A DNA stretch of 64,000 bases. Origin: a virus. Both the position numbers and the translations under genes were made by a program. Under the pieces are notes generated by a model that was not told where the DNA came from, searched no databases, and saw only the letters and a program-made list of their open reading frames with translations. Numbering within the stretch: the first letter of the stretch is position 1; the number at the start of each line of letters is the position of its first letter. Shown here one piece after another: positions 1 through 64,000 of the stretch. The DNA is taken from the IMG/VR virus record IMGVR_UViG_3300045988_152944. One strand, written 5' to 3'.

Positions 1-109
1 GTCCTCCCGAAGTATCTAAGGTAGCCTGAAACGGAACCCCAGATTCGCCTGCTTGTATCTTTCTTAACGTTTCGTTAATCGAAAGATTTATATTAATATC
101 ATCCGCCAT
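1..109 (-). CDS. hypothetical protein, N-terminal fragment (gene runs off left edge)
   Basis: ATG at 109-107 (MADDINI...) preceded by GGAGG (complement of 116-120); frame open to nt 1. Confidence 0.4.
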   Translation of the reverse strand, partial: MADDININLSINETLRKIQAGESGVPFQATLDTSGG

Positions 110-112
110 AAC

Positions 113-592
113 TTACCTCCGAATTAATTGTTTAATGAAAGTTACAAAATCAGTAGTTACAAATTTCGCGATAGCTTCAATCGCTTCTTTAGTATAATAG
201 TCATCCTCTCTCTCCCCATCAATTGGAGTTTGCCAATAACTATATAAATCATGAACCTCTGATTCTTCATTTTGCATATAATGTATTTTATAAATTGGGT
301 CCCCTGTGGAATCTTCCCAATTGATTATTGTCTCATCAAAAAATATTTTACAGCTCCATCCGTCAACTTCGGACATCACGGAGCCCAAAAACCTATCCAA
401 CGGAACGACATTTGTCCTAAAACTATTAATTTGATAGACTTCTGCCACTTTTTGCCTAAAAATATACAGACAATTGTCAGACAAGTAATTCATAATTTGA
501 GGACGCAGTTGCGCTAGCCGTTTTGCGGCCGATGGAGAGTTTGCATTATGTATCACGATTTCCCCCACTATTTGAGTTAAATTAATTTCCAT
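113..592 (-). CDS. hypothetical protein (159 aa)
   Basis: Track ORF; GGGAGGG RBS upstream of ATG at 592; co-oriented with the late arm. Confidence 0.55.
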   Translation of the reverse strand: MEINLTQIVGEIVIHNANSPSAAKRLAQLRPQIMNYLSDNCLYIFRQKVAEVYQINSFRTNVVPLDRFLGSVMSEVDGWSCKIFFDETIINWEDSTGDPIYKIHYMQNEESEVHDLYSYWQTPIDGEREDDYYTKEAIEAIAKFVTTDFVTFIKQLIRR

Positions 593-609
593 ACGCCCTC
601 CCTCTTTTT

Positions 610-646
610 TTCAAATAACAAAACTAGGCGGAGTAAGTGCTCCGCC
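610..646 (-). terminator. rho-independent terminator
   Basis: Perfect 7-bp stem GGCGGAG/CTCCGCC (627-646), then a T-rich tract on the minus strand; sits just after the stop at 671. Confidence 0.6.
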
Positions 647-670
647 CAGAATTGCGTTATTCAGTACACC

Positions 671-1324
671 CTATTCGTCTGTGGTTTTTATTAAATTGGT
701 TAACTCATCGTCTTTGAGTAGACCGTGTTCCGAAAGGGCTCCCGCAACCGCCGCCGTCATCGGATCATTTTGTTGAGTAATTGTTGCCAAATTCTTTACT
801 GTTTCAGCGTCTAATCCCTGTATCGTTTTCTTCATAGCTTTCACCGTTTTTGCAAGTTTATCAGCGTCAAGTCCATCAAACATTTCAACCATTTTGAACA
901 GATTTGAATAGTTTAACATTCTGTCAACCATTTGTTCTAAATATCTATAATCCCTTTCACAGAATTTTAAGATATCATCAACAATTCCGCTATCGTATAA
1001 AGCATCGATTGTGACCGGCGACATTGCAATTTCACCCATATCGTTGTTAATGTTGGAATAAGCCAAAAGACAGTATAAAATTTTTGCACACTCTATACGA
1101 ACAGTGGCCTCAACCGCATCATGCTCGTTATTTTTTAAACTCCAGGCTGTATATAATAGCGCTGCGGTTTTGTCACCCATTGTGAGTCTAGATTGCACAA
1201 GCAAATCTTGTTTCTGTTGTTGTAAAGCCTTCTCGGCCTCTTGATTTGTCTTACCTTCTTTATAAGCATCGCGACAATTAAACCAATTGATTAGTATATC
1301 TGATAATAAAACCTTATTTTCCAT
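671..1324 (-). CDS. hypothetical protein (217 aa)
   Basis: Internal ATG at 1324 with GAGGAG RBS, 2 nt after the integrase stop; the track start at 1432 lies inside the integrase gene. Confidence 0.55.
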   Translation of the reverse strand: MENKVLLSDILINWFNCRDAYKEGKTNQEAEKALQQQKQDLLVQSRLTMGDKTAALLYTAWSLKNNEHDAVEATVRIECAKILYCLLAYSNINNDMGEIAMSPVTIDALYDSGIVDDILKFCERDYRYLEQMVDRMLNYSNLFKMVEMFDGLDADKLAKTVKAMKKTIQGLDAETVKNLATITQQNDPMTAAVAGALSEHGLLKDDELTNLIKTTDE

Positions 1325-1325
1325 A

Positions 1326-2318
1326 TTACTCCTCTTCTTCTCCAACAAAAAATTGAGCCCAACGCTCTTCTGTCGGAATATCTGAATATCTCTTGACCAT
1401 TTCAAGAGAATCCCAAGATTGGATTTCAGCAATAGCCGAATCCGAAATACCTTCTTTTTGCATATTGGTTGTCCACAAATGTCTCATACAGTGGAAATAA
1501 AAAGGTACATTCATCAACGCACCAATCTTCTCAGCGTACGTATTCATTTGCGACACCGTTGCTTGAACAAATTTGCCATCACTGGTAGTAACAAACAGCC
1601 ATGGCGATTCTATTCCGCGTTCCTCGCGCTGTTTCATCCAAGCATCAAAATAGGGTTGAAATTTATTTTTTAATACATATTTAGGGATCTGTTTGCCGTT
1701 TGAGCCGCGTCCTTTTGTCTTAATAACACCCGTTTTATACATTTTACCATTAAGAATTAAATGTGCGTCATCAAAAAACTCAACCTTCATCCTGGTCAAT
1801 TCGGCCTTTCTCATTCCCGACGCAAAACTTAATGCGAGTGCGCAGGCTATTTGACACTGACCTTGTGTCAAGAGTTTGTCCAAACACTCTTCGACTTGTT
1901 CGTCAGTCAACACCGTTTTTTCACGTACTGGTTCTTTGTGCACCGGTTCAAGACTTTTGATCAAGTTCCTAAAGTTTGGATATAAATCTTCGTCCAAAAC
2001 CTCAATACAGTTCGACAGACTGCTAATGGCAGACTTTAAAGAAGCCACCCTATTGGAGCTCAAGCCGAGTCCGCGCAAATAACCAATGTATCTCACAAAA
2101 TCTCGCTTTTTGAGATCGATGAAAAACTTGTCTTCATTCTCGGTGTAATTCCAACAGAAGAAAACTTTCAACTGAGCCTCATACTGCTTGATGGTTTGCG
2201 CACTGCGGTCATTCGCTTTGCAATAGTCTATAAACTCTTTAACTAATTGTCTGTTTGGCTTACTGACTGAAGGCCAAGCTTGAGTGAGATTTGCGTTGTA
2301 AACTGTTGTTCGTCCCAT
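1326..2318 (-). CDS. tyrosine recombinase / phage integrase family
   Basis: N-terminal SAM-like core-binding region (TIKQYEAQLKVF). Catalytic-type residues ASGMRKAEL, HCMRHLWTT and VKRYSD fit the R..HxxR..Y pattern. GGAGGG RBS. Confidence 0.8.
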   Translation of the reverse strand: MGRTTVYNANLTQAWPSVSKPNRQLVKEFIDYCKANDRSAQTIKQYEAQLKVFFCWNYTENEDKFFIDLKKRDFVRYIGYLRGLGLSSNRVASLKSAISSLSNCIEVLDEDLYPNFRNLIKSLEPVHKEPVREKTVLTDEQVEECLDKLLTQGQCQIACALALSFASGMRKAELTRMKVEFFDDAHLILNGKMYKTGVIKTKGRGSNGKQIPKYVLKNKFQPYFDAWMKQREERGIESPWLFVTTSDGKFVQATVSQMNTYAEKIGALMNVPFYFHCMRHLWTTNMQKEGISDSAIAEIQSWDSLEMVKRYSDIPTEERWAQFFVGEEEE

Positions 2319-2974
2319 TTGAGTCCCTCCAATCTTTCTATTTCATTATCGACATCTTTGATGGCATGATTCGCTGTCAAAGTTTTACGATGTTTTTTTT
2401 CAAGTTTAATTTGGTCGTCTATATCTTTATTCCACTTGGCACCTCGAAGACAGAACCAAAGTGCGATGGCATCTGACTCGTCGCGCGTAATCGATTCGGG
2501 ATCGATGTCATAGTATTTACACACCGCCGCACGGATGTCATCTTTTTGCGGTTTCTCAATCCCTAGAAGTTTTTTAAAATATGTCTTCACGGAAATCGAG
2601 TGAATACCGTTGGAATAAGTGTAAAGTTTTCTTAAATAAGTGTTGATATTAAAAACCGCGTGTGCCGCTGCAAGGGCTTGCAACGTTTGAGCCGTTGAGT
2701 GCGGTCCGCAGTTAATAGGCAGTTGTTCTTTAATAATAATTAAATCTTCTGCTTGAAGACTGTACCTATCCAAGAAATCGTTGACCATCTCATCGAACAT
2801 TTGATACATCTCGCCGGTAGGCTGATCTGTCGTTCGAGATACGGATATCTGTTGCACCTCTATGAGGGCATTTGTTGATACATCTAAAAGAGCAAAGCCG
2901 CTCTCGTATTGCGCCAAATCGCATACGAGAGCGTACTTATAATCACTTAACCGTTTGAGGAATTTTGCTTCCAT
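2243..2974 (-). CDS. RuvC-like Holliday junction resolvase (putative)
   Basis: D (ALVCDLA), E (IIIKEQL) and ESDAIALWF motifs are spaced like the RuvC D-E-D-D set; AAGGAG RBS; its 3' end overlaps the integrase start. Confidence 0.45.
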   Translation of the reverse strand: MEAKFLKRLSDYKYALVCDLAQYESGFALLDVSTNALIEVQQISVSRTTDQPTGEMYQMFDEMVNDFLDRYSLQAEDLIIIKEQLPINCGPHSTAQTLQALAAAHAVFNINTYLRKLYTYSNGIHSISVKTYFKKLLGIEKPQKDDIRAAVCKYYDIDPESITRDESDAIALWFCLRGAKWNKDIDDQIKLEKKHRKTLTANHAIKDVDNEIERLEGLKWDEQQFTTQISLKLGLQSVSQTDN

Positions 2975-3022
2975 TCGTTTCTCCTTGTTTTCCTTGTTAT
3001 TTACCTTGTGTACTATATTACC

Positions 3023-3841
3023 TTAGAAGTTGATAATTAACGTGTCTCCTGAAAGTTCGAAGGTGGGTATATCACTTGCCTTTGCGCCGCCTGCTTCAGT
3101 TAAAATCTCACTTGGTGTCCTGTAATATATCCAGCCGTTACTATCGAATACACATACCATTCCAGTTCCCGAACCTTTGTTAGACTTAACACTCGATTGC
3201 AACCAACTGCCTTTTACATATCCGCTTGCGTTGATTGAATAACCACCGTCTTCTCCTGTTATTGTTTGCCCTCCTGTGAACGTATTATTTCCAGCAAGGT
3301 TTGCCTTTCCACTTATATCTTGATGACTTGTTATTACCGTACCTAAATCTACAACACCACTCGTACCTTTACTTCCACCATTCATCTTGATTTCAGTAAT
3401 AGTACCAGTTTTGTTCAAGCCAGGAAATGCTGTTTCATTAACGCCAACGTCGCTTGTACCTAATGTAATATCAGCATTTAGAGCTTTATGATTAACTTTT
3501 CTTGTGTTAGGTACAGCATTGTCTGCTTTTGTACCTTGTGCTGCAGTAGCAAAGAATCCTACGTCTTTTTGAGCAGCAGTGCCCAATCCGTTGACCGTGC
3601 TTTCGAGGCTAGCGATTCTATTGTCATAATCTATCAAGGCAAACGGGAGATTATTGATTGTTCTCGAACCGTCGCCAATTTTGAAACGAACTGCTTGTGT
3701 CTGGACTCCGCTGGTGTTATATTCCGCATCGTATATCACGATTTCTCCCTTTTTGGGGATAAAAGTCGTTGCTTTTGCCCAGTTGGCAGCAGTATCGTGC
3801 TTTTGTTGTATTCTAGAAGTTATATTTTTTTCAGCAGCCAT
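3023..3841 (-). CDS. tail fibre / receptor-binding protein paralog (272 aa)
   Basis: Start moved to ATG 3841 (AAAGGAGG RBS). N-terminal KHDTAANW..KKGE..KIGDG..NLPF anchor is shared with the 5170, 6092 and 9512 genes. An internal module VPNTRK..AFPGLNKTGT..VVDLGTVITSHQDISGK is shared with the 6092 gene. Confidence 0.7.
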   Translation of the reverse strand: MAAEKNITSRIQQKHDTAANWAKATTFIPKKGEIVIYDAEYNTSGVQTQAVRFKIGDGSRTINNLPFALIDYDNRIASLESTVNGLGTAAQKDVGFFATAAQGTKADNAVPNTRKVNHKALNADITLGTSDVGVNETAFPGLNKTGTITEIKMNGGSKGTSGVVDLGTVITSHQDISGKANLAGNNTFTGGQTITGEDGGYSINASGYVKGSWLQSSVKSNKGSGTGMVCVFDSNGWIYYRTPSEILTEAGGAKASDIPTFELSGDTLIINF

Positions 3842-3910
3842 TCGGGCCTCCTTTATCCATTTCAAATTGAGCCAAAAGAAAAGCGTTAGGATCAATTTCA
3901 CCTAAAGCTC

Positions 3911-3932
3911 GACGGGGTTGCTACACCCCGTC
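3911..3932 (-). promoter_or_regulatory. conserved intergenic stem-loop (copy 1)
   Basis: GACGGGG-N8-CCCCGTC. Near-identical hairpin and about 100-nt leader recur at 6037-6062 ahead of the paralogous fibre gene. No clear U-run. Confidence 0.5.
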
Positions 3933-3967
3933 TATTGTTTAAGTTTATGTGTGTTTATTGATATTGG

Positions 3968-5158
3968 TCATTGTTTCGGTATATCTCCATCTGTACAGTG
4001 GATTGTATAGTTACCTGTGTCTGTATCCCAATAAGAGCCTTTTGTTATTGCATTCCATTGTGCTTTCGTTCCATTAAAAGTAATGTTGGTAAGTCTACTG
4101 CACTCCCGGAACGCACCCTTGCCGATGCTCGTTACTTTATCTGGAATAACTATTTGCGTAAGAGAAGTGCACTGCCAAAAAGCGTATTCACTAATGCTCG
4201 TCACACTGTTGCCTATTGTCACACTCGTAAGCCCGGTGCAATACTCGAAGGCATCTTTATCGATGCTCGTCACACTGTTTGGAACTTCTATGCTCGTAAG
4301 CCCACTGCAACCAGAGAAGGCATACCTGCCTATGCTCGTCAAATTGTCCGACATTGTTATACTGGTTAAACTTGTGCAGTTTTCAAAAGCATAAGGTAAA
4401 ATATTGCGACCATTAAATATAACAGTTGTTAATGATGATGGAATATAATATGTGTTGTGGTCGTTATAACCAATGTGTTGGTATGCTTCATAACTTCCTG
4501 TGTACTTACTTGTGCCAAAGATGTGCCCAAATGGGCGCCAATCTCCAATGGATGTTGAATCATTTGCCCCTCTACCAGCAAATGGAATGGTTATGCTTTT
4601 TAGTGATGAACAACCATTAAAAGTACCTTCTTCAATCGAGATAATATTTGTTGGAATTGTTATACTTGTAAGCCCAATACAACCAGCAAAATTAATGTTA
4701 ATTTTTGTACCACTGGTTATAATAACTTCAAAAGAATTACTTTTACATTGTTTTGCAACAATAGGAGCAACAGAAGAAGACCCTATTATTTTTGTTAAGT
4801 TACTGCAGCCTCTAAAGGCGTAATCCTTTATATCATTAACACTACTGGGTATTGTTATACCTGTAAGTCCAACACAACCATCAAAAGCAGAGTAACCAAT
4901 AGTCGTAACTATAAGTGTATTTTTTATTCTGTTCGGAATTTTTAGATAACCATTATGTTGATAATTAGACCGAAATCCTGTAATTGTAGCTTTATCATTT
5001 GTTACAGTATAAGTAAATAATAAATTTGCAAAATCATTTCCCCATACACACACAACTTCTTGTGCTCGTTCTTTAGCATAAATTGCTTTAACCGCTTTAT
5101 TATTTCTTACTGCGTTTGTGCTAATTTGTTTGTTCTCTTGGTAAACATAAATAGGCAT
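3968..5158 (-). CDS. BspA-like leucine-rich-repeat (LRR_5 type) protein
   Basis: At least 8 tandem ~23-aa repeats of the form IPxSVTSIGxxAFxxCxxLTSI; GAGGTG RBS; embedded in the fibre array. Confidence 0.8.
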   Translation of the reverse strand: MPIYVYQENKQISTNAVRNNKAVKAIYAKERAQEVVCVWGNDFANLLFTYTVTNDKATITGFRSNYQHNGYLKIPNRIKNTLIVTTIGYSAFDGCVGLTGITIPSSVNDIKDYAFRGCSNLTKIIGSSSVAPIVAKQCKSNSFEVIITSGTKININFAGCIGLTSITIPTNIISIEEGTFNGCSSLKSITIPFAGRGANDSTSIGDWRPFGHIFGTSKYTGSYEAYQHIGYNDHNTYYIPSSLTTVIFNGRNILPYAFENCTSLTSITMSDNLTSIGRYAFSGCSGLTSIEVPNSVTSIDKDAFEYCTGLTSVTIGNSVTSISEYAFWQCTSLTQIVIPDKVTSIGKGAFRECSRLTNITFNGTKAQWNAITKGSYWDTDTGNYTIHCTDGDIPKQ

Positions 5159-5169
5159 AACTCACCTCG

Positions 5170-5970
5170 TTATTGAACGTCAAAGGTTGTAGCTTTAACA
5201 ATGGTATTATTAAATTTAACACTGGTAGTATCAACCGTAAGTTTATTGAGTAACGCAATCAACTTGGTTAGTTGTTCTTCTGTTAAATTCAATAATGTTA
5301 ATATATCTATTTGTGTTAATTTATCTGTTAAATCATTGTAAGAACCAGAAAATAATGTAGGTTTATCAGTTAAATCATCATATGAACCACTAAATATTTT
5401 ACTATTTATTTCGTCAACAGCACCTTGCAAATTCGTTGCCGTAAGTCCAGAATTAGCATTATTATACACTATATGGTCAGCCGTAGAAACAAAATTTACC
5501 GTTCCTGTTTCGCCTTCAATTAGGTATAATTTATCATCTTGTAAAGTGCCTGCTAAATACGCTTGAGAAAATTCAGCCTCTGTCATAATTACAACGTCAG
5601 CGAATGTAAGAGGTCCTGAACCACCACCCAAGTTCCCTAAATCAACTTTGCCTGTTGAGTCAGGATTAAAATTCACCCCGTTGGCTTTCACCGACGTGAC
5701 AGTGCCAACCTTGTCTAAACCAGGCTTGCTCTCAAGAGCAGTGATTCTATTGTTATAATCTATAACAGCAAATGGAAGATTATTAACCGTTCTAGTGCCA
5801 TCACCGATTTTAAATCTAACAGCCTGGGTTTCACTTCCACTTGCATTGTATTCTGCGTCATATATAATAATTTCCCCTTTTTGAGGAATAAAATTTATCG
5901 CTTTTGCCCAATTGGCAGCGACGTCATGTTTTTGTTGAATTCGTGAATTTATTTTTTTTTCAGTAGCCAT
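5170..5970 (-). CDS. tail fibre / receptor-binding protein paralog (266 aa)
   Basis: Same N-terminal anchor and upstream leader as the 3023 gene (~75-80% nt identity by eye). Shares ALESKPGLDKVGTVTSV with the 6092 gene. Confidence 0.7.
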   Translation of the reverse strand: MATEKKINSRIQQKHDVAANWAKAINFIPQKGEIIIYDAEYNASGSETQAVRFKIGDGTRTVNNLPFAVIDYNNRITALESKPGLDKVGTVTSVKANGVNFNPDSTGKVDLGNLGGGSGPLTFADVVIMTEAEFSQAYLAGTLQDDKLYLIEGETGTVNFVSTADHIVYNNANSGLTATNLQGAVDEINSKIFSGSYDDLTDKPTLFSGSYNDLTDKLTQIDILTLLNLTEEQLTKLIALLNKLTVDTTSVKFNNTIVKATTFDVQ

Positions 5971-6036
5971 TTGGGCCTCCTTATCATTTTCAAATTAAGC
6001 CGAAACAGAGCTTTGAGATCTATTTCACTCAAAGCT

Positions 6037-6062
6037 CGACGGGGGTTGCTATACCCCCGTCG
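6037..6062 (-). promoter_or_regulatory. conserved intergenic stem-loop (copy 2)
   Basis: CGACGGGGG-N8-CCCCCGTCG; paralogous to 3911-3932. Confidence 0.5.
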
Positions 6063-6091
6063 ATTATTTAAGTTTTTGAGTGTAGAAAAAA

Positions 6092-7774
6092 TTAATCGAT
6101 ATTTACCGTAGCTGAGCCACAGTCAAACACGAACACTACCGAATCGTCAATTTCGACTTTCGGAGCAACAGCAGCGGTGCCAGTCACTTTCAAACCAACT
6201 CCGGCGCTAACATTAGTAACGGTACCAACTTTGTCTAGACCAGGTTTACCTTCAAGAGCAGTAATCTTATCTGCATAACCGTCGTAAGTGCTAACTTTTG
6301 CTTCAGTGATACCAGAGTTAACAGCGCCGAGTTGTGCAGTCGAAAGTTTATCTTGTTTACTTGTTGCATAACCGTCATACGTGCTAACTTTTGCTTCGGT
6401 AATACCAGAGTTGACTGCACTAAGTTGATCAGTGGTCAACTTGTCTTGTTTACCCGAAATGTCTTGGTGAGCGGTGATAACAGTACCAAGGTCAACAACA
6501 CCAGAAGCTGGATTCTTTGTTGTGCCGTTCATCTTAACAGCAGTAACAGTACCAGTTTTGTTCAAGCCAGGGAAGGCTGCTTCGGTAACGCCAACATCAT
6601 CAGCACTCAAGTTGATGTCACTTGAAAGCGCTTTATTGTTAATTTTTCTTGTGTTAGGCACATAACCAGAAAGGTCAATGTCTGTATTGCCAATACGCTC
6701 CCACTTATAAGTCGAACCTGACTCAACAGTTATAAATTCATCATAACTGTCGGGTTGTCCGTCGCTCGGATTGTGCGAGTGAGCCATAAGATAAATCTTG
6801 CCCATAGTCGCTTTTGCTGCTGTAGGCAATTCGGTAACAACCTGATATTCAAATTGTTTAACCGTGCTTATTGCGGTGTCCACATATTGTTTAGTCGCGG
6901 GATTCATTTCCGCCGTAGGCGCTTGAACTGTTACAGCACCAGTGAACGCACCACCCGCTTTAGGCATTGCGTCATCAGCTTTCGTACCTTGTGCCGCAGT
7001 TGCGTAAGCAGAACTTTCGGTATAAGCCGCACTCTTAAGACCTTTAACAGCAACATTGTCAGTAGCAGTACCATTAACAGTAATCTTTACTGTACCGTTG
7101 TTAGTACCGGACGCAAGAGTAACTGTTTGGTGACTCTGGAGAGCAGTGTCTGCTTTGCCCAATGACGTTTGGACCGCTTCTGCTAAATCTGCTTTGGGGA
7201 TTCCGCCAGCAGGTTTTGAATATTTACCATCTGCCGTAGATTGTGCAGCCTGTGCAGCAGATGCGGCAGCAGCAGCGTCATCAACACCTTTTTGAGCTTT
7301 AGTAAGCAGTGCAGCCCAACCTTTAACAACAGCGTCATCACCAACAGCCACACCGTTCTTTTTCAGAACAAGCGAGCCATCAGCAGCTCCAGTTTCAAGC
7401 GTAAACTCAGCCTGTGCCGGAAGAGCGCCGATTTGTTGATCTGTGTAGGCTTTAGCACTTTGCAACGCACCAGCGGCTGAGCCAGCACTATCAGCACCAA
7501 CTTCATTTGCGGTATAAGTTGGCTTGGTCGCCGCTTTGGCCCATCCGTAAACATCAGCAGCAAGACCACTCGCCCATGGGAGTTCGCTAAATTTGTGAAC
7601 ACCATCGCCCACCTTTAATAATACTGCAGGAGGCGTGGATTGTTCGGCAGTCTCACCAGTAGCCAATGAACAAATTGCGACTTCACCCTTTTTAAGGATA
7701 AATTCGGAAGCATTCCAATTGGCTAAAGTATCATATTTTAAAGCAATTCTTGTATTAAGTGTAGTAGTTGCCAT
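6092..7774 (-). CDS. tail fibre protein (560 aa), mosaic
   Basis: N-terminal ANW..KKGE..KVGDG anchor. The MPKAGGAFTGAVTVQAPT..NPATK.YVD module is shared with the 7796 gene. C-terminal modules are shared with the 3023 and 5170 genes. GGAGG RBS. Confidence 0.7.
   Translation of the reverse strand: MATTTLNTRIALKYDTLANWNASEFILKKGEVAICSLATGETAEQSTPPAVLLKVGDGVHKFSELPWASGLAADVYGWAKAATKPTYTANEVGADSAGSAAGALQSAKAYTDQQIGALPAQAEFTLETGAADGSLVLKKNGVAVGDDAVVKGWAALLTKAQKGVDDAAAAASAAQAAQSTADGKYSKPAGGIPKADLAEAVQTSLGKADTALQSHQTVTLASGTNNGTVKITVNGTATDNVAVKGLKSAAYTESSAYATAAQGTKADDAMPKAGGAFTGAVTVQAPTAEMNPATKQYVDTAISTVKQFEYQVVTELPTAAKATMGKIYLMAHSHNPSDGQPDSYDEFITVESGSTYKWERIGNTDIDLSGYVPNTRKINNKALSSDINLSADDVGVTEAAFPGLNKTGTVTAVKMNGTTKNPASGVVDLGTVITAHQDISGKQDKLTTDQLSAVNSGITEAKVSTYDGYATSKQDKLSTAQLGAVNSGITEAKVSTYDGYADKITALEGKPGLDKVGTVTNVSAGVGLKVTGTAAVAPKVEIDDSVVFVFDCGSATVNID
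6273..6458 (-). repeat. in-frame 93-bp tandem duplication inside the fibre gene
   Basis: Two 93-bp units (6273 and 6366) encode QDKL(T/S)..QL.AVNSGITEAKVSTYDGYA twice. Confidence 0.85.
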
Positions 7775-7795
7775 TGTTTTTATTCCTCCAAATTA

Positions 7796-9493
7796 TTAGG
7801 CGTTTGCGCTGCCGCCGTTGAGAATAAGTTCATCTCCGTCCGTCTGGACAAGTTTATTCACGTTCAACGCACTGATTTTTGCATCGGTCACTTGACCATC
7901 ACCAATCATCGCTGTCAGTACACCGCCGGTTGCAATCGAGAACTCGCGTTTCTCATTGATGGCAAGACCGCCATTGGTAAGGACATTATACGTAAGAGCT
8001 TCGGGTACGGGAACCGTAACATAAGCTTTCCCATCTTCGTCCAACACAACTGCGTGTTCGTTTCCGCCTTCCGTGTGTCCAAGTTTGATGCCACCAAGAG
8101 CTTCGGTTGTGGCTTGGGGAATCTCAGTCAGTGCGCCCAGATCAGCAGCGGTAATTTCAACAGCTTCAGAACCATTGTAAGTTTTACCGCCCGCCGTTAA
8201 AATGTTTTTAACCGAATCAGCAACACCTGCGTTCGCTACGGCTCCATCAATCAATGTGCCACTCAGTTTGTGATCAGCGTCGATAATGGATTGTTTCTTA
8301 TTGATCTCGCCTTCGAGTTCAGTCTTCGCTCCGCTAACCGCTGTGCTGATTTCACTCGTGACGTCTGCTGATTTAGCATAACCATCAAGAGCTGCCCCAG
8401 TAATGTATGCAGAATTGTCGACTTCATAACCGTCGGCTGTTTTCTTAACAAGACCAGTACCAGTTATAGCGTTTAACTTATCGAGATTCGCGTTGGCAGC
8501 CTGTTTGCCCGCCAGAGCTTCGGCAAGGCCATTGACTTGACCTTGTTCAATTGCGATTGCTTGTTTTTCAACCGCAACTACACCGTTAGTTTCGGAAATA
8601 GATTTGATTGTTTCGCTCGCTGCAACATCAACTTGTGCCAAGATAAGCTTTTTAATCTCATCCGAAAGCGCTTGTGTGGTTACATAACCCGAAAGGTCAA
8701 TATCCGTGTTACCGATCTTTTCAAACTTATCCGTAACCCAAATGTATTCATCATAAATATCTTGAGTGCCGTGTGTGTGTGCTACAAGATAAATGACACC
8801 AGCTTCGCCAGTGGTAGGAAGTTTTTCAACAACCTTGAACTCAACACCCGTGATACCACCAATAGCATCATCAACGTATTTCTTCGTTGCGGGGTTCATA
8901 TTCTCCGTTGGAGCTTGGACTGTTACAGCGCCAGTGAACGCACCACCCGCTTTAGGCATCGCTGCATCTGCGGTGGTCTGTACGGCTTCAACTTCCGTCT
9001 TTTTAGCATATGCGCTGAGATCAATATTTACTTTTTTATCAGCGATTGCAACGTCTGCGCCGTTAACCTGAACACCTTCAAGAACGTTAACCTGTGCGCC
9101 AGCAGCAATACCGTCAAGTTTTGCTTTATCTTCTTTTGACAGGAAACCATCTTTTTCCGTGGTCGCAAGAATAAGTTTACCTTCGATAGTCGTGCAGCGT
9201 GCTTCCAGTGCGCTAACTTTTTCAGCAAGTTCATCTGCACTAGATGCCTGGCCAAACTTCGTAAGCGTCTTGCCCGCGTTGATTTGATAGAGACCAACAC
9301 CAACTGTCGTGTCCTTAACGATCAATAATTGACCAATGTAATATGCACTATCTGCACTACCTACTTCTGCAGCGCCCGCAGCAGCAGTGACAGCATCATT
9401 ATAATTCTCAAAATAGCTGTTAGCATCCAGTGGGAAAGCAGAAGTCCTATTAAAGCCAACAGCAAAATTTAATTTACCAAAATCCATTGACAT
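7796..9493 (-). CDS. tail fibre / tail-associated protein (565 aa)
   Basis: Shares MPKAGGAFTGAVTVQAPTENMNPATKKYVDDAI and YL(V/M)AH(T/S)H..GNTDIDLSGYV modules with the 6092 gene; GGGAGG RBS. Confidence 0.6.
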   Translation of the reverse strand: MSMDFGKLNFAVGFNRTSAFPLDANSYFENYNDAVTAAAGAAEVGSADSAYYIGQLLIVKDTTVGVGLYQINAGKTLTKFGQASSADELAEKVSALEARCTTIEGKLILATTEKDGFLSKEDKAKLDGIAAGAQVNVLEGVQVNGADVAIADKKVNIDLSAYAKKTEVEAVQTTADAAMPKAGGAFTGAVTVQAPTENMNPATKKYVDDAIGGITGVEFKVVEKLPTTGEAGVIYLVAHTHGTQDIYDEYIWVTDKFEKIGNTDIDLSGYVTTQALSDEIKKLILAQVDVAASETIKSISETNGVVAVEKQAIAIEQGQVNGLAEALAGKQAANANLDKLNAITGTGLVKKTADGYEVDNSAYITGAALDGYAKSADVTSEISTAVSGAKTELEGEINKKQSIIDADHKLSGTLIDGAVANAGVADSVKNILTAGGKTYNGSEAVEITAADLGALTEIPQATTEALGGIKLGHTEGGNEHAVVLDEDGKAYVTVPVPEALTYNVLTNGGLAINEKREFSIATGGVLTAMIGDGQVTDAKISALNVNKLVQTDGDELILNGGSANA

Positions 9494-9511
9494 AGTGTAT
9501 ACCTCCCTCTA

Positions 9512-10777
9512 TTATGCTACGGTGAAATGCCACTTGTTCGCTTTGTCGCAAGCTGCAGCATTATCTTTGTAATATACGTTATACGACTTAGCCTCATAGC
9601 CATTCGCACCTTCTACATCCACAGTAATGTGGGTAAATGCGCTGAATGCTTCTGCGTTCAGTCCGTTAACGTCTTTGATTGAATTGATAGTTCTCGGTGC
9701 AGGGACAGCTATGATAACACGCATGTCACCAACAGCCTCTTGAGCATCGCCCGTATTGCCCGCTGAGATTGCTCCATTTCTCTTACCAGCCAAACCTCTG
9801 ATAATCGCACTCGTGGGCGTGCCTTCTTTAGATTTGACACCACCCCAGAAACTGTTTCTATAACCAGTAATAGCACTCGAAGCAGCGCTCTTTGTGCCAG
9901 CCGCAATTTTACCAGCTACGCCCTCAGTCGCACCAAGGTTGTTTTTAGGATCGGCACCGGCCGTGTGTGTAGCAACAACACTGACCTTATAACTGGTACT
10001 GTCACCAACTGTAAACTGAGCAAACGAACCCGTTTCTGTAGTAGCCGTATGCGAATCTGTATCGCTGACCTCATAGGTCGCTGTAATACCCGTGTCTGGA
10101 CCATATTGATAGCTACCTTTGTTAAAAGCCACTGAGTACGCAGGAGTGAATTCGCTACCAACCTCCTTTGCGCCGGCACCGGTTAAACTAATAGACACTG
10201 ACGGTTGGTTTACTGTAGGATTATTGTTAGCTTTTGCGAGCGCTCCTTTTAAGAATTCTTCTACAGACTTACCACTTGCGGGCAGCACAACCGAACCGGA
10301 TGCACCAGGAGCATAAATACCAAACGCTGTGGTTGCTGTGATATCATCTTTAAAATATACATTGCCTGCGTCGTAATTGCCATCCATGGCTTCCCAGTTG
10401 GTCTCGCCGCGTACATATGCAGTATACTGATATTTGCCACCAACCAACGCTTCCCTGATGATCGCAATGTCACCTTTAACAGGCTCTGCAATTTCAGCAA
10501 GCGCTGCCGCTTTGTCACCACCCAACGCGATGTCTTTCTGATAAACATCGGTAGTATGCAAATTTTTGGTAGCATCACCGATTGCTTTTTCGACGGCTGC
10601 CAAATCTACAAATGAAACGGTAATTTCGCTCCAAGTTTTGGTGCCATCGCCAACTTTGAAAATGTGTAAATCGGTATCATAACCAACTTCACCTTTCTTC
10701 AAAACAAGCTTGGAAGCAGCCCAATTGGTGCTGGTGTCATTACGTAAAATTAAAGTAATACGTATTTGTTTCTCCAT
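9512..10777 (-). CDS. tail fibre-like protein (421 aa)
   Basis: N-terminal TNW..KKGE..KVGDGTKTW anchor. Its ATG lies inside the 3' tail of the IscB ORF and has no obvious RBS. Confidence 0.55.
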   Translation of the reverse strand: MEKQIRITLILRNDTSTNWAASKLVLKKGEVGYDTDLHIFKVGDGTKTWSEITVSFVDLAAVEKAIGDATKNLHTTDVYQKDIALGGDKAAALAEIAEPVKGDIAIIREALVGGKYQYTAYVRGETNWEAMDGNYDAGNVYFKDDITATTAFGIYAPGASGSVVLPASGKSVEEFLKGALAKANNNPTVNQPSVSISLTGAGAKEVGSEFTPAYSVAFNKGSYQYGPDTGITATYEVSDTDSHTATTETGSFAQFTVGDSTSYKVSVVATHTAGADPKNNLGATEGVAGKIAAGTKSAASSAITGYRNSFWGGVKSKEGTPTSAIIRGLAGKRNGAISAGNTGDAQEAVGDMRVIIAVPAPRTINSIKDVNGLNAEAFSAFTHITVDVEGANGYEAKSYNVYYKDNAAACDKANKWHFTVA

Positions 10778-12054
10778 AAAATTTTCGGCAAAGGCCCCGC
10801 ATCCCCTTCAGGGGTGTGGGGGAATTGCCTCCTCCTTTCTATTAGTTTTGTTGAATTGTGTCTAATCCTTTTAAGGTTCTTATAACTTATTGAACCATTG
10901 TTTACCTTTTCTCCGTCTAAATTTCTGATATCTAAAAATCCTGATTTGCGTCTACCAAAAATCACATATTGTTTATTTTGATATTCTACCGTATCAAATA
11001 AGTCAAACCCAAAAACGTTGCCAATTAGTTGATTATTCTTTTTATATCCACCCTTTGAAAAATTATTTTTATGGATTTGTCTACTCTGCCTTCTAACACA
11101 CTTTTGATAAATATAATAATCTAAAGACTTCGCCTTTGGATTACCACTTATACACCGAGCATCTATGTAGTGTGCTTTCGGCAGATTATTTTCAATACGA
11201 GTGTTTTTAGTTATATAGCCATATGTTTCGTGGACATTTGAATATAACGCACATAATCTGTCAAATAGCGTCTTACACATAATCCCCATAAACGCAGCAT
11301 CTCGATAACTTTTACCACGTTTGAACTTTAATTCAACTTCGCCCTTGTGATAAGCTTTATGACAAGTTTCGCACAAGGTAATTAAATTATTCGGTGCATT
11401 GCCACCTGCTTTACGACTTTCAATATGATGTACATTTAATACATTATCTTTTGATTTACCGTGGCAACATTGGCATTCGTGGTGATCGCGGAATAATACA
11501 TAGGCTCTCACATTCCAGAAACCTAATTGCTCGCCCTGTTGATATTCTTTTCCCGATATTTCGGGATTGTTTATCTTCTGGATATCGAATTGAGCGGTTT
11601 CGACAATAAGTTTAGTTATCGGTAAAATCGCATACAAGCGTTTTATAACTTGAATATGCGAATTTATCTTTTGTTCAACACTTGGAGCAAGCCATCCTTT
11701 GTGTTTTGAATAAACACGATTGTTAAATCTTGCAGGGCGATATCTCAACCGGTTTCTTCTCGTTCTTCTTGCTTCTCTACGAGATGATAGTTTATTTACA
11801 ATATCATTACGCAATTCGACATCAGCTTCATATAGCACTTGTTTGTCCGTTGTGGCAGAAACACCAATATGCTTACTTCCGACATCAATTCCAAGATTCA
11901 CTTCTTGTGTTTGATTTTCACAATCGAATAATAACTGAATTGTAAACGGTTCGTATTTTACTATTTTTGCTTTATTTTGTTTTAGCAATTTTCTTGCTTT
12001 TGCTTCTTTGCAAGGCATTAATGGTTTGCCTTGTTTGTTTAATACATATACCAT
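10750..12054 (-). CDS. iscB: IscB RNA-guided nuclease (434 aa)
   Basis: N-terminal PLMP motif (GKPLMPC), RuvC-I GIDVGSKHIG, Arg-rich bridge helix RREARRTRRNRLRYR, HNH (VHHIESRKAGGNAPNNLITLCETCH), RuvC-III AHYIDA. Confidence 0.85.
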   Translation of the reverse strand: MVYVLNKQGKPLMPCKEAKARKLLKQNKAKIVKYEPFTIQLLFDCENQTQEVNLGIDVGSKHIGVSATTDKQVLYEADVELRNDIVNKLSSRREARRTRRNRLRYRPARFNNRVYSKHKGWLAPSVEQKINSHIQVIKRLYAILPITKLIVETAQFDIQKINNPEISGKEYQQGEQLGFWNVRAYVLFRDHHECQCCHGKSKDNVLNVHHIESRKAGGNAPNNLITLCETCHKAYHKGEVELKFKRGKSYRDAAFMGIMCKTLFDRLCALYSNVHETYGYITKNTRIENNLPKAHYIDARCISGNPKAKSLDYYIYQKCVRRQSRQIHKNNFSKGGYKKNNQLIGNVFGFDLFDTVEYQNKQYVIFGRRKSGFLDIRNLDGEKVNNGSISYKNLKRIRHNSTKLIERRRQFPHTPEGDAGPLPKILWRNKYVLL

Positions 12055-12320
12055 TGCTTTTATAGCCTCCTATATGTTAGAGTGGTTACTCCACGACAAT
12101 GTTATTCAAAGGTTTTACGTATGCAACACTGTTCCTACCCATCAGAACTGTTTAATCACATACCGCAGAGCGTAAGACTGGAGAGTACATCCTACAGTGC
12201 CTATATATTCTTTGATAACGTAGTGCTCGAAGCACTGAGTCTGATCAACTAGTGAGCTTGAAGCCCACGCCTATTTATGGGCTGGGTAGTTGACAAAAAC
12301 TCCTTTTGAAAATAAATTCG
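12055..12320 (-). ncRNA. candidate IscB omega-RNA (guide plus scaffold)
   Basis: 266-nt ORF-free, relatively GC-rich spacer directly 5' of iscB on the same strand, where IscB omega-RNAs are encoded. Local stems are present, e.g. AGTGCT-TCG-AGCACT. The fold was not verified. Confidence 0.55.
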
Positions 12321-12791
12321 TCACTCACTCAAGGCGTCGCCGCCATTGAAAATGAAATGCTCGTAATTTTGTCCCATGCTTTTATAAGATTTTGTGTCCT
12401 TATCCCAGCAATAGGTTGCTTGTTCTGATAATACAAAGTACACACCACCAACATCGCCCACAGCGGGTAGTTGTTCGCGTGTACTCACTTGAACAGCCCC
12501 TGCGGTAACGCCCGAAGCAGAAATAACATTGTTTTCGTCAATTGTAATACCAGAACCAGCGGTTAATTTTTGTTGATACTTTTGTAGCTCCTCGGTTGAA
12601 TCCAAGGCTATCCAATTAGAACCGTCTGAACGATATAGACCGTTGTGTTCTAATTTCTCCGTTGTGGCACCAAGATGATGATAGATTTTATTATCGCTTG
12701 CGTCCTTCGGAGAAAAAGAACTCAGATCTTTGTTCTCAATTGGAGTGTTAAGCAGCTGATTATAATCAGCAATCATAATTCTTTGAATCAT
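12321..12791 (-). CDS. fibre-associated protein (156 aa)
   Basis: GAGGG RBS; LTAGSGITIDENNVISASG is a fibre-like motif. Confidence 0.5.
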   Translation of the reverse strand: MIQRIMIADYNQLLNTPIENKDLSSFSPKDASDNKIYHHLGATTEKLEHNGLYRSDGSNWIALDSTEELQKYQQKLTAGSGITIDENNVISASGVTAGAVQVSTREQLPAVGDVGGVYFVLSEQATYCWDKDTKSYKSMGQNYEHFIFNGGDALSE

Positions 12792-12794
12792 CTT

Positions 12795-13115
12795 TTAACC
12801 CTCTGTAATTATATAGTAAGCATTTTGAACATATTTTTCCGTGGTCGGTCCCACATACTTAACAAATTTACCAAAAAACTCACTTACGTTCAGCTTGTTC
12901 ATTTCTTCTTCGGTTTTGGCTATAATGGGGTTTTCGATCGAACCAAGTTCTCCAGTACCATTAATTACCTTCCCATACGAATCGTAAGCTGAATAACCCT
13001 TTAAAACCTTGGCCGCATCTGCCTGATTGCCAAGAGGGGTTAATACATAATCTCCTGTTGGACTATAATTATCATTAGTTTGGATAATTAACGTCCCCTC
13101 GTATTTTTGTCCCAT
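12795..13115 (-). CDS. hypothetical protein (106 aa), paralog of the 13176 gene
   Basis: Start moved to ATG 13115 (AGGAGG RBS); N-terminus MGQKYEGTLIIQTNDNYSPTGDY is near-identical to the neighbour. Confidence 0.55.
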   Translation of the reverse strand: MGQKYEGTLIIQTNDNYSPTGDYVLTPLGNQADAAKVLKGYSAYDSYGKVINGTGELGSIENPIIAKTEEEMNKLNVSEFFGKFVKYVGPTTEKYVQNAYYIITEG

Positions 13116-13175
13116 ACTTTCTCCTCCTGCCAAATCACCCATAACCAATAGTGTGGATGCTTTTGCGATAGTTGT

Positions 13176-13394
13176 TTACGCCGCAGGTTCAGGTTCAGGT
13201 TCAGGTTCAGGATCTTTCTCCGGTGCGACATAAGAACCATTCAATACCACGCCCTGTGCTCCATAAGCTTTTTTGCCTTTCAGGATGTCTTCTTCGGATG
13301 CCAGATCAGGTATTGACTCCAAACGATATTCGCCCGTAGGACTATAATTATCGTTGGTTTGAATAATCAGTGTGCCTTCATATTTTTGTCCCAT
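13176..13394 (-). CDS. hypothetical protein (72 aa) with a PEPEPEPEP tail
   Basis: MGQKYEGTLIIQTNDNYSPTGEY; the (AGGTTC)x4 repeat at 13185-13210 encodes the PE repeat. Confidence 0.5.
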   Translation of the reverse strand: MGQKYEGTLIIQTNDNYSPTGEYRLESIPDLASEEDILKGKKAYGAQGVVLNGSYVAPEKDPEPEPEPEPAA

Positions 13395-13404
13395 AATTTT
13401 CCCC

Positions 13405-13731
13405 TCACTTCTTATTTACTTTTTTTGAAAAATCAATAATGAATTCGATTGCGTCGGAAATTTGATCAACCTCATATTGAATACCCAATTCCTTCGCAAA
13501 AGAATCCACAGCTGCCATAACAATTTCTTTTTTTTCTGCCCCAGATTGTCCAGTGGCTTCAGCATCTGCGATAGCCCGTAAAATCATAGGATACAGTTTT
13601 TTCCAATTGCCATCTTTTGCTAATTCGCCAAACTTCTTTTTCAGTTTTGTAAACATTGCAACCATAGCAGTAATCGCAGCGATGACAATACTGACAAGTG
13701 AGACGATTAATCCAATATCTACATTACTCAT
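13405..13731 (-). CDS. holin-like protein (LL-H family-like, 108 aa)
   Basis: Start moved to ATG 13731 (GAGGTGG RBS). One N-terminal TM helix (IGLIVSLVSIVIAAITAMVAMF), then a charged tail with the G..K..A..V..LGI...ISDAIE pattern. Confidence 0.55.
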   Translation of the reverse strand: MSNVDIGLIVSLVSIVIAAITAMVAMFTKLKKKFGELAKDGNWKKLYPMILRAIADAEATGQSGAEKKEIVMAAVDSFAKELGIQYEVDQISDAIEFIIDFSKKVNKK

Positions 13732-13873
13732 GGATTCCACCTCGTTAAATAAAATGATATTTTTATTTGAACCCACACACTGTGGGATTATTTTCGATTT
13801 TAATAGACAAGTGTCTATTTGTAAAAAAGAAAATTGGGGCCATACATAAATGTACGACCCCAAAACCTTTTAA

Positions 13874-14056
13874 TCAGTCTTTTAACTGAAAATATTTGCA
13901 ATTTTCTTTGCAACCATTTGGCACCCAGCATTTCTCATTGTGACAAAATCGCTGAAAAGGACAAACCTCTCCTTTGAGTTTTTCACACACATATGTGTCT
14001 GCGCCACACCCTCTTGCAAATTGGCAAGGATGCAAGGTCCTTTTTGGAAATTCCAT
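13874..14056 (-). CDS. Cys-rich mini-protein (60 aa, 8 Cys)
   Basis: Start overlaps the upstream stop as TAATG (translational coupling); several Cys spaced in short clusters. Confidence 0.45.
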   Translation of the reverse strand: MEFPKRTLHPCQFARGCGADTYVCEKLKGEVCPFQRFCHNEKCWVPNGCKENCKYFQLKD

Positions 14057-15093
14057 TACGCAATAGTGAAGGAATCCGTTTTGTTACCAAATGTAGCAGA
14101 AAGAACCTTACCTTGTTCAAGAGCAGTGGTTTCCTCTGCCACCGTATTATCATATTTGATTTCGAGGCCCTCTATGTCGTGTTTAAGCAACATCAGGCTC
14201 TTATCGTTATACAAGGCATAGATTTCAACATCCGAAACCTTATTGCCTACAACGGCGCTTTCGGGATTGATCGCGATAGCAACCAAGCCATCGGTAAGAC
14301 TTCTACCTTCAATAACTTCAATAATACGGAACAGTTTACCACTGCCAACATCACAACCCTCGTTCATAACCATGGCGGTACCATTGAGGTTCATAGTTGC
14401 ATTCGAACTCATGTTGAAGGTGAATTCTTGACCACCATCAAGTTGGAATCTCGGAACCTCAAACGTAAGAGTGCCAGCTTTGCTACCCTTCGAGGCCGCA
14501 CAAGCGTCACCGGCGAAAATAGGCACAGTGATAACCAACATAAGCTCTTGAGGGATAAGATCGCTCTTCACAACCGCTTCTTTAGCTTCGTTGCTAGAAC
14601 CATAATAGCGCACACAATAGGTTTTACCTTCAACGCCATCCTCAATGGTCACGTCTTTACCAACAATTGCCGTGCTGACCTTGTAATCATCATTGCCTTC
14701 CAGTGCATACCAAACCATTTTGGTTACAGCGCCGCTATCACATTTCAGCATGGGAATATCAGCAGGAGTTTGTTTGAGGGAAAGTTTGTTCCCATTGCAC
14801 ACAACCTCTTCACCTTGATACGCGTTGAGACCACGCGCAAAAGTAGTGCCAAGCTGAGCTTCAATATAAGATTCTTTATAAAGAATATCCGTAAGGGTGA
14901 TTGCTACAGCAGGATCGTGGAAAAAGTTTGCAACAACAGGCGCATTCGTGCCACCACGAAGTTCGTCTTTCGTGATTGTGACAGAAATCGAAGAATCCGT
15001 CAACGTCTTGGCAACAAACGCCATCGTCGGTTTCCCATCGACCAAACGAAACGCTTCAGCCGTACCAACGGAGCCTAAAAAATATTTTGCCAT
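14056..15093 (-). CDS. abundant virion protein, putative major tail protein (345 aa)
   Basis: AAGGAG RBS inside the conserved leader ATTTAATTATATAA; position downstream of the head/connector genes; no motif-level identification. Confidence 0.4.
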   Translation of the reverse strand: MAKYFLGSVGTAEAFRLVDGKPTMAFVAKTLTDSSISVTITKDELRGGTNAPVVANFFHDPAVAITLTDILYKESYIEAQLGTTFARGLNAYQGEEVVCNGNKLSLKQTPADIPMLKCDSGAVTKMVWYALEGNDDYKVSTAIVGKDVTIEDGVEGKTYCVRYYGSSNEAKEAVVKSDLIPQELMLVITVPIFAGDACAASKGSKAGTLTFEVPRFQLDGGQEFTFNMSSNATMNLNGTAMVMNEGCDVGSGKLFRIIEVIEGRSLTDGLVAIAINPESAVVGNKVSDVEIYALYNDKSLMLLKHDIEGLEIKYDNTVAEETTALEQGKVLSATFGNKTDSFTIA

Positions 15094-15125
15094 ATTAGTT
15101 TCTCCTTATATAATTAAATTATGTT

Positions 15126-16049
15126 TTAGATTTGAGACATCTCACCCTTGAATTCATCAAGAGTCCTATAAGCGTCGCCCAAAACATCTGTCTCTTTTTT
15201 ATATATCCAATGTTCGGGCGGTTCTTTCATTGAAACCATTCCGGTCATCATACCAACACGAGTAGCCTCATATTGAATTACATCATCAACCGTAGTTAAC
15301 AACATCAAAAACTTTCTGATGGGCATATCATACAGCTCACTCAACTTATAGCTGGTTTTAGCTGAAACACATACCATCTTTTTCTCAGTGGTCGCTTTTC
15401 CACTCTTTTGGCTTTTAATTCTGATACGTTCTGCGTAGTCAGCCTTCAAGTCAGGATCAATCTTGCTGTCATCATAATAATCAGGTAAATTCTGATACAT
15501 TACAATTTGCCTTAAACGCTCAAACGCCGCAGCGTCGATTGAATGTCCCGCTACGACTAACTTATACTTCTTCGTTTCCGGATCTGCAGCATATCGTATC
15601 ATTGCCTCAAGTTGTGTTGAACCGCACTTAGGGCAAGCCACCAACTTCTCCTCTTCTGGTTTTTCTTGAGTGAGAATTTCTCTGTGTTGAGTTATAAACT
15701 CGGCGTAAGTCATCGTGTTGCCACATTGTGGGCACCACACCCCATCTTTTAAATGGAAAATCAACTCAAACAATTTACTCAAGCGAAGAGTCCAAAGCTG
15801 TCCTTCTTCTTGATCGTTAAGTTTTCCGATCAAAAAATCTAGATGAGTTTGTTTAAGGCCTTCAAAGGTTTCATTTTTATTCAATGTTAAACACGGATTC
15901 ACCAACATAAAATCGTTGTAATTCCGCATTGGTATTGGATAAATTTGTAACCCACAAAAGGGAACGGGTTCGTCATAGGTAAAATACGTAGCCTCATATT
16001 GTTGAATTTCGTTGGCTATTTTTTCGCTCAAACACCCATATCTGTCCAT
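15126..16049 (-). CDS. structural-module protein with CPQC...CPKC zinc ribbon (307 aa)
   Basis: GAAGGAGG RBS; WCPQCGN..ACPKCGS. Confidence 0.55.
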   Translation of the reverse strand: MDRYGCLSEKIANEIQQYEATYFTYDEPVPFCGLQIYPIPMRNYNDFMLVNPCLTLNKNETFEGLKQTHLDFLIGKLNDQEEGQLWTLRLSKLFELIFHLKDGVWCPQCGNTMTYAEFITQHREILTQEKPEEEKLVACPKCGSTQLEAMIRYAADPETKKYKLVVAGHSIDAAAFERLRQIVMYQNLPDYYDDSKIDPDLKADYAERIRIKSQKSGKATTEKKMVCVSAKTSYKLSELYDMPIRKFLMLLTTVDDVIQYEATRVGMMTGMVSMKEPPEHWIYKKETDVLGDAYRTLDEFKGEMSQI

Positions 16050-16122
16050 TCTATCCTCCTTCTCATCCTTATATTTCAGTAGCTATTAATATATTGCGCT
16101 CATTTCAAGCTATTGAAACCCT

Positions 16123-16815
16123 TTAGAAATTGCGATTCGGTCCTTCCGCTAATCCTGATACCAGCATTGCCATCTTGGTAACGTGGCCCAGATAGGTTCG
16201 ACCATTCCACAAATTTTGTTGTGAGTTGTTATAATAATTTGTTTTTTGGTTAAATTGGAAGTACCCAATTCCATCCAAATACAAACCATTCAACTCTGCA
16301 ATCACGCTCTTTAATAGAACGCTCTCGCGATTTTTATATAAAACCACCGCTTCTCCTTTTTTATCCGAATCGTTGGGATTCGGATTGGGAAGTAAGGGGT
16401 TTATATCTTGTGCGTCGGCATCTCCCATAATTTTAATAATCTTGCTGTGTGAAATTGTTTCTAACGCAATATTAACTACAGCGACCTCGTGGTTGGTCGG
16501 GAAAACGCCGTCTATATAAATATGGAGATGTGCACATTGTTCAGTCCACGCGTCGTCAACATATCTGGATAAAAACACTCTTTTATTTGTTTCTTGGCCA
16601 TCTTCAGTGTCGATTAGGGCATAACGCTCTTCGAGTGAAACATTGTCTTTGAACAAACAATCCATTGTTGGATACTTTAAGATTTTCCAAATATTTTGAG
16701 CATTTTTCGTTTGACTATACAACAAATGGGATATAATTTTCCACTCGATGCTGTCAAGATTGGTGAACCTATTATAGTTGCTCATCTCATCATAACTACC
16801 TTGATATCCTGCCAT
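16123..16815 (-). CDS. structural-module protein (230 aa)
   Basis: Track ORF packed tightly against its neighbours; weak RBS. Confidence 0.5.
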   Translation of the reverse strand: MAGYQGSYDEMSNYNRFTNLDSIEWKIISHLLYSQTKNAQNIWKILKYPTMDCLFKDNVSLEERYALIDTEDGQETNKRVFLSRYVDDAWTEQCAHLHIYIDGVFPTNHEVAVVNIALETISHSKIIKIMGDADAQDINPLLPNPNPNDSDKKGEAVVLYKNRESVLLKSVIAELNGLYLDGIGYFQFNQKTNYYNNSQQNLWNGRTYLGHVTKMAMLVSGLAEGPNRNF

Positions 16816-16821
16816 AATACC

Positions 16822-17964
16822 TTATAACCCCCTTAGTGAAATATTAAATTTATATGTCACGTCCACACCTTCAAGAATTGCCTTGCAGGTAACTTCTAAA
16901 TTTCCCGCCGGATAAAATTTTAATTTTTGCAACGAAAAGCTATTACCGTCCAATTGCTCAAATTTGACATATTTATCTCTAACTGAATCATCAACGGGTT
17001 GTGGTGGACTAGAGGCGTTCATAAGCTGATATGTGGTTGCGACCTTCGTATCGGTAGATACACCAGAAGCATATACCACAGGCTTAAATATCAACGGCTC
17101 ATTTGAAAGCGTTTCGGGAATGACAGATGGTTCGTCTAATCGGATTTGATAATCCGTTTCTGTTCCAGTTTCTTCAACAACAACGCTTTCTTTTTGGTTA
17201 TACGCAATGCGCGTTTGAAAATTATCGTATTCAGATTTTTGAACAACTTCAAAATAAAGAATAATTGTTCCTAAATCATCATCCACAAATGTACGATTGG
17301 AAGCAAATTTGCTTATTGCTTGTATACGATAAACCTGGTCATATCCAACAATAAATCGTTGGTTGACATAATATTTACGCGTAAACTCGTTGTGCTGCAC
17401 AATTACGGTTAAGTCCGATGATTGACTCACCGCTGTCTGATTATACACGATGTTAACGCCAGCAAGCTCTTTTGTTTGAACTGCGGGCTCATAATGATAA
17501 CGTGTTATACCTTGAGCGTCTAAGTATTCACTACCTAAAGTGCCGTTGCATCGCGCAATAATAGCACTTGCGGTTGCATCACTAGTATTACGGTTAGTCG
17601 TTAACCAAACACTTTTGTTTTCCTCTGGTTCATCGATATCATATTGGAATGAAAATTTAAATTTTAATCCCAAAGGACAGTGATAGTGAACATCGCGAAA
17701 TACCACACGACGCCAGTCGTCAGAAATCGGAACGCCTTTATCGGTTTTAACTGTTTGTAAAACGACCTCCAAGGGGACGAACTTGTTTGTTCCAATTGCC
17801 GTCTCTTGTTCAATCAATGCGCGATTGGGACGATAATCCCAGTCGGCATCTACCTTATCTTGAATTTCTTTTAGCCAATAATTTTGAGGTACGTAATTGC
17901 GTGGAGTTTGTGAAATTAAATGATAAGGATTTGGTCTGTTTGTAGTATCATAAACTTTACCCAT
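16822..17964 (-). CDS. structural-module protein (380 aa)
   Basis: Start moved from GTG 17973 to ATG 17964 (GAGGAGG 8 nt upstream). Confidence 0.55.
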   Translation of the reverse strand: MGKVYDTTNRPNPYHLISQTPRNYVPQNYWLKEIQDKVDADWDYRPNRALIEQETAIGTNKFVPLEVVLQTVKTDKGVPISDDWRRVVFRDVHYHCPLGLKFKFSFQYDIDEPEENKSVWLTTNRNTSDATASAIIARCNGTLGSEYLDAQGITRYHYEPAVQTKELAGVNIVYNQTAVSQSSDLTVIVQHNEFTRKYYVNQRFIVGYDQVYRIQAISKFASNRTFVDDDLGTIILYFEVVQKSEYDNFQTRIAYNQKESVVVEETGTETDYQIRLDEPSVIPETLSNEPLIFKPVVYASGVSTDTKVATTYQLMNASSPPQPVDDSVRDKYVKFEQLDGNSFSLQKLKFYPAGNLEVTCKAILEGVDVTYKFNISLRGL

Positions 17965-17983
17965 TCGCACCACCTCCTCGTTA

Positions 17984-18322
17984 TCACAAGCTCTTTAGCA
18001 AATGATCGATAATGCCCTTGGTTTCAAAAATCTGTTTTCGCACCAACGAATAAGGGAGATTTTTATAATCTCGAATACCGTTTAGTTTTACAATTACATC
18101 AACCAAAGCACCATCAAATAAAATATTGGCCGAATTCACCTCAAACAACTGACTTACAATATAATCATCCGCAGTGATTCTATGTTCATCTTGGACAGTG
18201 TTGTTAGTTTCATCTTCAATAAGATACAGAATTTTTATACATCGCTTACTCAGTTTATGAAGGTAATCTTTTTTTGCCTCTAAGGGCAGTATTAACTTAT
18301 TTGCCAATTTGTCTACCTCCAA
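17984..18322 (-). CDS. structural-module protein (~107-112 aa), non-ATG start
   Basis: Only TTG starts are available. TTG at 18307 has GGAGGT 7 nt upstream; the track start is TTG 18322. Confidence 0.4.
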   Translation of the reverse strand: MEVDKLANKLILPLEAKKDYLHKLSKRCIKILYLIEDETNNTVQDEHRITADDYIVSQLFEVNSANILFDGALVDVIVKLNGIRDYKNLPYSLVRKQIFETKGIIDHLLKSL

Positions 18323-18989
18323 TTGCTCCTGACCACAAATCCCATGACAGCTTCTGTGTCAAATCATTTAACCCTTCACGAATATTTTGGTACCACTCGG
18401 TTTTGGCTCTTACAGAGTTGGCCGGAGAATGCAATTTGAAATCTGTATCAGTTAAAATATTGCGAATATCTAACATGAAATTCTTTTCATTCTCAGCCCA
18501 CCCTAAAAGCAAACAGTGTGCTAAAATATCTTTCGTACGCGATTCTATAAACGCAGACGAAATATTTGACGAAAATCCTGTAAAATCTGCAGCGAACTCG
18601 CCGGCATAATACCATTCAACCGAACATGGTGTTTCGTTTGGAACATCACGCGAGAATGTCACGGTATTGGTTTCGGGATTGTATTCCGCCAGTGGATCGG
18701 CTGTTTTTCCAATGAAAAAACTCATTACTGCATTATCCAGCGGAGTCGTAGACAAAGTATAACTAGCACCACCGTTGCCGTCAAAAACCTCTAACTTGCC
18801 TTGGGCATCTGTATAATTAGAAAACCTGGAGGAAACCGTTGTGGGATTTGCAAACATCCCTAAACCGTTAATCAAGTATGGTCTCATTGTTTTTGAAAAT
18901 TCAACAGGGTTGAGTTCATAAGCACGTAAAATATCGGGGTCATCGAATAAATTCACCGCGCGATTAAAAATATCTTCAAATAGAATCAT
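18297..18989 (-). CDS. head-tail connector region protein (230 aa)
   Basis: Track ORF, G-rich RBS, position after the capsid genes. Confidence 0.5.
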   Translation of the reverse strand: MILFEDIFNRAVNLFDDPDILRAYELNPVEFSKTMRPYLINGLGMFANPTTVSSRFSNYTDAQGKLEVFDGNGGASYTLSTTPLDNAVMSFFIGKTADPLAEYNPETNTVTFSRDVPNETPCSVEWYYAGEFAADFTGFSSNISSAFIESRTKDILAHCLLLGWAENEKNFMLDIRNILTDTDFKLHSPANSVRAKTEWYQNIREGLNDLTQKLSWDLWSGAIGGRQIGK

Positions 18990-19008
18990 AACGACCCCCT
19001 ATTAAAAA

Positions 19009-19701
19009 TTATTTGTTAGTAGTTAGCTCGAGGATTTCGTACTCGAACGCGTTGTTGGTAAAACCATTAAGAATCTGCAACTTTTTCAAATCTCTGAATT
19101 CGGGTGCTTTTTCAATGAATTTACGTTTCCAGTAACTTACAATGAAATCTTTTTGACCATCGCAAACTTTTTCGTAAATATCCTGCACTTCATTCATGGG
19201 AAGTGTGCCAAGTTTGCGAATAAACTCAGAGCTTATCAACGACTCAGACGCCATTTTAAGATTGTTACGACGTGCATAGTATTCCGAACCAGCACCGACA
19301 GCAATAATACCACGGTCAAACCAAGAGCGATATCTGCCGACCAACTCTTCAAATTGTTGAACCGTAAGAGTTCTTACTTCACCGAATGCTGCCATATCAA
19401 TAGAATAATTTGATAGATCGATGTGTGTGGTAATACCAGGCGCATTATCAAACAGATGGACAATCGTCACTTCATCATTACGATTATAACTCGTCGATTG
19501 AGCAACAGGCGTCGCCATATTATTCTTCAATTCTGCAAACTGAGCCATCAAAGACTTCATTGCATCTTGAAGTTCTGCATTTTGATTGCGCAAAAAATCT
19601 ATTTCTTCCTGTTTGTTATCAGGTTTAATTTCAGTTTTTACAACCTTTTCTTCGTTTATTGCCTTTTCTACCGTCTGGGTAGCTTCCTTGTTATTTGCCA
19701 T
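19009..19701 (-). CDS. structural-module protein with N-terminal coiled coil (230 aa)
   Basis: AAGGAG RBS; follows the terminator after the capsid gene. Confidence 0.5.
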   Translation of the reverse strand: MANNKEATQTVEKAINEEKVVKTEIKPDNKQEEIDFLRNQNAELQDAMKSLMAQFAELKNNMATPVAQSTSYNRNDEVTIVHLFDNAPGITTHIDLSNYSIDMAAFGEVRTLTVQQFEELVGRYRSWFDRGIIAVGAGSEYYARRNNLKMASESLISSEFIRKLGTLPMNEVQDIYEKVCDGQKDFIVSYWKRKFIEKAPEFRDLKKLQILNGFTNNAFEYEILELTTNK

Positions 19702-19740
19702 AATAAGTCTCCTTGTGAACTAAAAATCTAAGATAATAAG

Positions 19741-19769
19741 TCTCAACAAGGGCCTCCAAAAGGAGGCCC
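19741..19769 (-). terminator. terminator/attenuator after the major capsid gene
   Basis: Perfect GGGCCTCC-TTTT-GGAGGCCC hairpin (19750-19769), then TTGTTG on the minus strand. Confidence 0.6.
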
Positions 19770-19788
19770 CAATTAGACTTTAAATTAA

Positions 19789-20886
19789 TTATTGAAGATC
19801 GATACGACCAAATTTCGAACCAACGATCGCCGAAACACCAACCCTCATTTGAATACGGATACCGTATCTCTTGTCAGTGGTTTCTTCGGGGATTCTTTCA
19901 ACCGTCATCGAAGTGCCTTCGAAAACGATCTTAACAGGTTTGTACGCATCTGCCGCAACCAGATAAATCTTGTTATCGGGAACCGCGAGGTCAGCCGTCG
20001 TATTGATGGTTGTCGGAACGAGAGCGGGATCAACGGGAATCATTCTCGCGCCAAGGAATTTATCAAGATAGCCCTTGGAGAGATAATCTTCGCCAACAAA
20101 ATATTGAAGGCCAAGGCCGTTAGCACCCGTGGTGTTGACTTTCATCAACGCACCAAGCGAACCAATTGCATAAACGGGAGCGCCACCGTTTGCCGCCGAA
20201 ACTTTCTGAACAAGGCCGGTCCAGTTAGCGGGAGTGTAGCCGTTAGCAATATAACCAGCGCCCATCATATCGCCCGTGACCGAAGTCATAGCAGCAATAA
20301 CTTTCAGGAAGATATATGCTTCGAACGAACGGCCAGCGCGGAGACCGAAGTCACCCCAATCGAACACACCAGCTGCGACTGCATACCAGTCAATAGCCGT
20401 TGCGATTTCGATCGGCGAGGGGTTAACCGTAACTTCGTTATCGAAGATGGGTTGCAATACACCACGGTTTACACCTTCTGCGATTTCGTTGACTTTAAAG
20501 AGTTCGTTAGAACGGATAATGAAACGACCAGTGTCGCCCCAACCGATTTGACGAACTTCAGCAAGGAATCTCGAATAATCCGCACTGGTAACCGACGGAG
20601 CGATCGCGTTGACCACTTCAGCGATAACAGCTTCGAAATTGCTACGAACGGTTTCGTTTTTCGTAATTTGAGGGTTTTTCATGCAAGCAAGGCCTTCCTG
20701 TTCGAATTTAGCTTCGAAACGGGTACCTTCAAGCGCGTATTTAACGATTGCTTCGTTTTGGAGTCTGAGGTCATCTTTCGAGGGCTCAGATTTTGCTTCA
20801 TAATGAGCTTGAGCACTTTCAACGATCGAGCTGATAATTGCGTTGAAATTGTCGTCTTGACTATTAAAATTGAAATGTTCCATCAT
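19789..20886 (-). CDS. major capsid protein (putative, 365 aa)
   Basis: GGGAGG RBS; size and position after the scaffold gene; strong hairpin immediately downstream. Confidence 0.65.
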   Translation of the reverse strand: MMEHFNFNSQDDNFNAIISSIVESAQAHYEAKSEPSKDDLRLQNEAIVKYALEGTRFEAKFEQEGLACMKNPQITKNETVRSNFEAVIAEVVNAIAPSVTSADYSRFLAEVRQIGWGDTGRFIIRSNELFKVNEIAEGVNRGVLQPIFDNEVTVNPSPIEIATAIDWYAVAAGVFDWGDFGLRAGRSFEAYIFLKVIAAMTSVTGDMMGAGYIANGYTPANWTGLVQKVSAANGGAPVYAIGSLGALMKVNTTGANGLGLQYFVGEDYLSKGYLDKFLGARMIPVDPALVPTTINTTADLAVPDNKIYLVAADAYKPVKIVFEGTSMTVERIPEETTDKRYGIRIQMRVGVSAIVGSKFGRIDLQ

Positions 20887-20905
20887 TGCTGTAGTCCTCC
20901 CTTAA

Positions 20906-21466
20906 TTAAAGTCCAACGACTTCGCAAAGATAGAGTTTGCCATTGGCCGACTGACCATAGTTGAAATCTTTGCCGAGGTGAATTTTGACATTGAGTTGAC
21001 CCGCAGTAATAGTTTTTGCACCACTGTCTTTAAGGGTCGTTTTGTTTGCTTCGAGACCTGCGATGTTGCCAACGACAACAGCACCATCAAAGTTGCCTTC
21101 GCCAAGCCAGAATCTGTCATGGAGAGCAAGTCTGCGAGCGCGAACAGGACGGCCAGCAGGTGCTACAAGGTCAAAAAGTTTGACGCCAATTCTGTAAGAG
21201 TTACCAGAGATAGCTCCTTCAGAAACGCCAGGATAATCGATAACGACAACTTCGTCGGTCACAGCGGCCGGCGCAGCAGCGAGATAAACGTTGTAATCTT
21301 TATCGCCAGCTGCAACATAAGTTTTATCGTCTTTGAGTTCGCCAAGTTTAACAAACGCGCCGTCTTCGATAGGAGCGTCGACGCCGTCAGCTTGGTATTG
21401 GCAGGAAATTACATAGGACTGAACGTCTTCCGACATCATTTCAGCCGCTCTAAACACTTTTGCCAT
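20906..21466 (-). CDS. head accessory/decoration-like protein (186 aa)
   Basis: Lies between the scaffold and capsid genes; has the conserved leader ATTTAATTATATAAAGGAG. Confidence 0.3.
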   Translation of the reverse strand: MAKVFRAAEMMSEDVQSYVISCQYQADGVDAPIEDGAFVKLGELKDDKTYVAAGDKDYNVYLAAAPAAVTDEVVVIDYPGVSEGAISGNSYRIGVKLFDLVAPAGRPVRARRLALHDRFWLGEGNFDGAVVVGNIAGLEANKTTLKDSGAKTITAGQLNVKIHLGKDFNYGQSANGKLYLCEVVGL

Positions 21467-21521
21467 AATAAGTTTTCTCCTTTATATAATTAAATAAAAT
21501 GTATTATTTTTCGTATGCTGA

Positions 21522-22982
21522 CTATTCTCTTCCAACATACAGTTTTAGTTTGTCCATAGCACTCATATTCTTCTCAGATTTGATTTCTACGGGTTTTGCG
21601 ATAGGTGTGGTAAACGTCTCTTTTTTGTGAGTTTTACTGCCCTTGTTCGCGTTAAAGACTGCCAATGCTACTTCTGCACGCAATGCGTCAGACGAAGCAT
21701 ACTCGCCACGTGCGCACTTATCGAAAATCGCATCACATTGCTCTTTATTGACGTTTTCGTCGTCCAAAAGCTCGTGCGCTTCTGCCACACGCTTCTCGCA
21801 CTCAATAGCAAATAGCGCTTGGTTGGCTTTAGCGAGTTGTTCTTTGATCTCGTCATAATCGAAATATTTAGAATAAGCTTCTTCTTTTTCGGCCATCTTA
21901 CACTCAAGCTCTTCAATGCGTTTCATAAGTTCGCAATTTTTTGCTTCGAGTTCGCCACATTTCATCAAAAGCTCTTCTTCTGGATTGGGGGCAGGTTCGC
22001 CTTCGCCTTCGGGTTCTCCCGAATAAGCAGGTTCTGCACCTTCTTCACCAGAGGGACATTCCGAATATGCAGGTTCAGGATTATCGGAACCTTTGTCGTC
22101 ATCCGAATCGTCATCATCTTGATTGTCATCTTGATCGTCGTCGTTATCGTCGTCCATATGGCAATCTTGACACTGAGCGTCTTCTTGTGCCGGTGCGACT
22201 GGGCAATCTTCTTGCGCCACTTCACCTTCACCAAAGTTGACAACTTGGGCTTCTTCCTGTAAAGTCAATTCATTGTCCAACTGCTCGCTATCCTCCTTAT
22301 TAGATTTTTCGACATCCACTGCGTCGCCATCCAATTCTTTGTAAGCAAAACACAATGCCGTCTTCTGTCTGTTGAAAACCTCATTATCGATGATATCCAA
22401 GACTGACGCCGATGCACCCTCGATACCTTCCGTAACTGGTTTCCCGTTTTTCGAACCTAATATAGTGATGCCCAGAAGTTCAAACTGGTTGATATATCTG
22501 ATACCATCCCTATCCTCATAGTCCTTTATATCGATCTCAACAGAAACTTTCTTTTTCTTATCTTTAAGCAGCCGTTTAATTTGAGGCAAAGCGTATTGTA
22601 CCCACAGAGCGCATGTAAGCACAATCCAATTTTTCCCCTTATTATCGGGCTCTATAGAGACAGAATCAGACTCTCTGATCAATCCTAATATTCTCTCACC
22701 ATTGGGCATAGTTGTGTCCCAATAAGGTGTGTCGGTCTCGGAATCTCTTTTCCAAGTACCGTTGTGAGATTCAAAATCTTGCTCTTTTGTATTAAAATAT
22801 CCCAAAATTGGTTTATTTCTAAAACTGGGAAGAGCACCCTGCATTGCTTCTAAAGAGAAGCTACTGTGATTACGATTTTCGCCTTCTGAAATAGCCTTCA
22901 TCTCAAGTTGTAAGAAATTACTACCAAGTATTTTCTTTAACTTGATTCTATCGGCCTCAAGGCTAAACACCATTGGATTCAT
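21522..22982 (-). CDS. scaffolding / prohead protease-like protein
   Basis: Start moved from TTG 22991 to ATG 22982. Long D/E-rich linker followed by a C-terminal coiled coil. Lies between the portal and capsid genes. Confidence 0.4.
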   Translation of the reverse strand: MNPMVFSLEADRIKLKKILGSNFLQLEMKAISEGENRNHSSFSLEAMQGALPSFRNKPILGYFNTKEQDFESHNGTWKRDSETDTPYWDTTMPNGERILGLIRESDSVSIEPDNKGKNWIVLTCALWVQYALPQIKRLLKDKKKKVSVEIDIKDYEDRDGIRYINQFELLGITILGSKNGKPVTEGIEGASASVLDIIDNEVFNRQKTALCFAYKELDGDAVDVEKSNKEDSEQLDNELTLQEEAQVVNFGEGEVAQEDCPVAPAQEDAQCQDCHMDDDNDDDQDDNQDDDDSDDDKGSDNPEPAYSECPSGEEGAEPAYSGEPEGEGEPAPNPEEELLMKCGELEAKNCELMKRIEELECKMAEKEEAYSKYFDYDEIKEQLAKANQALFAIECEKRVAEAHELLDDENVNKEQCDAIFDKCARGEYASSDALRAEVALAVFNANKGSKTHKKETFTTPIAKPVEIKSEKNMSAMDKLKLYVGRE

Positions 22983-22997
22983 ATAATTCAATCCCCC

Positions 22998-23711
22998 TTA
23001 CTCTATTTCTTGTTCAACATGAGAAAATTGAAGGGCTCCAGAAATGCGTTGCGCTTTTTTACTCAAGCATAATTTTAGAGCTTCTTTATCCTCAGGCGTT
23101 TTCGCGTTAAATTCAGCCGCAATGAACCCTAACACAACATCGGAAACGTTGTCCACTAAAGCTTTGAAATAAATAGCATCGCTACCCCAGCACTTTAAAA
23201 ATTGATAACTACCAGGGTTTCTATCTTTTATCGACTCAATATTATCAATATAACATTCGCCTTTTGTGGCTAGCTCATTATCTAACTCAATAAACAAAGC
23301 CCGCTGGACATTTTGATAATCCATCAGAAACGGCCTTGTTTGATTATCAACAGCCTCTGCCACAATACTACATTTGGAAAAATTACGCGCGTTTAGATAT
23401 GTGCCGCCATTATGATATGCTACACAAAAGGCACGATTTGCGCCATTATCCCGAACGATTGCATTTAATTGAGATTTAATGTAGGTCGTAACCTTACGAT
23501 TGTCGGCCTCTTCTGTTGGGCTATGTTTTTTAGAATCGTGTATGGCGAGTTTAATGCTCGAATCGATAAGATCTGTTAGGCGTTTCTCCTGTTCTTCTGC
23601 AGCACGATTTTGACGTTTTTGCATAGCTAAAAGCAGCCATAAAAGAATTCCCATAAGAACAGGATAAATACCATATTCAATAATTAATTTTACAATTTCT
23701 CCAGGACCCAT
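22998..23711 (-). CDS. membrane-anchored hypothetical protein (237 aa)
   Basis: GAGGTG RBS; N-terminal TM helix YGIYPVLMGILLWLLLA. Confidence 0.5.
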   Translation of the reverse strand: MGPGEIVKLIIEYGIYPVLMGILLWLLLAMQKRQNRAAEEQEKRLTDLIDSSIKLAIHDSKKHSPTEEADNRKVTTYIKSQLNAIVRDNGANRAFCVAYHNGGTYLNARNFSKCSIVAEAVDNQTRPFLMDYQNVQRALFIELDNELATKGECYIDNIESIKDRNPGSYQFLKCWGSDAIYFKALVDNVSDVVLGFIAAEFNAKTPEDKEALKLCLSKKAQRISGALQFSHVEQEIE

Positions 23712-23719
23712 AATTCACC

Positions 23720-24223
23720 TCATTCGACGATGGGAATGAAGTGCGTATAATCGCTAAAGTGAATATCAAAATGGTACGCCGGCACGGTTTTGACAACCTG
23801 AAGCCACTCGTCTGATTGTTTTACATAATTCAACAATACACCGTTAAGCAAATTTTCTCCAAAAATTCTGATGTCCACGTCATCCGACATATCCGCCAAA
23901 TCTACGATTTCCTTGCACTTCTCAAAAACCTTATTAACGGCAGCCGAATTGACAACCATCATTAGTTCCAGATTATCATACTCTTCATTTGCTCCCTCTA
24001 CAGGTAGCCTAATTGGTCTCGCGTTTAATTTGAGCATTTCGTCGCTAATCATATCTGCCACTTGACCCCAAGCGTGCGCATAACTGTGATGGAATAACTC
24101 TGCTGAATGATTATAATACAGATTTGCCATATTATAATATATGTTATCAGCAACAGCATTCATCTCAAAACACATCTTAACCAGCTCATTTAACGCATTG
24201 TAAGTTTCTTCATGAATTTTCAT
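23720..24223 (-). CDS. hypothetical helical protein (167 aa)
   Basis: AAGGAGG RBS; a weak Dps/ferritin-like impression only. Confidence 0.5.
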   Translation of the reverse strand: MKIHEETYNALNELVKMCFEMNAVADNIYYNMANLYYNHSAELFHHSYAHAWGQVADMISDEMLKLNARPIRLPVEGANEEYDNLELMMVVNSAAVNKVFEKCKEIVDLADMSDDVDIRIFGENLLNGVLLNYVKQSDEWLQVVKTVPAYHFDIHFSDYTHFIPIVE

Positions 24224-24235
24224 GCGTGATCCTCC

Positions 24236-26194
24236 TTAAGTTTCACTGTGCTCTTCAAGATACGTCTCTCGACACTCGTCACATAGAACATCGTCGTCGT
24301 CATCTAGTTCTGCCCCGCAAATTGCACACCGTTTTGCGGCATATACATCTTTGTTTTCACTTGTATTTTCACCTTTCTCGCGTGACGCAGCAGTTTCATC
24401 AGACTCTATATCTTCGTCTTCTAATGCAGGACGACCAACTTTCTTAATTGAACCGTCTTCGTTAGTGTTTGAATCGGCTGACTTCGTTTGTTGTGCGCTT
24501 AACTTTGAAGCCGCAACTTGAGTAAGCGTAGTCAAGTTATTATAAAACCCGATTGCATCTAAATACAACTCGGCAGCCTTAGAATCTTTAACCGTAATGT
24601 CCTCATAAGCAAGCAATTTAGGCACAAGTCCCTTCATACCTGCGGTGACAAGCTCTTTAAGATATTTCTTCTGATTTTGTTCAGAGAAAATATCCCCAAA
24701 GATGTCCACTTTCCATTTATAATCGGCACCTATACATTCTTGGACAATATTGTTAAGTGCTGATTTAAACTGTTTCACCACAAAATCATATTGAGCCGCC
24801 GAAAGCATATTAGCAGTTTTTACCTGCGCAATGCTCGGTTTTTCGGTAGCGATAATATTGCCACCTTCGCCCGCGACACTAATAAAGTTTGAAACCGCTT
24901 TAGTCTTAATGTCACTACTATTAGGAACGTTGTTAAGGCTTTGTAATTTTAAATTCTTCAACGGCGCAAAGAACGCTTCCGTATTGGTGCTCGTCATACT
25001 GTTAAACAAGTTTTGGAATTTTAAAACCGTTTCAGGGTTCATTGCCGTCTGATCACGACCAGTTGAAGGGTTAGGAATCAGCTCAATTTCGCCCGTCAGT
25101 AGCGACGTCAAGGGCGTACTAGCAATAAGCCCTGCCAGTACCGAGTAATCCGTCAATTCTTGCAAATCCATAAAGAGACCTGCTGTATCAGGCGCTGCGG
25201 TAGCTGTAGAGGTGTCGCTACAGAAAGTATAACACAAATCTTGAGGTAATTGGACCCAGAACATATATGTCCTTTTTTCGGTCCTCTCTAGCAATGTGTC
25301 ATAAGAATTACCATCATCATCTACGAACGCATAATTGGCCGCTTTCGCAATGTCCAATTTGTATGACTTTTTCTTAGGATCGAAGACTGCAATTTTATTG
25401 TTGATCATATCACTCCACACTCTTTGAATAAAAGCAGGGTATTGATCAGGAACAAATGCTGGATTCATAAAGACCATTAAATTAAAACTTGCTACAAAAC
25501 CATGTTCCCCAATTGCCGTAAGTTTGACAAATTGTGGCGGAAGTTTTTGCAACGCCGCATAATCTACAATCTTTTTACCACCTTTTTTTGTCACATGACT
25601 ACGCAACAAATAACTCGGCTTACCTTCGCGTTTCACTTCAATCGCAATGCGTTTAAAAGTGTTCACTATATCGAATTTTTCGAGCCACTCGTCCACAAAG
25701 TCGTCATCTTTTTTGAATTTTTCCGTTTTATATTCAGATGCTTCTAAAAAAGGCGGATATTTAACATACTTCATTAGAGGGATATCGCCCGCTTGACGAA
25801 GTATTTTATAATACAAATACTGGCTTGACGACAATGAAGCCGCTGCCCCACGAATATCTTCCTCGTGGAATTGAGGATTTTTTAACGCATTGATAATACT
25901 ATCTTTGCTCATCTCAATTGGCAGACCTGCCAACGTCTTCAATCGTGTATTTTGTAAAAATGGATTATATTGATTTAAATTATAAATACCTTGACCAAGA
26001 ACACTGTTGGAATCAACATCTCCTAAAAACCGATTAAAGAAATCCGTGCATCCTTGCAACACATCTTTAACTTCGGCCCCAGCGTCTCCTGTCGTCATCA
26101 ACAACTTGGAGTCTTGCGGTTGTTCTTGTTCTGTAATGGGAATTTGTTTCTTTGGACGGCCACCTTTGTTTGTGGTCTTATTGGCTTCACCCAT
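24236..26194 (-). CDS. portal protein (putative, 652 aa) with a C-terminal CxxC..CxxC tail
   Basis: Size and position just downstream of terL; AAGGAGG RBS; C-terminus CAICGAELDDDDDVLCDEC. Confidence 0.5.
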   Translation of the reverse strand: MGEANKTTNKGGRPKKQIPITEQEQPQDSKLLMTTGDAGAEVKDVLQGCTDFFNRFLGDVDSNSVLGQGIYNLNQYNPFLQNTRLKTLAGLPIEMSKDSIINALKNPQFHEEDIRGAAASLSSSQYLYYKILRQAGDIPLMKYVKYPPFLEASEYKTEKFKKDDDFVDEWLEKFDIVNTFKRIAIEVKREGKPSYLLRSHVTKKGGKKIVDYAALQKLPPQFVKLTAIGEHGFVASFNLMVFMNPAFVPDQYPAFIQRVWSDMINNKIAVFDPKKKSYKLDIAKAANYAFVDDDGNSYDTLLERTEKRTYMFWVQLPQDLCYTFCSDTSTATAAPDTAGLFMDLQELTDYSVLAGLIASTPLTSLLTGEIELIPNPSTGRDQTAMNPETVLKFQNLFNSMTSTNTEAFFAPLKNLKLQSLNNVPNSSDIKTKAVSNFISVAGEGGNIIATEKPSIAQVKTANMLSAAQYDFVVKQFKSALNNIVQECIGADYKWKVDIFGDIFSEQNQKKYLKELVTAGMKGLVPKLLAYEDITVKDSKAAELYLDAIGFYNNLTTLTQVAASKLSAQQTKSADSNTNEDGSIKKVGRPALEDEDIESDETAASREKGENTSENKDVYAAKRCAICGAELDDDDDVLCDECRETYLEEHSET

Positions 26195-26600
26195 TGGTGC
26201 AATCCTCCTTTTGATGTTTCGGTACTGCGATTAATTGGCCGGAAGCCAAGGCTTGGGCTAACTCAAGTTTAAGTGCCTCGATTTCCATTTTCTTCCGATA
26301 TTTCTCGCTATTTAATTCGTCTATCGCCCGTTTGGTCGCAAGATTAGTAAAATACTCACGCGCCCAATCAGCAACGTATCCGCCCTCATTACAAAGACCG
26401 TCTTCTGTAATCTCCAAAATTACACAATCCGACACGCCACTGCGTTTGATAGCAGATTTTAATTTTTGTTTAGAACACTCTCCCAGTGTTTGGAAATAAA
26501 TTACTCCTTTTATTAGCATAAAAGAGCCCATTTTCCCAATTTTATCTAAGAGATTTTCTATATCAATCCCAGTATGATCGAAAATTATTTTACAGATCAT
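26187..26600 (-). CDS. hypothetical protein (137 aa)
   Basis: AAGGAGG RBS; lies between terL and the portal gene. Confidence 0.55.
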   Translation of the reverse strand: MICKIIFDHTGIDIENLLDKIGKMGSFMLIKGVIYFQTLGECSKQKLKSAIKRSGVSDCVILEITEDGLCNEGGYVADWAREYFTNLATKRAIDELNSEKYRKKMEIEALKLELAQALASGQLIAVPKHQKEDCTNG

Positions 26601-26620
26601 CCTTCTGCCTCCTTTTGCTT

Positions 26621-28492
26621 CTATCTTCGCCGCCCAAATGGATTAGTGAATCCATTAAACGGATTGGCGCTTTGTCTTTGCTTGAATCCTTGAGCAATTC
26701 GATTACTAAACAAAACATCCATATTTGTAGTTGGTTCGGCTGAACCTAAAATTTCTTCTCTTCGCAATTGTGCCAAGTGATGCGCCGCCAACACACAGGT
26801 GTAACATCTATCGTCGTGTAGCTTCCTGGATTTTTCTGGCGGCAAACCGTATTTCACATCGCCGCTAGGTGTTTTTGTTTTTACAATTGCTACAAGTTCT
26901 TCTTTCATAAGATCAATTTCAAGTAGTGCTCGCAATTCTTCTTTTGAAAGTTCGTATTTTTCCCCATCTTTTTCCCAAACTCCGCGTTTGGGTACCGGCA
27001 TTGGGAAAATTAAATAATCGTTTATGATCATTTCTGCACATTCACTAAACATTGTTGTGCGCCACTTGCGCGGCTCAATGATTCGACAAACATCCTTAGC
27101 TTGTCTGAATTTTTCTGCCTGTTCTTTAGCTGTATCATCAGTTAAATCGATAATACCCGCGTGCTCGACCCCATCACGATCTGTCCAAGGAAGCATTAGA
27201 TTGTCTGCATAACTACGACCACCACCCCCAGAACCAGCGTCAACATAAAACATAACGTTTTCGTACTCGGGTGATTTCCCGTTATATGCTACAATGAGTT
27301 TGCGAATCCACTCTAATTGTTCGGGAGAACGTAAAGGCTTCTTATCGCCGTTTGGTAATTTTTCGATAAGGTTAATACCATTAACAATTTTACCCATCCA
27401 TCCGCGTTTTTTGTCTTTCCAATATTCAACAATAAGCACAAAACTGTTGTCTTGTTGCAATGCGGGGTCAAAAAATAAACCATAATGGTGTTCTGGACCT
27501 TCTGATTTAAAGATTGGTAAATAGTCTTGTTCGTTTCGTAAAATATCTTGTCGTTTTACTAACGCGTCAATACCACCCGTGTTATCGAATATGTTATAAT
27601 ACTCGCGCATTGCTCGAGACTCGTTGCTTTTTAATGCGTCATCGATCTCACTTTGTTTAAGCAATGGTGACATTAATTTTCCGTTGAGTTTCGGTGCAAG
27701 CGGAATATCACAATTAATATCTGCACAAAAATATCCAGGTATACCCATCATCATATTGGTGGCACAAAGTTTATACATGGACCACAAATGGGTATTGATG
27801 TCTTCAGCTGACGACGAGTAAATACACTGTGTTGGTATATCCTTTGGATAAACCGACGCATCAAAACCAGAGCCTGTTTTAAAATCACGGTTTTGCGCTG
27901 TAAAAGGTTCTGTTAAATCGAAAAAGGCTTGTGGAATCTTGCCGGCCTCGTCGTAGAAGTTAATATTAGAACGAACACCGACAACAGTCTCTGGTTTACC
28001 TACAAGCGCCCTAATACGCGAACCGTTATAGAGATTACACTCATAACCCTTTTGGCTATGGGTAAACCCGTCGGTATTAGCATTGCTCTTGATGAGTTCA
28101 TCAAAAAACACATCTGTCGTGTTCAACAATGAAGCAATATTCTTTTTTGCAATATCTTCGATTTTCATAAAGGTGTCAAAAGACTGACGCCCCGAAACGT
28201 TCATGATATTTATTTTAAATTGTGGGAACAAAACAGCCTTCGCCATTAAATACACCGCTCCCAAAAATGTTTTACCCGCGTTTCGTGAACATACCCAAGC
28301 GGCTTTTTCTGCCGTCCAGGTGCCCATAATAATCCACCGCTGATAATCCAACAATTGTATTCCAAAAATTTTTTCAATAAATCGAGTGGGATGCTTGCGG
28401 CCCCATTGAATTAACCGATTATATCTTTCAAAACTTTCTTGTTTGCGAATATTTACTTCGTTATCTGTGAGATTCCCATAGACTGAAATCAA
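26621..28492 (-). CDS. terL: terminase large subunit
   Basis: Walker A-like CSRNAGKT, Walker B-like INFYDEAG, acidic nuclease-region residues. TTG start overlaps the upstream stop (TTGA), with AGGAGA 8 nt upstream. Confidence 0.8.
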   Translation of the reverse strand: MISVYGNLTDNEVNIRKQESFERYNRLIQWGRKHPTRFIEKIFGIQLLDYQRWIIMGTWTAEKAAWVCSRNAGKTFLGAVYLMAKAVLFPQFKINIMNVSGRQSFDTFMKIEDIAKKNIASLLNTTDVFFDELIKSNANTDGFTHSQKGYECNLYNGSRIRALVGKPETVVGVRSNINFYDEAGKIPQAFFDLTEPFTAQNRDFKTGSGFDASVYPKDIPTQCIYSSSAEDINTHLWSMYKLCATNMMMGIPGYFCADINCDIPLAPKLNGKLMSPLLKQSEIDDALKSNESRAMREYYNIFDNTGGIDALVKRQDILRNEQDYLPIFKSEGPEHHYGLFFDPALQQDNSFVLIVEYWKDKKRGWMGKIVNGINLIEKLPNGDKKPLRSPEQLEWIRKLIVAYNGKSPEYENVMFYVDAGSGGGGRSYADNLMLPWTDRDGVEHAGIIDLTDDTAKEQAEKFRQAKDVCRIIEPRKWRTTMFSECAEMIINDYLIFPMPVPKRGVWEKDGEKYELSKEELRALLEIDLMKEELVAIVKTKTPSGDVKYGLPPEKSRKLHDDRCYTCVLAAHHLAQLRREEILGSAEPTTNMDVLFSNRIAQGFKQRQSANPFNGFTNPFGRRR

Positions 28493-29664
28493 GTGCTACT
28501 CTCCTGAAGCTCAGGAGCAAGCAGTTCCTCTATTTCTTCTGAAGGAATTCCTTTGCGTTTATATTCTTTAATAAGTTCAGCAATCAACTCTTGTTTACGC
28601 AAATATTCTTTACACATTCGCAAAGCCTCTTCCGCCTGCTTACGCGCCGCAATCTCTCTGCGTACAACCATTGCTTGTTCCTCAACCATTTGAGCGTAGT
28701 CAGAATCTGACAATCTCAACTGTGCCATAATTGATTTTGCACTAATATCAGAACACTGTTGGATGCTTGAACTTGTCTCAATATCGTAAAGATTGGTTTT
28801 GCCATCGTCATAGTTGGTCTCTTCCATGTCACGCATAATACCTGACAGCGTACCAGCACCTCGACTCTTGGAGTTAGCATATTTTGCCGACAATCCGTGG
28901 TCTTTACATAACATTGAAATATTTTTATTAACATCTGATTTCATTTTTCGCAAAACTTCCAAGTCTTTGGCGTTTTTTACGATGTCGTCAGGTGTTATAG
29001 ATAATTTTGCAATCGCCAAATCCAATCGGTCAATTTCCTCATAGTTAGTAACTATTTCAATTGCCGCTCTTTGACGCACCAAGTCATTATTTAAAGTCGG
29101 ATCAATCATTTGGCTGAGTGAACGATACAACATTGAACGTTGTGATATAGGTTTAGATTCAAACGGGTCGTAACCAAAACTTTTTTTAATATCATTACGA
29201 TTTTGTTTATCATCTTCCGTAAGCTCGTCTTCACCCTCTTTGAAACTAGCCATCTTTATAAATACTGACCGGCTTAACTGTTTGCAAAAAGATTTATTAC
29301 AATATTCTTCGTTTGTAAACAGAATCTCTAGATATTTATCTGGCATTATTTCAGTCGCATCCAATGATGTTGCCACACTTGACGCAAGTAAATCATCATA
29401 ATACCAGTCATTGATTGCGCAGAGCTGGAAAAGTGCCTCAAGATGGTCGTTTTCACATTCTGCTAATATTTTATTATATAATGCACGCGTACATTCTTTA
29501 CATAATAAAGATTTGTGCTCTTTATCTTTCACGGTTCGAAGTGCGGATATTGTCCCATTGCTACCCCAAAATTCTTCGGGGTCCAGACTAGTCTTACATC
29601 CGACACAATATAACTTTTGGGCTATTGTGCCAAAAGCTGATAAAATCTTCCTTTCAGTGGCCAT
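28489..29664 (-). CDS. hypothetical protein, possible small terminase (391 aa)
   Basis: Start moved to ATG 29664 (AAGGAGGG RBS); N-terminal CVGC..CKEC; called on position upstream of terL only. Confidence 0.3.
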   Translation of the reverse strand: MATERKILSAFGTIAQKLYCVGCKTSLDPEEFWGSNGTISALRTVKDKEHKSLLCKECTRALYNKILAECENDHLEALFQLCAINDWYYDDLLASSVATSLDATEIMPDKYLEILFTNEEYCNKSFCKQLSRSVFIKMASFKEGEDELTEDDKQNRNDIKKSFGYDPFESKPISQRSMLYRSLSQMIDPTLNNDLVRQRAAIEIVTNYEEIDRLDLAIAKLSITPDDIVKNAKDLEVLRKMKSDVNKNISMLCKDHGLSAKYANSKSRGAGTLSGIMRDMEETNYDDGKTNLYDIETSSSIQQCSDISAKSIMAQLRLSDSDYAQMVEEQAMVVRREIAARKQAEEALRMCKEYLRKQELIAELIKEYKRKGIPSEEIEELLAPELQESST

Positions 29665-29695
29665 AAGCCCTCCTTGTGATCTACACACAACCACT

Positions 29696-29723
29696 CAAAA
29701 AAGCCCCCACAACAGCGGAGGCT
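29696..29723 (-). terminator. rho-independent terminator
   Basis: AGCCUCC-N8-GGGGGCU stem (one G-U pair), then a U-run on the minus strand. Confidence 0.6.
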
Positions 29724-29745
29724 CTTTGAACAATATATCCTTGAA

Positions 29746-30981
29746 TTATTCCTGAATGTCTAAGTTAATACTATGATGCAACACGTTGTCACCATCAAAG
29801 ATTAACAGGGTTTGGCCTGGTTTGCCAAACAGGCGTTTGCTAAACGCATATTGATCTACGCCAACAATACTGCCATTTACATAAACTTTGAAATTGTTGA
29901 ACGTTTTAAGTTTTTCACAATGATAATGGCCGACAAAAGCATAATCTACCACTATCCCAGTGTAAGCAGTCATATTTTGGAAAAGCGTTGTAATATTATC
30001 ATGGTGCCCATGAACAAACACGCCGGTCTTCCCGTTTTGGAAATTAATCATACCAATTTCCTGATCGAGAACATTTTCCTCAAAAGTAATGTTCGTGTCT
30101 CTCAACCTTTCTTTTAAATAGAAAGTAATAAGCTTACCATAATTTTCAGCCTCAATACTTTCTTTAAGAGAAGGCGTCATTCGTGAATGATTATCGGTAA
30201 CAGAATAATATCTCACATCTGGTGCAGCAGCCTGCAGTTGATTGAGCGTGTCTGCAATAAGCTCAGATGCAACCATGATTTGTTCAACAACATCGATTTG
30301 TTGCTCCAATCTTGCACTTGTGTGAATATGCCCTTGGCAATAATCACCAAGTCCTAAAATATTTAATCTTTGAACATTGTTGTTTACACAATATCTAATT
30401 ACATCTTGGATTAGTTTATTTACTCTTTTGCGAGCAATAGTAATATTATATTTATTATAATAATTATCAATCTCTACCCCAATATGTAAGTCCGACAACA
30501 TTAAAACCGCTTCTGTGTAAGTATTTCCAACCGGATGATACACAACTTTGGGAAGTTTGGTAATATCCACAACCAACTCTTTCATCAAAGCTTTAAAATC
30601 ATCCAAACGCGCTTCTTCTCTCATCATTCTTCGATAAGCATTTAAAGAATCGCGTGTTTTTACTTGTTGTTTATACAAATCTTGAATTTGTCCTTGGATT
30701 TCGTCTTCCATTTCTTGGGTAGACAAATCTTCAACTGTTTTATTAGATAATAATTTTGAATTTCGAGGTAATTCGCCGGTGCGTGCAAGTTTTTGCTTTA
30801 CCCAACAACGATAGTTTTCACCCGTTGTAAAAGGCATTCCTAACATCTCGTTCAGGGCACTCCAGTTTTTTACTCCCAATGGTAACTCTTTATGGGTTAC
30901 CCCTATTTCAAACAAATCGTCCTCAGTTAAGTTTTCTTCATTAAACTTTTTGAGGAACTCTAAAAAGTCGGTTTGAGTCAT
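29746..30981 (-). CDS. calcineurin-like metallophosphoesterase (411 aa)
   Basis: Motifs LSDLHIG, LGDYCQG, VTDNHS, VHGHHD and VGHYH in canonical order. Confidence 0.7.
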   Translation of the reverse strand: MTQTDFLEFLKKFNEENLTEDDLFEIGVTHKELPLGVKNWSALNEMLGMPFTTGENYRCWVKQKLARTGELPRNSKLLSNKTVEDLSTQEMEDEIQGQIQDLYKQQVKTRDSLNAYRRMMREEARLDDFKALMKELVVDITKLPKVVYHPVGNTYTEAVLMLSDLHIGVEIDNYYNKYNITIARKRVNKLIQDVIRYCVNNNVQRLNILGLGDYCQGHIHTSARLEQQIDVVEQIMVASELIADTLNQLQAAAPDVRYYSVTDNHSRMTPSLKESIEAENYGKLITFYLKERLRDTNITFEENVLDQEIGMINFQNGKTGVFVHGHHDNITTLFQNMTAYTGIVVDYAFVGHYHCEKLKTFNNFKVYVNGSIVGVDQYAFSKRLFGKPGQTLLIFDGDNVLHHSINLDIQE

Positions 30982-30999
30982 GTATTTCTCCTTTTGCTT

Positions 31000-31230
31000 C
31001 TAGATAGTTCATTGAACTTCTCACGACTAAAGTCGTGAGATTCTTGGGAACTTCCGACCACTGCCGGAATATTTACCAAGCTAACCCCGTCGTCCCAACG
31101 GTTGTTTATATTTAGGCTAATTGTTTAAGCCCTTCATTAAGAATATTTATCGCCGCATTAACATCTCTATCATGATGAGTGTGACAAACGGGGCAATCCC
31201 ATTCTCTGACTTTTAGGTCTTTTGTCTCAG
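31000..31230 (-). ncRNA. candidate TnpB omega/reRNA (overlaps the tnpB 3' end; bounds approximate)
   Basis: Downstream of the stop: perfect hairpin CTCACGAC-TTTA-GTCGTGAG (31020-31039) plus TTCCG..CGGAA and CCGT..ACGG stems, in the position expected for the right-end guide RNA scaffold. Confidence 0.5.
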
Positions 31231-32209
31231 TGTTCTTATATCCACAAACGCTACAAGTCTGCGAACTCGGGAAGAATTTGTCAACTTTAATAACCATTCT
31301 TCCATACCAACGTGCTTTATACTCCAACTCTCTTACAAATTCTGACCAAGAAACATCATTGATTGCTTGCGCGAGTTTGTGATTTTTAACCATATTTTTT
31401 ATTTGCAAATCTTCAAGACAAATCACATCATTTTCTCGAATGATAACTGTTGAGAGTTTTTGTAGAAAATCTTTACGTTGATTTGAAATTTTCTCATGCA
31501 ATCTCGCGACTTTTATTCTTGCTTTGTTACGGTTAGAACCATCTTTTGATTTTCGAGATAATTCTTTTTGTAACTTTGCAAGTTTATTTAACGAGTTTTT
31601 GAGATATTTCGGATTATTGACAACCTCACCATCGCTCGTGATACAAAACTCTTTAAGACCCAGGTCTATGCCGACCACATTGTTTGTAATCGGCAATGGT
31701 TGTATATCCACATCCACACAGCACAACGAAACGTAGTATTTTCCGCTGGGCTCTTGTGAAACCGTCGCGTTTACTATTCTACCTTGTGGTACCAACTTGT
31801 TTTTCGTTTTTACCAATCCAAGTTTTGGAAGTTGAATGTAACCGCCAAGATATTTTATGGTGCCATTCCTATATTTAGAGTTGTAAGAATATTTATGAGT
31901 TTTCTTACTTTTGAAATTTGGAAACCCAGCGTGTTCTTTAAAGAACTTTTTATAAGCATTGTCTAAATCTTTGAGAGAAGATTGAAGAGCAGTGGAATCA
32001 ACTTCTGTAAGCCATTCAAGTTCAGCTTTTAGTTTAGTCATCGCTTTCGAACATTGAACGTAAGTTATATTTTTCTTTTCGGTTTTATATAATTCAATCT
32101 TTTCAGCAAGATACTTGTTATATACAAATCGGCAACAACCAAATGTTTTTGCAATTATTTCTTTCTGCTTTTCGTTTGGATATATACGATATTTATAAGA
32201 TTTTTCCAC
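31112..32209 (-). CDS. tnpB: TnpB RNA-guided endonuclease (365 aa)
   Basis: N-terminus YKYRIYPN..Q, RuvC D (GIDLG) and E (VICLEDL), zinc finger [25 protein letters not shown] start with AAAGGAGG RBS. Confidence 0.9.
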
Positions 32210-32301
32210 ACTCTTTACCTCCTTTTCTGATTTAATAAAACTATTATTTTACTCTTTCCATAGAATATTAGAACACCGTACCTTTCGACATCTACCACAA
32301 A

Positions 32302-33054
32302 TCAGATTTTTTTGGCCTGTCGAGAACGCCGTTTTAACTCGTTTTTACGCTGTGTTAATTCGGTTTTGTAACAATCGGGGCATAAATCCTTATATTTCTT
32401 TTTCCCCACGATAAACCTCTTACCACACGACCTACAAGTGCCACTATATTCGCTAAATTGGAAATCTGTCTTAACCGTTCCTTTATTATCAAAAAAATTT
32501 AATTCGATTACGTTCCCGTAAACAGGTTTCCCGTCTCTGAAATAAGCTTTCTGGTGCATAGTATATAAGTTGTATTGGGCATTCCACTTGTCCATTTGTA
32601 AAACTCTATATGGGCGACGTTGGCGGCGGGTACCTTTAATTAACCCTTCCCAAACTTCTTGGCTACAAAAAAATCCATCTGCTCGTCCAAAAGAGCGTTG
32701 GCACTCAACTAAAATTCGCAAAAACTCTTTGTATTCTTTGTCTACATCTAAACCTTCAATAAAATTATATTCTTTTGCTGTTAGCCCATAAATATATTTT
32801 CTATTAAAGCCATAATGTAACGCCTTCTCCCAAAATTTATCAAAATACTCACGAGTTTCTTCTTCACTAAAACACCCTACAACTTGTGGCGACTCTAGTT
32901 CCACCCAAATCTTATAGGCGGTCTCTTTAGTCACCCCTTGCTCTTGCCAATATTGACAAAGGTGTGTTTGTTCGGTGTTAATACTACGTCGTGTGTTATA
33001 ATATCCTTGTTTTAACACTGCTTCTGAATTTTTATTCCAGTCCAAAATTAACAT
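32302..33054 (-). CDS. hypothetical protein with a C-terminal zinc ribbon (250 aa)
   Basis: AAAGGAG RBS; CRSCGK..CPDC. Confidence 0.55.
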   Translation of the reverse strand: MLILDWNKNSEAVLKQGYYNTRRSINTEQTHLCQYWQEQGVTKETAYKIWVELESPQVVGCFSEEETREYFDKFWEKALHYGFNRKYIYGLTAKEYNFIEGLDVDKEYKEFLRILVECQRSFGRADGFFCSQEVWEGLIKGTRRQRRPYRVLQMDKWNAQYNLYTMHQKAYFRDGKPVYGNVIELNFFDNKGTVKTDFQFSEYSGTCRSCGKRFIVGKKKYKDLCPDCYKTELTQRKNELKRRSRQAKKI

Positions 33055-33057
33055 AGG

Positions 33058-33639
33058 TTAACTCCTTTTCGCCACCGGTGTACGCAGTACAGCTAAGAAT
33101 TCTTGTAAGGAATAATCAAGGGCGAACAGCTCATCTTCATTTTCTCGCACGAACACCGGAAGTTTAAAACATAAGATCGGATTTTTACTACCAACCACTC
33201 TAAATTCTAATTTAAGCTTCACGGCCTGATGCACCAATTCTAAAAACTTCTTATGATCCTTCATCCCCAACAATTGCATAATTTGTGGCTCGTCGTATTT
33301 GATCCACCCTGAGTCGTGCCAAGTTGTTTTAGCCACATATATTAACACCCCAAACAAGGCTCGAACTTCCTCATTGCTAATATTTAATAAAAAGTTCCAT
33401 TCGTCCTCATAAACCACGAAAGTTGTGAATGTATTTTTGGTATCAAGAGGGGCCTTTAATAAACAGTCCACAATTTGTTCAAAACATTGGTTATTTAATT
33501 CAAACCCGCGTTCACACTCAAGGAGAAATTCTCGTATAGAGCCGTCGGTCATACCTTCGGCTCTTAACGAACTAATAATTTTTACAACGCTGCTGCCTTT
33601 CTCGATCAATTTGTTACAAATTTGTTCTTCAACTGTCAT
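33058..33639 (-). CDS. hypothetical protein (193 aa)
   Basis: Start moved to ATG 33639 (GGAGGA RBS); overlaps the RNAP stop by 11 nt. Confidence 0.5.
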   Translation of the reverse strand: MTVEEQICNKLIEKGSSVVKIISSLRAEGMTDGSIREFLLECERGFELNNQCFEQIVDCLLKAPLDTKNTFTTFVVYEDEWNFLLNISNEEVRALFGVLIYVAKTTWHDSGWIKYDEPQIMQLLGMKDHKKFLELVHQAVKLKLEFRVVGSKNPILCFKLPVFVRENEDELFALDYSLQEFLAVLRTPVAKRS

Positions 33640-34870
33640 AGTCACAATCTCCTCCAAATAAGTTATCAGCATCGAAGTCAAAATCTAAATCTTGCCCCAA
33701 AATTTCTTCCCACGCCGCTTGATTCCAATCGTCATCATCACACAACTCGCTGACGCGATCTTCGTGAATCACTTGTAAAGTGTATCGATTACCAAGGTAT
33801 TCAAATCCAACTTCGTTTTTCACGGGAATTTGAACAATTCCACGAGGGATTAAATCTAACACGCTTTCGTCTAAAATGTCCCAAGCAAAATCCCAATTAA
33901 ACTGTTTGTATTCTTTTGATAAACAATGGCAGTAATAAAGCAATTCTTTGCCACTGAACGACGAAGACTCAATCGCCTCTTGAATTTCCGTTCTGATAAA
34001 TGTCATTGCCCCGAATCTGATTTCATCATATTCGTCACGATTCGGTAAATCAATATTATCAACAATACTCTCCAAGGTTTTTACTTGTTTACGCGCTGTA
34101 TATTTGCGATACAAATCTTTAACAATAGCAAACCGTTCTTGATCAAATTCAAAACAATCCTCAAAGGTGGGCAACATACTTACCGCGTTTTTATTGAAAT
34201 TAATATCAAAATCGACATTTTCAAATTCCTTACACAACACATTCATTATGCACGGTGCGGTGATTAGTGGCGAATACTTTTGATAACGGCGTACCAAATT
34301 CATCTCGTCTTCTGATTTATTAGGTTTGGTTAAAAGTTTTTTAAATTTAACACCAAACATATTTTTGGACGCCATATTATAACTGTTTTCGTATTGTTTA
34401 AATTGTTGATTTAGTTCGGGATATAAATATCTAAAGAAATATGGTTTTTTAGAAATAACCATCGAGTTTCTTTTATATTTATCAGCCTTAACCGCATCAG
34501 TGTCATCATCATTAATTCGGATGAATTTCTTCCACTCTTTCGGCAACTCCGGCGCGGCTGTTCCTTTAATTCGATCAATTTCTTGACCAACAATTTCTCG
34601 AAGTAATTTAATACGCAATGTAAGTTCGTCTCTTTGCTCTTTTTGGGTGTCTTTTTGGAAAATTCCCTTCATCGCGTGCATTATTGTTGCGCAGTTAGAA
34701 AAACCTCCAACCCCAGTTCCCAATCCGCGAATATCAGTCGCGATTGAATTCTTTAAACAAATCTTTTGAACCGGCACCGCACCTTTCTCATATGTGATGA
34801 CATTGTGCCATTTTTGCGCACCCTTGATAAAGATTTTATTATCCGTGGACATTACTACATCTCCGTCAAC
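33629..34870 (-). CDS. YonO-like single-subunit RNA polymerase, exon 2
   Basis: Reading frame is open upstream of the track Met back to 34870 and reads VDGDVVMSTDNK, which completes a DxDGD motif when joined to exon 1. Confidence 0.6.
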   Translation of the reverse strand, partial: VDGDVVMSTDNKIFIKGAQKWHNVITYEKGAVPVQKICLKNSIATDIRGLGTGVGGFSNCATIMHAMKGIFQKDTQKEQRDELTLRIKLLREIVGQEIDRIKGTAAPELPKEWKKFIRINDDDTDAVKADKYKRNSMVISKKPYFFRYLYPELNQQFKQYENSYNMASKNMFGVKFKKLLTKPNKSEDEMNLVRRYQKYSPLITAPCIMNVLCKEFENVDFDINFNKNAVSMLPTFEDCFEFDQERFAIVKDLYRKYTARKQVKTLESIVDNIDLPNRDEYDEIRFGAMTFIRTEIQEAIESSSFSGKELLYYCHCLSKEYKQFNWDFAWDILDESVLDLIPRGIVQIPVKNEVGFEYLGNRYTLQVIHEDRVSELCDDDDWNQAAWEEILGQDLDFDFDADNLFGGDCDYDS

Positions 34871-35190
34871 CTTTACACCCTCGGTTTCCCGATATTTCTT
34901 AGGGGAGTAGATTATCTCATCAACTCATTTCCTGTTACCGTAGTGAGCTGCTCAGCGCTTTGAATGTTGGAGTTTCACCAACACCCTACTCTACTTGCTT
35001 ACTTTCAAACATATTTCTTGTTTGATACGCGTTCGATAATCGTTACACTTTCCTTATTAAAGGCTTAGCACGGTGTTCCCTACGCAGGTTCACCGTTAGC
35101 AGGATTTCATCCCACACCTTGGATTTCCAAGTTCACTGAGTTATCATTCGATTGTCACCAACCGACGGACCCTGTATACGTTAAGTCACT
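34871..35190 (-). other. group I-like self-splicing intron, ORF-less (320 nt)
   Basis: Stop-filled insert. The 5' exon ends in U (35191) and the intron ends in G (34871). Exon CCGAU can pair with intron GUCGG about 25 nt in (P1). Other stems: UCGG-GAAA-CCGA tetraloop hairpin, CUUGG-AAAU-CCAAG, GUUGG..CCAAC. Confidence 0.6.
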
Positions 35191-36825
35191 ATCGGAGTGT
35201 CGTAATGTTGAAGTATCATATATACTGTAAATGATTCCACTCTTAATATATTGATACCAATAGTCCATATCTTCGGACGATACTACTTTACAAGGGTTGT
35301 GTTCGTGCGAATCAATCATCGGGCTTCGGCACAGGTCAACACAACCCACACTTCGCTGCCTCCAGAAATTTGAATACACTTGGTCAGGCCCAATTAACCC
35401 CACCGGTTCCAACCCAAGCGCCGATTGACACTGTGCCACGGGATCAGAAATCATAAAACTATAATTTCCTCTCACCCATATCTTACCAATCTTCGCCTTG
35501 TTTATCGTCTCAGCAATATTGCGATATATTTTCTTCTGTACATGAGCGTCTTCCAACATTATCGGGTTTTTAATAATAGCCCTCAACGCCGTGCTTTGCG
35601 CCCCATTATACAATTCTTTAAAACTGACTTGTTCACCCTTGCAACCCAACATATACAACATTGTATACAATTGGTCACCTGAACAAATCTTTTTAATCCA
35701 ATCAATTGTCGGTTGAATCAATTCCAGAATATCATCCTTATTGATATCCAACACTTGCAGATATTGATAATTGGCCAGCACATATTCGTCATCGTACTTT
35801 TTATTATATCTCGCAACTCCCCACTGAATACCAGCCGCATCTACATACTTTTGATATTCATACCAAGATACATAATATTTATACATCTTGAATTGAGATT
35901 CACTCAATATAACGTCAATATCCTCCAACCTATGTGAAATTCCCCACCGGTCACGAATTGAATCAATACCGTGTTCAGCTCCAAACTCTCGAAAATCAAA
36001 CGGGACCAAACACCCCTTCACAAAAACGCTACGAACAACGAACGACGACGGCGTATACGATAAATTCATATCTTCTGCCCACAGTGCCGCAAACTTAGGA
36101 TCGACCAATCCCTGTCCATCAGCGCAATTCAACTCGATGTCCATAGTTCTTTCTTTAATCTGCTTCTTCCCGGTCTCAGGATTAGGGCAAATCCAATCCA
36201 CCTGTTGGTCCTTCACCACATTAAAGAAATCCTTAACAACACACACTCTCGGCGTCCTCACCCACATAACACTCGAAAACGCCAACGCAAAATACGCATG
36301 ATATTTCGCCAAATTCATTTCTGAAATCTTGGTGTCCAACCCGCACATCAGATTTTTATACAGGGTGTCATAAAGAGCTTCATTAATAAAGGTAATAGTG
36401 TTGCGCCTCATTTGTCCCGAACCACAACAAAACCTCACATAATGAATACCGTTAACGTCAAATCCGTTCTTGGCCAATTCTTTATATTCTTTTTTGGTCA
36501 CGACTTCAACGTTAACAATATCTTTAACAAACAACGCATCTGTCAAAAACCGATTAAGAATACCAGCTTCTTTGGTTCGTCCTTCTCTCTTCGCAGCTCT
36601 GATAGCGCGACGAAATTGTTGGACATCGTTAAAAATCTCTCGATGACTTCTGGTATCATTATAATATTTTCTGATTTGTTGAAAAACCAGATTATCACCA
36701 ATTGATACCAGTGCCCCATCGCGAGCTGCCTTAGATTTTGAATAATTAACTATATTTAAGTTGTTCTCTACAATAAAACTAGATTTAAGTTTAAAAACTT
36801 GATATAGGTTTTGTAAATTAGGCAC
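35191..36825 (-). CDS. YonO-like single-subunit RNA polymerase, exon 1
   Basis: Ends ...CRSPMIDSHEHNPCKVV...STLRHSD, resembling the R.P...H...P / S.DxDGD region of YonO and eukaryotic RdRP-type two-barrel polymerases. GTG start 2 nt after the upstream stop. Confidence 0.6.
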
Positions 36826-36827
36826 TC

Positions 36828-37376
36828 TTAATCTTCCTCTTTTTCGCGTTTAATAATATCTAGCAAATCATTCACCGTTTGTGTCAAATCTAAATTTGTC
36901 AAAACGTATTTGTTTTTATATTCCTTCTCGAACTCACAAAACTGGGCGTCTTCCGCAGCCATTCTCTTGTGGACAATTTCAACATCATCGCCTCGTTTCA
37001 TCAAGAATCCACGTTGTACATCCGCAGGTACAGAAATCAAAACAGCCACAATTTTTAATGGGTGTTTGTGGAAGTTCCAATACTTCCACAAATCCCCAAG
37101 TCCTTTAGGATCGATTATATAAAAATCACTATTTAATACTTGCGTAACTGTAGCAAAATATTCCACATCTCCAATTACAGTCTGTGCAATAATATCATCT
37201 TTATATTTATCCACATCCTCAGGTTGTACAAAAATGTGGGTGTCACCTTCATTAACTCTCTTGGGACGTGTGGTATAAGAACACACTTTCTTCATTCCTG
37301 TCAGTTGGCACACACGATCAACGACCGTATCTTTCCCGGCGCCACTTCTGCCAAGTACACAAAATAATGTTTTCAT
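36828..37376 (-). CDS. guanylate kinase-like P-loop nucleotide kinase (182 aa)
   Basis: GRSGAGKDT P-loop and SYTTRPKRVNEGDTHIFV, matching the guanylate kinase signature; GAGGAG RBS. Confidence 0.6.
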   Translation of the reverse strand: MKTLFCVLGRSGAGKDTVVDRVCQLTGMKKVCSYTTRPKRVNEGDTHIFVQPEDVDKYKDDIIAQTVIGDVEYFATVTQVLNSDFYIIDPKGLGDLWKYWNFHKHPLKIVAVLISVPADVQRGFLMKRGDDVEIVHKRMAAEDAQFCEFEKEYKNKYVLTNLDLTQTVNDLLDIIKREKEED

Positions 37377-37377
37377 T

Positions 37378-37947
37378 TTACTCCTCGATAATCGACGAAG
37401 GTTTCCCTACAAGTTCAGGATAGTTGGCATAAAACTTTACCAACGCTTCCAAGTCTTTAAAGTTATGTATGATATAAAAATCATCCTCATTACCCTCAAC
37501 ATGATTACGTTGATGGTTAACGTCGCCAGTAAACAACACAACCATATCAGCTAAATAATTAGCACACATACGATAATCGCTACCGACATATATAACCGAA
37601 TCTCCAAAAAGACGAATTTTTTCTATATCCGCTGCTGTTGCTGTTCTATAAGCTTCAGCATAACTTTCAATCTCGATAGTGAGCTTGCAGTTCTCCGCAA
37701 GTTCTGTGATGGTATCAAGAAAATCTTCCGCACCTTCTCGAATCCACAAGTCGGGCACATTCAGACTTTTGATACAATTAATGATTTCGAAATCATGATC
37801 TTGACCACAGAACGTTTGGAATTTGTTTTCGTAAAAATCGATTACAGAATAATTAGTGTTGTATTTTTCATTAAGTTTTTTGGTTATTGTCTCCGCACAA
37901 TTAAAAATTACATTGTCTTCTACAATTAGATGTAAGTGTTTGCTCAT
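37378..37947 (-). CDS. hypothetical protein (189 aa), first gene of the left arm
   Basis: Track ORF with weak AAGGA RBS, downstream of promoter P1. Confidence 0.5.
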   Translation of the reverse strand: MSKHLHLIVEDNVIFNCAETITKKLNEKYNTNYSVIDFYENKFQTFCGQDHDFEIINCIKSLNVPDLWIREGAEDFLDTITELAENCKLTIEIESYAEAYRTATAADIEKIRLFGDSVIYVGSDYRMCANYLADMVVLFTGDVNHQRNHVEGNEDDFYIIHNFKDLEALVKFYANYPELVGKPSSIIEE

Positions 37948-37984
37948 AGTAGTGTAGTTCCTTAGAAGTTATATAGATTCCCAA

Positions 37985-38006
37985 AGAAAGAGGATATTCT
38001 CTTTCT
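37985..38006 (-). promoter_or_regulatory. 5'-leader hairpin between P1 and the first left-arm gene
   Basis: Perfect AGAAAGAG-N6-CTCTTTCT. Confidence 0.4.
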
Positions 38007-38021
38007 TCTTATTATATTTAT

Positions 38022-38050
38022 ATTATAACACATATCATATTTAATATCAA
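38022..38050 (-). promoter_or_regulatory. sigma-70/sigma-A type promoter P1 (leftward)
   Basis: TTGATA-17 nt-TATAAT on the minus strand. Confidence 0.7.
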
Positions 38051-38108
38051 CCTATGATGACATTTTTATAAAATTTTTAACATTTTTTAATTTTTCTGTC
38101 ATTGTAGG

Positions 38109-38137
38109 TTGACTTTTCTTTTCAAAGTTGTTATAAT
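38109..38137 (+). promoter_or_regulatory. consensus promoter P2 (rightward)
   Basis: TTGACT-17 nt-TATAAT. Confidence 0.75.
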
Positions 38138-38139
38138 TT

Positions 38140-38291
38140 GGGTGGTGGGCGGGTATAGATAAGAAGATCTTTTTTATTTATATATAAATATATAATATAT
38201 ATTCTATAATTATAACATATAATATGTTAAATATATATTAAAATATAATATAATAAAAAATAGTGATCTCATTCTCCCGACCACCCACCCC
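38140..38291. repeat. G-box / AT-core / C-box element between convergent promoters
   Basis: GGGTGGTGGGCGGG (38140-38153) and CCCGACCACCCACCCC (38276-38291) are imperfect inverted repeats. They bracket ~120 bp of almost pure A/T. Confidence 0.7.
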
Positions 38292-38292
38292 T

Positions 38293-38321
38293 ATTATACA
38301 CAGAAAAATACCATTTGTCAA
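38293..38321 (-). promoter_or_regulatory. consensus promoter P3 (leftward)
   Basis: TTGACA-17 nt-TATAAT on the minus strand. Confidence 0.75.
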
Positions 38322-38421
38322 CTACCAATGACAGAAAATACAAAAAAATAAAAAAATATTTTCCACAAAGCAAAACTACCACGCATGCTCACAGAATCTT
38401 AAAGAATTATGTCATCTACGG

Positions 38422-38450
38422 TTGACTTTTGTTGGCACATAGTGTATAAT
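38422..38450 (+). promoter_or_regulatory. consensus promoter P4 (rightward, early arm)
   Basis: TTGACT-17 nt-TATAAT. Confidence 0.8.
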
Positions 38451-38552
38451 ATTTATATATAAGATATAAAAGGAGTATAGTGATGTAACAATCCTAATTA
38501 AATAGAGCAACAAATTCCAACCAAATAACCAACTATGCTATGATGAGGCTAC

Positions 38553-38750
38553 ATGACACGTAAATCTAATCCTACAACAACAACAGCAACCCCGCAACCA
38601 CAAAAACCACCAAAATCCCAAACTCCGAATCCTCAACCTCCGACGACTCGACAATTGCCCCGCGCAATTATCCACAAAAAGAAGAAACCCAAAAATCTTC
38701 CGCCGGAACCAATAACCGAAGATTCTTACATAGATCAAGTTATGAGTTAA
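38553..38750 (+). CDS. questionable Pro/Thr/Lys-rich ORF (65 aa), or an untranslated C-rich leader
   Basis: Open frame but no convincing RBS; extreme C/A-rich, G-poor composition. Confidence 0.25.
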   Translation: MTRKSNPTTTTATPQPQKPPKSQTPNPQPPTTRQLPRAIIHKKKKPKNLPPEPITEDSYIDQVMS

Positions 38751-38775
38751 ACGCCTAACCCCAAGGAGCAACCAA

Positions 38776-39144
38776 ATGTGTATTCTTCAAAAAACACTGC
38801 CTTATACTACCAAAACACGCCAACGTCTGTCAAGGTACCCAACCATTTACATTATTTGCTATTTCGCACACGTCGGTTGTTTATCTTTCCCTTTCACCGG
38901 GAAGCATGATAATAAAGGTCGCCCCCTTGTGTACCAGTTTGATGATCACGATGGTCTATATCCCGAGTATTGCCTTCGCAACATTAACGAAGTCACTTCC
39001 GTTCACATCTGTGAATGGACGACGAATGCTGACGACGTACAACGACTCATAACCAAATGGCAAACCAAATACGACGAATATCGCGCCGCAATGATCAAAA
39101 CTTATGAGGAAAACTTACAAGCCTATGAGAATAACTCTAACTAA
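38776..39144 (+). CDS. early protein, MCIL-family paralog A (122 aa)
   Basis: AAGGAG RBS. Alignable with the 40053 gene: MCIL.K.LP..KT...L...P.IY, PLVY.FDDH.G.YPEY.LR. Confidence 0.7.
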   Translation: MCILQKTLPYTTKTRQRLSRYPTIYIICYFAHVGCLSFPFTGKHDNKGRPLVYQFDDHDGLYPEYCLRNINEVTSVHICEWTTNADDVQRLITKWQTKYDEYRAAMIKTYEENLQAYENNSN

Positions 39145-39850
39145 CCAAAGCTGTTTTGACTTACTCAAAACCACGCCAGATAAATCAGTCGACTTGGTTC
39201 TCATCAATCCGCCCTACGAGGTCTCTAGAGATACAAATTTCCAATCAGGGGAACCCAAAGGCGCTGACACCGACCGCTTTCGCGTGTCGATGGATTTCGG
39301 CGAGTGGGATAATAATTTCACGGGGTTGGATTTGGTAATCAAAGAGTGCTACAGACTCTTAAAAGACGGCGGAACTTTAATATGCTTTTACGATCTGTGG
39401 AAGCTCACAACCTTAAAACACTACTTTGAGCTCGCGAACTTTAAACAGCTCCGTTTCATCGAATGGGTGAAAACAAATCCGGTCCCGCTTAATAGCAAAA
39501 CGAACTACCTCACAAATTCCAGAGAGATAGCCATCGTGGGTGTGAAAAAAGGGAAGCCGACATTCAATTCAGAGTATGACAATGGCATTTATAATTTTCC
39601 CATATGTCACGACAAAGGCAGATTCCACCCCACCCAAAAACCTGTCGCATTGCTTGAAGACTTGATTCTCAAACATTCGCACGAGAACGATACTGTTCTC
39701 GATTGTTTCGCCGGGAGCGGTTCGACCGCTGTCGCTGCCCATAACACGAACAGGAATTTCATCGGATGTGAACTGTCGAAAGAGTATTTCGACAAAACCT
39801 TGCAACGGTTCGACGCACTAGGGTTCAAATACACGGAGGCGGACCTATGA
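39125..39850 (+). CDS. DNA methyltransferase (beta-class N6A/N4C, orphan)
   Basis: Motif IV DLVLINPPY lies near the N-terminus and motif I DCFAGSGST near the C-terminus. No nuclease partner is nearby. The start could also be ATG 39104. Confidence 0.85.
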   Translation: MRITLTNQSCFDLLKTTPDKSVDLVLINPPYEVSRDTNFQSGEPKGADTDRFRVSMDFGEWDNNFTGLDLVIKECYRLLKDGGTLICFYDLWKLTTLKHYFELANFKQLRFIEWVKTNPVPLNSKTNYLTNSREIAIVGVKKGKPTFNSEYDNGIYNFPICHDKGRFHPTQKPVALLEDLILKHSHENDTVLDCFAGSGSTAVAAHNTNRNFIGCELSKEYFDKTLQRFDALGFKYTEADL

Positions 39851-40047
39851 CCCTCAAAGAGTACATCAAAAAACATCCGTATAACAGCGACGGCGATAAC
39901 ATTATTGAATTCCTTCGCCACGACATTAAACTCCGTGCGCTGGTGCTAAGCCAGCTCGCGAGAGACGTAAGCATCGATATTCAATTGCTGTTGTATGAGA
40001 ACGAATCAAAACAAAAACAATTAGACAAGCAAAATAATAAGGAGTAA
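39847..40047 (+). CDS. hypothetical early protein (66 aa)
   Basis: ATGA overlap with the methyltransferase stop; GGAGG RBS. Confidence 0.6.
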   Translation: MTLKEYIKKHPYNSDGDNIIEFLRHDIKLRALVLSQLARDVSIDIQLLLYENESKQKQLDKQNNKE

Positions 40048-40052
40048 TCACT

Positions 40053-40484
40053 ATGTGCATATTAAGAAAACATCTACCCGATAATCAAAAAACTAAAGAC
40101 AAGCTCGCCAAGCTGCCAAAGATTTACCTCGTGGCCTGTTGGGCAAGTTATGGTACCCTCGAGTTTCCATTCCCAATAAAATATAAAAAGGTGAAAGATA
40201 AAGACACCAAAGTTGTCCGATATATTCCGCTGGTTTACGACTTCGATGATCATAACGGTGTTTACCCCGAGTACGTCCTCAGACCAATAACATCAACGAC
40301 TACAGGATTTATAAGAGGTTGGTTTTATACCAAACAACAGGCGAAGGATGTCGCTGATGTCTACGAGAGCTATCGACGTCAGAAAGCGAGGGAGTATGCA
40401 ACACAAATAGATGCCGAGTTTAGGTACAGAATGTCGCTTGAAAGAGAAGAATTAAATAACACAACGCTGAAATTGAACGATTGA
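40053..40484 (+). CDS. early protein, MCIL-family paralog B (143 aa)
   Basis: AAGGAG RBS; paralog of the 38776 gene. Confidence 0.7.
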   Translation: MCILRKHLPDNQKTKDKLAKLPKIYLVACWASYGTLEFPFPIKYKKVKDKDTKVVRYIPLVYDFDDHNGVYPEYVLRPITSTTTGFIRGWFYTKQQAKDVADVYESYRRQKAREYATQIDAEFRYRMSLEREELNNTTLKLND

Positions 40485-40591
40485 AAAATAGTTAAACAAA
40501 CCGACCAGGCAGGTTCATATAATCCCGTCAGCAGAGAACGGCGGGAAATATAAATCAGAGCGAAGATAAGGAACGCTCAAAGGAGTACAAT

Positions 40592-40897
40592 ATGAAATAT
40601 TATAGTGAAATGACCAATAAAGTCTATGAAACAAAAGAAGAGTGCGAAAAGGCCGAAGAGGCTATTGTCGCAAAAAAGAAAGCCGAAGAAGAAAAACAAC
40701 TGGCTCTCAAAAACGAACGTGAGACGAGATCGAAGGCTGTCGTCGACGCCTTTAAAAAGGCGCGAGAGGCTGAGGCCGAAGCACAGAAGTTGCTGAAAGA
40801 GTTCGTCAAGGACTACGGCTCTTTCCATATGAGTTATAATGGGAAGAGTTCGATGCCGTCGATGTTCGACATACTCGATAATTTCTTTTTGCTGTAA
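40592..40897 (+). CDS. K/E-rich coiled-coil early protein (101 aa)
   Basis: AAAGGAG RBS; last gene before the tandem terminators. Confidence 0.65.
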   Translation: MKYYSEMTNKVYETKEECEKAEEAIVAKKKAEEEKQLALKNERETRSKAVVDAFKKAREAEAEAQKLLKEFVKDYGSFHMSYNGKSSMPSMFDILDNFFLL

Positions 40898-40903
40898 ATG
40901 AAA

Positions 40904-40931
40904 GAGAGGGGGCCTGGCTCCTCTTTTTTTT
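40904..40931 (+). terminator. rho-independent terminator 1
   Basis: AGAGG..CCTCT stem followed by T8. Confidence 0.6.
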
Positions 40932-40934
40932 ATG

Positions 40935-40967
40935 GGCGCTGACTACGGATGTCGGCGCCTTTTTTTT
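40935..40967 (+). terminator. rho-independent terminator 2
   Basis: GGCGCTGAC-N7-GTCGGCGCC (1 mismatch) followed by T8. Confidence 0.7.
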
Positions 40968-40969
40968 AT

Positions 40970-41008
40970 GGGGAAATTGGGGAGGGGGTGGGATGGTGGG
41001 AAAATGGG
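40970..41008 (+). other. G-quadruplex-type G-tract cluster
   Basis: GGGG-AAATT-GGGG-A-GGGGG-T-GGG-AT-GG-T-GGG-AAAAT-GGG, directly after the terminators. Confidence 0.5.
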
Positions 41009-41109
41009 TTTATGAATATTTTTGTCCATAAGTGTGTAAAAAGTTGAATTTTACATTGTAAAAAGTGTAAATTCGACTTTATACATAATAATATAAGGAG
41101 GTAGAAGAT

Positions 41110-41268
41110 ATGAAATTGTATACAATTTCCTATTTCAAGTTTGGTAAAACTTTTGAGGTATATCCTCAAGTGTTTACTAAGCGCAAAGACGCAGAACAGC
41201 TCTGTGTTTTTCTGCGTGAAAACAAACATACTAAAGTGCAAATTACGGTTTGCACTTTGGCAGAGTAA
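41110..41268 (+). CDS. hypothetical early protein (52 aa)
   Basis: Not in the track (<60 aa); AAGGAGG RBS 8 nt upstream; translated by hand without stops. Confidence 0.6.
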   Translation: MKLYTISYFKFGKTFEVYPQVFTKRKDAEQLCVFLRENKHTKVQITVCTLAE

Positions 41269-41351
41269 AAATTCGCTACTGGCGGGACAAGCGCAAAAAT
41301 GCCCTCCACCAACATTTCCTTGCTCCCAGGGATAAGGGAAAAGATAAACTT

Positions 41352-41528
41352 ATGTTAAAACTCAAAGTCAACTTTTACGCACAAAACAACAACCACCTCC
41401 TCAACACCCTCAACATTGAAGTTGAGGATAATTCAGACTACGCAGCGGTCGTGTACGAACGTTGTGACAGAATCGCAGAAGAAATTGAACGCGATTTGAA
41501 ATGTGGTAATGTTTACTACACTTTCTAA
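41352..41528 (+). CDS. hypothetical early protein (58 aa)
   Basis: Internal ATG of the track ORF 41250; weak AAGGGAAAAG RBS. Confidence 0.4.
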   Translation: MLKLKVNFYAQNNNHLLNTLNIEVEDNSDYAAVVYERCDRIAEEIERDLKCGNVYYTF

Positions 41529-41692
41529 ACCCTCACGTCCTGAGCAAGACATTAAACTGTTCTCTTAATGCAGCCGACGGCGGTCCAAAGCCCGCGAGTA
41601 ATGCAGATGGAGCAGACGCTACATAACGGCGTCCCCCGCAAAAACTAAAAATAACGCCAGTCGGGGAGCTCGGCAAGCAAAGGAGAAATGCT

Positions 41693-41896
41693 ATGGGAAA
41701 TTTTAAATCTTGGATCGACGAGCTCGATCGAGTAGCAACTGAGAGACAACTCTCCCATTATGATCAACTTTTGCTGGATGCAGCAGAAGTACAACTGCTT
41801 CTGGGCAACCTGGGGGCGGCGGACAGCTTGATCAGCAAAATCAGCGACTATAATATCATTGGAACGTTCAATGTTCTTAAAGAAAAGGAGGACTAA
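41693..41896 (+). CDS. hypothetical early protein (67 aa)
   Basis: AAAGGAG RBS. Confidence 0.6.
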   Translation: MGNFKSWIDELDRVATERQLSHYDQLLLDAAEVQLLLGNLGAADSLISKISDYNIIGTFNVLKEKED

Positions 41897-41900
41897 TAAA

Positions 41901-42086
41901 ATGAAAAACTTAAAACATTATAGTTTTGTTTTCAGCAACAACAACGGCGTCACCGTCGCAACGATGACGCTGGCAACGCCCGTCAAACTTGACGTCTTCG
42001 AACTCGGAGACGATCTTTCGATGGCGCTTATCCATCAATTGGGTATAAATATTAACACAAAAGTCACAGTCGACACGATCGACTAA
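41901..42086 (+). CDS. hypothetical early protein (61 aa)
   Basis: Start moved to ATG 41901 (AAAGGAGG RBS). Confidence 0.6.
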   Translation: MKNLKHYSFVFSNNNGVTVATMTLATPVKLDVFELGDDLSMALIHQLGININTKVTVDTID

Positions 42087-42100
42087 TAAGGAGGTATAAT

Positions 42101-42442
42101 ATGAAAAAATATCAAAATTTAATTAACCAGGTGAACGACCTGGTAGCAACAAAAAAACAAAACGACAATTGGAATAAAAACGAAGCCATTTGTTATTATT
42201 GGGTCATTGGGGCCCTCAAAGACGATAACTTGCCATACGCAAGATATTTTGCTATGGGATCGTCGATTGCGGACGATTATCTCAAAATTCTTGGCGTCAG
42301 TCGCCAATTCACAAACGAACAAAAACAAGCAATTGGGTTGTTTGTGGGAGACTTGTGGAGTCTATTTGACAATAAACAAGTTAACGATTATCATGTTACA
42401 AAATTCCTGAAAACTTATGGTATAAAGGAGATTAAAGCATGA
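42101..42442 (+). CDS. hypothetical early protein (113 aa)
   Basis: AAGGAGG RBS. Confidence 0.65.
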   Translation: MKKYQNLINQVNDLVATKKQNDNWNKNEAICYYWVIGALKDDNLPYARYFAMGSSIADDYLKILGVSRQFTNEQKQAIGLFVGDLWSLFDNKQVNDYHVTKFLKTYGIKEIKA

Positions 42443-42603
42443 TGATTTACACGCTTTTTATCAATGGAAAACAAAAAGACTACCAAAGCCGCCGCCGCGC
42501 CTATGCGGTGGCGAAACTTTATAAAGTGGTAGTTTTTAAACATGAACGATATTTATATACCCTCGAGGAGGTATTAAATATAAAAACCAAAACTTTTTTA
42601 TAG
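42439..42603 (+). CDS. hypothetical early protein (54 aa)
   Basis: Not in the track; ATGATG overlaps the upstream TGA; AAAGGAG RBS. Confidence 0.5.
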   Translation: MMIYTLFINGKQKDYQSRRRAYAVAKLYKVVVFKHERYLYTLEEVLNIKTKTFL

Positions 42604-42615
42604 GAGGTCATTATT

Positions 42616-42942
42616 ATGACAAAAACGGAATTTTTGAATCAAATCAACAAACTTTTGCCTAATGGCGCTGAAATTCTCACGCGAGATGAGCTTGAACAAC
42701 AGCGCCAAGAGGTTTCAGAACTGAAGGAGCACATCAAAGCACTCGACGAACAATTGAGTGATTTATACCACATAGGGTATGAGTCGTGGGATAGCGGCGC
42801 TGAGTGGGCAATTCAAATTATCAAATGTTTATTGTTACAAGAGCATTGTAACAACAACACTATCACATTAACCCGCGATGAGTTAATGCGTGATGTTGTT
42901 GGGTATGTTAAAAACATACTCAATAATCGTTATAGGGGGTGA
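42616..42942 (+). CDS. hypothetical early protein (108 aa)
   Basis: TAGGAGG RBS. Confidence 0.65.
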   Translation: MTKTEFLNQINKLLPNGAEILTRDELEQQRQEVSELKEHIKALDEQLSDLYHIGYESWDSGAEWAIQIIKCLLLQEHCNNNTITLTRDELMRDVVGYVKNILNNRYRG

Positions 42943-42946
42943 ACTA

Positions 42947-43072
42947 ATGGCATACAAGCAAATCACCATCGATGAATATCTCGAGGAAAATGTATCAACT
43001 CTCGACGAAGATCCGTGTAAGGACTGTACAGATCGTACATGTGAGTGGGGAATCTGCTCACAGGCAAATTAA
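42947..43072 (+). CDS. small Cys-containing early protein (41 aa)
   Basis: Start moved to ATG 42947 (GGGGGTG RBS); CKDCTDRTCEWGIC. Confidence 0.45.
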   Translation: MAYKQITIDEYLEENVSTLDEDPCKDCTDRTCEWGICSQAN

Positions 43073-43088
43073 TGAAGGAGGTGTCGCA

Positions 43089-43484
43089 ATGCTCATACAC
43101 GACCTAACAGAATACATCAATAATCACAAAGACGACAACATCAAAGTCGTCGTCAAACAGCACCCACTCAGTGGTGTTGAAAACTCTCAGGTCTTGCTTA
43201 CCTTTAAACAGCAAAAAGTAAAAATCTCATTAGCTCAGTTTTCACCCGAAGGCTATCTATATCTGTGTATTATAGCAAAGAAAACCCCGAGTGGGCTGCC
43301 AGCGGGAAGCAAACTGTCCGGAGGCACATACAATTGGACTGAGGTTTATTGCAGTCCTTTTTGCAACAAACTCGATCAGATTTATACTCTGATCACAAGA
43401 ATGGCCGATCACACAGATCGATTCTTTGATAGGTCAATGCCTATCGGCATCAAAACCGCTTGCGAAAGAGTGGTAAACATTTAA
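43089..43484 (+). CDS. hypothetical early protein (131 aa)
   Basis: Start moved to ATG 43089 (GAAGGAGG RBS). Confidence 0.6.
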   Translation: MLIHDLTEYINNHKDDNIKVVVKQHPLSGVENSQVLLTFKQQKVKISLAQFSPEGYLYLCIIAKKTPSGLPAGSKLSGGTYNWTEVYCSPFCNKLDQIYTLITRMADHTDRFFDRSMPIGIKTACERVVNI

Positions 43485-43517
43485 TTAAAAAATATTATTA
43501 TAAAGGAGGACATCACT

Positions 43518-44009
43518 ATGTCTATTAAAATCAATCAAATTGCAGCAACCGCCAACATCATCAACGCTCTCGATGCAATGAAAGCAGACGAGAACATCAG
43601 CCTCGGCATCGAAGAAATCGAGTTTCCTGATGGAAGCAAAGAGAAATTCTATTACAACGGCGAGTCCGACAAACAAGCAGCCGTGCACTTCGCACAGATT
43701 TGCATCGATGTTTGCGCCGGCGACAGCGACAAAGCCAAACGTATGATGGCTTCGTGTTTCAAACTTCTCACTAAAGGCTACAATGTCGACGAAATTGTCC
43801 CGTCTGCGGAAAGCGAAATCAACACCGAAACTTATATTGATTATAAGAAAGGTGTCTTGCTCACGCCGTACGCGTCGGTTGTCGCGTCTCTCACCGAGGA
43901 TGAACTCAAAGCAACAAAGGGCAAAAAGAATCCCCTTACCAAATCACTCTTGCTCGAAAGATCGAGAACTGATTGTTTAGAAGACGCTCTTAAATATTAC
44001 GAGAGCTGA
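43518..44009 (+). CDS. hypothetical early protein (163 aa)
   Basis: AAAGGAGG RBS. Confidence 0.65.
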   Translation: MSIKINQIAATANIINALDAMKADENISLGIEEIEFPDGSKEKFYYNGESDKQAAVHFAQICIDVCAGDSDKAKRMMASCFKLLTKGYNVDEIVPSAESEINTETYIDYKKGVLLTPYASVVASLTEDELKATKGKKNPLTKSLLLERSRTDCLEDALKYYES

Positions 44010-44156
44010 ACCCCGCAAGGCCCGCACGAAAGTGTGAACGGCGCAAGCCCGTTGCCCTCTTAGGAGGGTGGCGCTCATGGTGTTCATAATGGCATCATCT
44101 TCGTAAAATAAAAATCTTGCTAATCGAAGACTAATGGCATAGAAAGGAGAATCATT

Positions 44157-44750
44157 ATGAAAAATTATATTATTGCAACCGTCAAGGCAACCTTCTACAA
44201 TGTAGAAAAACAAGTTCCAGTTGCCCCGACCCATCCGATGGACCAAAATGAATGGGACGAGAATGTCGTCACTGAAACGGTATTCCAAAATGTAGTGGAG
44301 GAATTCCACTCCTTGCCGCGCAGGAACACTGCCGCAGCAATGGAAGAGGCTAAATGGCTGGCACTTCGTAAAGGTTGGTCAATGCAACGCAACGATTACG
44401 AGATCGAAATCGAAGAACTGCCTACCAAGGCGGTGTCAGTTTATGAGGAAGAAGACCTCGTAAAATTGTATCAAGGTAACAAAGTTGAAAAATTCGCTTT
44501 GTTGCAAAATCTTGTCCCTGGACAAGAAATCAAATCATATACCAAACGTTATTGGATGTTAAATCCTCAAACGTTTGAACCCGTCCGTACGACGGTGACG
44601 ATGTACAAAGAAGGGAATATCAACCCCGACTTCGAAAACGAAGAGGGTACTGGGAAATGGTATTATCTAAATGAAGAAGAGTGCCTCTTCACCGGCGACG
44701 AGAGCTGCCGCAAACATATCAATAAACACCGCAATATTTGGTTGTTTTAA
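44157..44750 (+). CDS. hypothetical early protein (197 aa)
   Basis: AAAGGAG RBS. Confidence 0.65.
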   Translation: MKNYIIATVKATFYNVEKQVPVAPTHPMDQNEWDENVVTETVFQNVVEEFHSLPRRNTAAAMEEAKWLALRKGWSMQRNDYEIEIEELPTKAVSVYEEEDLVKLYQGNKVEKFALLQNLVPGQEIKSYTKRYWMLNPQTFEPVRTTVTMYKEGNINPDFENEEGTGKWYYLNEEECLFTGDESCRKHINKHRNIWLF

Positions 44751-44777
44751 AATACACAAATAAAAGGAGATATAACA

Positions 44778-46808
44778 ATGAGAAACATTCAAAAAATTAT
44801 CGAAAATATTGTTACAAAAGAACCCAATCCTGATACCAAATACACGCCACACCTGGTGTTACATTGGTACACAAAAACAGAAGGACAAATTTATCACGAT
44901 TTGTCTACTGGTGAGAGACTGTCACGTGATGACATAGATACGTTTTTCAGATGGGAGAACTTCTCTTATAATTATTTAAAATATTGCACGGGGGCGTCGC
45001 CTCGAATCACATATATTAAATACCATCACAAACAAAAAGTAATGGAATTGGCATATGTGAATATTCCAATGAATCGCGCCAAACCTGGCGAAATTCGTAC
45101 GTTTGAATATAACAAGAATTGGTCGGGCAAGACCGATAGGTATTTTGTTGATTTGTCCCAATATCCTCGCCGACTGTTTGGGAGCGATGGTATGCTCGCC
45201 CCGATAGTGATGGTGAAAAACATCATGCGGGACACTGGTGCTCATCGAAAGGTCCAAATTTATAATGAACTCTTTCCAGATGATAAGATAACAGCAATAA
45301 AATTCTCGTGGTCCAAAATAGAGTATGTGACAAAGTATCTCACATATCAAAGACAACTCACGATTGCAACATCAAAAACTGCAAAAGCGGCGCTTATTGC
45401 CAAAGGTAATAGTTTGCTTGCGGCTTCTCCCACAACATTTCCGAAAGAAATTATGAGTGTTGGTATTGTGAGGAATTTCCCTGGTATCTCTATTGTGGAG
45501 GCGAAGCCGTGGTTTGGCTTAACAACGCGATTTTATTACGATGGTAAAACTTTCGCAGCAGCCAAATCACCGAAGTTTGATGTAAGTTATGCTTGCTCAA
45601 ATATTAAAGATGTTTCAATCTACAATCCCGAAGATTTACAAAACGGGATGTTTAACAAGTATGCTGATTTGTTTGTTAAACCTGCACTCGAACCGGTAAG
45701 CTGGGACGATCGGTATCGTTGTAAAAATCCTGATCAAAATAATAAATTTATCAACTTACAAATATTGGCCGCAATGATCAAAAATCCCTTGTACGAACAG
45801 TTGGCAAAATCATACAAAGGAATCCAGTTACTGAATCTCACCAGAGCATACACCCAAGATGAACTGTTTGGTGACAACTTAAACAAAAAGGCCACAACAG
45901 TTGACAAGTGGTTGGGGTTAAACAAATATCAAATCAATCGTTTAATATCTGAACAAAACCCTAATGATCCCTATTCAACACGAAAAGGGATTAGCATTTT
46001 CCGAAAACTCGTTGGCGAAAATGCGTCCTCGTTGGATAATCACACAAGTGATATGTATATTGATCATTTGGATGCGCTCGCATCGCTGACCACAAACTAT
46101 TTATGGGATCCAGAACTAATTCCTTGGGCGAAGCAAATATTGCGAAAAATCGTCAAAAGCACCCAAGTGTCATATAATATCGAGTTGTTACTAGATGCAA
46201 TGCGTTTATGGCGGTCGTTAAATTGGCCACGTCCTACATTGCCAAACATATCCGTCTCTGAATTACAAAGACTTCATGATTTGTATATGACAATGTCAAA
46301 CGAACAGTTCAGACAACGCCAAGCAATGTATGCGGAGGAAACCCGCAAACAAGAGGAGCGTAGGCAAAAAGAAAATAAACTCAAACTGGAATTTCGTCAA
46401 CAACTGAATTATGAAGACGAGAATTATCTCATTCGACTGCCGGTTGATGGCGACGAAATCCAACAAGAAGGTTTGACGCTACACCATTGTGTGGGTGGCT
46501 ACGCCTATAGCCACGAGAGCGGTGCTACGACAATTATGTTTTTGCGTAAAAAGTCCGAACCTGATAAACCTTTCTACACCATTGAAGTAGAGATTGGACT
46601 TGCGGACGGCAAGGTTGCAGGATTGCGGATAAAGCAAGCGCATTGTGTAAACAATGGTTGGTTGGGTTTGTGCGTCTCAGCAGCGCAGTTTGTATATAAA
46701 TGGTGCCGCATCAAAAATATTGAGGTAAGGAAAGAAATTTTATTATGTAAGTCACATGGGTATAGCCCAACCAACCAGTTCTTGCCCGATAGTGTTTTGG
46801 AGGTTTAA
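44778..46808 (+). CDS. PcfJ-like protein (676 aa)
   Basis: C-terminal EGLTLHHCVGGYAYSHESGATTIMFLRKK...FYTIEVE resembles the PcfJ domain of conjugative elements, as recalled from memory; AAAGGAG RBS. Confidence 0.45.
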   Translation: MRNIQKIIENIVTKEPNPDTKYTPHLVLHWYTKTEGQIYHDLSTGERLSRDDIDTFFRWENFSYNYLKYCTGASPRITYIKYHHKQKVMELAYVNIPMNRAKPGEIRTFEYNKNWSGKTDRYFVDLSQYPRRLFGSDGMLAPIVMVKNIMRDTGAHRKVQIYNELFPDDKITAIKFSWSKIEYVTKYLTYQRQLTIATSKTAKAALIAKGNSLLAASPTTFPKEIMSVGIVRNFPGISIVEAKPWFGLTTRFYYDGKTFAAAKSPKFDVSYACSNIKDVSIYNPEDLQNGMFNKYADLFVKPALEPVSWDDRYRCKNPDQNNKFINLQILAAMIKNPLYEQLAKSYKGIQLLNLTRAYTQDELFGDNLNKKATTVDKWLGLNKYQINRLISEQNPNDPYSTRKGISIFRKLVGENASSLDNHTSDMYIDHLDALASLTTNYLWDPELIPWAKQILRKIVKSTQVSYNIELLLDAMRLWRSLNWPRPTLPNISVSELQRLHDLYMTMSNEQFRQRQAMYAEETRKQEERRQKENKLKLEFRQQLNYEDENYLIRLPVDGDEIQQEGLTLHHCVGGYAYSHESGATTIMFLRKKSEPDKPFYTIEVEIGLADGKVAGLRIKQAHCVNNGWLGLCVSAAQFVYKWCRIKNIEVRKEILLCKSHGYSPTNQFLPDSVLEV

Positions 46809-47570
46809 ATGAGTAATTTTATTGATATGACAGGCTGGGTAATGGCCGAACATGGGGTTGAAGGCAGTCGCCTGAAAGTAATTAAAAGAGTAGACAATTA
46901 TGTTGCTAACTGTGGTTCACAATCGGCACAATGGCTGTGTGAGTGTTCTTGTGAAAAACATACCCAATTTATTTTAAAAGCACAGCGAGTCAAAACAACC
47001 AAATCTTGTGGTTGTTTACGAACGGAAAAATCAGCCGAACGATTAAAACAAATGAATGCCAAACCCACTACTGTTGAATTAAGAGATGGTTACGCGGTTG
47101 GTTTTACACCTAAAAATGAAGAGTTTTGGTTTGATATAGAATTTATCGATTTTGTCAAAGCACATTGTTGGCATTACGATAAGTGCGGATATGTTCGGAG
47201 TCGTATAAATGGTAAGGGCGTTCGTCTACACCGATATGTTATGGGCGTAACCGACAGTGCTATTATTGTTGACCACATCGTTCATCCACCTTGGGGAGAA
47301 CATCAAGTTGATAATCGAAAATCAAATTTACGTCTCGTAACAAATAGCCAAAATAAAATGAACAGTAAAATCTCCAAAAATAACACAACGGGAGTCAAAG
47401 GCGTGAGTAAATCCGGAAATAAATATGTGGCTCGCATTATGATAAACGGTAAGTCCATATCATTGGGTTATTATTCAACTCTTGAAGAGGCCGCCAAAGC
47501 ACGTCAAGACGCAGAAAAACAATTCTTTGGTAATTATGCGTATGACACTTTTAATAATGAAACAACATAA
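46809..47570 (+). CDS. HNH homing endonuclease with a C-terminal AP2 DNA-binding domain
   Basis: HRYVM..VDHI..DNRKSNLRLVTNSQN (HNH_3 type), then TGVKGVSKSGNKYVARIMINGKSISLGYYSTLEEAAKAR (AP2). Abuts the upstream stop as TAAATG. Confidence 0.8.
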   Translation: MSNFIDMTGWVMAEHGVEGSRLKVIKRVDNYVANCGSQSAQWLCECSCEKHTQFILKAQRVKTTKSCGCLRTEKSAERLKQMNAKPTTVELRDGYAVGFTPKNEEFWFDIEFIDFVKAHCWHYDKCGYVRSRINGKGVRLHRYVMGVTDSAIIVDHIVHPPWGEHQVDNRKSNLRLVTNSQNKMNSKISKNNTTGVKGVSKSGNKYVARIMINGKSISLGYYSTLEEAAKARQDAEKQFFGNYAYDTFNNETT

Positions 47571-47581
47571 AGGAGGTATGT

Positions 47582-47797
47582 ATGATAGCACGTTATTTGA
47601 AATATGGCAATGATTGCCTATTATATCAAACACTTGTCCTTGAGGACAACATCATCATTATCATCAACCGCGAGAAAGGCGGTTGGTGTGATAAAGCACC
47701 AAGAGTGTCAACCAAAGTATATGATACTCGCCTGGAAGCCAAAACGGCTTTTAAACAATTGTGCAACGAGCTTGCACAAGAATATACCAAAATTTAG
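47582..47797 (+). CDS. hypothetical early protein (71 aa)
   Basis: AAAGGAGG RBS. Confidence 0.6.
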   Translation: MIARYLKYGNDCLLYQTLVLEDNIIIIINREKGGWCDKAPRVSTKVYDTRLEAKTAFKQLCNELAQEYTKI

Positions 47798-47808
47798 GAG
47801 GTAGCAAG

Positions 47809-48018
47809 ATGAAAAATCAACTCATTCAAGAGACCGCAGCAGGTCTCGCAATGGCAACGGCGTTCACAGACGGCGATTTCAAAGGGATATCGATTATCCT
47901 TAATACCGATGGCGAACAAGCAGAAGTCCGTCTCGACGTTACGTCAGACGGTGAAGCAAGAGTCTTCGTTTACAAAGTGGGCGAAGACGAACCCAGCGAC
48001 ACAATCGTGTTAAACTAA
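47809..48018 (+). CDS. hypothetical early protein (69 aa)
   Basis: Start moved to ATG 47809 (TAGGAGG RBS). Confidence 0.6.
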   Translation: MKNQLIQETAAGLAMATAFTDGDFKGISIILNTDGEQAEVRLDVTSDGEARVFVYKVGEDEPSDTIVLN

Positions 48019-48032
48019 AAGGAGGCATAAAA

Positions 48033-48434
48033 ATGGAAAACATCACATTTACACAAGAACAAAAAGAACAAATCAAAAACAATGCGCTCGCCATTGAGCG
48101 TTACATCGTCGAAAACGTCGTCCCGCGTCTTGCGGGCGATGTTCGACTCGAGTTTGGAGGGACTTATCACTGCCCAAGAACAGGAACGGCAACACCGACG
48201 TATGTTCTTGTCGTCAAAAAAGAACCCTACTATTTTTGTGCAGGGTGGAACAAAACCCAAGAAGCCCATGTGGGGCTCGTTTACGGGTTTGGTTCTGCAA
48301 TGGTGTTGGAGGAACGTTTGGCAGACGACCTCTACGCTCTGCTCAAAAATTGGCCCTATCTTAAGGCCAAACTTGAACAAATAATCGCTGATCAAGACGC
48401 AGCCAATGCGTTTATAAACAATTTCGAAATTTAA
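48033..48434 (+). CDS. hypothetical early protein (133 aa)
   Basis: AAAGGAGG RBS. Confidence 0.65.
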   Translation: MENITFTQEQKEQIKNNALAIERYIVENVVPRLAGDVRLEFGGTYHCPRTGTATPTYVLVVKKEPYYFCAGWNKTQEAHVGLVYGFGSAMVLEERLADDLYALLKNWPYLKAKLEQIIADQDAANAFINNFEI

Positions 48435-48447
48435 GGAGGTATCAATA

Positions 48448-48627
48448 ATGAGAACAATTCAAGCACGTATCCATTCCCTGTGCGGTCAATTCGCCGAAGT
48501 CACAATCATCAGCGAAAAAAGCGATAATGACGTTATCGTCGAATATCGCGGCGTTCGCTGCACCGCAATCTACAATCCGTTTGTGGGTTGCTACTACGTA
48601 GATGACATCTACGGTATTATTAAGTAA
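48448..48627 (+). CDS. hypothetical early protein (59 aa)
   Basis: Not in the track; TAAGGAGG RBS; frame checked by hand. Confidence 0.55.
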   Translation: MRTIQARIHSLCGQFAEVTIISEKSDNDVIVEYRGVRCTAIYNPFVGCYYVDDIYGIIK

Positions 48628-48641
48628 AGGAGGTAATACAG

Positions 48642-48965
48642 ATGAAGTATTATTATGGTAATGATTACAACGAAGCGCACACCAACGCGCCTATCGAAAT
48701 CACCTCGGTAGAACAACTTCGTCAATATACGGAAAACTACAACGTGGTATTCCCGGCTGACGATGAAATCGATCTGGTTCTTGAAGAATTAGATTACACT
48801 GAAACAGAAGACGGGATCGCCGTTGACAAATACATCTTTGATGATTATCAACAAGGAACTTATATTAACATCCAATTTGCTGATGACAATGAGGATGACA
48901 ATATTTATTCCTATAAAATGATCAACGAAGACGACGAAAAAATCTATTTTGAATTTATTGGTTAA
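48642..48965 (+). CDS. acidic early protein (107 aa)
   Basis: AAAGGAGG RBS. Confidence 0.65.
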   Translation: MKYYYGNDYNEAHTNAPIEITSVEQLRQYTENYNVVFPADDEIDLVLEELDYTETEDGIAVDKYIFDDYQQGTYINIQFADDNEDDNIYSYKMINEDDEKIYFEFIG

Positions 48966-48976
48966 AGGAGGACCAT

Positions 48977-49192
48977 ATGAACAAATACGAAATTGCCAAG
49001 GAAATAGAGCAAGAAGATACCCTAAATGCTATTGAGTGTTTGGGGTATGACACCAGTCGTTTGTCTAACGACGAACTCGCAATCATCAATGATGAGTTGC
49101 AAGATGCGCTCGCTAATGATGATATTTACAACGCAATCTATAATGAGGCGCTGCAAGACATTCTTGCAGCGCACAACATCGAACAACTTTAA
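48977..49192 (+). CDS. acidic early protein (71 aa)
   Basis: AAAGGAGG RBS. Confidence 0.6.
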   Translation: MNKYEIAKEIEQEDTLNAIECLGYDTSRLSNDELAIINDELQDALANDDIYNAIYNEALQDILAAHNIEQL

Positions 49193-49207
49193 AGGAGGGT
49201 CATAGAG

Positions 49208-49384
49208 ATGACAATTGAACAAAAACAAGCATTATTACTTACCGCATTGGTTGACGACCTTTGCGAAGAATCTTCTGCAGAAGAAGTATTCGAACGTTTG
49301 ATCACCGTCGGTGAAAACTGCGGTATCACCGAAGACGACATCGTTGAAATGGGATTTGCTCCTATGGGCGACGATGAAGAATAA
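49208..49384 (+). CDS. acidic early protein (58 aa)
   Basis: Not in the track; AAAGGAGGG RBS; frame checked by hand. Confidence 0.55.
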   Translation: MTIEQKQALLLTALVDDLCEESSAEEVFERLITVGENCGITEDDIVEMGFAPMGDDEE

Positions 49385-49397
49385 GGAGGTAAAGATA

Positions 49398-49685
49398 ATG
49401 ACTTTTAAAGAACAACTCAAAGTAGCAAACGATAACAATCTCAGCATTCTCGATCTCGAAATCGCCAACGAATGCGACTGCGTATTCGATTTTGACTACA
49501 CCGATGACGATTTTGAAGCCCTTTGTGGGGTTATACGAACTGCTTATCTTAAAGCGGAAGCGATGACGATTATAGCACTCGTTCAATGTGTGAGTGATCT
49601 TATCACCGATGAAAATTACACCGTTCAACAAGTGCTTGATGTAACCACTTGGGATCTTGTCGAAAAAGCAAGTTGGTATTGCTAA
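49398..49685 (+). CDS. hypothetical early protein (95 aa)
   Basis: Start moved to ATG 49398 (TAAGGAGG RBS). Confidence 0.6.
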   Translation: MTFKEQLKVANDNNLSILDLEIANECDCVFDFDYTDDDFEALCGVIRTAYLKAEAMTIIALVQCVSDLITDENYTVQQVLDVTTWDLVEKASWYC

Positions 49686-49698
49686 GGAGGTAACAACA

Positions 49699-50295
49699 AT
49701 GGTAAAACTCACACCGGCACAACTCGAAATGGCAATGAAACCCGAAAATATTGCGGCAAGAGTAGAGCTCCTAAAGGCTATGGACGTTGTCGTCCGTAGC
49801 CTTAATGATGAAAGCGTTATGAGCCTTTGGCTCACCAACGGAATTCCTGACGGAGCTGATGATTCAGATTATGAATTCATCGCAGAAGACGTCGCAACCC
49901 CCGAATATGAGGATGGTGATATTTCTTGCTTTGAAGAAACTTGTCGCTGTTTTACGGCGTGCATCGCCGCAGGAGCAAAGTATAGTTATTATAGCGGTGG
50001 AGTGCTCGGCGACATCCGACCTGCTTCCAAAATTAAAAAGTCCATCGCAACGTGGGCAAACATTCAGACAGAAGATTTCCTCTTCCGTTGGTATATTGCA
50101 AACCTTCACATGAGCGGCGTGGTTACAGCAAAGAACGTGGTCGCCCCGACGGAGAAAATCCTCAAATATGTTAAGGAACACTTTATTGAAAACGATTGTT
50201 TCAACAGAGAAAAGATTGAAAATCTCTCTGAAGACGACATCCAAGTATGGATCGACTGCGAACAGAACGACGGCGTGCTCGTCCTAAGTTATTAA
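49699..50295 (+). CDS. hypothetical early protein (198 aa)
   Basis: Start moved to ATG 49699 (TAAGGAGG RBS). Confidence 0.65.
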   Translation: MVKLTPAQLEMAMKPENIAARVELLKAMDVVVRSLNDESVMSLWLTNGIPDGADDSDYEFIAEDVATPEYEDGDISCFEETCRCFTACIAAGAKYSYYSGGVLGDIRPASKIKKSIATWANIQTEDFLFRWYIANLHMSGVVTAKNVVAPTEKILKYVKEHFIENDCFNREKIENLSEDDIQVWIDCEQNDGVLVLSY

Positions 50296-50309
50296 AGGAG
50301 GTATAGAAC

Positions 50310-50579
50310 ATGTACAGAAACATTTTAGCTGTCATCGATGTCGATGACACAATCAATAATGGTCAAGTGATTGACACATTGGAACAAAAGATGGATGGGG
50401 ACATCCACATCCATCTCGACAGCGCTGTTATTCTTGATGAAGACAGCGACAGTATGCACGAACGCTATCTGCGTTATCTGCAAGACTGGATTATCGATCA
50501 TTGTGATGACTATTTTGAAGGCAGCTCTCCGGCGTGCTTTGAAGAATGGAAAGACAATGAATACGCATACAACAATTAA
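50310..50579 (+). CDS. acidic early protein (89 aa)
   Basis: AAAGGAGG RBS. Confidence 0.6.
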   Translation: MYRNILAVIDVDDTINNGQVIDTLEQKMDGDIHIHLDSAVILDEDSDSMHERYLRYLQDWIIDHCDDYFEGSSPACFEEWKDNEYAYNN

Positions 50580-50591
50580 AGGAGGATATAT

Positions 50592-50984
50592 ATGTTTACT
50601 GAAAAAACAGCACAAGGTTATCAAATCGTTACAATTATTCCCGATGGCAGTCGGGAACACGTCATCGCAAAACGTGAGATGTTTTGGGGTGATGACTACT
50701 TCGTCGGCCTCGGTTACAATCGGGCTGACGGCACTTGGAGTCAAGGGATGTATTCGTGGAGCACAGCCGACGAGGCGCTTCAGGCTTTGATTGAAGAGAA
50801 ATATTCTTTTACAAAGAACTCTCTCATCAAGCGTTTATTGCGCTACGTGGAAGCAAATTCCGAGGGCGCGGAACAGTTGTACCAAACCCTCATTGGAGAA
50901 ATCCAAATGACCGAAAGCGAAATCGATGATTGGGGATACGGATATTGTATCCCTGAAGAGGAGAATCAAGATGAAAATGATTAA
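50592..50984 (+). CDS. hypothetical early protein (130 aa)
   Basis: AAAGGAGG RBS. Confidence 0.65.
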   Translation: MFTEKTAQGYQIVTIIPDGSREHVIAKREMFWGDDYFVGLGYNRADGTWSQGMYSWSTADEALQALIEEKYSFTKNSLIKRLLRYVEANSEGAEQLYQTLIGEIQMTESEIDDWGYGYCIPEEENQDEND

Positions 50985-51396
50985 CATTGTGAAAGAAGGT
51001 TTCAATGTTGAGTGTTATATTGACAGAGATTATAATGTCGATATAAACATCAACAACAACAACGTCACATATTGTGATGGAGAAATCGTAAGCAATAACG
51101 CTGAGGTTGAAGGCGTTACTCCCCAAGAGTGGATTGAAGCTTTTGTGGTCGAGCCACTCGAAACAGCGGAGACACTTGAACAAGTGCTCGACGAGCTTGA
51201 CCTCCCCTATGTAATTGGAGATACGGTTTATGACCTAATTGATGACTACACGGCAAGTGATGCGTATTCGGCAGAAGATGTTGACCTGCTACGGGGGTTG
51301 TCACCAGAACGTCTCCAAGAGATGTTCAGTTGCACTGAAGGCATTGCCTTTATCAAAACAAAAAATCAATATGCTCTTGTATGGGCAGAAAACTAA
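50971..51396 (+). CDS. acidic early protein (141 aa)
   Basis: Start moved to ATG 50971 (GAGGAG RBS); overlaps the upstream gene by 14 nt. Confidence 0.55.
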   Translation: MKMINIVKEGFNVECYIDRDYNVDININNNNVTYCDGEIVSNNAEVEGVTPQEWIEAFVVEPLETAETLEQVLDELDLPYVIGDTVYDLIDDYTASDAYSAEDVDLLRGLSPERLQEMFSCTEGIAFIKTKNQYALVWAEN

Positions 51397-51406
51397 GGAG
51401 GTTTAT

Positions 51407-52348
51407 ATGAAACAAACAATTTTACATCAAAAACTCAAAGCATTTCTCGACGATCGATATGGGTCGTGGGCTTGGGATGAACAATACCAATGCTACTACG
51501 ACGAACCTTATCGTTCTTATGATGATATCATTGATGACAAAACCATCGGCTACATTTTAGATTCAAACTATCCTATGGAGGAGTTGGAAGATAAATGCTA
51601 CGATTGGTGGGAAGACGCCGCATGGCAGTGTGAGATGGAACTGGTTAAAGAGTTTCAGAAAACTCTCACACGTCAGTCGTGGGATGACGACCAAATCCGT
51701 GAAGAACTCGAATCAATGTGGTATTTCAAATACCCAATTGATGAGTATCTAAAACAGGAAGTCGATGTCGACATTTGTATTGATACGGGTGACGCCAACT
51801 ACGATTACACACTCAACGCGGTATATCCACATTACAATGGCCGTACGGGTGACGTGATCGATGACGACGCCTCATTGGTGTGGTTGGCAAAAACTCAAGG
51901 TTACTCAAAAGAACAACTTCAACACGCATTCAACACATTTGAGGACAGCCTTGAACGTCACGGTTTCTTAGAAACTGTATACGACGAGGTGCTCAATTGT
52001 TCAACGCCAATGCCAGCACTCGTATTTCCCGTAAAAATGTCTCTTGGCAAGTTAATTGAACTGTATGAAGTTATGCACAAGAGAGACCAAGAAGGATACG
52101 AGTGGTATTCCGAAAACCGTGAAGATTGTGGTTCAATCATCGTCGATAAAAACGTTGATTGTACACTTTACGACTTTTGGGATGGCGGCGGAGGATGCTG
52201 GGGAATCGAACTTGAAAAAGATGTCGAAATCCCTATTAAGTATATCAAAAGTGCCGAACCCGATGGGGCGAAAACATATTCAATGAAATCTTGTTACGGT
52301 TGCAACAGCGATTGTTGGAAAGACGCCGTCAAAGAATACAAATTCTAA
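51407..52348 (+). CDS. hypothetical early protein (313 aa)
   Basis: Start moved to ATG 51407 (TAAGGAGG RBS). Confidence 0.65.
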   Translation: MKQTILHQKLKAFLDDRYGSWAWDEQYQCYYDEPYRSYDDIIDDKTIGYILDSNYPMEELEDKCYDWWEDAAWQCEMELVKEFQKTLTRQSWDDDQIREELESMWYFKYPIDEYLKQEVDVDICIDTGDANYDYTLNAVYPHYNGRTGDVIDDDASLVWLAKTQGYSKEQLQHAFNTFEDSLERHGFLETVYDEVLNCSTPMPALVFPVKMSLGKLIELYEVMHKRDQEGYEWYSENREDCGSIIVDKNVDCTLYDFWDGGGGCWGIELEKDVEIPIKYIKSAEPDGAKTYSMKSCYGCNSDCWKDAVKEYKF

Positions 52349-52408
52349 ATCAATCACGATGTGCTATCGACGTTACGGGCAAAATAAATAAATAGGAGAA
52401 TCAAAATT

Positions 52409-52726
52409 ATGGAAAAGAAATGTGTTTACTTAGTGGTCATCGACTACGCCGATTGCAGTGGTGACAGTGATCAAACAATCAAGGCGTTTGAGCGCCAAGA
52501 AGCCGCAAAGGCGTTGTATGACATTTGCATCAAAGAGACGAAAATGAACGACTATCCCGAATACTTTGATAGAGACGGGAGTTTCAACGAAGACGAGTAC
52601 GGCGACACCTTTGCTTGTGACGAATTTATATCACCAGAGGGCGAATCGTTTTCGTTTTATGAAGACGGTTTTTACAAACAAGAACACTACACCGTTTATT
52701 GGCGTAAACTTGAAGTGCTCGAATAA
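52409..52726 (+). CDS. hypothetical early protein (105 aa)
   Basis: TAGGAG RBS. Confidence 0.6.
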   Translation: MEKKCVYLVVIDYADCSGDSDQTIKAFERQEAAKALYDICIKETKMNDYPEYFDRDGSFNEDEYGDTFACDEFISPEGESFSFYEDGFYKQEHYTVYWRKLEVLE

Positions 52727-52751
52727 GTGAAACAAAAAGGAGAACACAAAA

Positions 52752-52931
52752 ATGGTTAAAACCTATCAACAACACAAAACAGAAACAAGAGAACAAGCCA
52801 TCGAATGGCAACGCGAATTCGAAAATCAAAATTACTCCTGGTCGGAACTCGCTGACTGGGCAGCACATTTTGAGAAACGCGGTAAAAGATACGGACTCTT
52901 AAAAGAGTTTAAAGAAAATGGTATTTGTTAA
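52752..52931 (+). CDS. hypothetical early protein (59 aa)
   Basis: Not in the track; AAAGGAG RBS; frame checked by hand. Confidence 0.55.
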   Translation: MVKTYQQHKTETREQAIEWQREFENQNYSWSELADWAAHFEKRGKRYGLLKEFKENGIC

Positions 52932-52945
52932 GGAGGTGAACAACT

Positions 52946-53458
52946 ATGCCAAATTGGTGTGAAAACACATTATCAATTAAAGGAACAAAAGAACAAATCG
53001 TCGACTTCAACAAAAGATATCTTCCAAACGGAACCTTTTCTTTTGAAAATGTCATTTCCTCTCCACAAACTATAGAGGAATGCCCCGAAGACTATATTCT
53101 TCACAACGAAAAAGAAGCAAACAAACACTGCCTTTTGTGGGACCCAACACAACCCAGAAATTGGTTCAACTGGTATGATTGGAATTGCCATTATTGGGGG
53201 TGCAAATGGGACGCTACGGTAATGAATGTCGAACAAAACGACGAATCTATCAAAATCCTCTTCGACACCCCCTGGAGTCCATCAATCCCCGTTATCGAGA
53301 AACTTATCGTAGATAACCCGCAACTCGAAATCGAGTGTGAGTATTTCGAACCAGGAATGTGGTTTGCAGGACTAATCACGAAGGAAGGTTGCGAAGAGCT
53401 TTCTGATGAAGAGATATCGAACATGTATCCAGAATGGTGCGAACCGGTGGAAGAATAA
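52946..53458 (+). CDS. Api92/DUF1281-like protein (170 aa, tentative)
   Basis: N-terminal MPNWCENTLSIKG and WGCKWD motifs, as recalled for that family; TAAGGAGG RBS. Confidence 0.35.
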   Translation: MPNWCENTLSIKGTKEQIVDFNKRYLPNGTFSFENVISSPQTIEECPEDYILHNEKEANKHCLLWDPTQPRNWFNWYDWNCHYWGCKWDATVMNVEQNDESIKILFDTPWSPSIPVIEKLIVDNPQLEIECEYFEPGMWFAGLITKEGCEELSDEEISNMYPEWCEPVEE

Positions 53459-53470
53459 AGGAGGTATAAT

Positions 53471-54145
53471 ATGAATAAACAAATGCAAACGAAACAATTG
53501 AGCCAGTGGCTTAAAGAAAGCGTCGATTGGGTAATCGACCATCAAGAAGGTTGTTGTACTTTTACCTTGGATGACCACCTCGCCGTGTGCGTTGGTTGGT
53601 CGGGAGGTTACACAGATGAACCCGATGAAGGTTTGATTCAAGCAATCGATGATTTGACGTTCGCCGTCAACGTCGCCCTTAAAGTCTGGACTTCAGATAG
53701 TATGAGAACCGATCTTGACTACATCAACGCCCCGTATTACCCAAACGGAGATGTAGCCGATATCGCAGTATCAATTTCTGAAGATGAAGATTATGATAAG
53801 TTGGCCGAGTACTTCCTTAAAGAGTATGAAGGTTTTAAATCTGTCGTAATTTCAGATAATGGTGAAATCACCGAAAACCCCAATCTTGATTATGAGATTG
53901 AAGGACGTTATTTCACCTGGTATGAAATCGACCGTACCAATGTAGGTAAAGATACGTATGTATTGTTTGAATCTTGTGAATACGGCGATGAAGCCGGCGC
54001 CATTCTGGTCCAACTTCCAAATACACCGTTGGAAATCAAGAGATTATCCACCGGCGAACTCGTGTATGTCATTCCAGAAGACTGCGAAATTGCAGAAACC
54101 TTCGATGATCTCATCACCGCTTTAGAGGATAACGATATCTTATAA
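53471..54145 (+). CDS. hypothetical early protein (224 aa)
   Basis: AAAGGAGG RBS. Confidence 0.65.
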   Translation: MNKQMQTKQLSQWLKESVDWVIDHQEGCCTFTLDDHLAVCVGWSGGYTDEPDEGLIQAIDDLTFAVNVALKVWTSDSMRTDLDYINAPYYPNGDVADIAVSISEDEDYDKLAEYFLKEYEGFKSVVISDNGEITENPNLDYEIEGRYFTWYEIDRTNVGKDTYVLFESCEYGDEAGAILVQLPNTPLEIKRLSTGELVYVIPEDCEIAETFDDLITALEDNDIL

Positions 54146-54198
54146 TCACAACCACCTTGGGACACTTTCCTGTTTAGAAAGCCGAAAAAGGAAATTTT

Positions 54199-54423
54199 AT
54201 GAAAACTTTTTACATTTCGGTCACTGAGACCTTGAACAGAATCATTGAAGTTCACGCAGAGGACAAAGATGAAGCAATTCAAAAAGTGAGCGATGCTTAC
54301 TACGATGGACAAGTCGTCCTTGACTCGGAGGATTACGTGGATGTCGATTTCAACGACGAAACGGAAGAAACAATCAACAATTACGAACTCGGCGGAATGC
54401 CAAAATTCTACGAAGTGCAATAA
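54199..54423 (+). CDS. DpnD/PcfM-like protein (74 aa, tentative)
   Basis: Y.SVTETL.R.IEVHAEDKDEA...V.D.Y..G.VVLDSEDY fits the recalled PcfM/DpnD pattern. Confidence 0.4.
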   Translation: MKTFYISVTETLNRIIEVHAEDKDEAIQKVSDAYYDGQVVLDSEDYVDVDFNDETEETINNYELGGMPKFYEVQ

Positions 54424-54435
54424 GGAGGCGTCTAA

Positions 54436-54660
54436 ATGATAAAACGATTAGGACGAACCATTTGTGTCAAATGCAGCGAAATAGTATGGGACACAGACGG
54501 CGACAAAAAATTAGCAAGAACCTTACCTCAAAGTTGTGATATCAACATCGAGGATTACGAAGATGGCGATGATTTGGATGATGAAATCGCCGACGCTCTT
54601 TCCGATTTAACCGGATTCTGCGTAGAAGGATTCAATTACACAATTAAAAATAATAAATAA
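54436..54660 (+). CDS. hypothetical early protein (74 aa)
   Basis: TAAGGAGG RBS. Confidence 0.6.
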   Translation: MIKRLGRTICVKCSEIVWDTDGDKKLARTLPQSCDINIEDYEDGDDLDDEIADALSDLTGFCVEGFNYTIKNNK

Positions 54661-54677
54661 AAAGGAGATAACAAATT

Positions 54678-55088
54678 ATGAAATTTAATTCTATTTACAA
54701 AAATGGCAAACCCGATTACTTCTTCATCACAATCGACAGCAAAAAAGGTGAACGCGCGTTCATCCAACCCTACTTTATCGTCACCGACATCGATCACCCG
54801 CGTCGTGGTCGTATCAAAGAGATGAACGTTCTCGTGAATACAAACGGTGTAATCGTCTATTACGGCAAAGCGACGCACGGTTACGGGTATTCACACTCGG
54901 CTGATGTCTACGGTGAACTCATCGACATTATTAGGGATTCCTACGGGAAAGAGCTGACAGATGCCGAAGAGAAAGAGCTTCGCAAAATCAACACTCACGA
55001 TGATGAATTGACGTTGTCGCCCGAATTGCTTGAACATCTCGCGGAACTTAACAACGTTGCTCTTTATGGAAAATTCAACAATCTTTAA
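54678..55088 (+). CDS. hypothetical early protein (136 aa)
   Basis: AAAGGAG RBS. Confidence 0.6.
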   Translation: MKFNSIYKNGKPDYFFITIDSKKGERAFIQPYFIVTDIDHPRRGRIKEMNVLVNTNGVIVYYGKATHGYGYSHSADVYGELIDIIRDSYGKELTDAEEKELRKINTHDDELTLSPELLEHLAELNNVALYGKFNNL

Positions 55089-55150
55089 CATTATTACTCA
55101 CAGGCGCTTGACAAACTCAGGCGCCTGTGATATAATTAGGAGGTATTACT

Positions 55151-55396
55151 ATGGCACTTAGAACAATAAATGGATTAGCAATTTGCAACAAAGATGATTA
55201 TGAGCAATTCTTTAACTTGCGCACAAACAACGGGATGAAAAACCCGTTTTCTGAGGAAAAAATCAAGAAAATCATCGAAGACTGGGATGATCTTGTATTA
55301 GCCAATGATGACCTGTGGGCCATTTATTGGGATATGTTGCGACAAGCAATTCAAGACAATTCAGAAGAAATCAATGCACAATGTGCAAATATTTAG
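55151..55396 (+). CDS. hypothetical early protein (81 aa)
   Basis: TAGGAGG RBS. Confidence 0.6.
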   Translation: MALRTINGLAICNKDDYEQFFNLRTNNGMKNPFSEEKIKKIIEDWDDLVLANDDLWAIYWDMLRQAIQDNSEEINAQCANI

Positions 55397-55406
55397 GAGG
55401 TGTTTT

Positions 55407-55721
55407 ATGGAACTGACCAACTACAAAACTTACAAAAAAGAAATGGAACGCATCGGCTACGACGCAGATATGACGCTCGACATGATCGAGCGTTGGGCGT
55501 CTGAATGCGACGGAAGTTATGGCTCACGCGATATTCACTATTGCGACCATTATCACCACGATTTCGCATTCGACTTGGTACGGCCGGCGTATTGGGAAAT
55601 TTGCGACGAAGCCACAGATCGTAGAATTTGCGTTGACAAATGTACGAATTGTGGCGATTTGAAGCCTGGCACTTATATAGGGGATGTGGTAATTGAACCT
55701 ATATACAGATTTAGAAAATAA
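55407..55721 (+). CDS. hypothetical early protein (104 aa)
   Basis: Start moved to ATG 55407 (TAGGAGG RBS). Confidence 0.6.
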   Translation: MELTNYKTYKKEMERIGYDADMTLDMIERWASECDGSYGSRDIHYCDHYHHDFAFDLVRPAYWEICDEATDRRICVDKCTNCGDLKPGTYIGDVVIEPIYRFRK

Positions 55722-55734
55722 TAGGAGGTGGCAC

Positions 55735-55938
55735 ATGTTTAAAGACTATAGTTTTTATGTCAAATGCAACGACAATCCTTTAATATTGGTTAAAGTTGTT
55801 GCAGACAATTATGACGAAGCTATAAAGTTTGCAAAAAGCTCATATGCTTCGGAATGCTCAATCTACGCCGACGATCGTGCAAATGATTGGCATATCGCTC
55901 CGCAATATTGCTATTGTATTAATAGGAGGTCTATATGA
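55735..55938 (+). CDS. hypothetical early protein (67 aa)
   Basis: Start moved to ATG 55735 (TAGGAGG RBS). Confidence 0.6.
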   Translation: MFKDYSFYVKCNDNPLILVKVVADNYDEAIKFAKSSYASECSIYADDRANDWHIAPQYCYCINRRSI

Positions 55939-56165
55939 ACACAACAATTCAAACAGAAGCAGTGGAGGTTTGTCCCTTCTGCGAACAAGAAAACGTTTAT
56001 CCCAATTGGGATGTCAGCAAGCAAGGCTACGTCGCCCAATGTCAGCATTGTGGTAAATTGATTATGCTTTGCGACGAATGTATGCGCGATGAGGATTCGT
56101 GCATTACTTGCAACTGGACAAAGGAGCACAATTGCTTCAGAGCTCCAGACTTATATCGTGATTAA
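55935..56165 (+). CDS. zinc-finger early protein (76 aa)
   Basis: CPFC..CQHC..CDEC..C.TC; TAGGAGG RBS; 4-nt overlap with the upstream gene. Confidence 0.6.
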   Translation: MNTTIQTEAVEVCPFCEQENVYPNWDVSKQGYVAQCQHCGKLIMLCDECMRDEDSCITCNWTKEHNCFRAPDLYRD

Positions 56166-56179
56166 TAGGAGGTGTCACA

Positions 56180-56572
56180 ATGAATGACAAACAATTAGAG
56201 GCCGCAAGGTCACAACTTAGCAATGAAATCGCAGCCATTGGCTACGGTTGGATCAACGGGAAATATCGTAATCCCCCTAAGAAATATCGCCTGCGTGAAA
56301 AAGAATTCGATTGCATCGATATGATTAACTCTCTGTTGTGTTATAGTTATAGCGGCTACTCAGACGATGCGGCTTGGATTCTTCACGACGAACTTAACAG
56401 TTATCATTCGTATCTTGCATCGTATGTAGATACACTTGGAGAAAAACGAGTAATCGAGTTGATTCAAGGACAGATTGATGATATTGAACGAGTGGGCTAC
56501 TCGGTATATACCGACAGTGAAGGGTGTACATATAACACCCTTATTTGGGAAAACGCGGAGGTAGCGAAATGA
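56180..56572 (+). CDS. hypothetical early protein (130 aa)
   Basis: TAGGAGG RBS. Confidence 0.65.
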   Translation: MNDKQLEAARSQLSNEIAAIGYGWINGKYRNPPKKYRLREKEFDCIDMINSLLCYSYSGYSDDAAWILHDELNSYHSYLASYVDTLGEKRVIELIQGQIDDIERVGYSVYTDSEGCTYNTLIWENAEVAK

Positions 56573-56754
56573 CAATTAAAGCACAAGAACTACTGCAAGA
56601 ATTATATGACGATACGTCGTTTGCCATTGACAGCGATACGGGTAACGCCGATGTAAATAAAGCATTAAAAACAATCGAAAATAACATTAACGAACTATTT
56701 AAGATGGCACTTTTAGAAAAGGCAAAAAAATATAACATAAAAATCAGGAGGTAA
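56569..56754 (+). CDS. hypothetical early protein (61 aa)
   Basis: Start moved to ATG 56569 (GGAGGT RBS; ATGA overlap). Confidence 0.55.
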   Translation: MTIKAQELLQELYDDTSFAIDSDTGNADVNKALKTIENNINELFKMALLEKAKKYNIKIRR

Positions 56755-56759
56755 TAAAA

Positions 56760-57110
56760 ATGTGGGTAGAAATTGATAATGAAAAAGCATTAGATATTCT
56801 TATGGATAGGGTAGCGTATTGGACAGACGATATGGAAGTACAGGAGTTGTACAATAAAATGTATGATAATATGGTTTTCGGCGGAGTTTTTGACCACGGC
56901 GAGTTCGACGTGAACGCTATTGTTGATAACGATTATATTAACTATACAAAAGTTGTAAGCAAGGGCGATGACGAATACGACGAACTTTTGAAAGTTTATA
57001 AGGACAACGACTGCTGCTGCGGCGATGTGTCTTGCAATACGACAATTTGTGATTATATTGAAGCGGTTGACAACGAAGAAGAGCCGACAATGTTTCTTAT
57101 CAGAATGTAA
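56760..57110 (+). CDS. acidic early protein (116 aa)
   Basis: CAGGAGG RBS. Confidence 0.65.
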   Translation: MWVEIDNEKALDILMDRVAYWTDDMEVQELYNKMYDNMVFGGVFDHGEFDVNAIVDNDYINYTKVVSKGDDEYDELLKVYKDNDCCCGDVSCNTTICDYIEAVDNEEEPTMFLIRM

Positions 57111-57130
57111 TAAAACGGAGGTAACTAATT

Positions 57131-57508
57131 ATGGGAAAAGCAGTAGCAATTAGTACATACGATATTGATCAAATCCGTAACATTATCAACGGCTTCAGTT
57201 ACGACACTCTTGTTGAGTGTTGCTCACAATTAGACGGCGACGCAGCCGTCTATCCTATGGATGACTTCGACGAAGTAATGGACTATCTTAAACCTTGGGA
57301 CCTGGCTCGAGCAGTGTATTATGGGGAGTTTGAACCTATACACAGTTATTTCCGAGTTAACGTCTATGGAAATCTCGAATCATCCAACGCCCCTATCGAA
57401 GATGGGTGGATAGACATTGACGAACTTGCTATATATGCCGTCGATTACAATGAAGACTTCGGTGATAATGAAATTTGTTCACTCCTCGACCAATGGGAAA
57501 AGGAATAA
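57131..57508 (+). CDS. acidic early protein (125 aa)
   Basis: CGGAGG RBS. Confidence 0.65.
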   Translation: MGKAVAISTYDIDQIRNIINGFSYDTLVECCSQLDGDAAVYPMDDFDEVMDYLKPWDLARAVYYGEFEPIHSYFRVNVYGNLESSNAPIEDGWIDIDELAIYAVDYNEDFGDNEICSLLDQWEKE

Positions 57509-57557
57509 AAAAATAATGAAGAGGTGGCTGAATAAGCCGCCTCGAAGGAGATAAAAA

Positions 57558-58058
57558 ATGAAAATTTATAGTGAACAAAGTTTGGCAGATTTTAAATTTT
57601 GGAGTGGTGCAGAAACCACCGCTCAACGCATTTGGGAAGAGCAAGGATCAGAAGGCTTTGACCAACTTGAAGCGATTTTGGAAGATTTATATCCCGACGG
57701 AATCGACGAAACAGACTTGAATGACTTGCTTTGGTTCGATGCCGACACCGTTTACGAATGGTTGGGAATCGAGGATGAAGAAGACGAAGATGAAGACGAC
57801 GAAGACACCGACGATGACGGTGAAGAAGACGAGGAAGACGACGAGGAAGAGGAAACTGAACCCGCCAGCGATTATGTTATTAACGTAGGTGACAGTTGGG
57901 ATGATCTGGCACCACATGACGCGTTTGCGACAAAAGAAGTTGCAATATCAATGGCAAAAGCAATGTCAAAAGCGCAGCACGACAAATGTGTAGAAGTCGT
58001 CTATAGTCCGTGTGACGATGTCGACACTAATGAAATTATTTGGCGTAATCAAAATTAA
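57558..58058 (+). CDS. highly acidic early protein with a ~35-residue D/E run (166 aa)
   Basis: GAAGGAG RBS; EDEEDEDEDDEDTDDDGEEDEEDDEEEETE. Confidence 0.65.
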   Translation: MKIYSEQSLADFKFWSGAETTAQRIWEEQGSEGFDQLEAILEDLYPDGIDETDLNDLLWFDADTVYEWLGIEDEEDEDEDDEDTDDDGEEDEEDDEEEETEPASDYVINVGDSWDDLAPHDAFATKEVAISMAKAMSKAQHDKCVEVVYSPCDDVDTNEIIWRNQN

Positions 58059-58072
58059 TATAGGAGGCTTAT

Positions 58073-58333
58073 ATGCAAATCACTAATCAAGAATACAACT
58101 TTTTAATGCAATTATCACACGACACCAAAACCGATTGCTGGTTTAACCTCACACAAGATGAGAAAGGGCGCGACGTCGTCGAAGACCTTGAAACCGGCGA
58201 TATACTCGATTTGGCCGAGGGCATCGATCTTTTGTTTGATGCTGTAAACGACGATATCATTCGTGCTTTCACTCCTGAAGAATCCGAGTTGTTTGCGTCG
58301 CTTGAACAAAAAATTATGCACGAATATTTATGA
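58073..58333 (+). CDS. acidic early protein (86 aa)
   Basis: TAGGAGG RBS. Confidence 0.6.
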   Translation: MQITNQEYNFLMQLSHDTKTDCWFNLTQDEKGRDVVEDLETGDILDLAEGIDLLFDAVNDDIIRAFTPEESELFASLEQKIMHEYL

Positions 58334-58347
58334 GGAGATAACCGAAT

Positions 58348-58776
58348 ATGGAATTCATGAAACAAAATGTAGCAAAACTCAATCAACAAGCAATCGACAA
58401 CCTCGACGATTTGATGGAAAGTGTAACAAGTTATGTGCTCCGCCACTGGGACGAATATGACGATCTGAAGCAGATCCCCCTCGAGGTGCTCGAACACGGT
58501 TGCGTAAGTGGAATCGTCAGTGGGCTCGTCTGGTATTCCGACACGACTGCTTATTACGCAAAAAACAAAGACGAGATTAATAAGCTTCTTTATGAAAAGA
58601 TGGACGAATGGGGGGTATATAGCCTCAACGAAATATTCTCTCGCGATCCGAGCTGGGACGAAGAAGACCCGCTGGCCCTTTATGACTACAATCAGAACCT
58701 TCTCGCTTGGTTCGGCTTCGAAGAAACAATGCGTAACTTTGCACGAGAATTTGAAGAATTCGAAGAACTTATTTAA
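58348..58776 (+). CDS. hypothetical early protein (142 aa)
   Basis: GAGGAG RBS. Confidence 0.65.
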   Translation: MEFMKQNVAKLNQQAIDNLDDLMESVTSYVLRHWDEYDDLKQIPLEVLEHGCVSGIVSGLVWYSDTTAYYAKNKDEINKLLYEKMDEWGVYSLNEIFSRDPSWDEEDPLALYDYNQNLLAWFGFEETMRNFAREFEEFEELI

Positions 58777-58849
58777 AGCAACAAAGCCGAGCGGTGGCGA
58801 TTACGGCTGATGCTGTTTTGAAGAACTATAGATAAAGGAGGTGATGCGG

Positions 58850-58930
58850 ATGGACACATTATACGGCTTATTAATGGTCGGTGCAGCACTAATGATTGTA
58901 GTAGCAATCTGGTTTAAACTTCATCAATAA
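58850..58930 (+). CDS. 26-aa hydrophobic peptide
   Basis: Not in the track; AAAGGAGGTG RBS; MDTLYGLLMVGAALMIVVAIWFKLHQ (single TM helix). Confidence 0.5.
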   Translation: MDTLYGLLMVGAALMIVVAIWFKLHQ

Positions 58931-58942
58931 AAGGAGGCGCTA

Positions 58943-59023
58943 ATGGCAATAGAAATAATAGGCAGTATTATTGGTTTTACCTTTACTTTTATGCTCACCG
59001 CCTGGTTGTGCAATTGTAAATAG
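58943..59023 (+). CDS. 26-aa hydrophobic peptide
   Basis: Not in the track; AAAGGAGG RBS; MAIEIIGSIIGFTFTFMLTAWLCNCK. Confidence 0.5.
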   Translation: MAIEIIGSIIGFTFTFMLTAWLCNCK

Positions 59024-59302
59024 TAACAATTTGGGTTTTGTTGGTAGTCACCATTAAACAAACCATCATCCCTCGGCGGCATCCGTAATCATCGTTTGTC
59101 GTCATCATCCCTTAACCCCACATTAAAACAGGACTGGTCAATGCCTGGGCACATTATGCCGAAATCACACCAGGGGATATTATACACGCGATACTCATCC
59201 CCGCCCCAAAAACCAATAGATCGACCTACAAAACCAGGTCAGCGACCTATTTTTTTCTTTGTTGTCATCCGTCGTCAGCATCCGTTTTTTCTTCCAATGA
59301 GA

Positions 59303-59345
59303 GCAAAAAAAGAACACAGTCGGGGTGTCTAGCAACTGTGTTCTT
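59303..59345 (-). terminator. rho-independent terminator
   Basis: Perfect 11-bp stem AAGAACACAGT..ACTGTGTTCTT with a 14-nt loop, followed by T7 on the minus strand. Confidence 0.65.
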
Positions 59346-59504
59346 AAAAATAAAAATAGGAGGTAACATATAATACGTAAAAGAAACAAGGCGCAATAGG
59401 AGGTGATAATAAAAAGATGCGCGATGTATGTGATCTCGGGAAGCAGCGACGTGCGTTCTTCACGGCCGTCAACACCCTTAAGCGGCTTAACCCCGAGGAT
59501 CTCG

Positions 59505-59693
59505 CTATTTGAAGAGATCGGGAGGGATGGATGCGAGGAAGTCAGCGTAATCACCCGAGAGGAGGACGGCGTCGTCATCGGACGTAGGCTGATAGTCGTT
59601 GATACCATCGGGGAACGTATCGAAGATAAAAGCGTCGCCTGGGGGGATGGGGATTGAGCGCGTGGCTTTTTTGGAATCCATCTGGAACCTCAT
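59505..59693 (-). CDS. acidic hypothetical protein (62 aa)
   Basis: AAGGAGG RBS, its own consensus promoter and its own terminator. Confidence 0.6.
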   Translation of the reverse strand: MRFQMDSKKATRSIPIPPGDAFIFDTFPDGINDYQPTSDDDAVLLSGDYADFLASIPPDLFK

Positions 59694-59724
59694 TGGGTAC
59701 CTCCTTGTTTCTCTTTATATTTAT

Positions 59725-59753
59725 ATTATAACACAGGGAGAGTGAAAAGTCAA
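59725..59753 (-). promoter_or_regulatory. consensus promoter
   Basis: TTGACT-17 nt-TATAAT on the minus strand. The post -10 sequence ATAAATATAA is shared with P1. Confidence 0.75.
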
Positions 59754-59900
59754 CAGGGAGTGACAAAATATTTATTTTTTTTATATGTTTCTTTCCGGAG
59801 TGATAACAGGTCAAATAGATGCGCAATTTCATTAACGCGCAACACCGCAGGTGTAAGCGTTTGAAACACTGGCGAAGCCGCGTAGGGGTTGAAGGGGACG

Positions 59901-60116
59901 TTAGTCCCTTTCTATTTCCTGGGCAGCTTCGGGGATCTCTACATTTAATAATTTAGCTACTCGTAGCCAAGCCTGATGAAAGAGAGGAGTATACTCAAAT
60001 ACAAAGGAGGTCTTGATGGGATTGTCTTTTGCTGGTTTAATATCTATTGGTGGGAATCCTAATTGTATAAGTTTACGAGCTACTGCTGCGTTGGTGATAA
60101 CTTTTGTAGTTTGCAT
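59901..60116 (-). CDS. hypothetical protein (71 aa)
   Basis: Start moved to ATG 60116 (GAGGAG RBS; TAATATG junction with the upstream gene). Confidence 0.55.
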   Translation of the reverse strand: MQTTKVITNAAVARKLIQLGFPPIDIKPAKDNPIKTSFVFEYTPLFHQAWLRVAKLLNVEIPEAAQEIERD

Positions 60117-60117
60117 A

Positions 60118-60849
60118 TTAATAATCTCCTCTATTGAATTTACCAGGGTTTCTTGTGAACATGTCGTTCTCGGTCGGTGATAATCCATAATACTCTATTA
60201 ATGACTGAATATCGAGTTCCCTATATTGAGGTTTACTAGAAGGCAGATGGCCAGCCAAATAGCAAATATCTTCATAGCTTACTGGGTCAAGTATTGCAAA
60301 CGTAGCCGGTCGTTTAGCGCGTTTTTTTACACTATCTACAGGAGAGATGGAGGGTATTTTCAAATTTGGTTTTTTCTTCATTTGAAACGGAGTTATATCG
60401 TCGGCGGGAATGGTGAAATCAAAATACTTTCTCCATCCTTGTAATTGGATTTGTCGTTCTGGTGTATTTGGTTGAGTGAATGATAAACCACCATCTAACA
60501 CAAATGATAAGTATGTTGTGGTTTTCCCTTGTGAATCTTTTGTATAATATCCTTTCAATATCGGAATCTCATTTTGTAGATCTGAGTAATATTGTTCTCG
60601 TGCTGAGGTTAATATTAAATCTAACGGTTTTAATTTGATGTCATATAATGGCTGAAACATTTGTTTAAGCCAGTCGTTATTATATGAGTGTGAAGATTCT
60701 GTGGCAGTTGCTGGTGTAGTGGCCGTAGTGGTGGTATTAGAGTTTGATAACAAAGCGTTAATAGTTGTACGCATTTGTTGTATTTGTTGCTGTACTTGTT
60801 GTTCGAATTGTTGTAGCTGTTGTGATAGCTGTTCAATTAATGTTTGCAT
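60118..60849 (-). CDS. hypothetical protein with a Q-rich N-terminal coiled coil (243 aa)
   Basis: Track ORF; weak AAGGA RBS. Confidence 0.55.
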   Translation of the reverse strand: MQTLIEQLSQQLQQFEQQVQQQIQQMRTTINALLSNSNTTTTATTPATATESSHSYNNDWLKQMFQPLYDIKLKPLDLILTSAREQYYSDLQNEIPILKGYYTKDSQGKTTTYLSFVLDGGLSFTQPNTPERQIQLQGWRKYFDFTIPADDITPFQMKKKPNLKIPSISPVDSVKKRAKRPATFAILDPVSYEDICYLAGHLPSSKPQYRELDIQSLIEYYGLSPTENDMFTRNPGKFNRGDY

Positions 60850-60912
60850 CTTTGTAAGTCCTTTTTTAGTTTATTTTAATATGTGTCGCCACATATCGTG
60901 TTTCTTCTATTC

Positions 60913-60934
60913 AGGAACCCCTATAGGGGTTCCT
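60913..60934. repeat. perfect 22-bp palindrome
   Basis: AGGAACCCC-TATA-GGGGTTCCT. Confidence 0.9.
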
Positions 60935-60935
60935 T

Positions 60936-61006
60936 GTATTACATGTATTACATATGACATATTGTATTACAGTATTACATGTAGTACAGTACTACAGTGT
61001 AGTACA
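60936..61006. repeat. array of ~8 short GTAnTACA units
   Basis: GTATTACA x4, then GTAGTACA, GTACTACA and GTAGTACA at 8-9 bp spacing, with one 11-nt interruption. Confidence 0.85.
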
Positions 61007-61019
61007 TATATGTTATATG

Positions 61020-61049
61020 GTCATATCAACTCTTTAGAGTTGATATGAC
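61020..61049. repeat. 13-bp perfect inverted repeat with a 4-nt loop
   Basis: GTCATATCAACTC-TTTA-GAGTTGATATGAC. Confidence 0.9.
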
Positions 61050-61117
61050 ATATGAAATATGAAATATTTGTTTTATGATATATTGAAATACTGATATACT
61101 GACATATGACATATAAT

Positions 61118-61186
61118 CACGTGCACGCGCATGCACATACACACGCATATACGCACGCCCGCACGCGCATGTATACATATGTGCAG
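61118..61186. repeat. alternating pyrimidine-purine (Z-DNA-prone) tract
   Basis: A 41-nt perfect Py-Pu alternation (CACGTGCACGCGCATGCACATACACACGCATATACGCACGC), a CCC break, then 27 more alternating nt. Confidence 0.85.
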
Positions 61187-61218
61187 AGTCTGGCTGTAAA
61201 TACAACCACGTCAAAACC

Positions 61219-61260
61219 GGCGGCGGACATCTCCCCGTCGCCTTTGGTTTGCCCGCCGCC
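61219..61260 (-). terminator. putative terminator after ssb
   Basis: GGCGGCGG..CCGCCGCC outer stem (alternative inner stem possible), followed by GGTTTT on the minus strand. Confidence 0.4.
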
Positions 61261-61635
61261 TTAAAACGGCAGTTCTTCGTAGTCCTCTGAGGATTCGGGC
61301 GTAACCTCGTCCGCCGCCACTTCAACAGAGTCGTCGTTGTTGGTTTCGTCTACCGGTCCACTACGTTGCTTAACCACGGTGAACGAAAACTTATTAGGTT
61401 CACCGGTTCCAGCGCCATTCAGGACGAGGTAGACATACCCGCCCCTTTGAAGATTGTGTTCGGCGTAAGTCGCTTGCCTACCCATGGCGACAACTTCGAT
61501 GCTGCACCATTTGCCGAAATCTTTACCAGTGCAGACAGTATAGGCCGCCGTCTTTACTTTGTTACCGCGAGCCAATTGCTTTTCGCCGATGGTGATATTG
61601 GTGATGATTTTCCCGAATACGGTCGTCTCAATCAT
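61261..61635 (-). CDS. ssb: single-stranded DNA-binding protein (124 aa)
   Basis: OB-fold-sized N-terminal domain and an acidic tail ending DYEELPF, matching the canonical SSB D-(D/E)-(L/I)-P-F tip; AGGAGGG RBS. Confidence 0.75.
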   Translation of the reverse strand: MIETTVFGKIITNITIGEKQLARGNKVKTAAYTVCTGKDFGKWCSIEVVAMGRQATYAEHNLQRGGYVYLVLNGAGTGEPNKFSFTVVKQRSGPVDETNNDDSVEVAADEVTPESSEDYEELPF

Positions 61636-61679
61636 TAGATTATCCCTCCTGTGGGGTGTTATTATTGTGCGGGGCTTTT

Positions 61680-62048
61680 TTACTTGGCCGCCGCCGCCGC
61701 TTTTTGTGCTGCCCTCATTGCTTTCATGCGTTCTGAGTTTGCGATACGTTGCTCTTCGGTCATAGTGCGGGTCACGCGGACACTTCTTAATGACAAAAAT
61801 TCCTTAGGTGCCTCAACCTCATACGCCACCGGCTGCCCATCATAAGTGGATATCGAGCGCAGGATATATTCTTCAGGACTCTTTGTCATTAATCCCCTGA
61901 GTTTGGTGACTATTGTGTTGTCACTGGTCCAGATGGTCATCTTGTCGCCGTTGCGTTCAAAAACGATCGAAGTCTCTTGTTCGTCCAAAGGGTTATTCGG
62001 GAAAGCGACCAAATCGTCAACCGTGTACGTCTTTTTTTGTTTAACCAT
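61680..62048 (-). CDS. hypothetical protein (122 aa)
   Basis: GGAGGT RBS downstream of a consensus promoter. Confidence 0.6.
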   Translation of the reverse strand: MVKQKKTYTVDDLVAFPNNPLDEQETSIVFERNGDKMTIWTSDNTIVTKLRGLMTKSPEEYILRSISTYDGQPVAYEVEAPKEFLSLRSVRVTRTMTEEQRIANSERMKAMRAAQKAAAAAK

Positions 62049-62082
62049 AAGCTAAACCTCCATTATTCTTTTTTATACTTCT

Positions 62083-62111
62083 ATTATACCACACGGCGGC
62101 GGGTATGTCAA
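62083..62111 (-). promoter_or_regulatory. consensus promoter
   Basis: TTGACA-17 nt-TATAAT on the minus strand. Confidence 0.75.
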
Positions 62112-62117
62112 CACAGG

Positions 62118-62147
62118 GTGACAAATACTTCTAACTTGTCGTATAAT
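62118..62147 (+). promoter_or_regulatory. back-to-back divergent promoter
   Basis: GTGACA-18 nt-TATAAT; its -35 is the other half of the TGTCA-N8-TGACA palindrome. Confidence 0.45.
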
Positions 62148-62296
62148 GAAGACACCTTATTCCACAAACGAAAATACCTCGGTCGATAAATCTGTCGACC
62201 AAACTCTTTTCTTTTACTACAGAGCTTAAATAAGCTCAAGAAAAACCAAAAAAGGGTATCTCAGACCATTTTCCCCCATCACGCGTCCGCCTACAC

Positions 62297-62325
62297 ACAA
62301 AAAATACCCAGGCTGCTATGCCTGG
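62297..62325 (-). terminator. rho-independent terminator
   Basis: CCAGGC-N6-GCCTGG followed by a T-run on the minus strand; 10 nt after the stop at 62335. Confidence 0.65.
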
Positions 62326-62334
62326 ATATCTTTC

Positions 62335-62763
62335 TTACTCTTCATCGTCCCATTCGTCGTCTTCTTCGTCCGCCAGCATAATCTGGCACTCGGGGCAGAT
62401 CTTGTTGTACATCGCCACCCATCCTTTCGGATTTCTCCATACCGTCCTGGTGGTCACGTCACACCAATGAGCGATGATGCCGACGACGGACTTGATCGCC
62501 TGGGGACGATCGTACTCGAATTTGAAGCACGGGCACTCACGAATGTTGTACTCCTCACCCAACGCCCCCTGATGCGTCTCATACTTGCTCCCTTCCACCG
62601 GGATGCCAGTCTTGAACTTCGAGCAGGAATGTTCTTTATTGTCGCGGGCGTTCATGCAAGACCAGCACAAGGTGTCTGTCTTCAGATTGTTGAAGAAGAT
62701 TCTGGCGTTGATGGCTTCGACTTCCGACTTGGTTAATTTGGTTGCTTTAATGACTCTGTTCAT
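62335..62763 (-). CDS. Cys-rich acidic-tailed protein, possible regulator (142 aa)
   Basis: AGGAGA RBS; CWSC..CSKF..CPCF..CPEC; C-terminus EEDDEWDDEE. Confidence 0.6.
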   Translation of the reverse strand: MNRVIKATKLTKSEVEAINARIFFNNLKTDTLCWSCMNARDNKEHSCSKFKTGIPVEGSKYETHQGALGEEYNIRECPCFKFEYDRPQAIKSVVGIIAHWCDVTTRTVWRNPKGWVAMYNKICPECQIMLADEEDDEWDDEE

Positions 62764-62793
62764 ATCACCGTCTCCTAATCTTTTTATACTTTA

Positions 62794-62822
62794 AGTATAA
62801 CATAGGTTCGACAGTTTGTCAA
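62794..62822 (-). promoter_or_regulatory. near-consensus promoter
   Basis: TTGACA-17 nt-TATACT on the minus strand. Confidence 0.7.
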
Positions 62823-63159
62823 CATATTTTTAGAAAAAAAAATAAATATTTTTCAAGAAAAAAATAGTGCAAAATTTTCCTATTCAATAGTGTAAAAATT
62901 TACCATCGGCGGCGGACATCTTTTTATGCGGCTGCGCCCGTTTTTTACCCGTTAGCACTGGTTTAGAAAACTGAACATATCGCTACCAAAACCGTCCTGG
63001 CGGAGCTGCATTTTTATAAAAAAACAGGGTATTTTGGGATATTTGTGAAGAAAATTGTAACACGATGTCGACGGCTGATGACGGTCGATGATGACGTAAT
63101 GTACCATAAACGGTACATAACTTTAGACAAAAATGACACCGTCCGCCGCCTGAAGTAGG

Positions 63160-63197
63160 ACAAAATATTCCTATTATAGAACAAAATATTCCTATTA
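63160..63197 (+). repeat. 17-mer direct repeat at 21-bp period
   Basis: ACAAAATATTCCTATTA x2; a degenerate third copy (AAAATTTTCCTATTCAA) near 62872. Confidence 0.8.
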
Positions 63198-63231
63198 AAA
63201 TGACAAAAAATTACCATCGATTTTGCGGCGA

Positions 63232-63261
63232 GTTGTCCACTTTTCCACATAGTTATCCACA
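63232..63261 (+). promoter_or_regulatory. DnaA-box cluster
   Basis: TTGTCCACT, TTTTCCACA and a perfect TTATCCACA in tandem direct orientation (consensus TTWTNCACA). Confidence 0.6.
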
Positions 63262-63407
63262 TCAAAAGTCACGTTTTCGATGCCTTTCGTTACCAAAATT
63301 GTATGGTTTTTTTAACGAGCGATGACGACGGATGATGCCAAAAGTATCAGTATACTGACACTATGTTTCGTAGAGTAATGTTTATTATAAGCGACAAATA
63401 ACCCTTT

Positions 63408-63429
63408 AATGTCACTTATAATTGACATT
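63408..63429. promoter_or_regulatory. perfect palindromic operator-like site
   Basis: AATGTCA-N8-TGACATT; the same TGTCA-N8-TGACA architecture as at six promoters. Confidence 0.6.
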
Positions 63430-63451
63430 ATAATGATACTGTAAGGTACTA

Positions 63452-63475
63452 AAATGACCCTATAAATGACCCTAT
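63452..63475 (+). repeat. tandem 12-mers
   Basis: AAATGACCCTAT x2, followed by degenerate copies AAAGTGCC and AAATGTCCCCC. Confidence 0.8.
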
Positions 63476-63567
63476 AAAGTGCCAAAATGTCCCCCTTTGA
63501 TGGCGTAAATGACGCTGAAAACGATCAAATTCCTGCGGTTTCTCTGTAAAGTTAGTACCCATTTTTG

Positions 63568-63624
63568 CTTGTGCAAAACTTGCACTCTTGTGTGCAAACT
63601 CGACTTTTTGTGTGCAAACTCGCG
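63568..63624 (+). repeat. three iteron-like direct repeats at 20-bp period
   Basis: CTTGTGCAAAACT, TTGTGTGCAAACTCG and TTGTGTGCAAACTCG. Confidence 0.8.
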
Positions 63625-63796
63625 TTACAAAGGAATCAAATAGGGTGTTGGTTTACGCCAAAAAAGGCACAAAATCGGATGCCTACAGCTGTTCACGTCC
63701 GCCGCCTACGTGTACCAACGTCTATCGCCTACGTGCAAATAAAGCATAAAAAATGAGCCAAATTGGTGCAGGTTTTACACTTTTCCAGACGATATT

Positions 63797-63824
63797 GGGG
63801 TGGTTTTTACACATTTTCCACCCC
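63797..63824. repeat. GGGGTGG / CCACCCC hairpin
   Basis: Perfect 7-bp stem, 14-nt loop; the arms resemble the G/C boxes of the promoter hub. Confidence 0.7.
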
Positions 63825-63906
63825 TTTAATTCCGTCGAATTCGACCAGTTTAACCGCCTCGATTTCGACACGGTGGCCCAAAGTGGTCAGCCGTCCCTAT
63901 TTTAAT

Positions 63907-63931
63907 AAAAAAAAGAGGCATCTCAGCCTCT
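63907..63931 (-). terminator. rho-independent terminator for a gene lying beyond the right edge
   Basis: AGAGGC-N6-GCCTCT followed by T8 on the minus strand. Confidence 0.6.
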
Positions 63932-64000
63932 CTCTCGCGCACGCATGTATATATACTATATATAATACGCTCACTTTTTCAGCGCGTTTTTAGCGATCCA

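Follow-up and report, generated by a model that had tools for sequence, protein, structure and literature searches.

What does a phage keep in 1.1 kb of DNA that encodes no protein? The question arises at the end of the window, the 64,000-nucleotide stretch analysed here, which comes from a human-gut phage of ~140 kb that is prevalent (the flanking protein falls in a 90% cluster of 306 member sequences, the two most widespread of which occur on 440 and 478 contigs) and distantly related to the Bacillus phage SPbeta. The region at 62764-63935, hereafter the hub, holds no credible ORF, no ORF of at least 30 aa in it has a Shine-Dalgarno sequence, and relatives carry indels all through it, including 1-nt indels even in its conserved core. 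Its earlier description as gene-free is borne out by these findings, and on the same grounds a hidden small gene was rejected. The earlier note went on to propose an iteron-type origin opened by host DnaA. Our analysis agrees with that proposal in that the hub is a unique, repeat-dense site beside an A/T tract, kept in position among related phages and with a core under purifying selection; it departs from it in that the host-DnaA mechanism is not upheld and three of the cited repeat families are dispensable. As the single most likely reading, we tentatively favour an origin specific to the phage, or an initiator-binding site, coupled to the control of early genes.

Two genes of the same (-) strand enclose the hub. 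In the direction of transcription it opens with the intrinsic terminator (63907..63936, (-) strand; a hairpin of -16 kcal/mol followed by U8) of an upstream 160-aa gene whose stop codon lies at 63971-63973 and which extends beyond the window end. This terminator is kept in all close relatives and would mark the end of a long replication and nucleotide-metabolism operon. The hub closes with an A/T tract and the near-consensus sigma-A promoter of a 142-aa gene. A convergent gene boundary and the maximum of cumulative GC skew lie 2-3 kb away, and the hub itself is not a divergence point; GC skew was rejected as an origin marker, since it merely tracks the direction of transcription. A promoter scan found no sigma-A promoter within the 1-kb body of the hub, which suggests that the region does more than control transcription. 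In GenBank phages and PLSDB plasmids, megablast and blastn found a match for the promoter/AT-tract segment alone, in S. thermophilus phage intergenic DNA; PLSDB gave none. We suggest that the whole may be a composite cis-acting DNA hub of a distantly SPbeta-like phage, with four parts that in the (-) direction would be the operon terminator, a fast-evolving mosaic of putative protein-binding repeats, a 345-bp core, and the A/T tract fused to the promoter.

Among the 1.1-kb windows of the 64 kb, the hub ranks first for short-range direct repeats, with 25 pairs of 9-mers against a window median of 1 and a 95th percentile of 10. All motifs listed in the earlier note are present in the sequence, with positions and mismatch counts partly amended. 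The iteron-type repeats are the 17-mer ACAAAATATTCCTATTA, found twice at a 21-bp period (63160-63176 and 63181-63197) with a degenerate copy at 62870-62884, the 10-mer TGTGCAAA(A)CT, found three times at a 20-bp period (63570-63620), and the 12-mer AAATGACCCTAT, found twice in tandem (63452-63475). The 10-bp palindrome CAGTATACTG (63348-63357), the inverted repeat AATGTCA-N8-TGACATT (63408-63429) and the GGGGTGG/CCACCCC hairpin (63797-63824) are likewise present. The TTTTCCA(C/G) sequences at 63781 and 63814, previously counted as variant DnaA boxes, are instead parts of another conserved motif, TGGAAAA(T)GTGTAAAA. To these we add two GTCGAA(A/T)TCGA repeats, two copies of ACGTC..GCCTACGTG (63695-63735), three GGCGGCGGAC boxes and a pair of direct repeats of ~50 bp (62864-62917 and 63176-63230). 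Each family has 2-3 copies, which is low for an iteron origin and equally usual in operator arrays. The 17-mer and a further palindrome, ATGTACC-N6-GGTACAT (7-6-7; 63099-63118), are single sites with no other copy in the ~100 kb of genome examined, and this fits an ori-type site, unlike dispersed operators.

Which of these elements matter to the phage? The 345-bp noncoding core (62881-63225), flanked by the ~50-bp direct repeats, holds the 17-mers, the 7-6-7 palindrome, two inverted GGCGGCGGAC boxes (63141-63150 and 62908-62917) and GTCATC-type repeats (63060-63095). Its divergence is 1.7-3.2% among close relatives, as compared to 7-10.5% for third codon positions in the adjacent gene, and 8-11% in farther relatives, as compared to 15-21%; it thus evolves 2-5 times slower than these synonymous-like sites of the flanking gene, a rate which indicates that the core is under purifying selection. 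The half-sites of its palindrome co-vary, TGTACC..GGTACA changing to TGTCCC..GGGACA. Quite different is the indel-mosaic half of the hub (63321..63830), which holds the three TGTGCAAA(A)CT copies, the two AAATGACCCTAT copies, AATGTCA-N8-TGACATT, CAGTATACTG, the two ACGTC..GCCTACGTG copies and a GTCCGCCGCC box (63697-63706). Only 15-25% of it is alignable in 8 of 11 close relatives (61-79% in L003, L017 and L020), and its modules are present or absent in varying combinations. Even between phages of ~96% identity half of the hub can be dispensed with, and with it three of the iteron families cited. Among these relatives, the contigs behind L017 and L021 are of high coverage (~405 and ~157). Next to the terminator a block at 63831..63904, which contains the two palindromic GTCGAA(A/T)TCGA(C) repeats (63834-63845 and 63859-63869), is again conserved, with 94-97% identity to close relatives and 86% to L005. 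A second block, TGCACCAATTTGGCTCATTTTTT..TTATTTGCAC (63733..63774), is kept between lineages A and B, being 87-88% identical in L011 and L012 by blastn-short while the flanking protein is just 55-58% identical.

At this genomic place distant relatives, too, have a noncoding hub (0.7-1.4 kb), each with short tandem repeats of its own. Hosts of relatives include Enterocloster, Clostridium and Bacillus. In lineage B, whose flanking gene product shows 55-61% amino acid identity, and in the more distant L069 and L070, the order is that of the window: upstream gene, 0.7-1.4 kb of noncoding repeats, A/T tract with promoter, and the Zn/HTH gene. The lineage-specific tandem repeats come in 3-4 copies, as exemplified by three TGTGGTAGT and three GAGGTAGAAAA in L011 and four AAAATCGC in L069. 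Comparison with related phages, which the earlier note had called for, supports the position of the hub and its core, but not the constancy of the DnaA boxes and of the three cited repeat families.

Could the selected sequence act as RNA? The hairpin noted above is a (-)-strand stem-loop (63797..63824; -13.2 kcal/mol, z -3.4) whose A-rich loop, AAAATGTGTAAAAA, is conserved while its stem is lineage-variable, and is followed by a second copy of TGGAAAAGTGTAAAAC at 63772-63788. Its loop is kept while four base pairs are changed on both sides, from GGGGTGG/CCACCCC in lineage A to GTTAGG/CCTAAC in lineage B; L003 and L020 have a G-T (G-U) wobble, and 88% of the cells are paired as compared to at most 49% in slid controls. 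The element is missing in five close relatives. A noncoding RNA, several of them or a long structured leader encoded by the hub, with the stem-loop acting at the RNA level, would account for this pattern and for the core folding better than shuffles on both strands (z -2.6 and -3.3). Yet none of the 67 predicted core pairs covaries, RNAalifold returned 0 compensatory pairs for the core, and several substitutions break pairs; in lineage B the palindrome, as TGTCCC..GGTACA, has lost its hairpin complementarity. Moreover, a strong terminator opens the hub, there is no internal promoter, and the terminator-like sequence at 63665-63684 was rejected as it folds no better than shuffles and its hairpin is not kept in relatives. 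Rfam 15, searched up to an E-value of 1, gave no family at gathering score for the hub, the best E-values of 0.12-0.65 being far below gathering. We therefore regard a function as RNA as quite improbable.

The DnaA boxes were the centre of the original proposal. Three tandem 9-mers are indeed present on the (+) strand (63233..63261), one of them perfect (TTATCCACA, 63253-63261) and one with a single mismatch (TTTTCCACA, 63241-63249), but TTGTCCACT (63233-63241) has two mismatches rather than one. A cluster of this quality within 29 bp might recruit host DnaA to open the A/T tract of a phage lacking replication proteins, and in relatives that have the trio the boxes differ at position 3 alone (A/G/T) and some add a fourth, inverted box, TTATCAACA, as would suit real DnaA binding. 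However, the CCAC cores lie 8 and 12 bp apart and the trio is thus without helical phasing, the boxes are ~330 bp away from the A/T tract, and DnaA-trios (TA[G/A] three or more times) were not found on either strand of 62764-63935. Of the distinct close relatives, 4 of 12 lack the box trio, as do all 11 distant ones: L004/L014, L017, L020 and L021 have lost the module or carry a replacement, and lineage B is without it, so that it is not the conserved box cluster of a DnaA-dependent, oriC-like origin. The TGTGGTAGT array of L011 shows that repeats with TGTGG can be something other than DnaA boxes. Finally, recruitment of host DnaA had been deduced from a lack of replisome genes in the window, an argument that fails because the phage encodes its replisome just outside it, namely a DnaB-like helicase, a Toprim primase and PolIII-alpha, together with RecD2 and a Sak4-like protein. 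We consider it very unlikely that the hub is the host-DnaA-driven origin first proposed, and suggest that the box trio would be an optional accessory module and not the initiation mechanism.

At its other end the hub merges into a promoter. The A/T tract (62823-62903) has a GC content of 15% across its 80 bp, second from the lowest in the window, confirming the earlier observation, and its part next to the -35 hexamer (62823..62880, (-) strand) resembles an UP element and could also act as an unwinding element. It abuts a sigma-A/sigma-70-type promoter, TTGACA-17-TGtTATACT (62822..62794, (-) strand), which matches consensus at 11 of 12 positions, has an extended -10 and is followed, within 62764..62822, by the leader AAGTATAAAAAG and the RBS AGGAG (62776..62772). 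The promoter is invariant in relatives, and in lineage B, L069 and L070 a comparable A/T tract again stands upstream of it. The promoter, strong and of host type, would drive a small Zn-ribbon/HTH protein of 142 aa (gene at 62335..62763, (-) strand), in whose alignment Cys pairs of Zn-ribbon-like type are conserved, the C-terminal half is HTH-like and the tail is acidic. The gene keeps its place beside the hub in lineages A, B, L069 and L070. Its product has no relatives in Pfam, PHROGs or PDB, including by PDB profile search and by Foldseek with an AF2 model that is confident at residues 80-130 only. A profile search of 1.8 billion proteins yielded 16 representatives, no name and no fusion to replication domains, and a GTDB genome scan for prophages or hosts found nothing. 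We regard this adjacent protein as the prime candidate for binding the hub.

The GGCGGCGG boxes point to a link with transcription. The promoter of the next early gene (62083..62111, (-) strand) carries a CCGCCGCC box within its spacer (TTGACAtaccCGCCGCCgtgtggTATAAT), and a CCGCCGCC/GGCGGCGG box occupies the spacer of a sigma-A promoter in two further settings, lineage B and L070, where that promoter belongs to the 142-aa homologue. The window has 14 exact copies of the 8-mer, 8 of them in 61219-63706; the 10-mer GTCCGCCGCC has 10 matches with at most one mismatch where 1.0 is expected; and in a 45-kb composite 11 of 12 box copies fall in the hub or the next 5 kb. Because they stand inside promoter spacers, these boxes look like operators, to which a phage regulator would bind. 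The hub as a whole might then be a pure transcription-control region, a cluster of operators (GGCGGCGG boxes, palindrome and short tandem sites) used by regulators of the phage to turn early monocistronic genes (142-aa, phrog_1709 and SSB-like) on and off, with no role in replication, resembling SPBRE/MrpR in SPbeta or OL/OR arrays. Two or three sites spaced 20-24 bp are usual for operators, and the same type of module, a G-rich block with GTGTAAAA repeats, lies at 40.9-41.1 kb upstream of another small early gene. In SPbeta, moreover, a 15-bp repressor element is dispersed over ~10 promoter regions (PMC10516654), and the boxes share with it that they are short repeats in the early promoter regions of an SPbeta-type genome. 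They differ from it in motif, being GC-rich 8-10-mers, and in that they are concentrated in 6 kb, whereas the SPBRE is dispersed. The window also encodes a tyrosine-recombinase-like protein (Pfam PF00589 match). On the other hand, there is one promoter in the 1.1 kb and most sites lie 300-1000 bp upstream, neither the palindrome nor the 17-mer is dispersed, each being a unique site, and 345 contiguous bp under selection exceed the usual need of operators. A role confined to transcription seems to us rather unlikely.

We return to the favoured reading, that of a phage-specific origin or initiator-binding site. The core and A/T tract would be the phage's own origin, or an ori-like initiator-binding site comparable to oriR of SPP1, at which phage-encoded proteins would recognise the core and load the phage DnaB-like helicase, while the GGCGGCGG boxes would be operators that tie early transcription to this site. 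In its favour are the top repeat density of the window combined with its second most AT-rich 80 bp, the recurrence of the layout in lineage B, L069 and L070, each with its own tandem repeats, and the make-up of the replication module: no other noncoding gap in the 34 kb of replication genes examined exceeds 434 bp, and no iteron cluster was found in 10 kb around the helicase and primase genes. Several findings speak against it. No Rep-like (Rep/O/gp38-like) initiator family was found in the flanking genes or the replication module, and the 142-aa family is without known relatives or replication-domain fusions. The repeat families are small and half of the hub is dispensable; bidirectional forks starting at the hub would run head-on into most genes; the A/T tract also fits an UP element; a rival site exists at 38.0-38.45 kb; and L009, which has a closer 142-aa homologue (79% identity), lacks such a region upstream of it. 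The ssb gene reported ~1.5 kb away amounts to a sub-threshold Pfam SSB match in 5 of 6 homologues; the protein has no PDB match and its AF2 model (pLDDT 41) is unusable.

The closest parallel is offered by SPP1, whose origins combine direct repeats with an AT-rich unwinding element and whose oriR is intergenic and bracketed by transcription signals (PMC6316719). The hub shares with the gp38-bound oriL and oriR the direct repeats beside an AT-rich stretch, and with oriR also the intergenic setting between transcription signals, away from the initiator gene; both phages have a DnaB-type helicase of their own and a Firmicute host (PMC6316719). There is, however, no sequence similarity, no homologue of gp38 or gp39 was found in this phage, and the hub is ~3 times longer, with many repeat families and an indel mosaic for half of its length. 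Plasmid and plasmid-prophage origins of the P1 oriR type have iterons at a period of ~21 bp, DnaA boxes and an AT-rich segment. The hub resembles them in sequence make-up but differs in that it has 2-3 copies per family, optional DnaA boxes, no PLSDB match and no Rep gene; iteron-theta origins have an initiator gene nearby or overlapping, whereas the neighbour here is the unclassifiable 142-aa Zn/HTH protein.

Another single-copy DNA-transaction site would share many of these features, be it for fork arrest or a theta-to-sigma switch, centromere-like partition, packaging, or T5-iss-like entry or anchoring with DnaA boxes. The hub is unique in the genome examined and adjoins a convergent boundary, and SPP1 oriR has been proposed to stall forks (PMC6316719). 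The iss of T5, too, is a large, oriC-looking untranslated stretch of repeats, inverted repeats, palindromes and DnaA boxes that was proposed not to be an origin (bioRxiv 10.1101/866236). The T5 region, though, has 8 fixed DnaA boxes conserved in 25 phages and lies inside a long terminal repeat, while the hub, from an unrelated lineage, has 3 that are not conserved; long contigs begin at differing positions, as for permuted or circular assemblies, and no terminal-repeat boundary is visible at the hub. Neither ParA nor ParB genes were seen in ~100 kb, and analogy with SPbeta places pac beside a yonO-like gene near 38 kb (bioRxiv 10.1101/2021.11.22.469490). Sites of these kinds are in our view improbable explanations.

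Why would an origin carry so variable a half? One speculative answer, which we rate as unlikely, is a modular 'origin plus switch' in which the core would be read by the new Zn-ribbon/HTH early protein, the GGCGGCGG boxes would couple the core to early transcription, and the DnaA trio and lineage-specific iterons would be swapped as cassettes among near-identical phages. If so, phages of this highly prevalent gut lineage would rapidly exchange the dependence of initiation on host factors. For the SPbeta-type group, SPbeta included, no origin is known, and replication of this type is unstudied (PMC8270828). A defined, unique and selected noncoding site, a candidate binding protein and natural variants without single modules together make the start site of replication and the use of host DnaA directly testable questions. 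The value of the locus is moderate, as repeat-rich phage origins and regulatory hubs are a familiar class and its function is putative.

GC is at its lowest in the window at the rival site (38.0-38.45 kb), where convergent promoters, inverted G-rich boxes and the skew minimum also lie, and the part near 38.2 kb is a candidate second origin or pac. An invertible early block was also considered and rejected: the TA-rich, assembly-breaking regions at 38.2 kb and 61.0 kb share no similarity and hence are not inverted copies. As a separate observation, SPbeta-type phages encode an unusual single-chain RNA polymerase along with PolIII-alpha.

The gene-free region at 62764-63935 contains all motifs that the earlier note had listed, with small corrections only: a 17-mer iteron pair (63160-63176 and 63181-63197), a trio of DnaA-box-like 9-mers at 63233-63261 (TTGTCCACT with two mismatches, TTTTCCACA and the perfect TTATCCACA), the palindrome CAGTATACTG (63348-63357), AATGTCA-N8-TGACATT (63408-63429), 12-mers (63452-63475), three units of TGTGCAAA(A)CT (63570-63620) and a GGGGTGG/CCACCCC hairpin (63797-63824). 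Not listed there were two units each of GTCGAA(A/T)TCGA and ACGTC..GCCTACGTG, three copies of GGCGGCGGAC boxes, the 7-6-7 palindrome ATGTACC-N6-GGTACAT and a direct repeat of some 50 bp on either side of a conserved core (62881-63225). Short-range 9-mer pairs number 25 here, the median being 1, and no other 1.1-kb stretch of the 64 kb is as dense in repeats; the A/T tract (62823-62903) is the second AT-richest 80 bp in the window. It had also been rightly described as having no ORF with a ribosome-binding site: there are none, and the relatives are full of indels here. The element is of a familiar type, and its function is a candidate one.

While the observed features were confirmed, the proposal that they form a replication origin is kept only tentatively: we see somewhat less than an even chance that the region is the phage's own origin or a hub that binds the initiator, linked to the control of early genes. 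The repeat-dense region is unique in the genome, its tandem repeats are lineage-specific, its architecture recurs across lineages, the core adjoins the A/T tract, and a conserved DNA-binding-like gene is adjacent; moreover, no other noncoding gap exceeds 434 bp in 34 kb of replication genes, no iteron cluster occurs in the 10 kb around helicase and primase, and SPP1 origins provide a precedent (PMC6316719). Then again, no initiator is recognisable, each repeat family has few copies, and the convergent boundary and the cumulative GC-skew maximum lie 2-3 kb away, skew here merely tracking transcription. The T5 iss, likewise untranslated and rich in repeats, palindromes and DnaA boxes, illustrates that this makeup does not by itself make an origin (bioRxiv 10.1101/866236); that our region serves some other DNA transaction is improbable. 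The matter concerns a prevalent group of gut phages for which no origin is known.

In a comparison with 12 distinct close relatives (flanking gene about 91-97% identical at the DNA level), the region falls into a conserved and an indel-mosaic side. Identity over 62764-63225 is 90-98%, and the 345-bp core is under purifying selection, since it diverges by 1.7-3.2% where third codon positions of the adjacent gene diverge by 7-10.5% (8-11% versus 15-21% in two farther relatives). The mosaic side (63321-63830) speaks against an origin in that half of the region is dispensable: TGTGCAAACT units and the hairpin are confined to the window, L003, L017 and L020, and the AATGTCA palindrome essentially to the window. 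Distant homologues of the flanking gene (L010-L012 and L022-L029, lineage B, 55-61% amino acid identity, and the remoter L069 and L070) again lie behind 0.7-1.4 kb of noncoding repeat-rich DNA ending in an A/T tract and a TTGACA promoter, whereas the closer homologue in L009 (79% identity) has a different context without such a region. Shared with these relatives are 4-7 GGCGGCGG boxes per region, the block TGCACCAA.TGGCTCATTTTTT..TTATTTGCAC, the element CCGATTTTGT.CCTTTTTTGG, GACATTT repeats and a stem-loop in which the loop AAAATGTGTAAAAA is kept and four stem pairs are changed on both sides. The ATGTACC-N6-GGTACAT palindrome is shared as well, with co-varying half-sites (TGTACC..GGTACA, TGTCCC..GGTACA, TGTCCC..GGGACA), and each lineage has its own set of 3-4-copy tandem repeats. 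A TnpB gene (OrfB_IS605 / Cas12f-like TNB) is located in the structural block (31112-32209, minus strand), and a second copy adjoins the repeat region of a distant relative (L012 2497-3624).

The proposal that the DnaA-box cluster recruits host DnaA did not survive these comparisons. Where the trio is present, variation is confined to box position 3 (TTATCCACA, TTGTCCACA, TTTTCCACA) and an additional inverted TTATCAACA occurs in some relatives, a pattern that would fit genuine DnaA binding. Yet L004/L014 and L021 have lost the module, L017 and L020 have other sequence in its place, and all 11 distant relatives lack it, one of them (L011) having a threefold TGTGGTAGT array instead; no DnaA-trio motif was found in the region. 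DnaA can at most be an optional accessory, and a DnaA-dependent origin as first proposed is very improbable.

The accompanying argument, that no replisome genes were seen and hence host DnaA is used, was an artefact of the window boundary. Walking rightwards along a 95%-similar contig, we read on the same strand genes for RecD2 helicase, PolIII-alpha, nucleases, Toprim primase, a DnaB-like helicase and a Sak4-like ATPase, together with RNA ligase, PNK, NrdD/NrdG, Dam, ClpP and IscB. PolIII-alpha is 39-41% identical to SPbeta YorL, the replication genes follow the order yorF-yorL, and the 556-aa ORF at 35155-36825 (minus strand) encodes a YonO-type single-chain RNA polymerase (Pfam RdRP match, 28.6% identity to SPbeta YonO). 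By these genes and their order, the phage is distantly SPbeta-like and encodes a replisome of its own. Different from SPbeta, where yorL is a single gene, PolIII-alpha of a relative (L045 51-3594) is read as two overlapping ORFs (795 aa from its ATG in L046, plus 535 aa); NrdD, the anaerobic ribonucleotide reductase, is interrupted by a GIY-YIG endonuclease gene in a relative's replication block (L032 2887-5811). The YonO-type gene lies near the 5' end of the minus-strand virion-gene block, and its relatives, in Enterocloster, Clostridium (c-st), Thomasclavelia and Bacillus phages, hint at a clostridial host. No close relative was found among GenBank phages. Contigs of 130-145 kb are plentiful in human gut metagenomes: the 90% cluster of the 142-aa flanking protein comprises 306 sequences, two of which occur on 440 and 478 contigs.

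The region sits between two minus-strand genes: at its start is the upstream gene's intrinsic terminator (63907-63936, -16 kcal/mol, U8), and at its end are the near-consensus promoter (62822..62794, TTGACA-17-TGtTATACT) and the AGGAG site of the 142-aa gene. The A/T tract fits an UP element because it touches the -35 hexamer, and this promoter end is the sole part similar to other phages, namely to intergenic DNA of S. thermophilus phages. No further sigma-A-type promoter was found in the 1-kb body. The GGCGGCGG boxes look like operators: one lies within the spacer of the next early promoter (62111..62083, TTGACAtaccCGCCGCCgtgtggTATAAT), others within the promoter of the 142-aa homologue in lineage B and in L070, and 11 of 12 copies in a 45-kb composite fall in the region or the next 5 kb, whereas about 100 kb of genome contain the ATGTACC-N6-GGTACAT palindrome and the 17-mer at this one site only. 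The boxes recall the SPBRE element of SPbeta, which is bound by the MrpR repressor (PMC10516654). That the region is purely regulatory is unlikely in our estimate. Immediately behind the SSB-like gene's stop codon (61219-61260), an inverted GGCGGCGG pair makes up an 11-bp GC-rich stem with GGUUUU after it, its fold being no better than shuffles (z -1.3); the box may be part of a terminator there and an operator elsewhere. As to the ssb noted about 1.5 kb away, the gene is only a probable divergent SSB, with an acidic tail (..DYEELPF) and a sub-threshold Pfam SSB match in five of six homologues. Both early promoters are directly followed, between -10 hexamer and ribosome-binding site, by a leader A(A/G)AAGTATAAAAAG (62773-62793 and 62060-62082, minus strand) resembling the GTGTAAAA motif repeated in the region and at 41030-41070. 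A Z-DNA-prone TATATATAGTATATATACATGCGTGCGCG tract of alternating purines and pyrimidines (63937-63970; also L011 4600-4650) is kept across lineages between the upstream gene's stop codon and terminator.

That the region encodes an RNA is quite improbable. The hairpin at 63797-63824 is the sole element supported as structure, but this support comes from a single lineage split, and the hairpin is missing in five close relatives; there is no Rfam family match, no covariation in the core and no internal promoter in the body, and the 7-6-7 palindrome loses its complementarity in lineage B. Elsewhere in the window, a HEARO (IscB omega-type) RNA (12082-12294, minus strand, 133 bits) adjoins an ORF of the right size for IscB (10750-12054, minus strand); one window ORF has RRXRR and HNH matches, and a second IscB gene lies in a relative's replication block (L045 6223-7353). 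A twister-sister ribozyme match (44008-44087, plus strand, 64 bits, E 3e-12) is placed between two early-block ORFs just upstream of a PcfJ-like gene cluster.

A strong competitor for an origin in the hub is the site at 38.0-38.45 kb, where gene orientation diverges and cumulative GC skew has its minimum. Two near-consensus sigma-A promoters face each other here (38109-38137, plus strand; 38321..38293, minus strand). Behind each lies a G-rich box (GGGTGGTGGGCGGG; inverted partner CCCGACCACCCACCCC), and the boxes flank a TA-only core with 4% GC, the window minimum. In relatives, promoters and boxes are invariant and the core reaches about 220 bp; four IMG/VR contigs end at 38000-38450. The site matches the SPbeta pac site in position (bioRxiv 10.1101/2021.11.22.469490) and rivals the hub as an origin candidate, or could be pac instead. 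A further low-complexity intergenic stretch downstream of the SSB-like gene (60860-61260) contains alternating purine-pyrimidine runs (CATGCGCGTGCG...), CATATG/GTATTAC repeats and a palindromic terminator, and its counterpart in a relative measures 844 bp at 20% GC. Ten or more independent contigs, from both lineages, stop within it, so it breaks assemblies; the L011 contig ends in Nextera adapter sequence.
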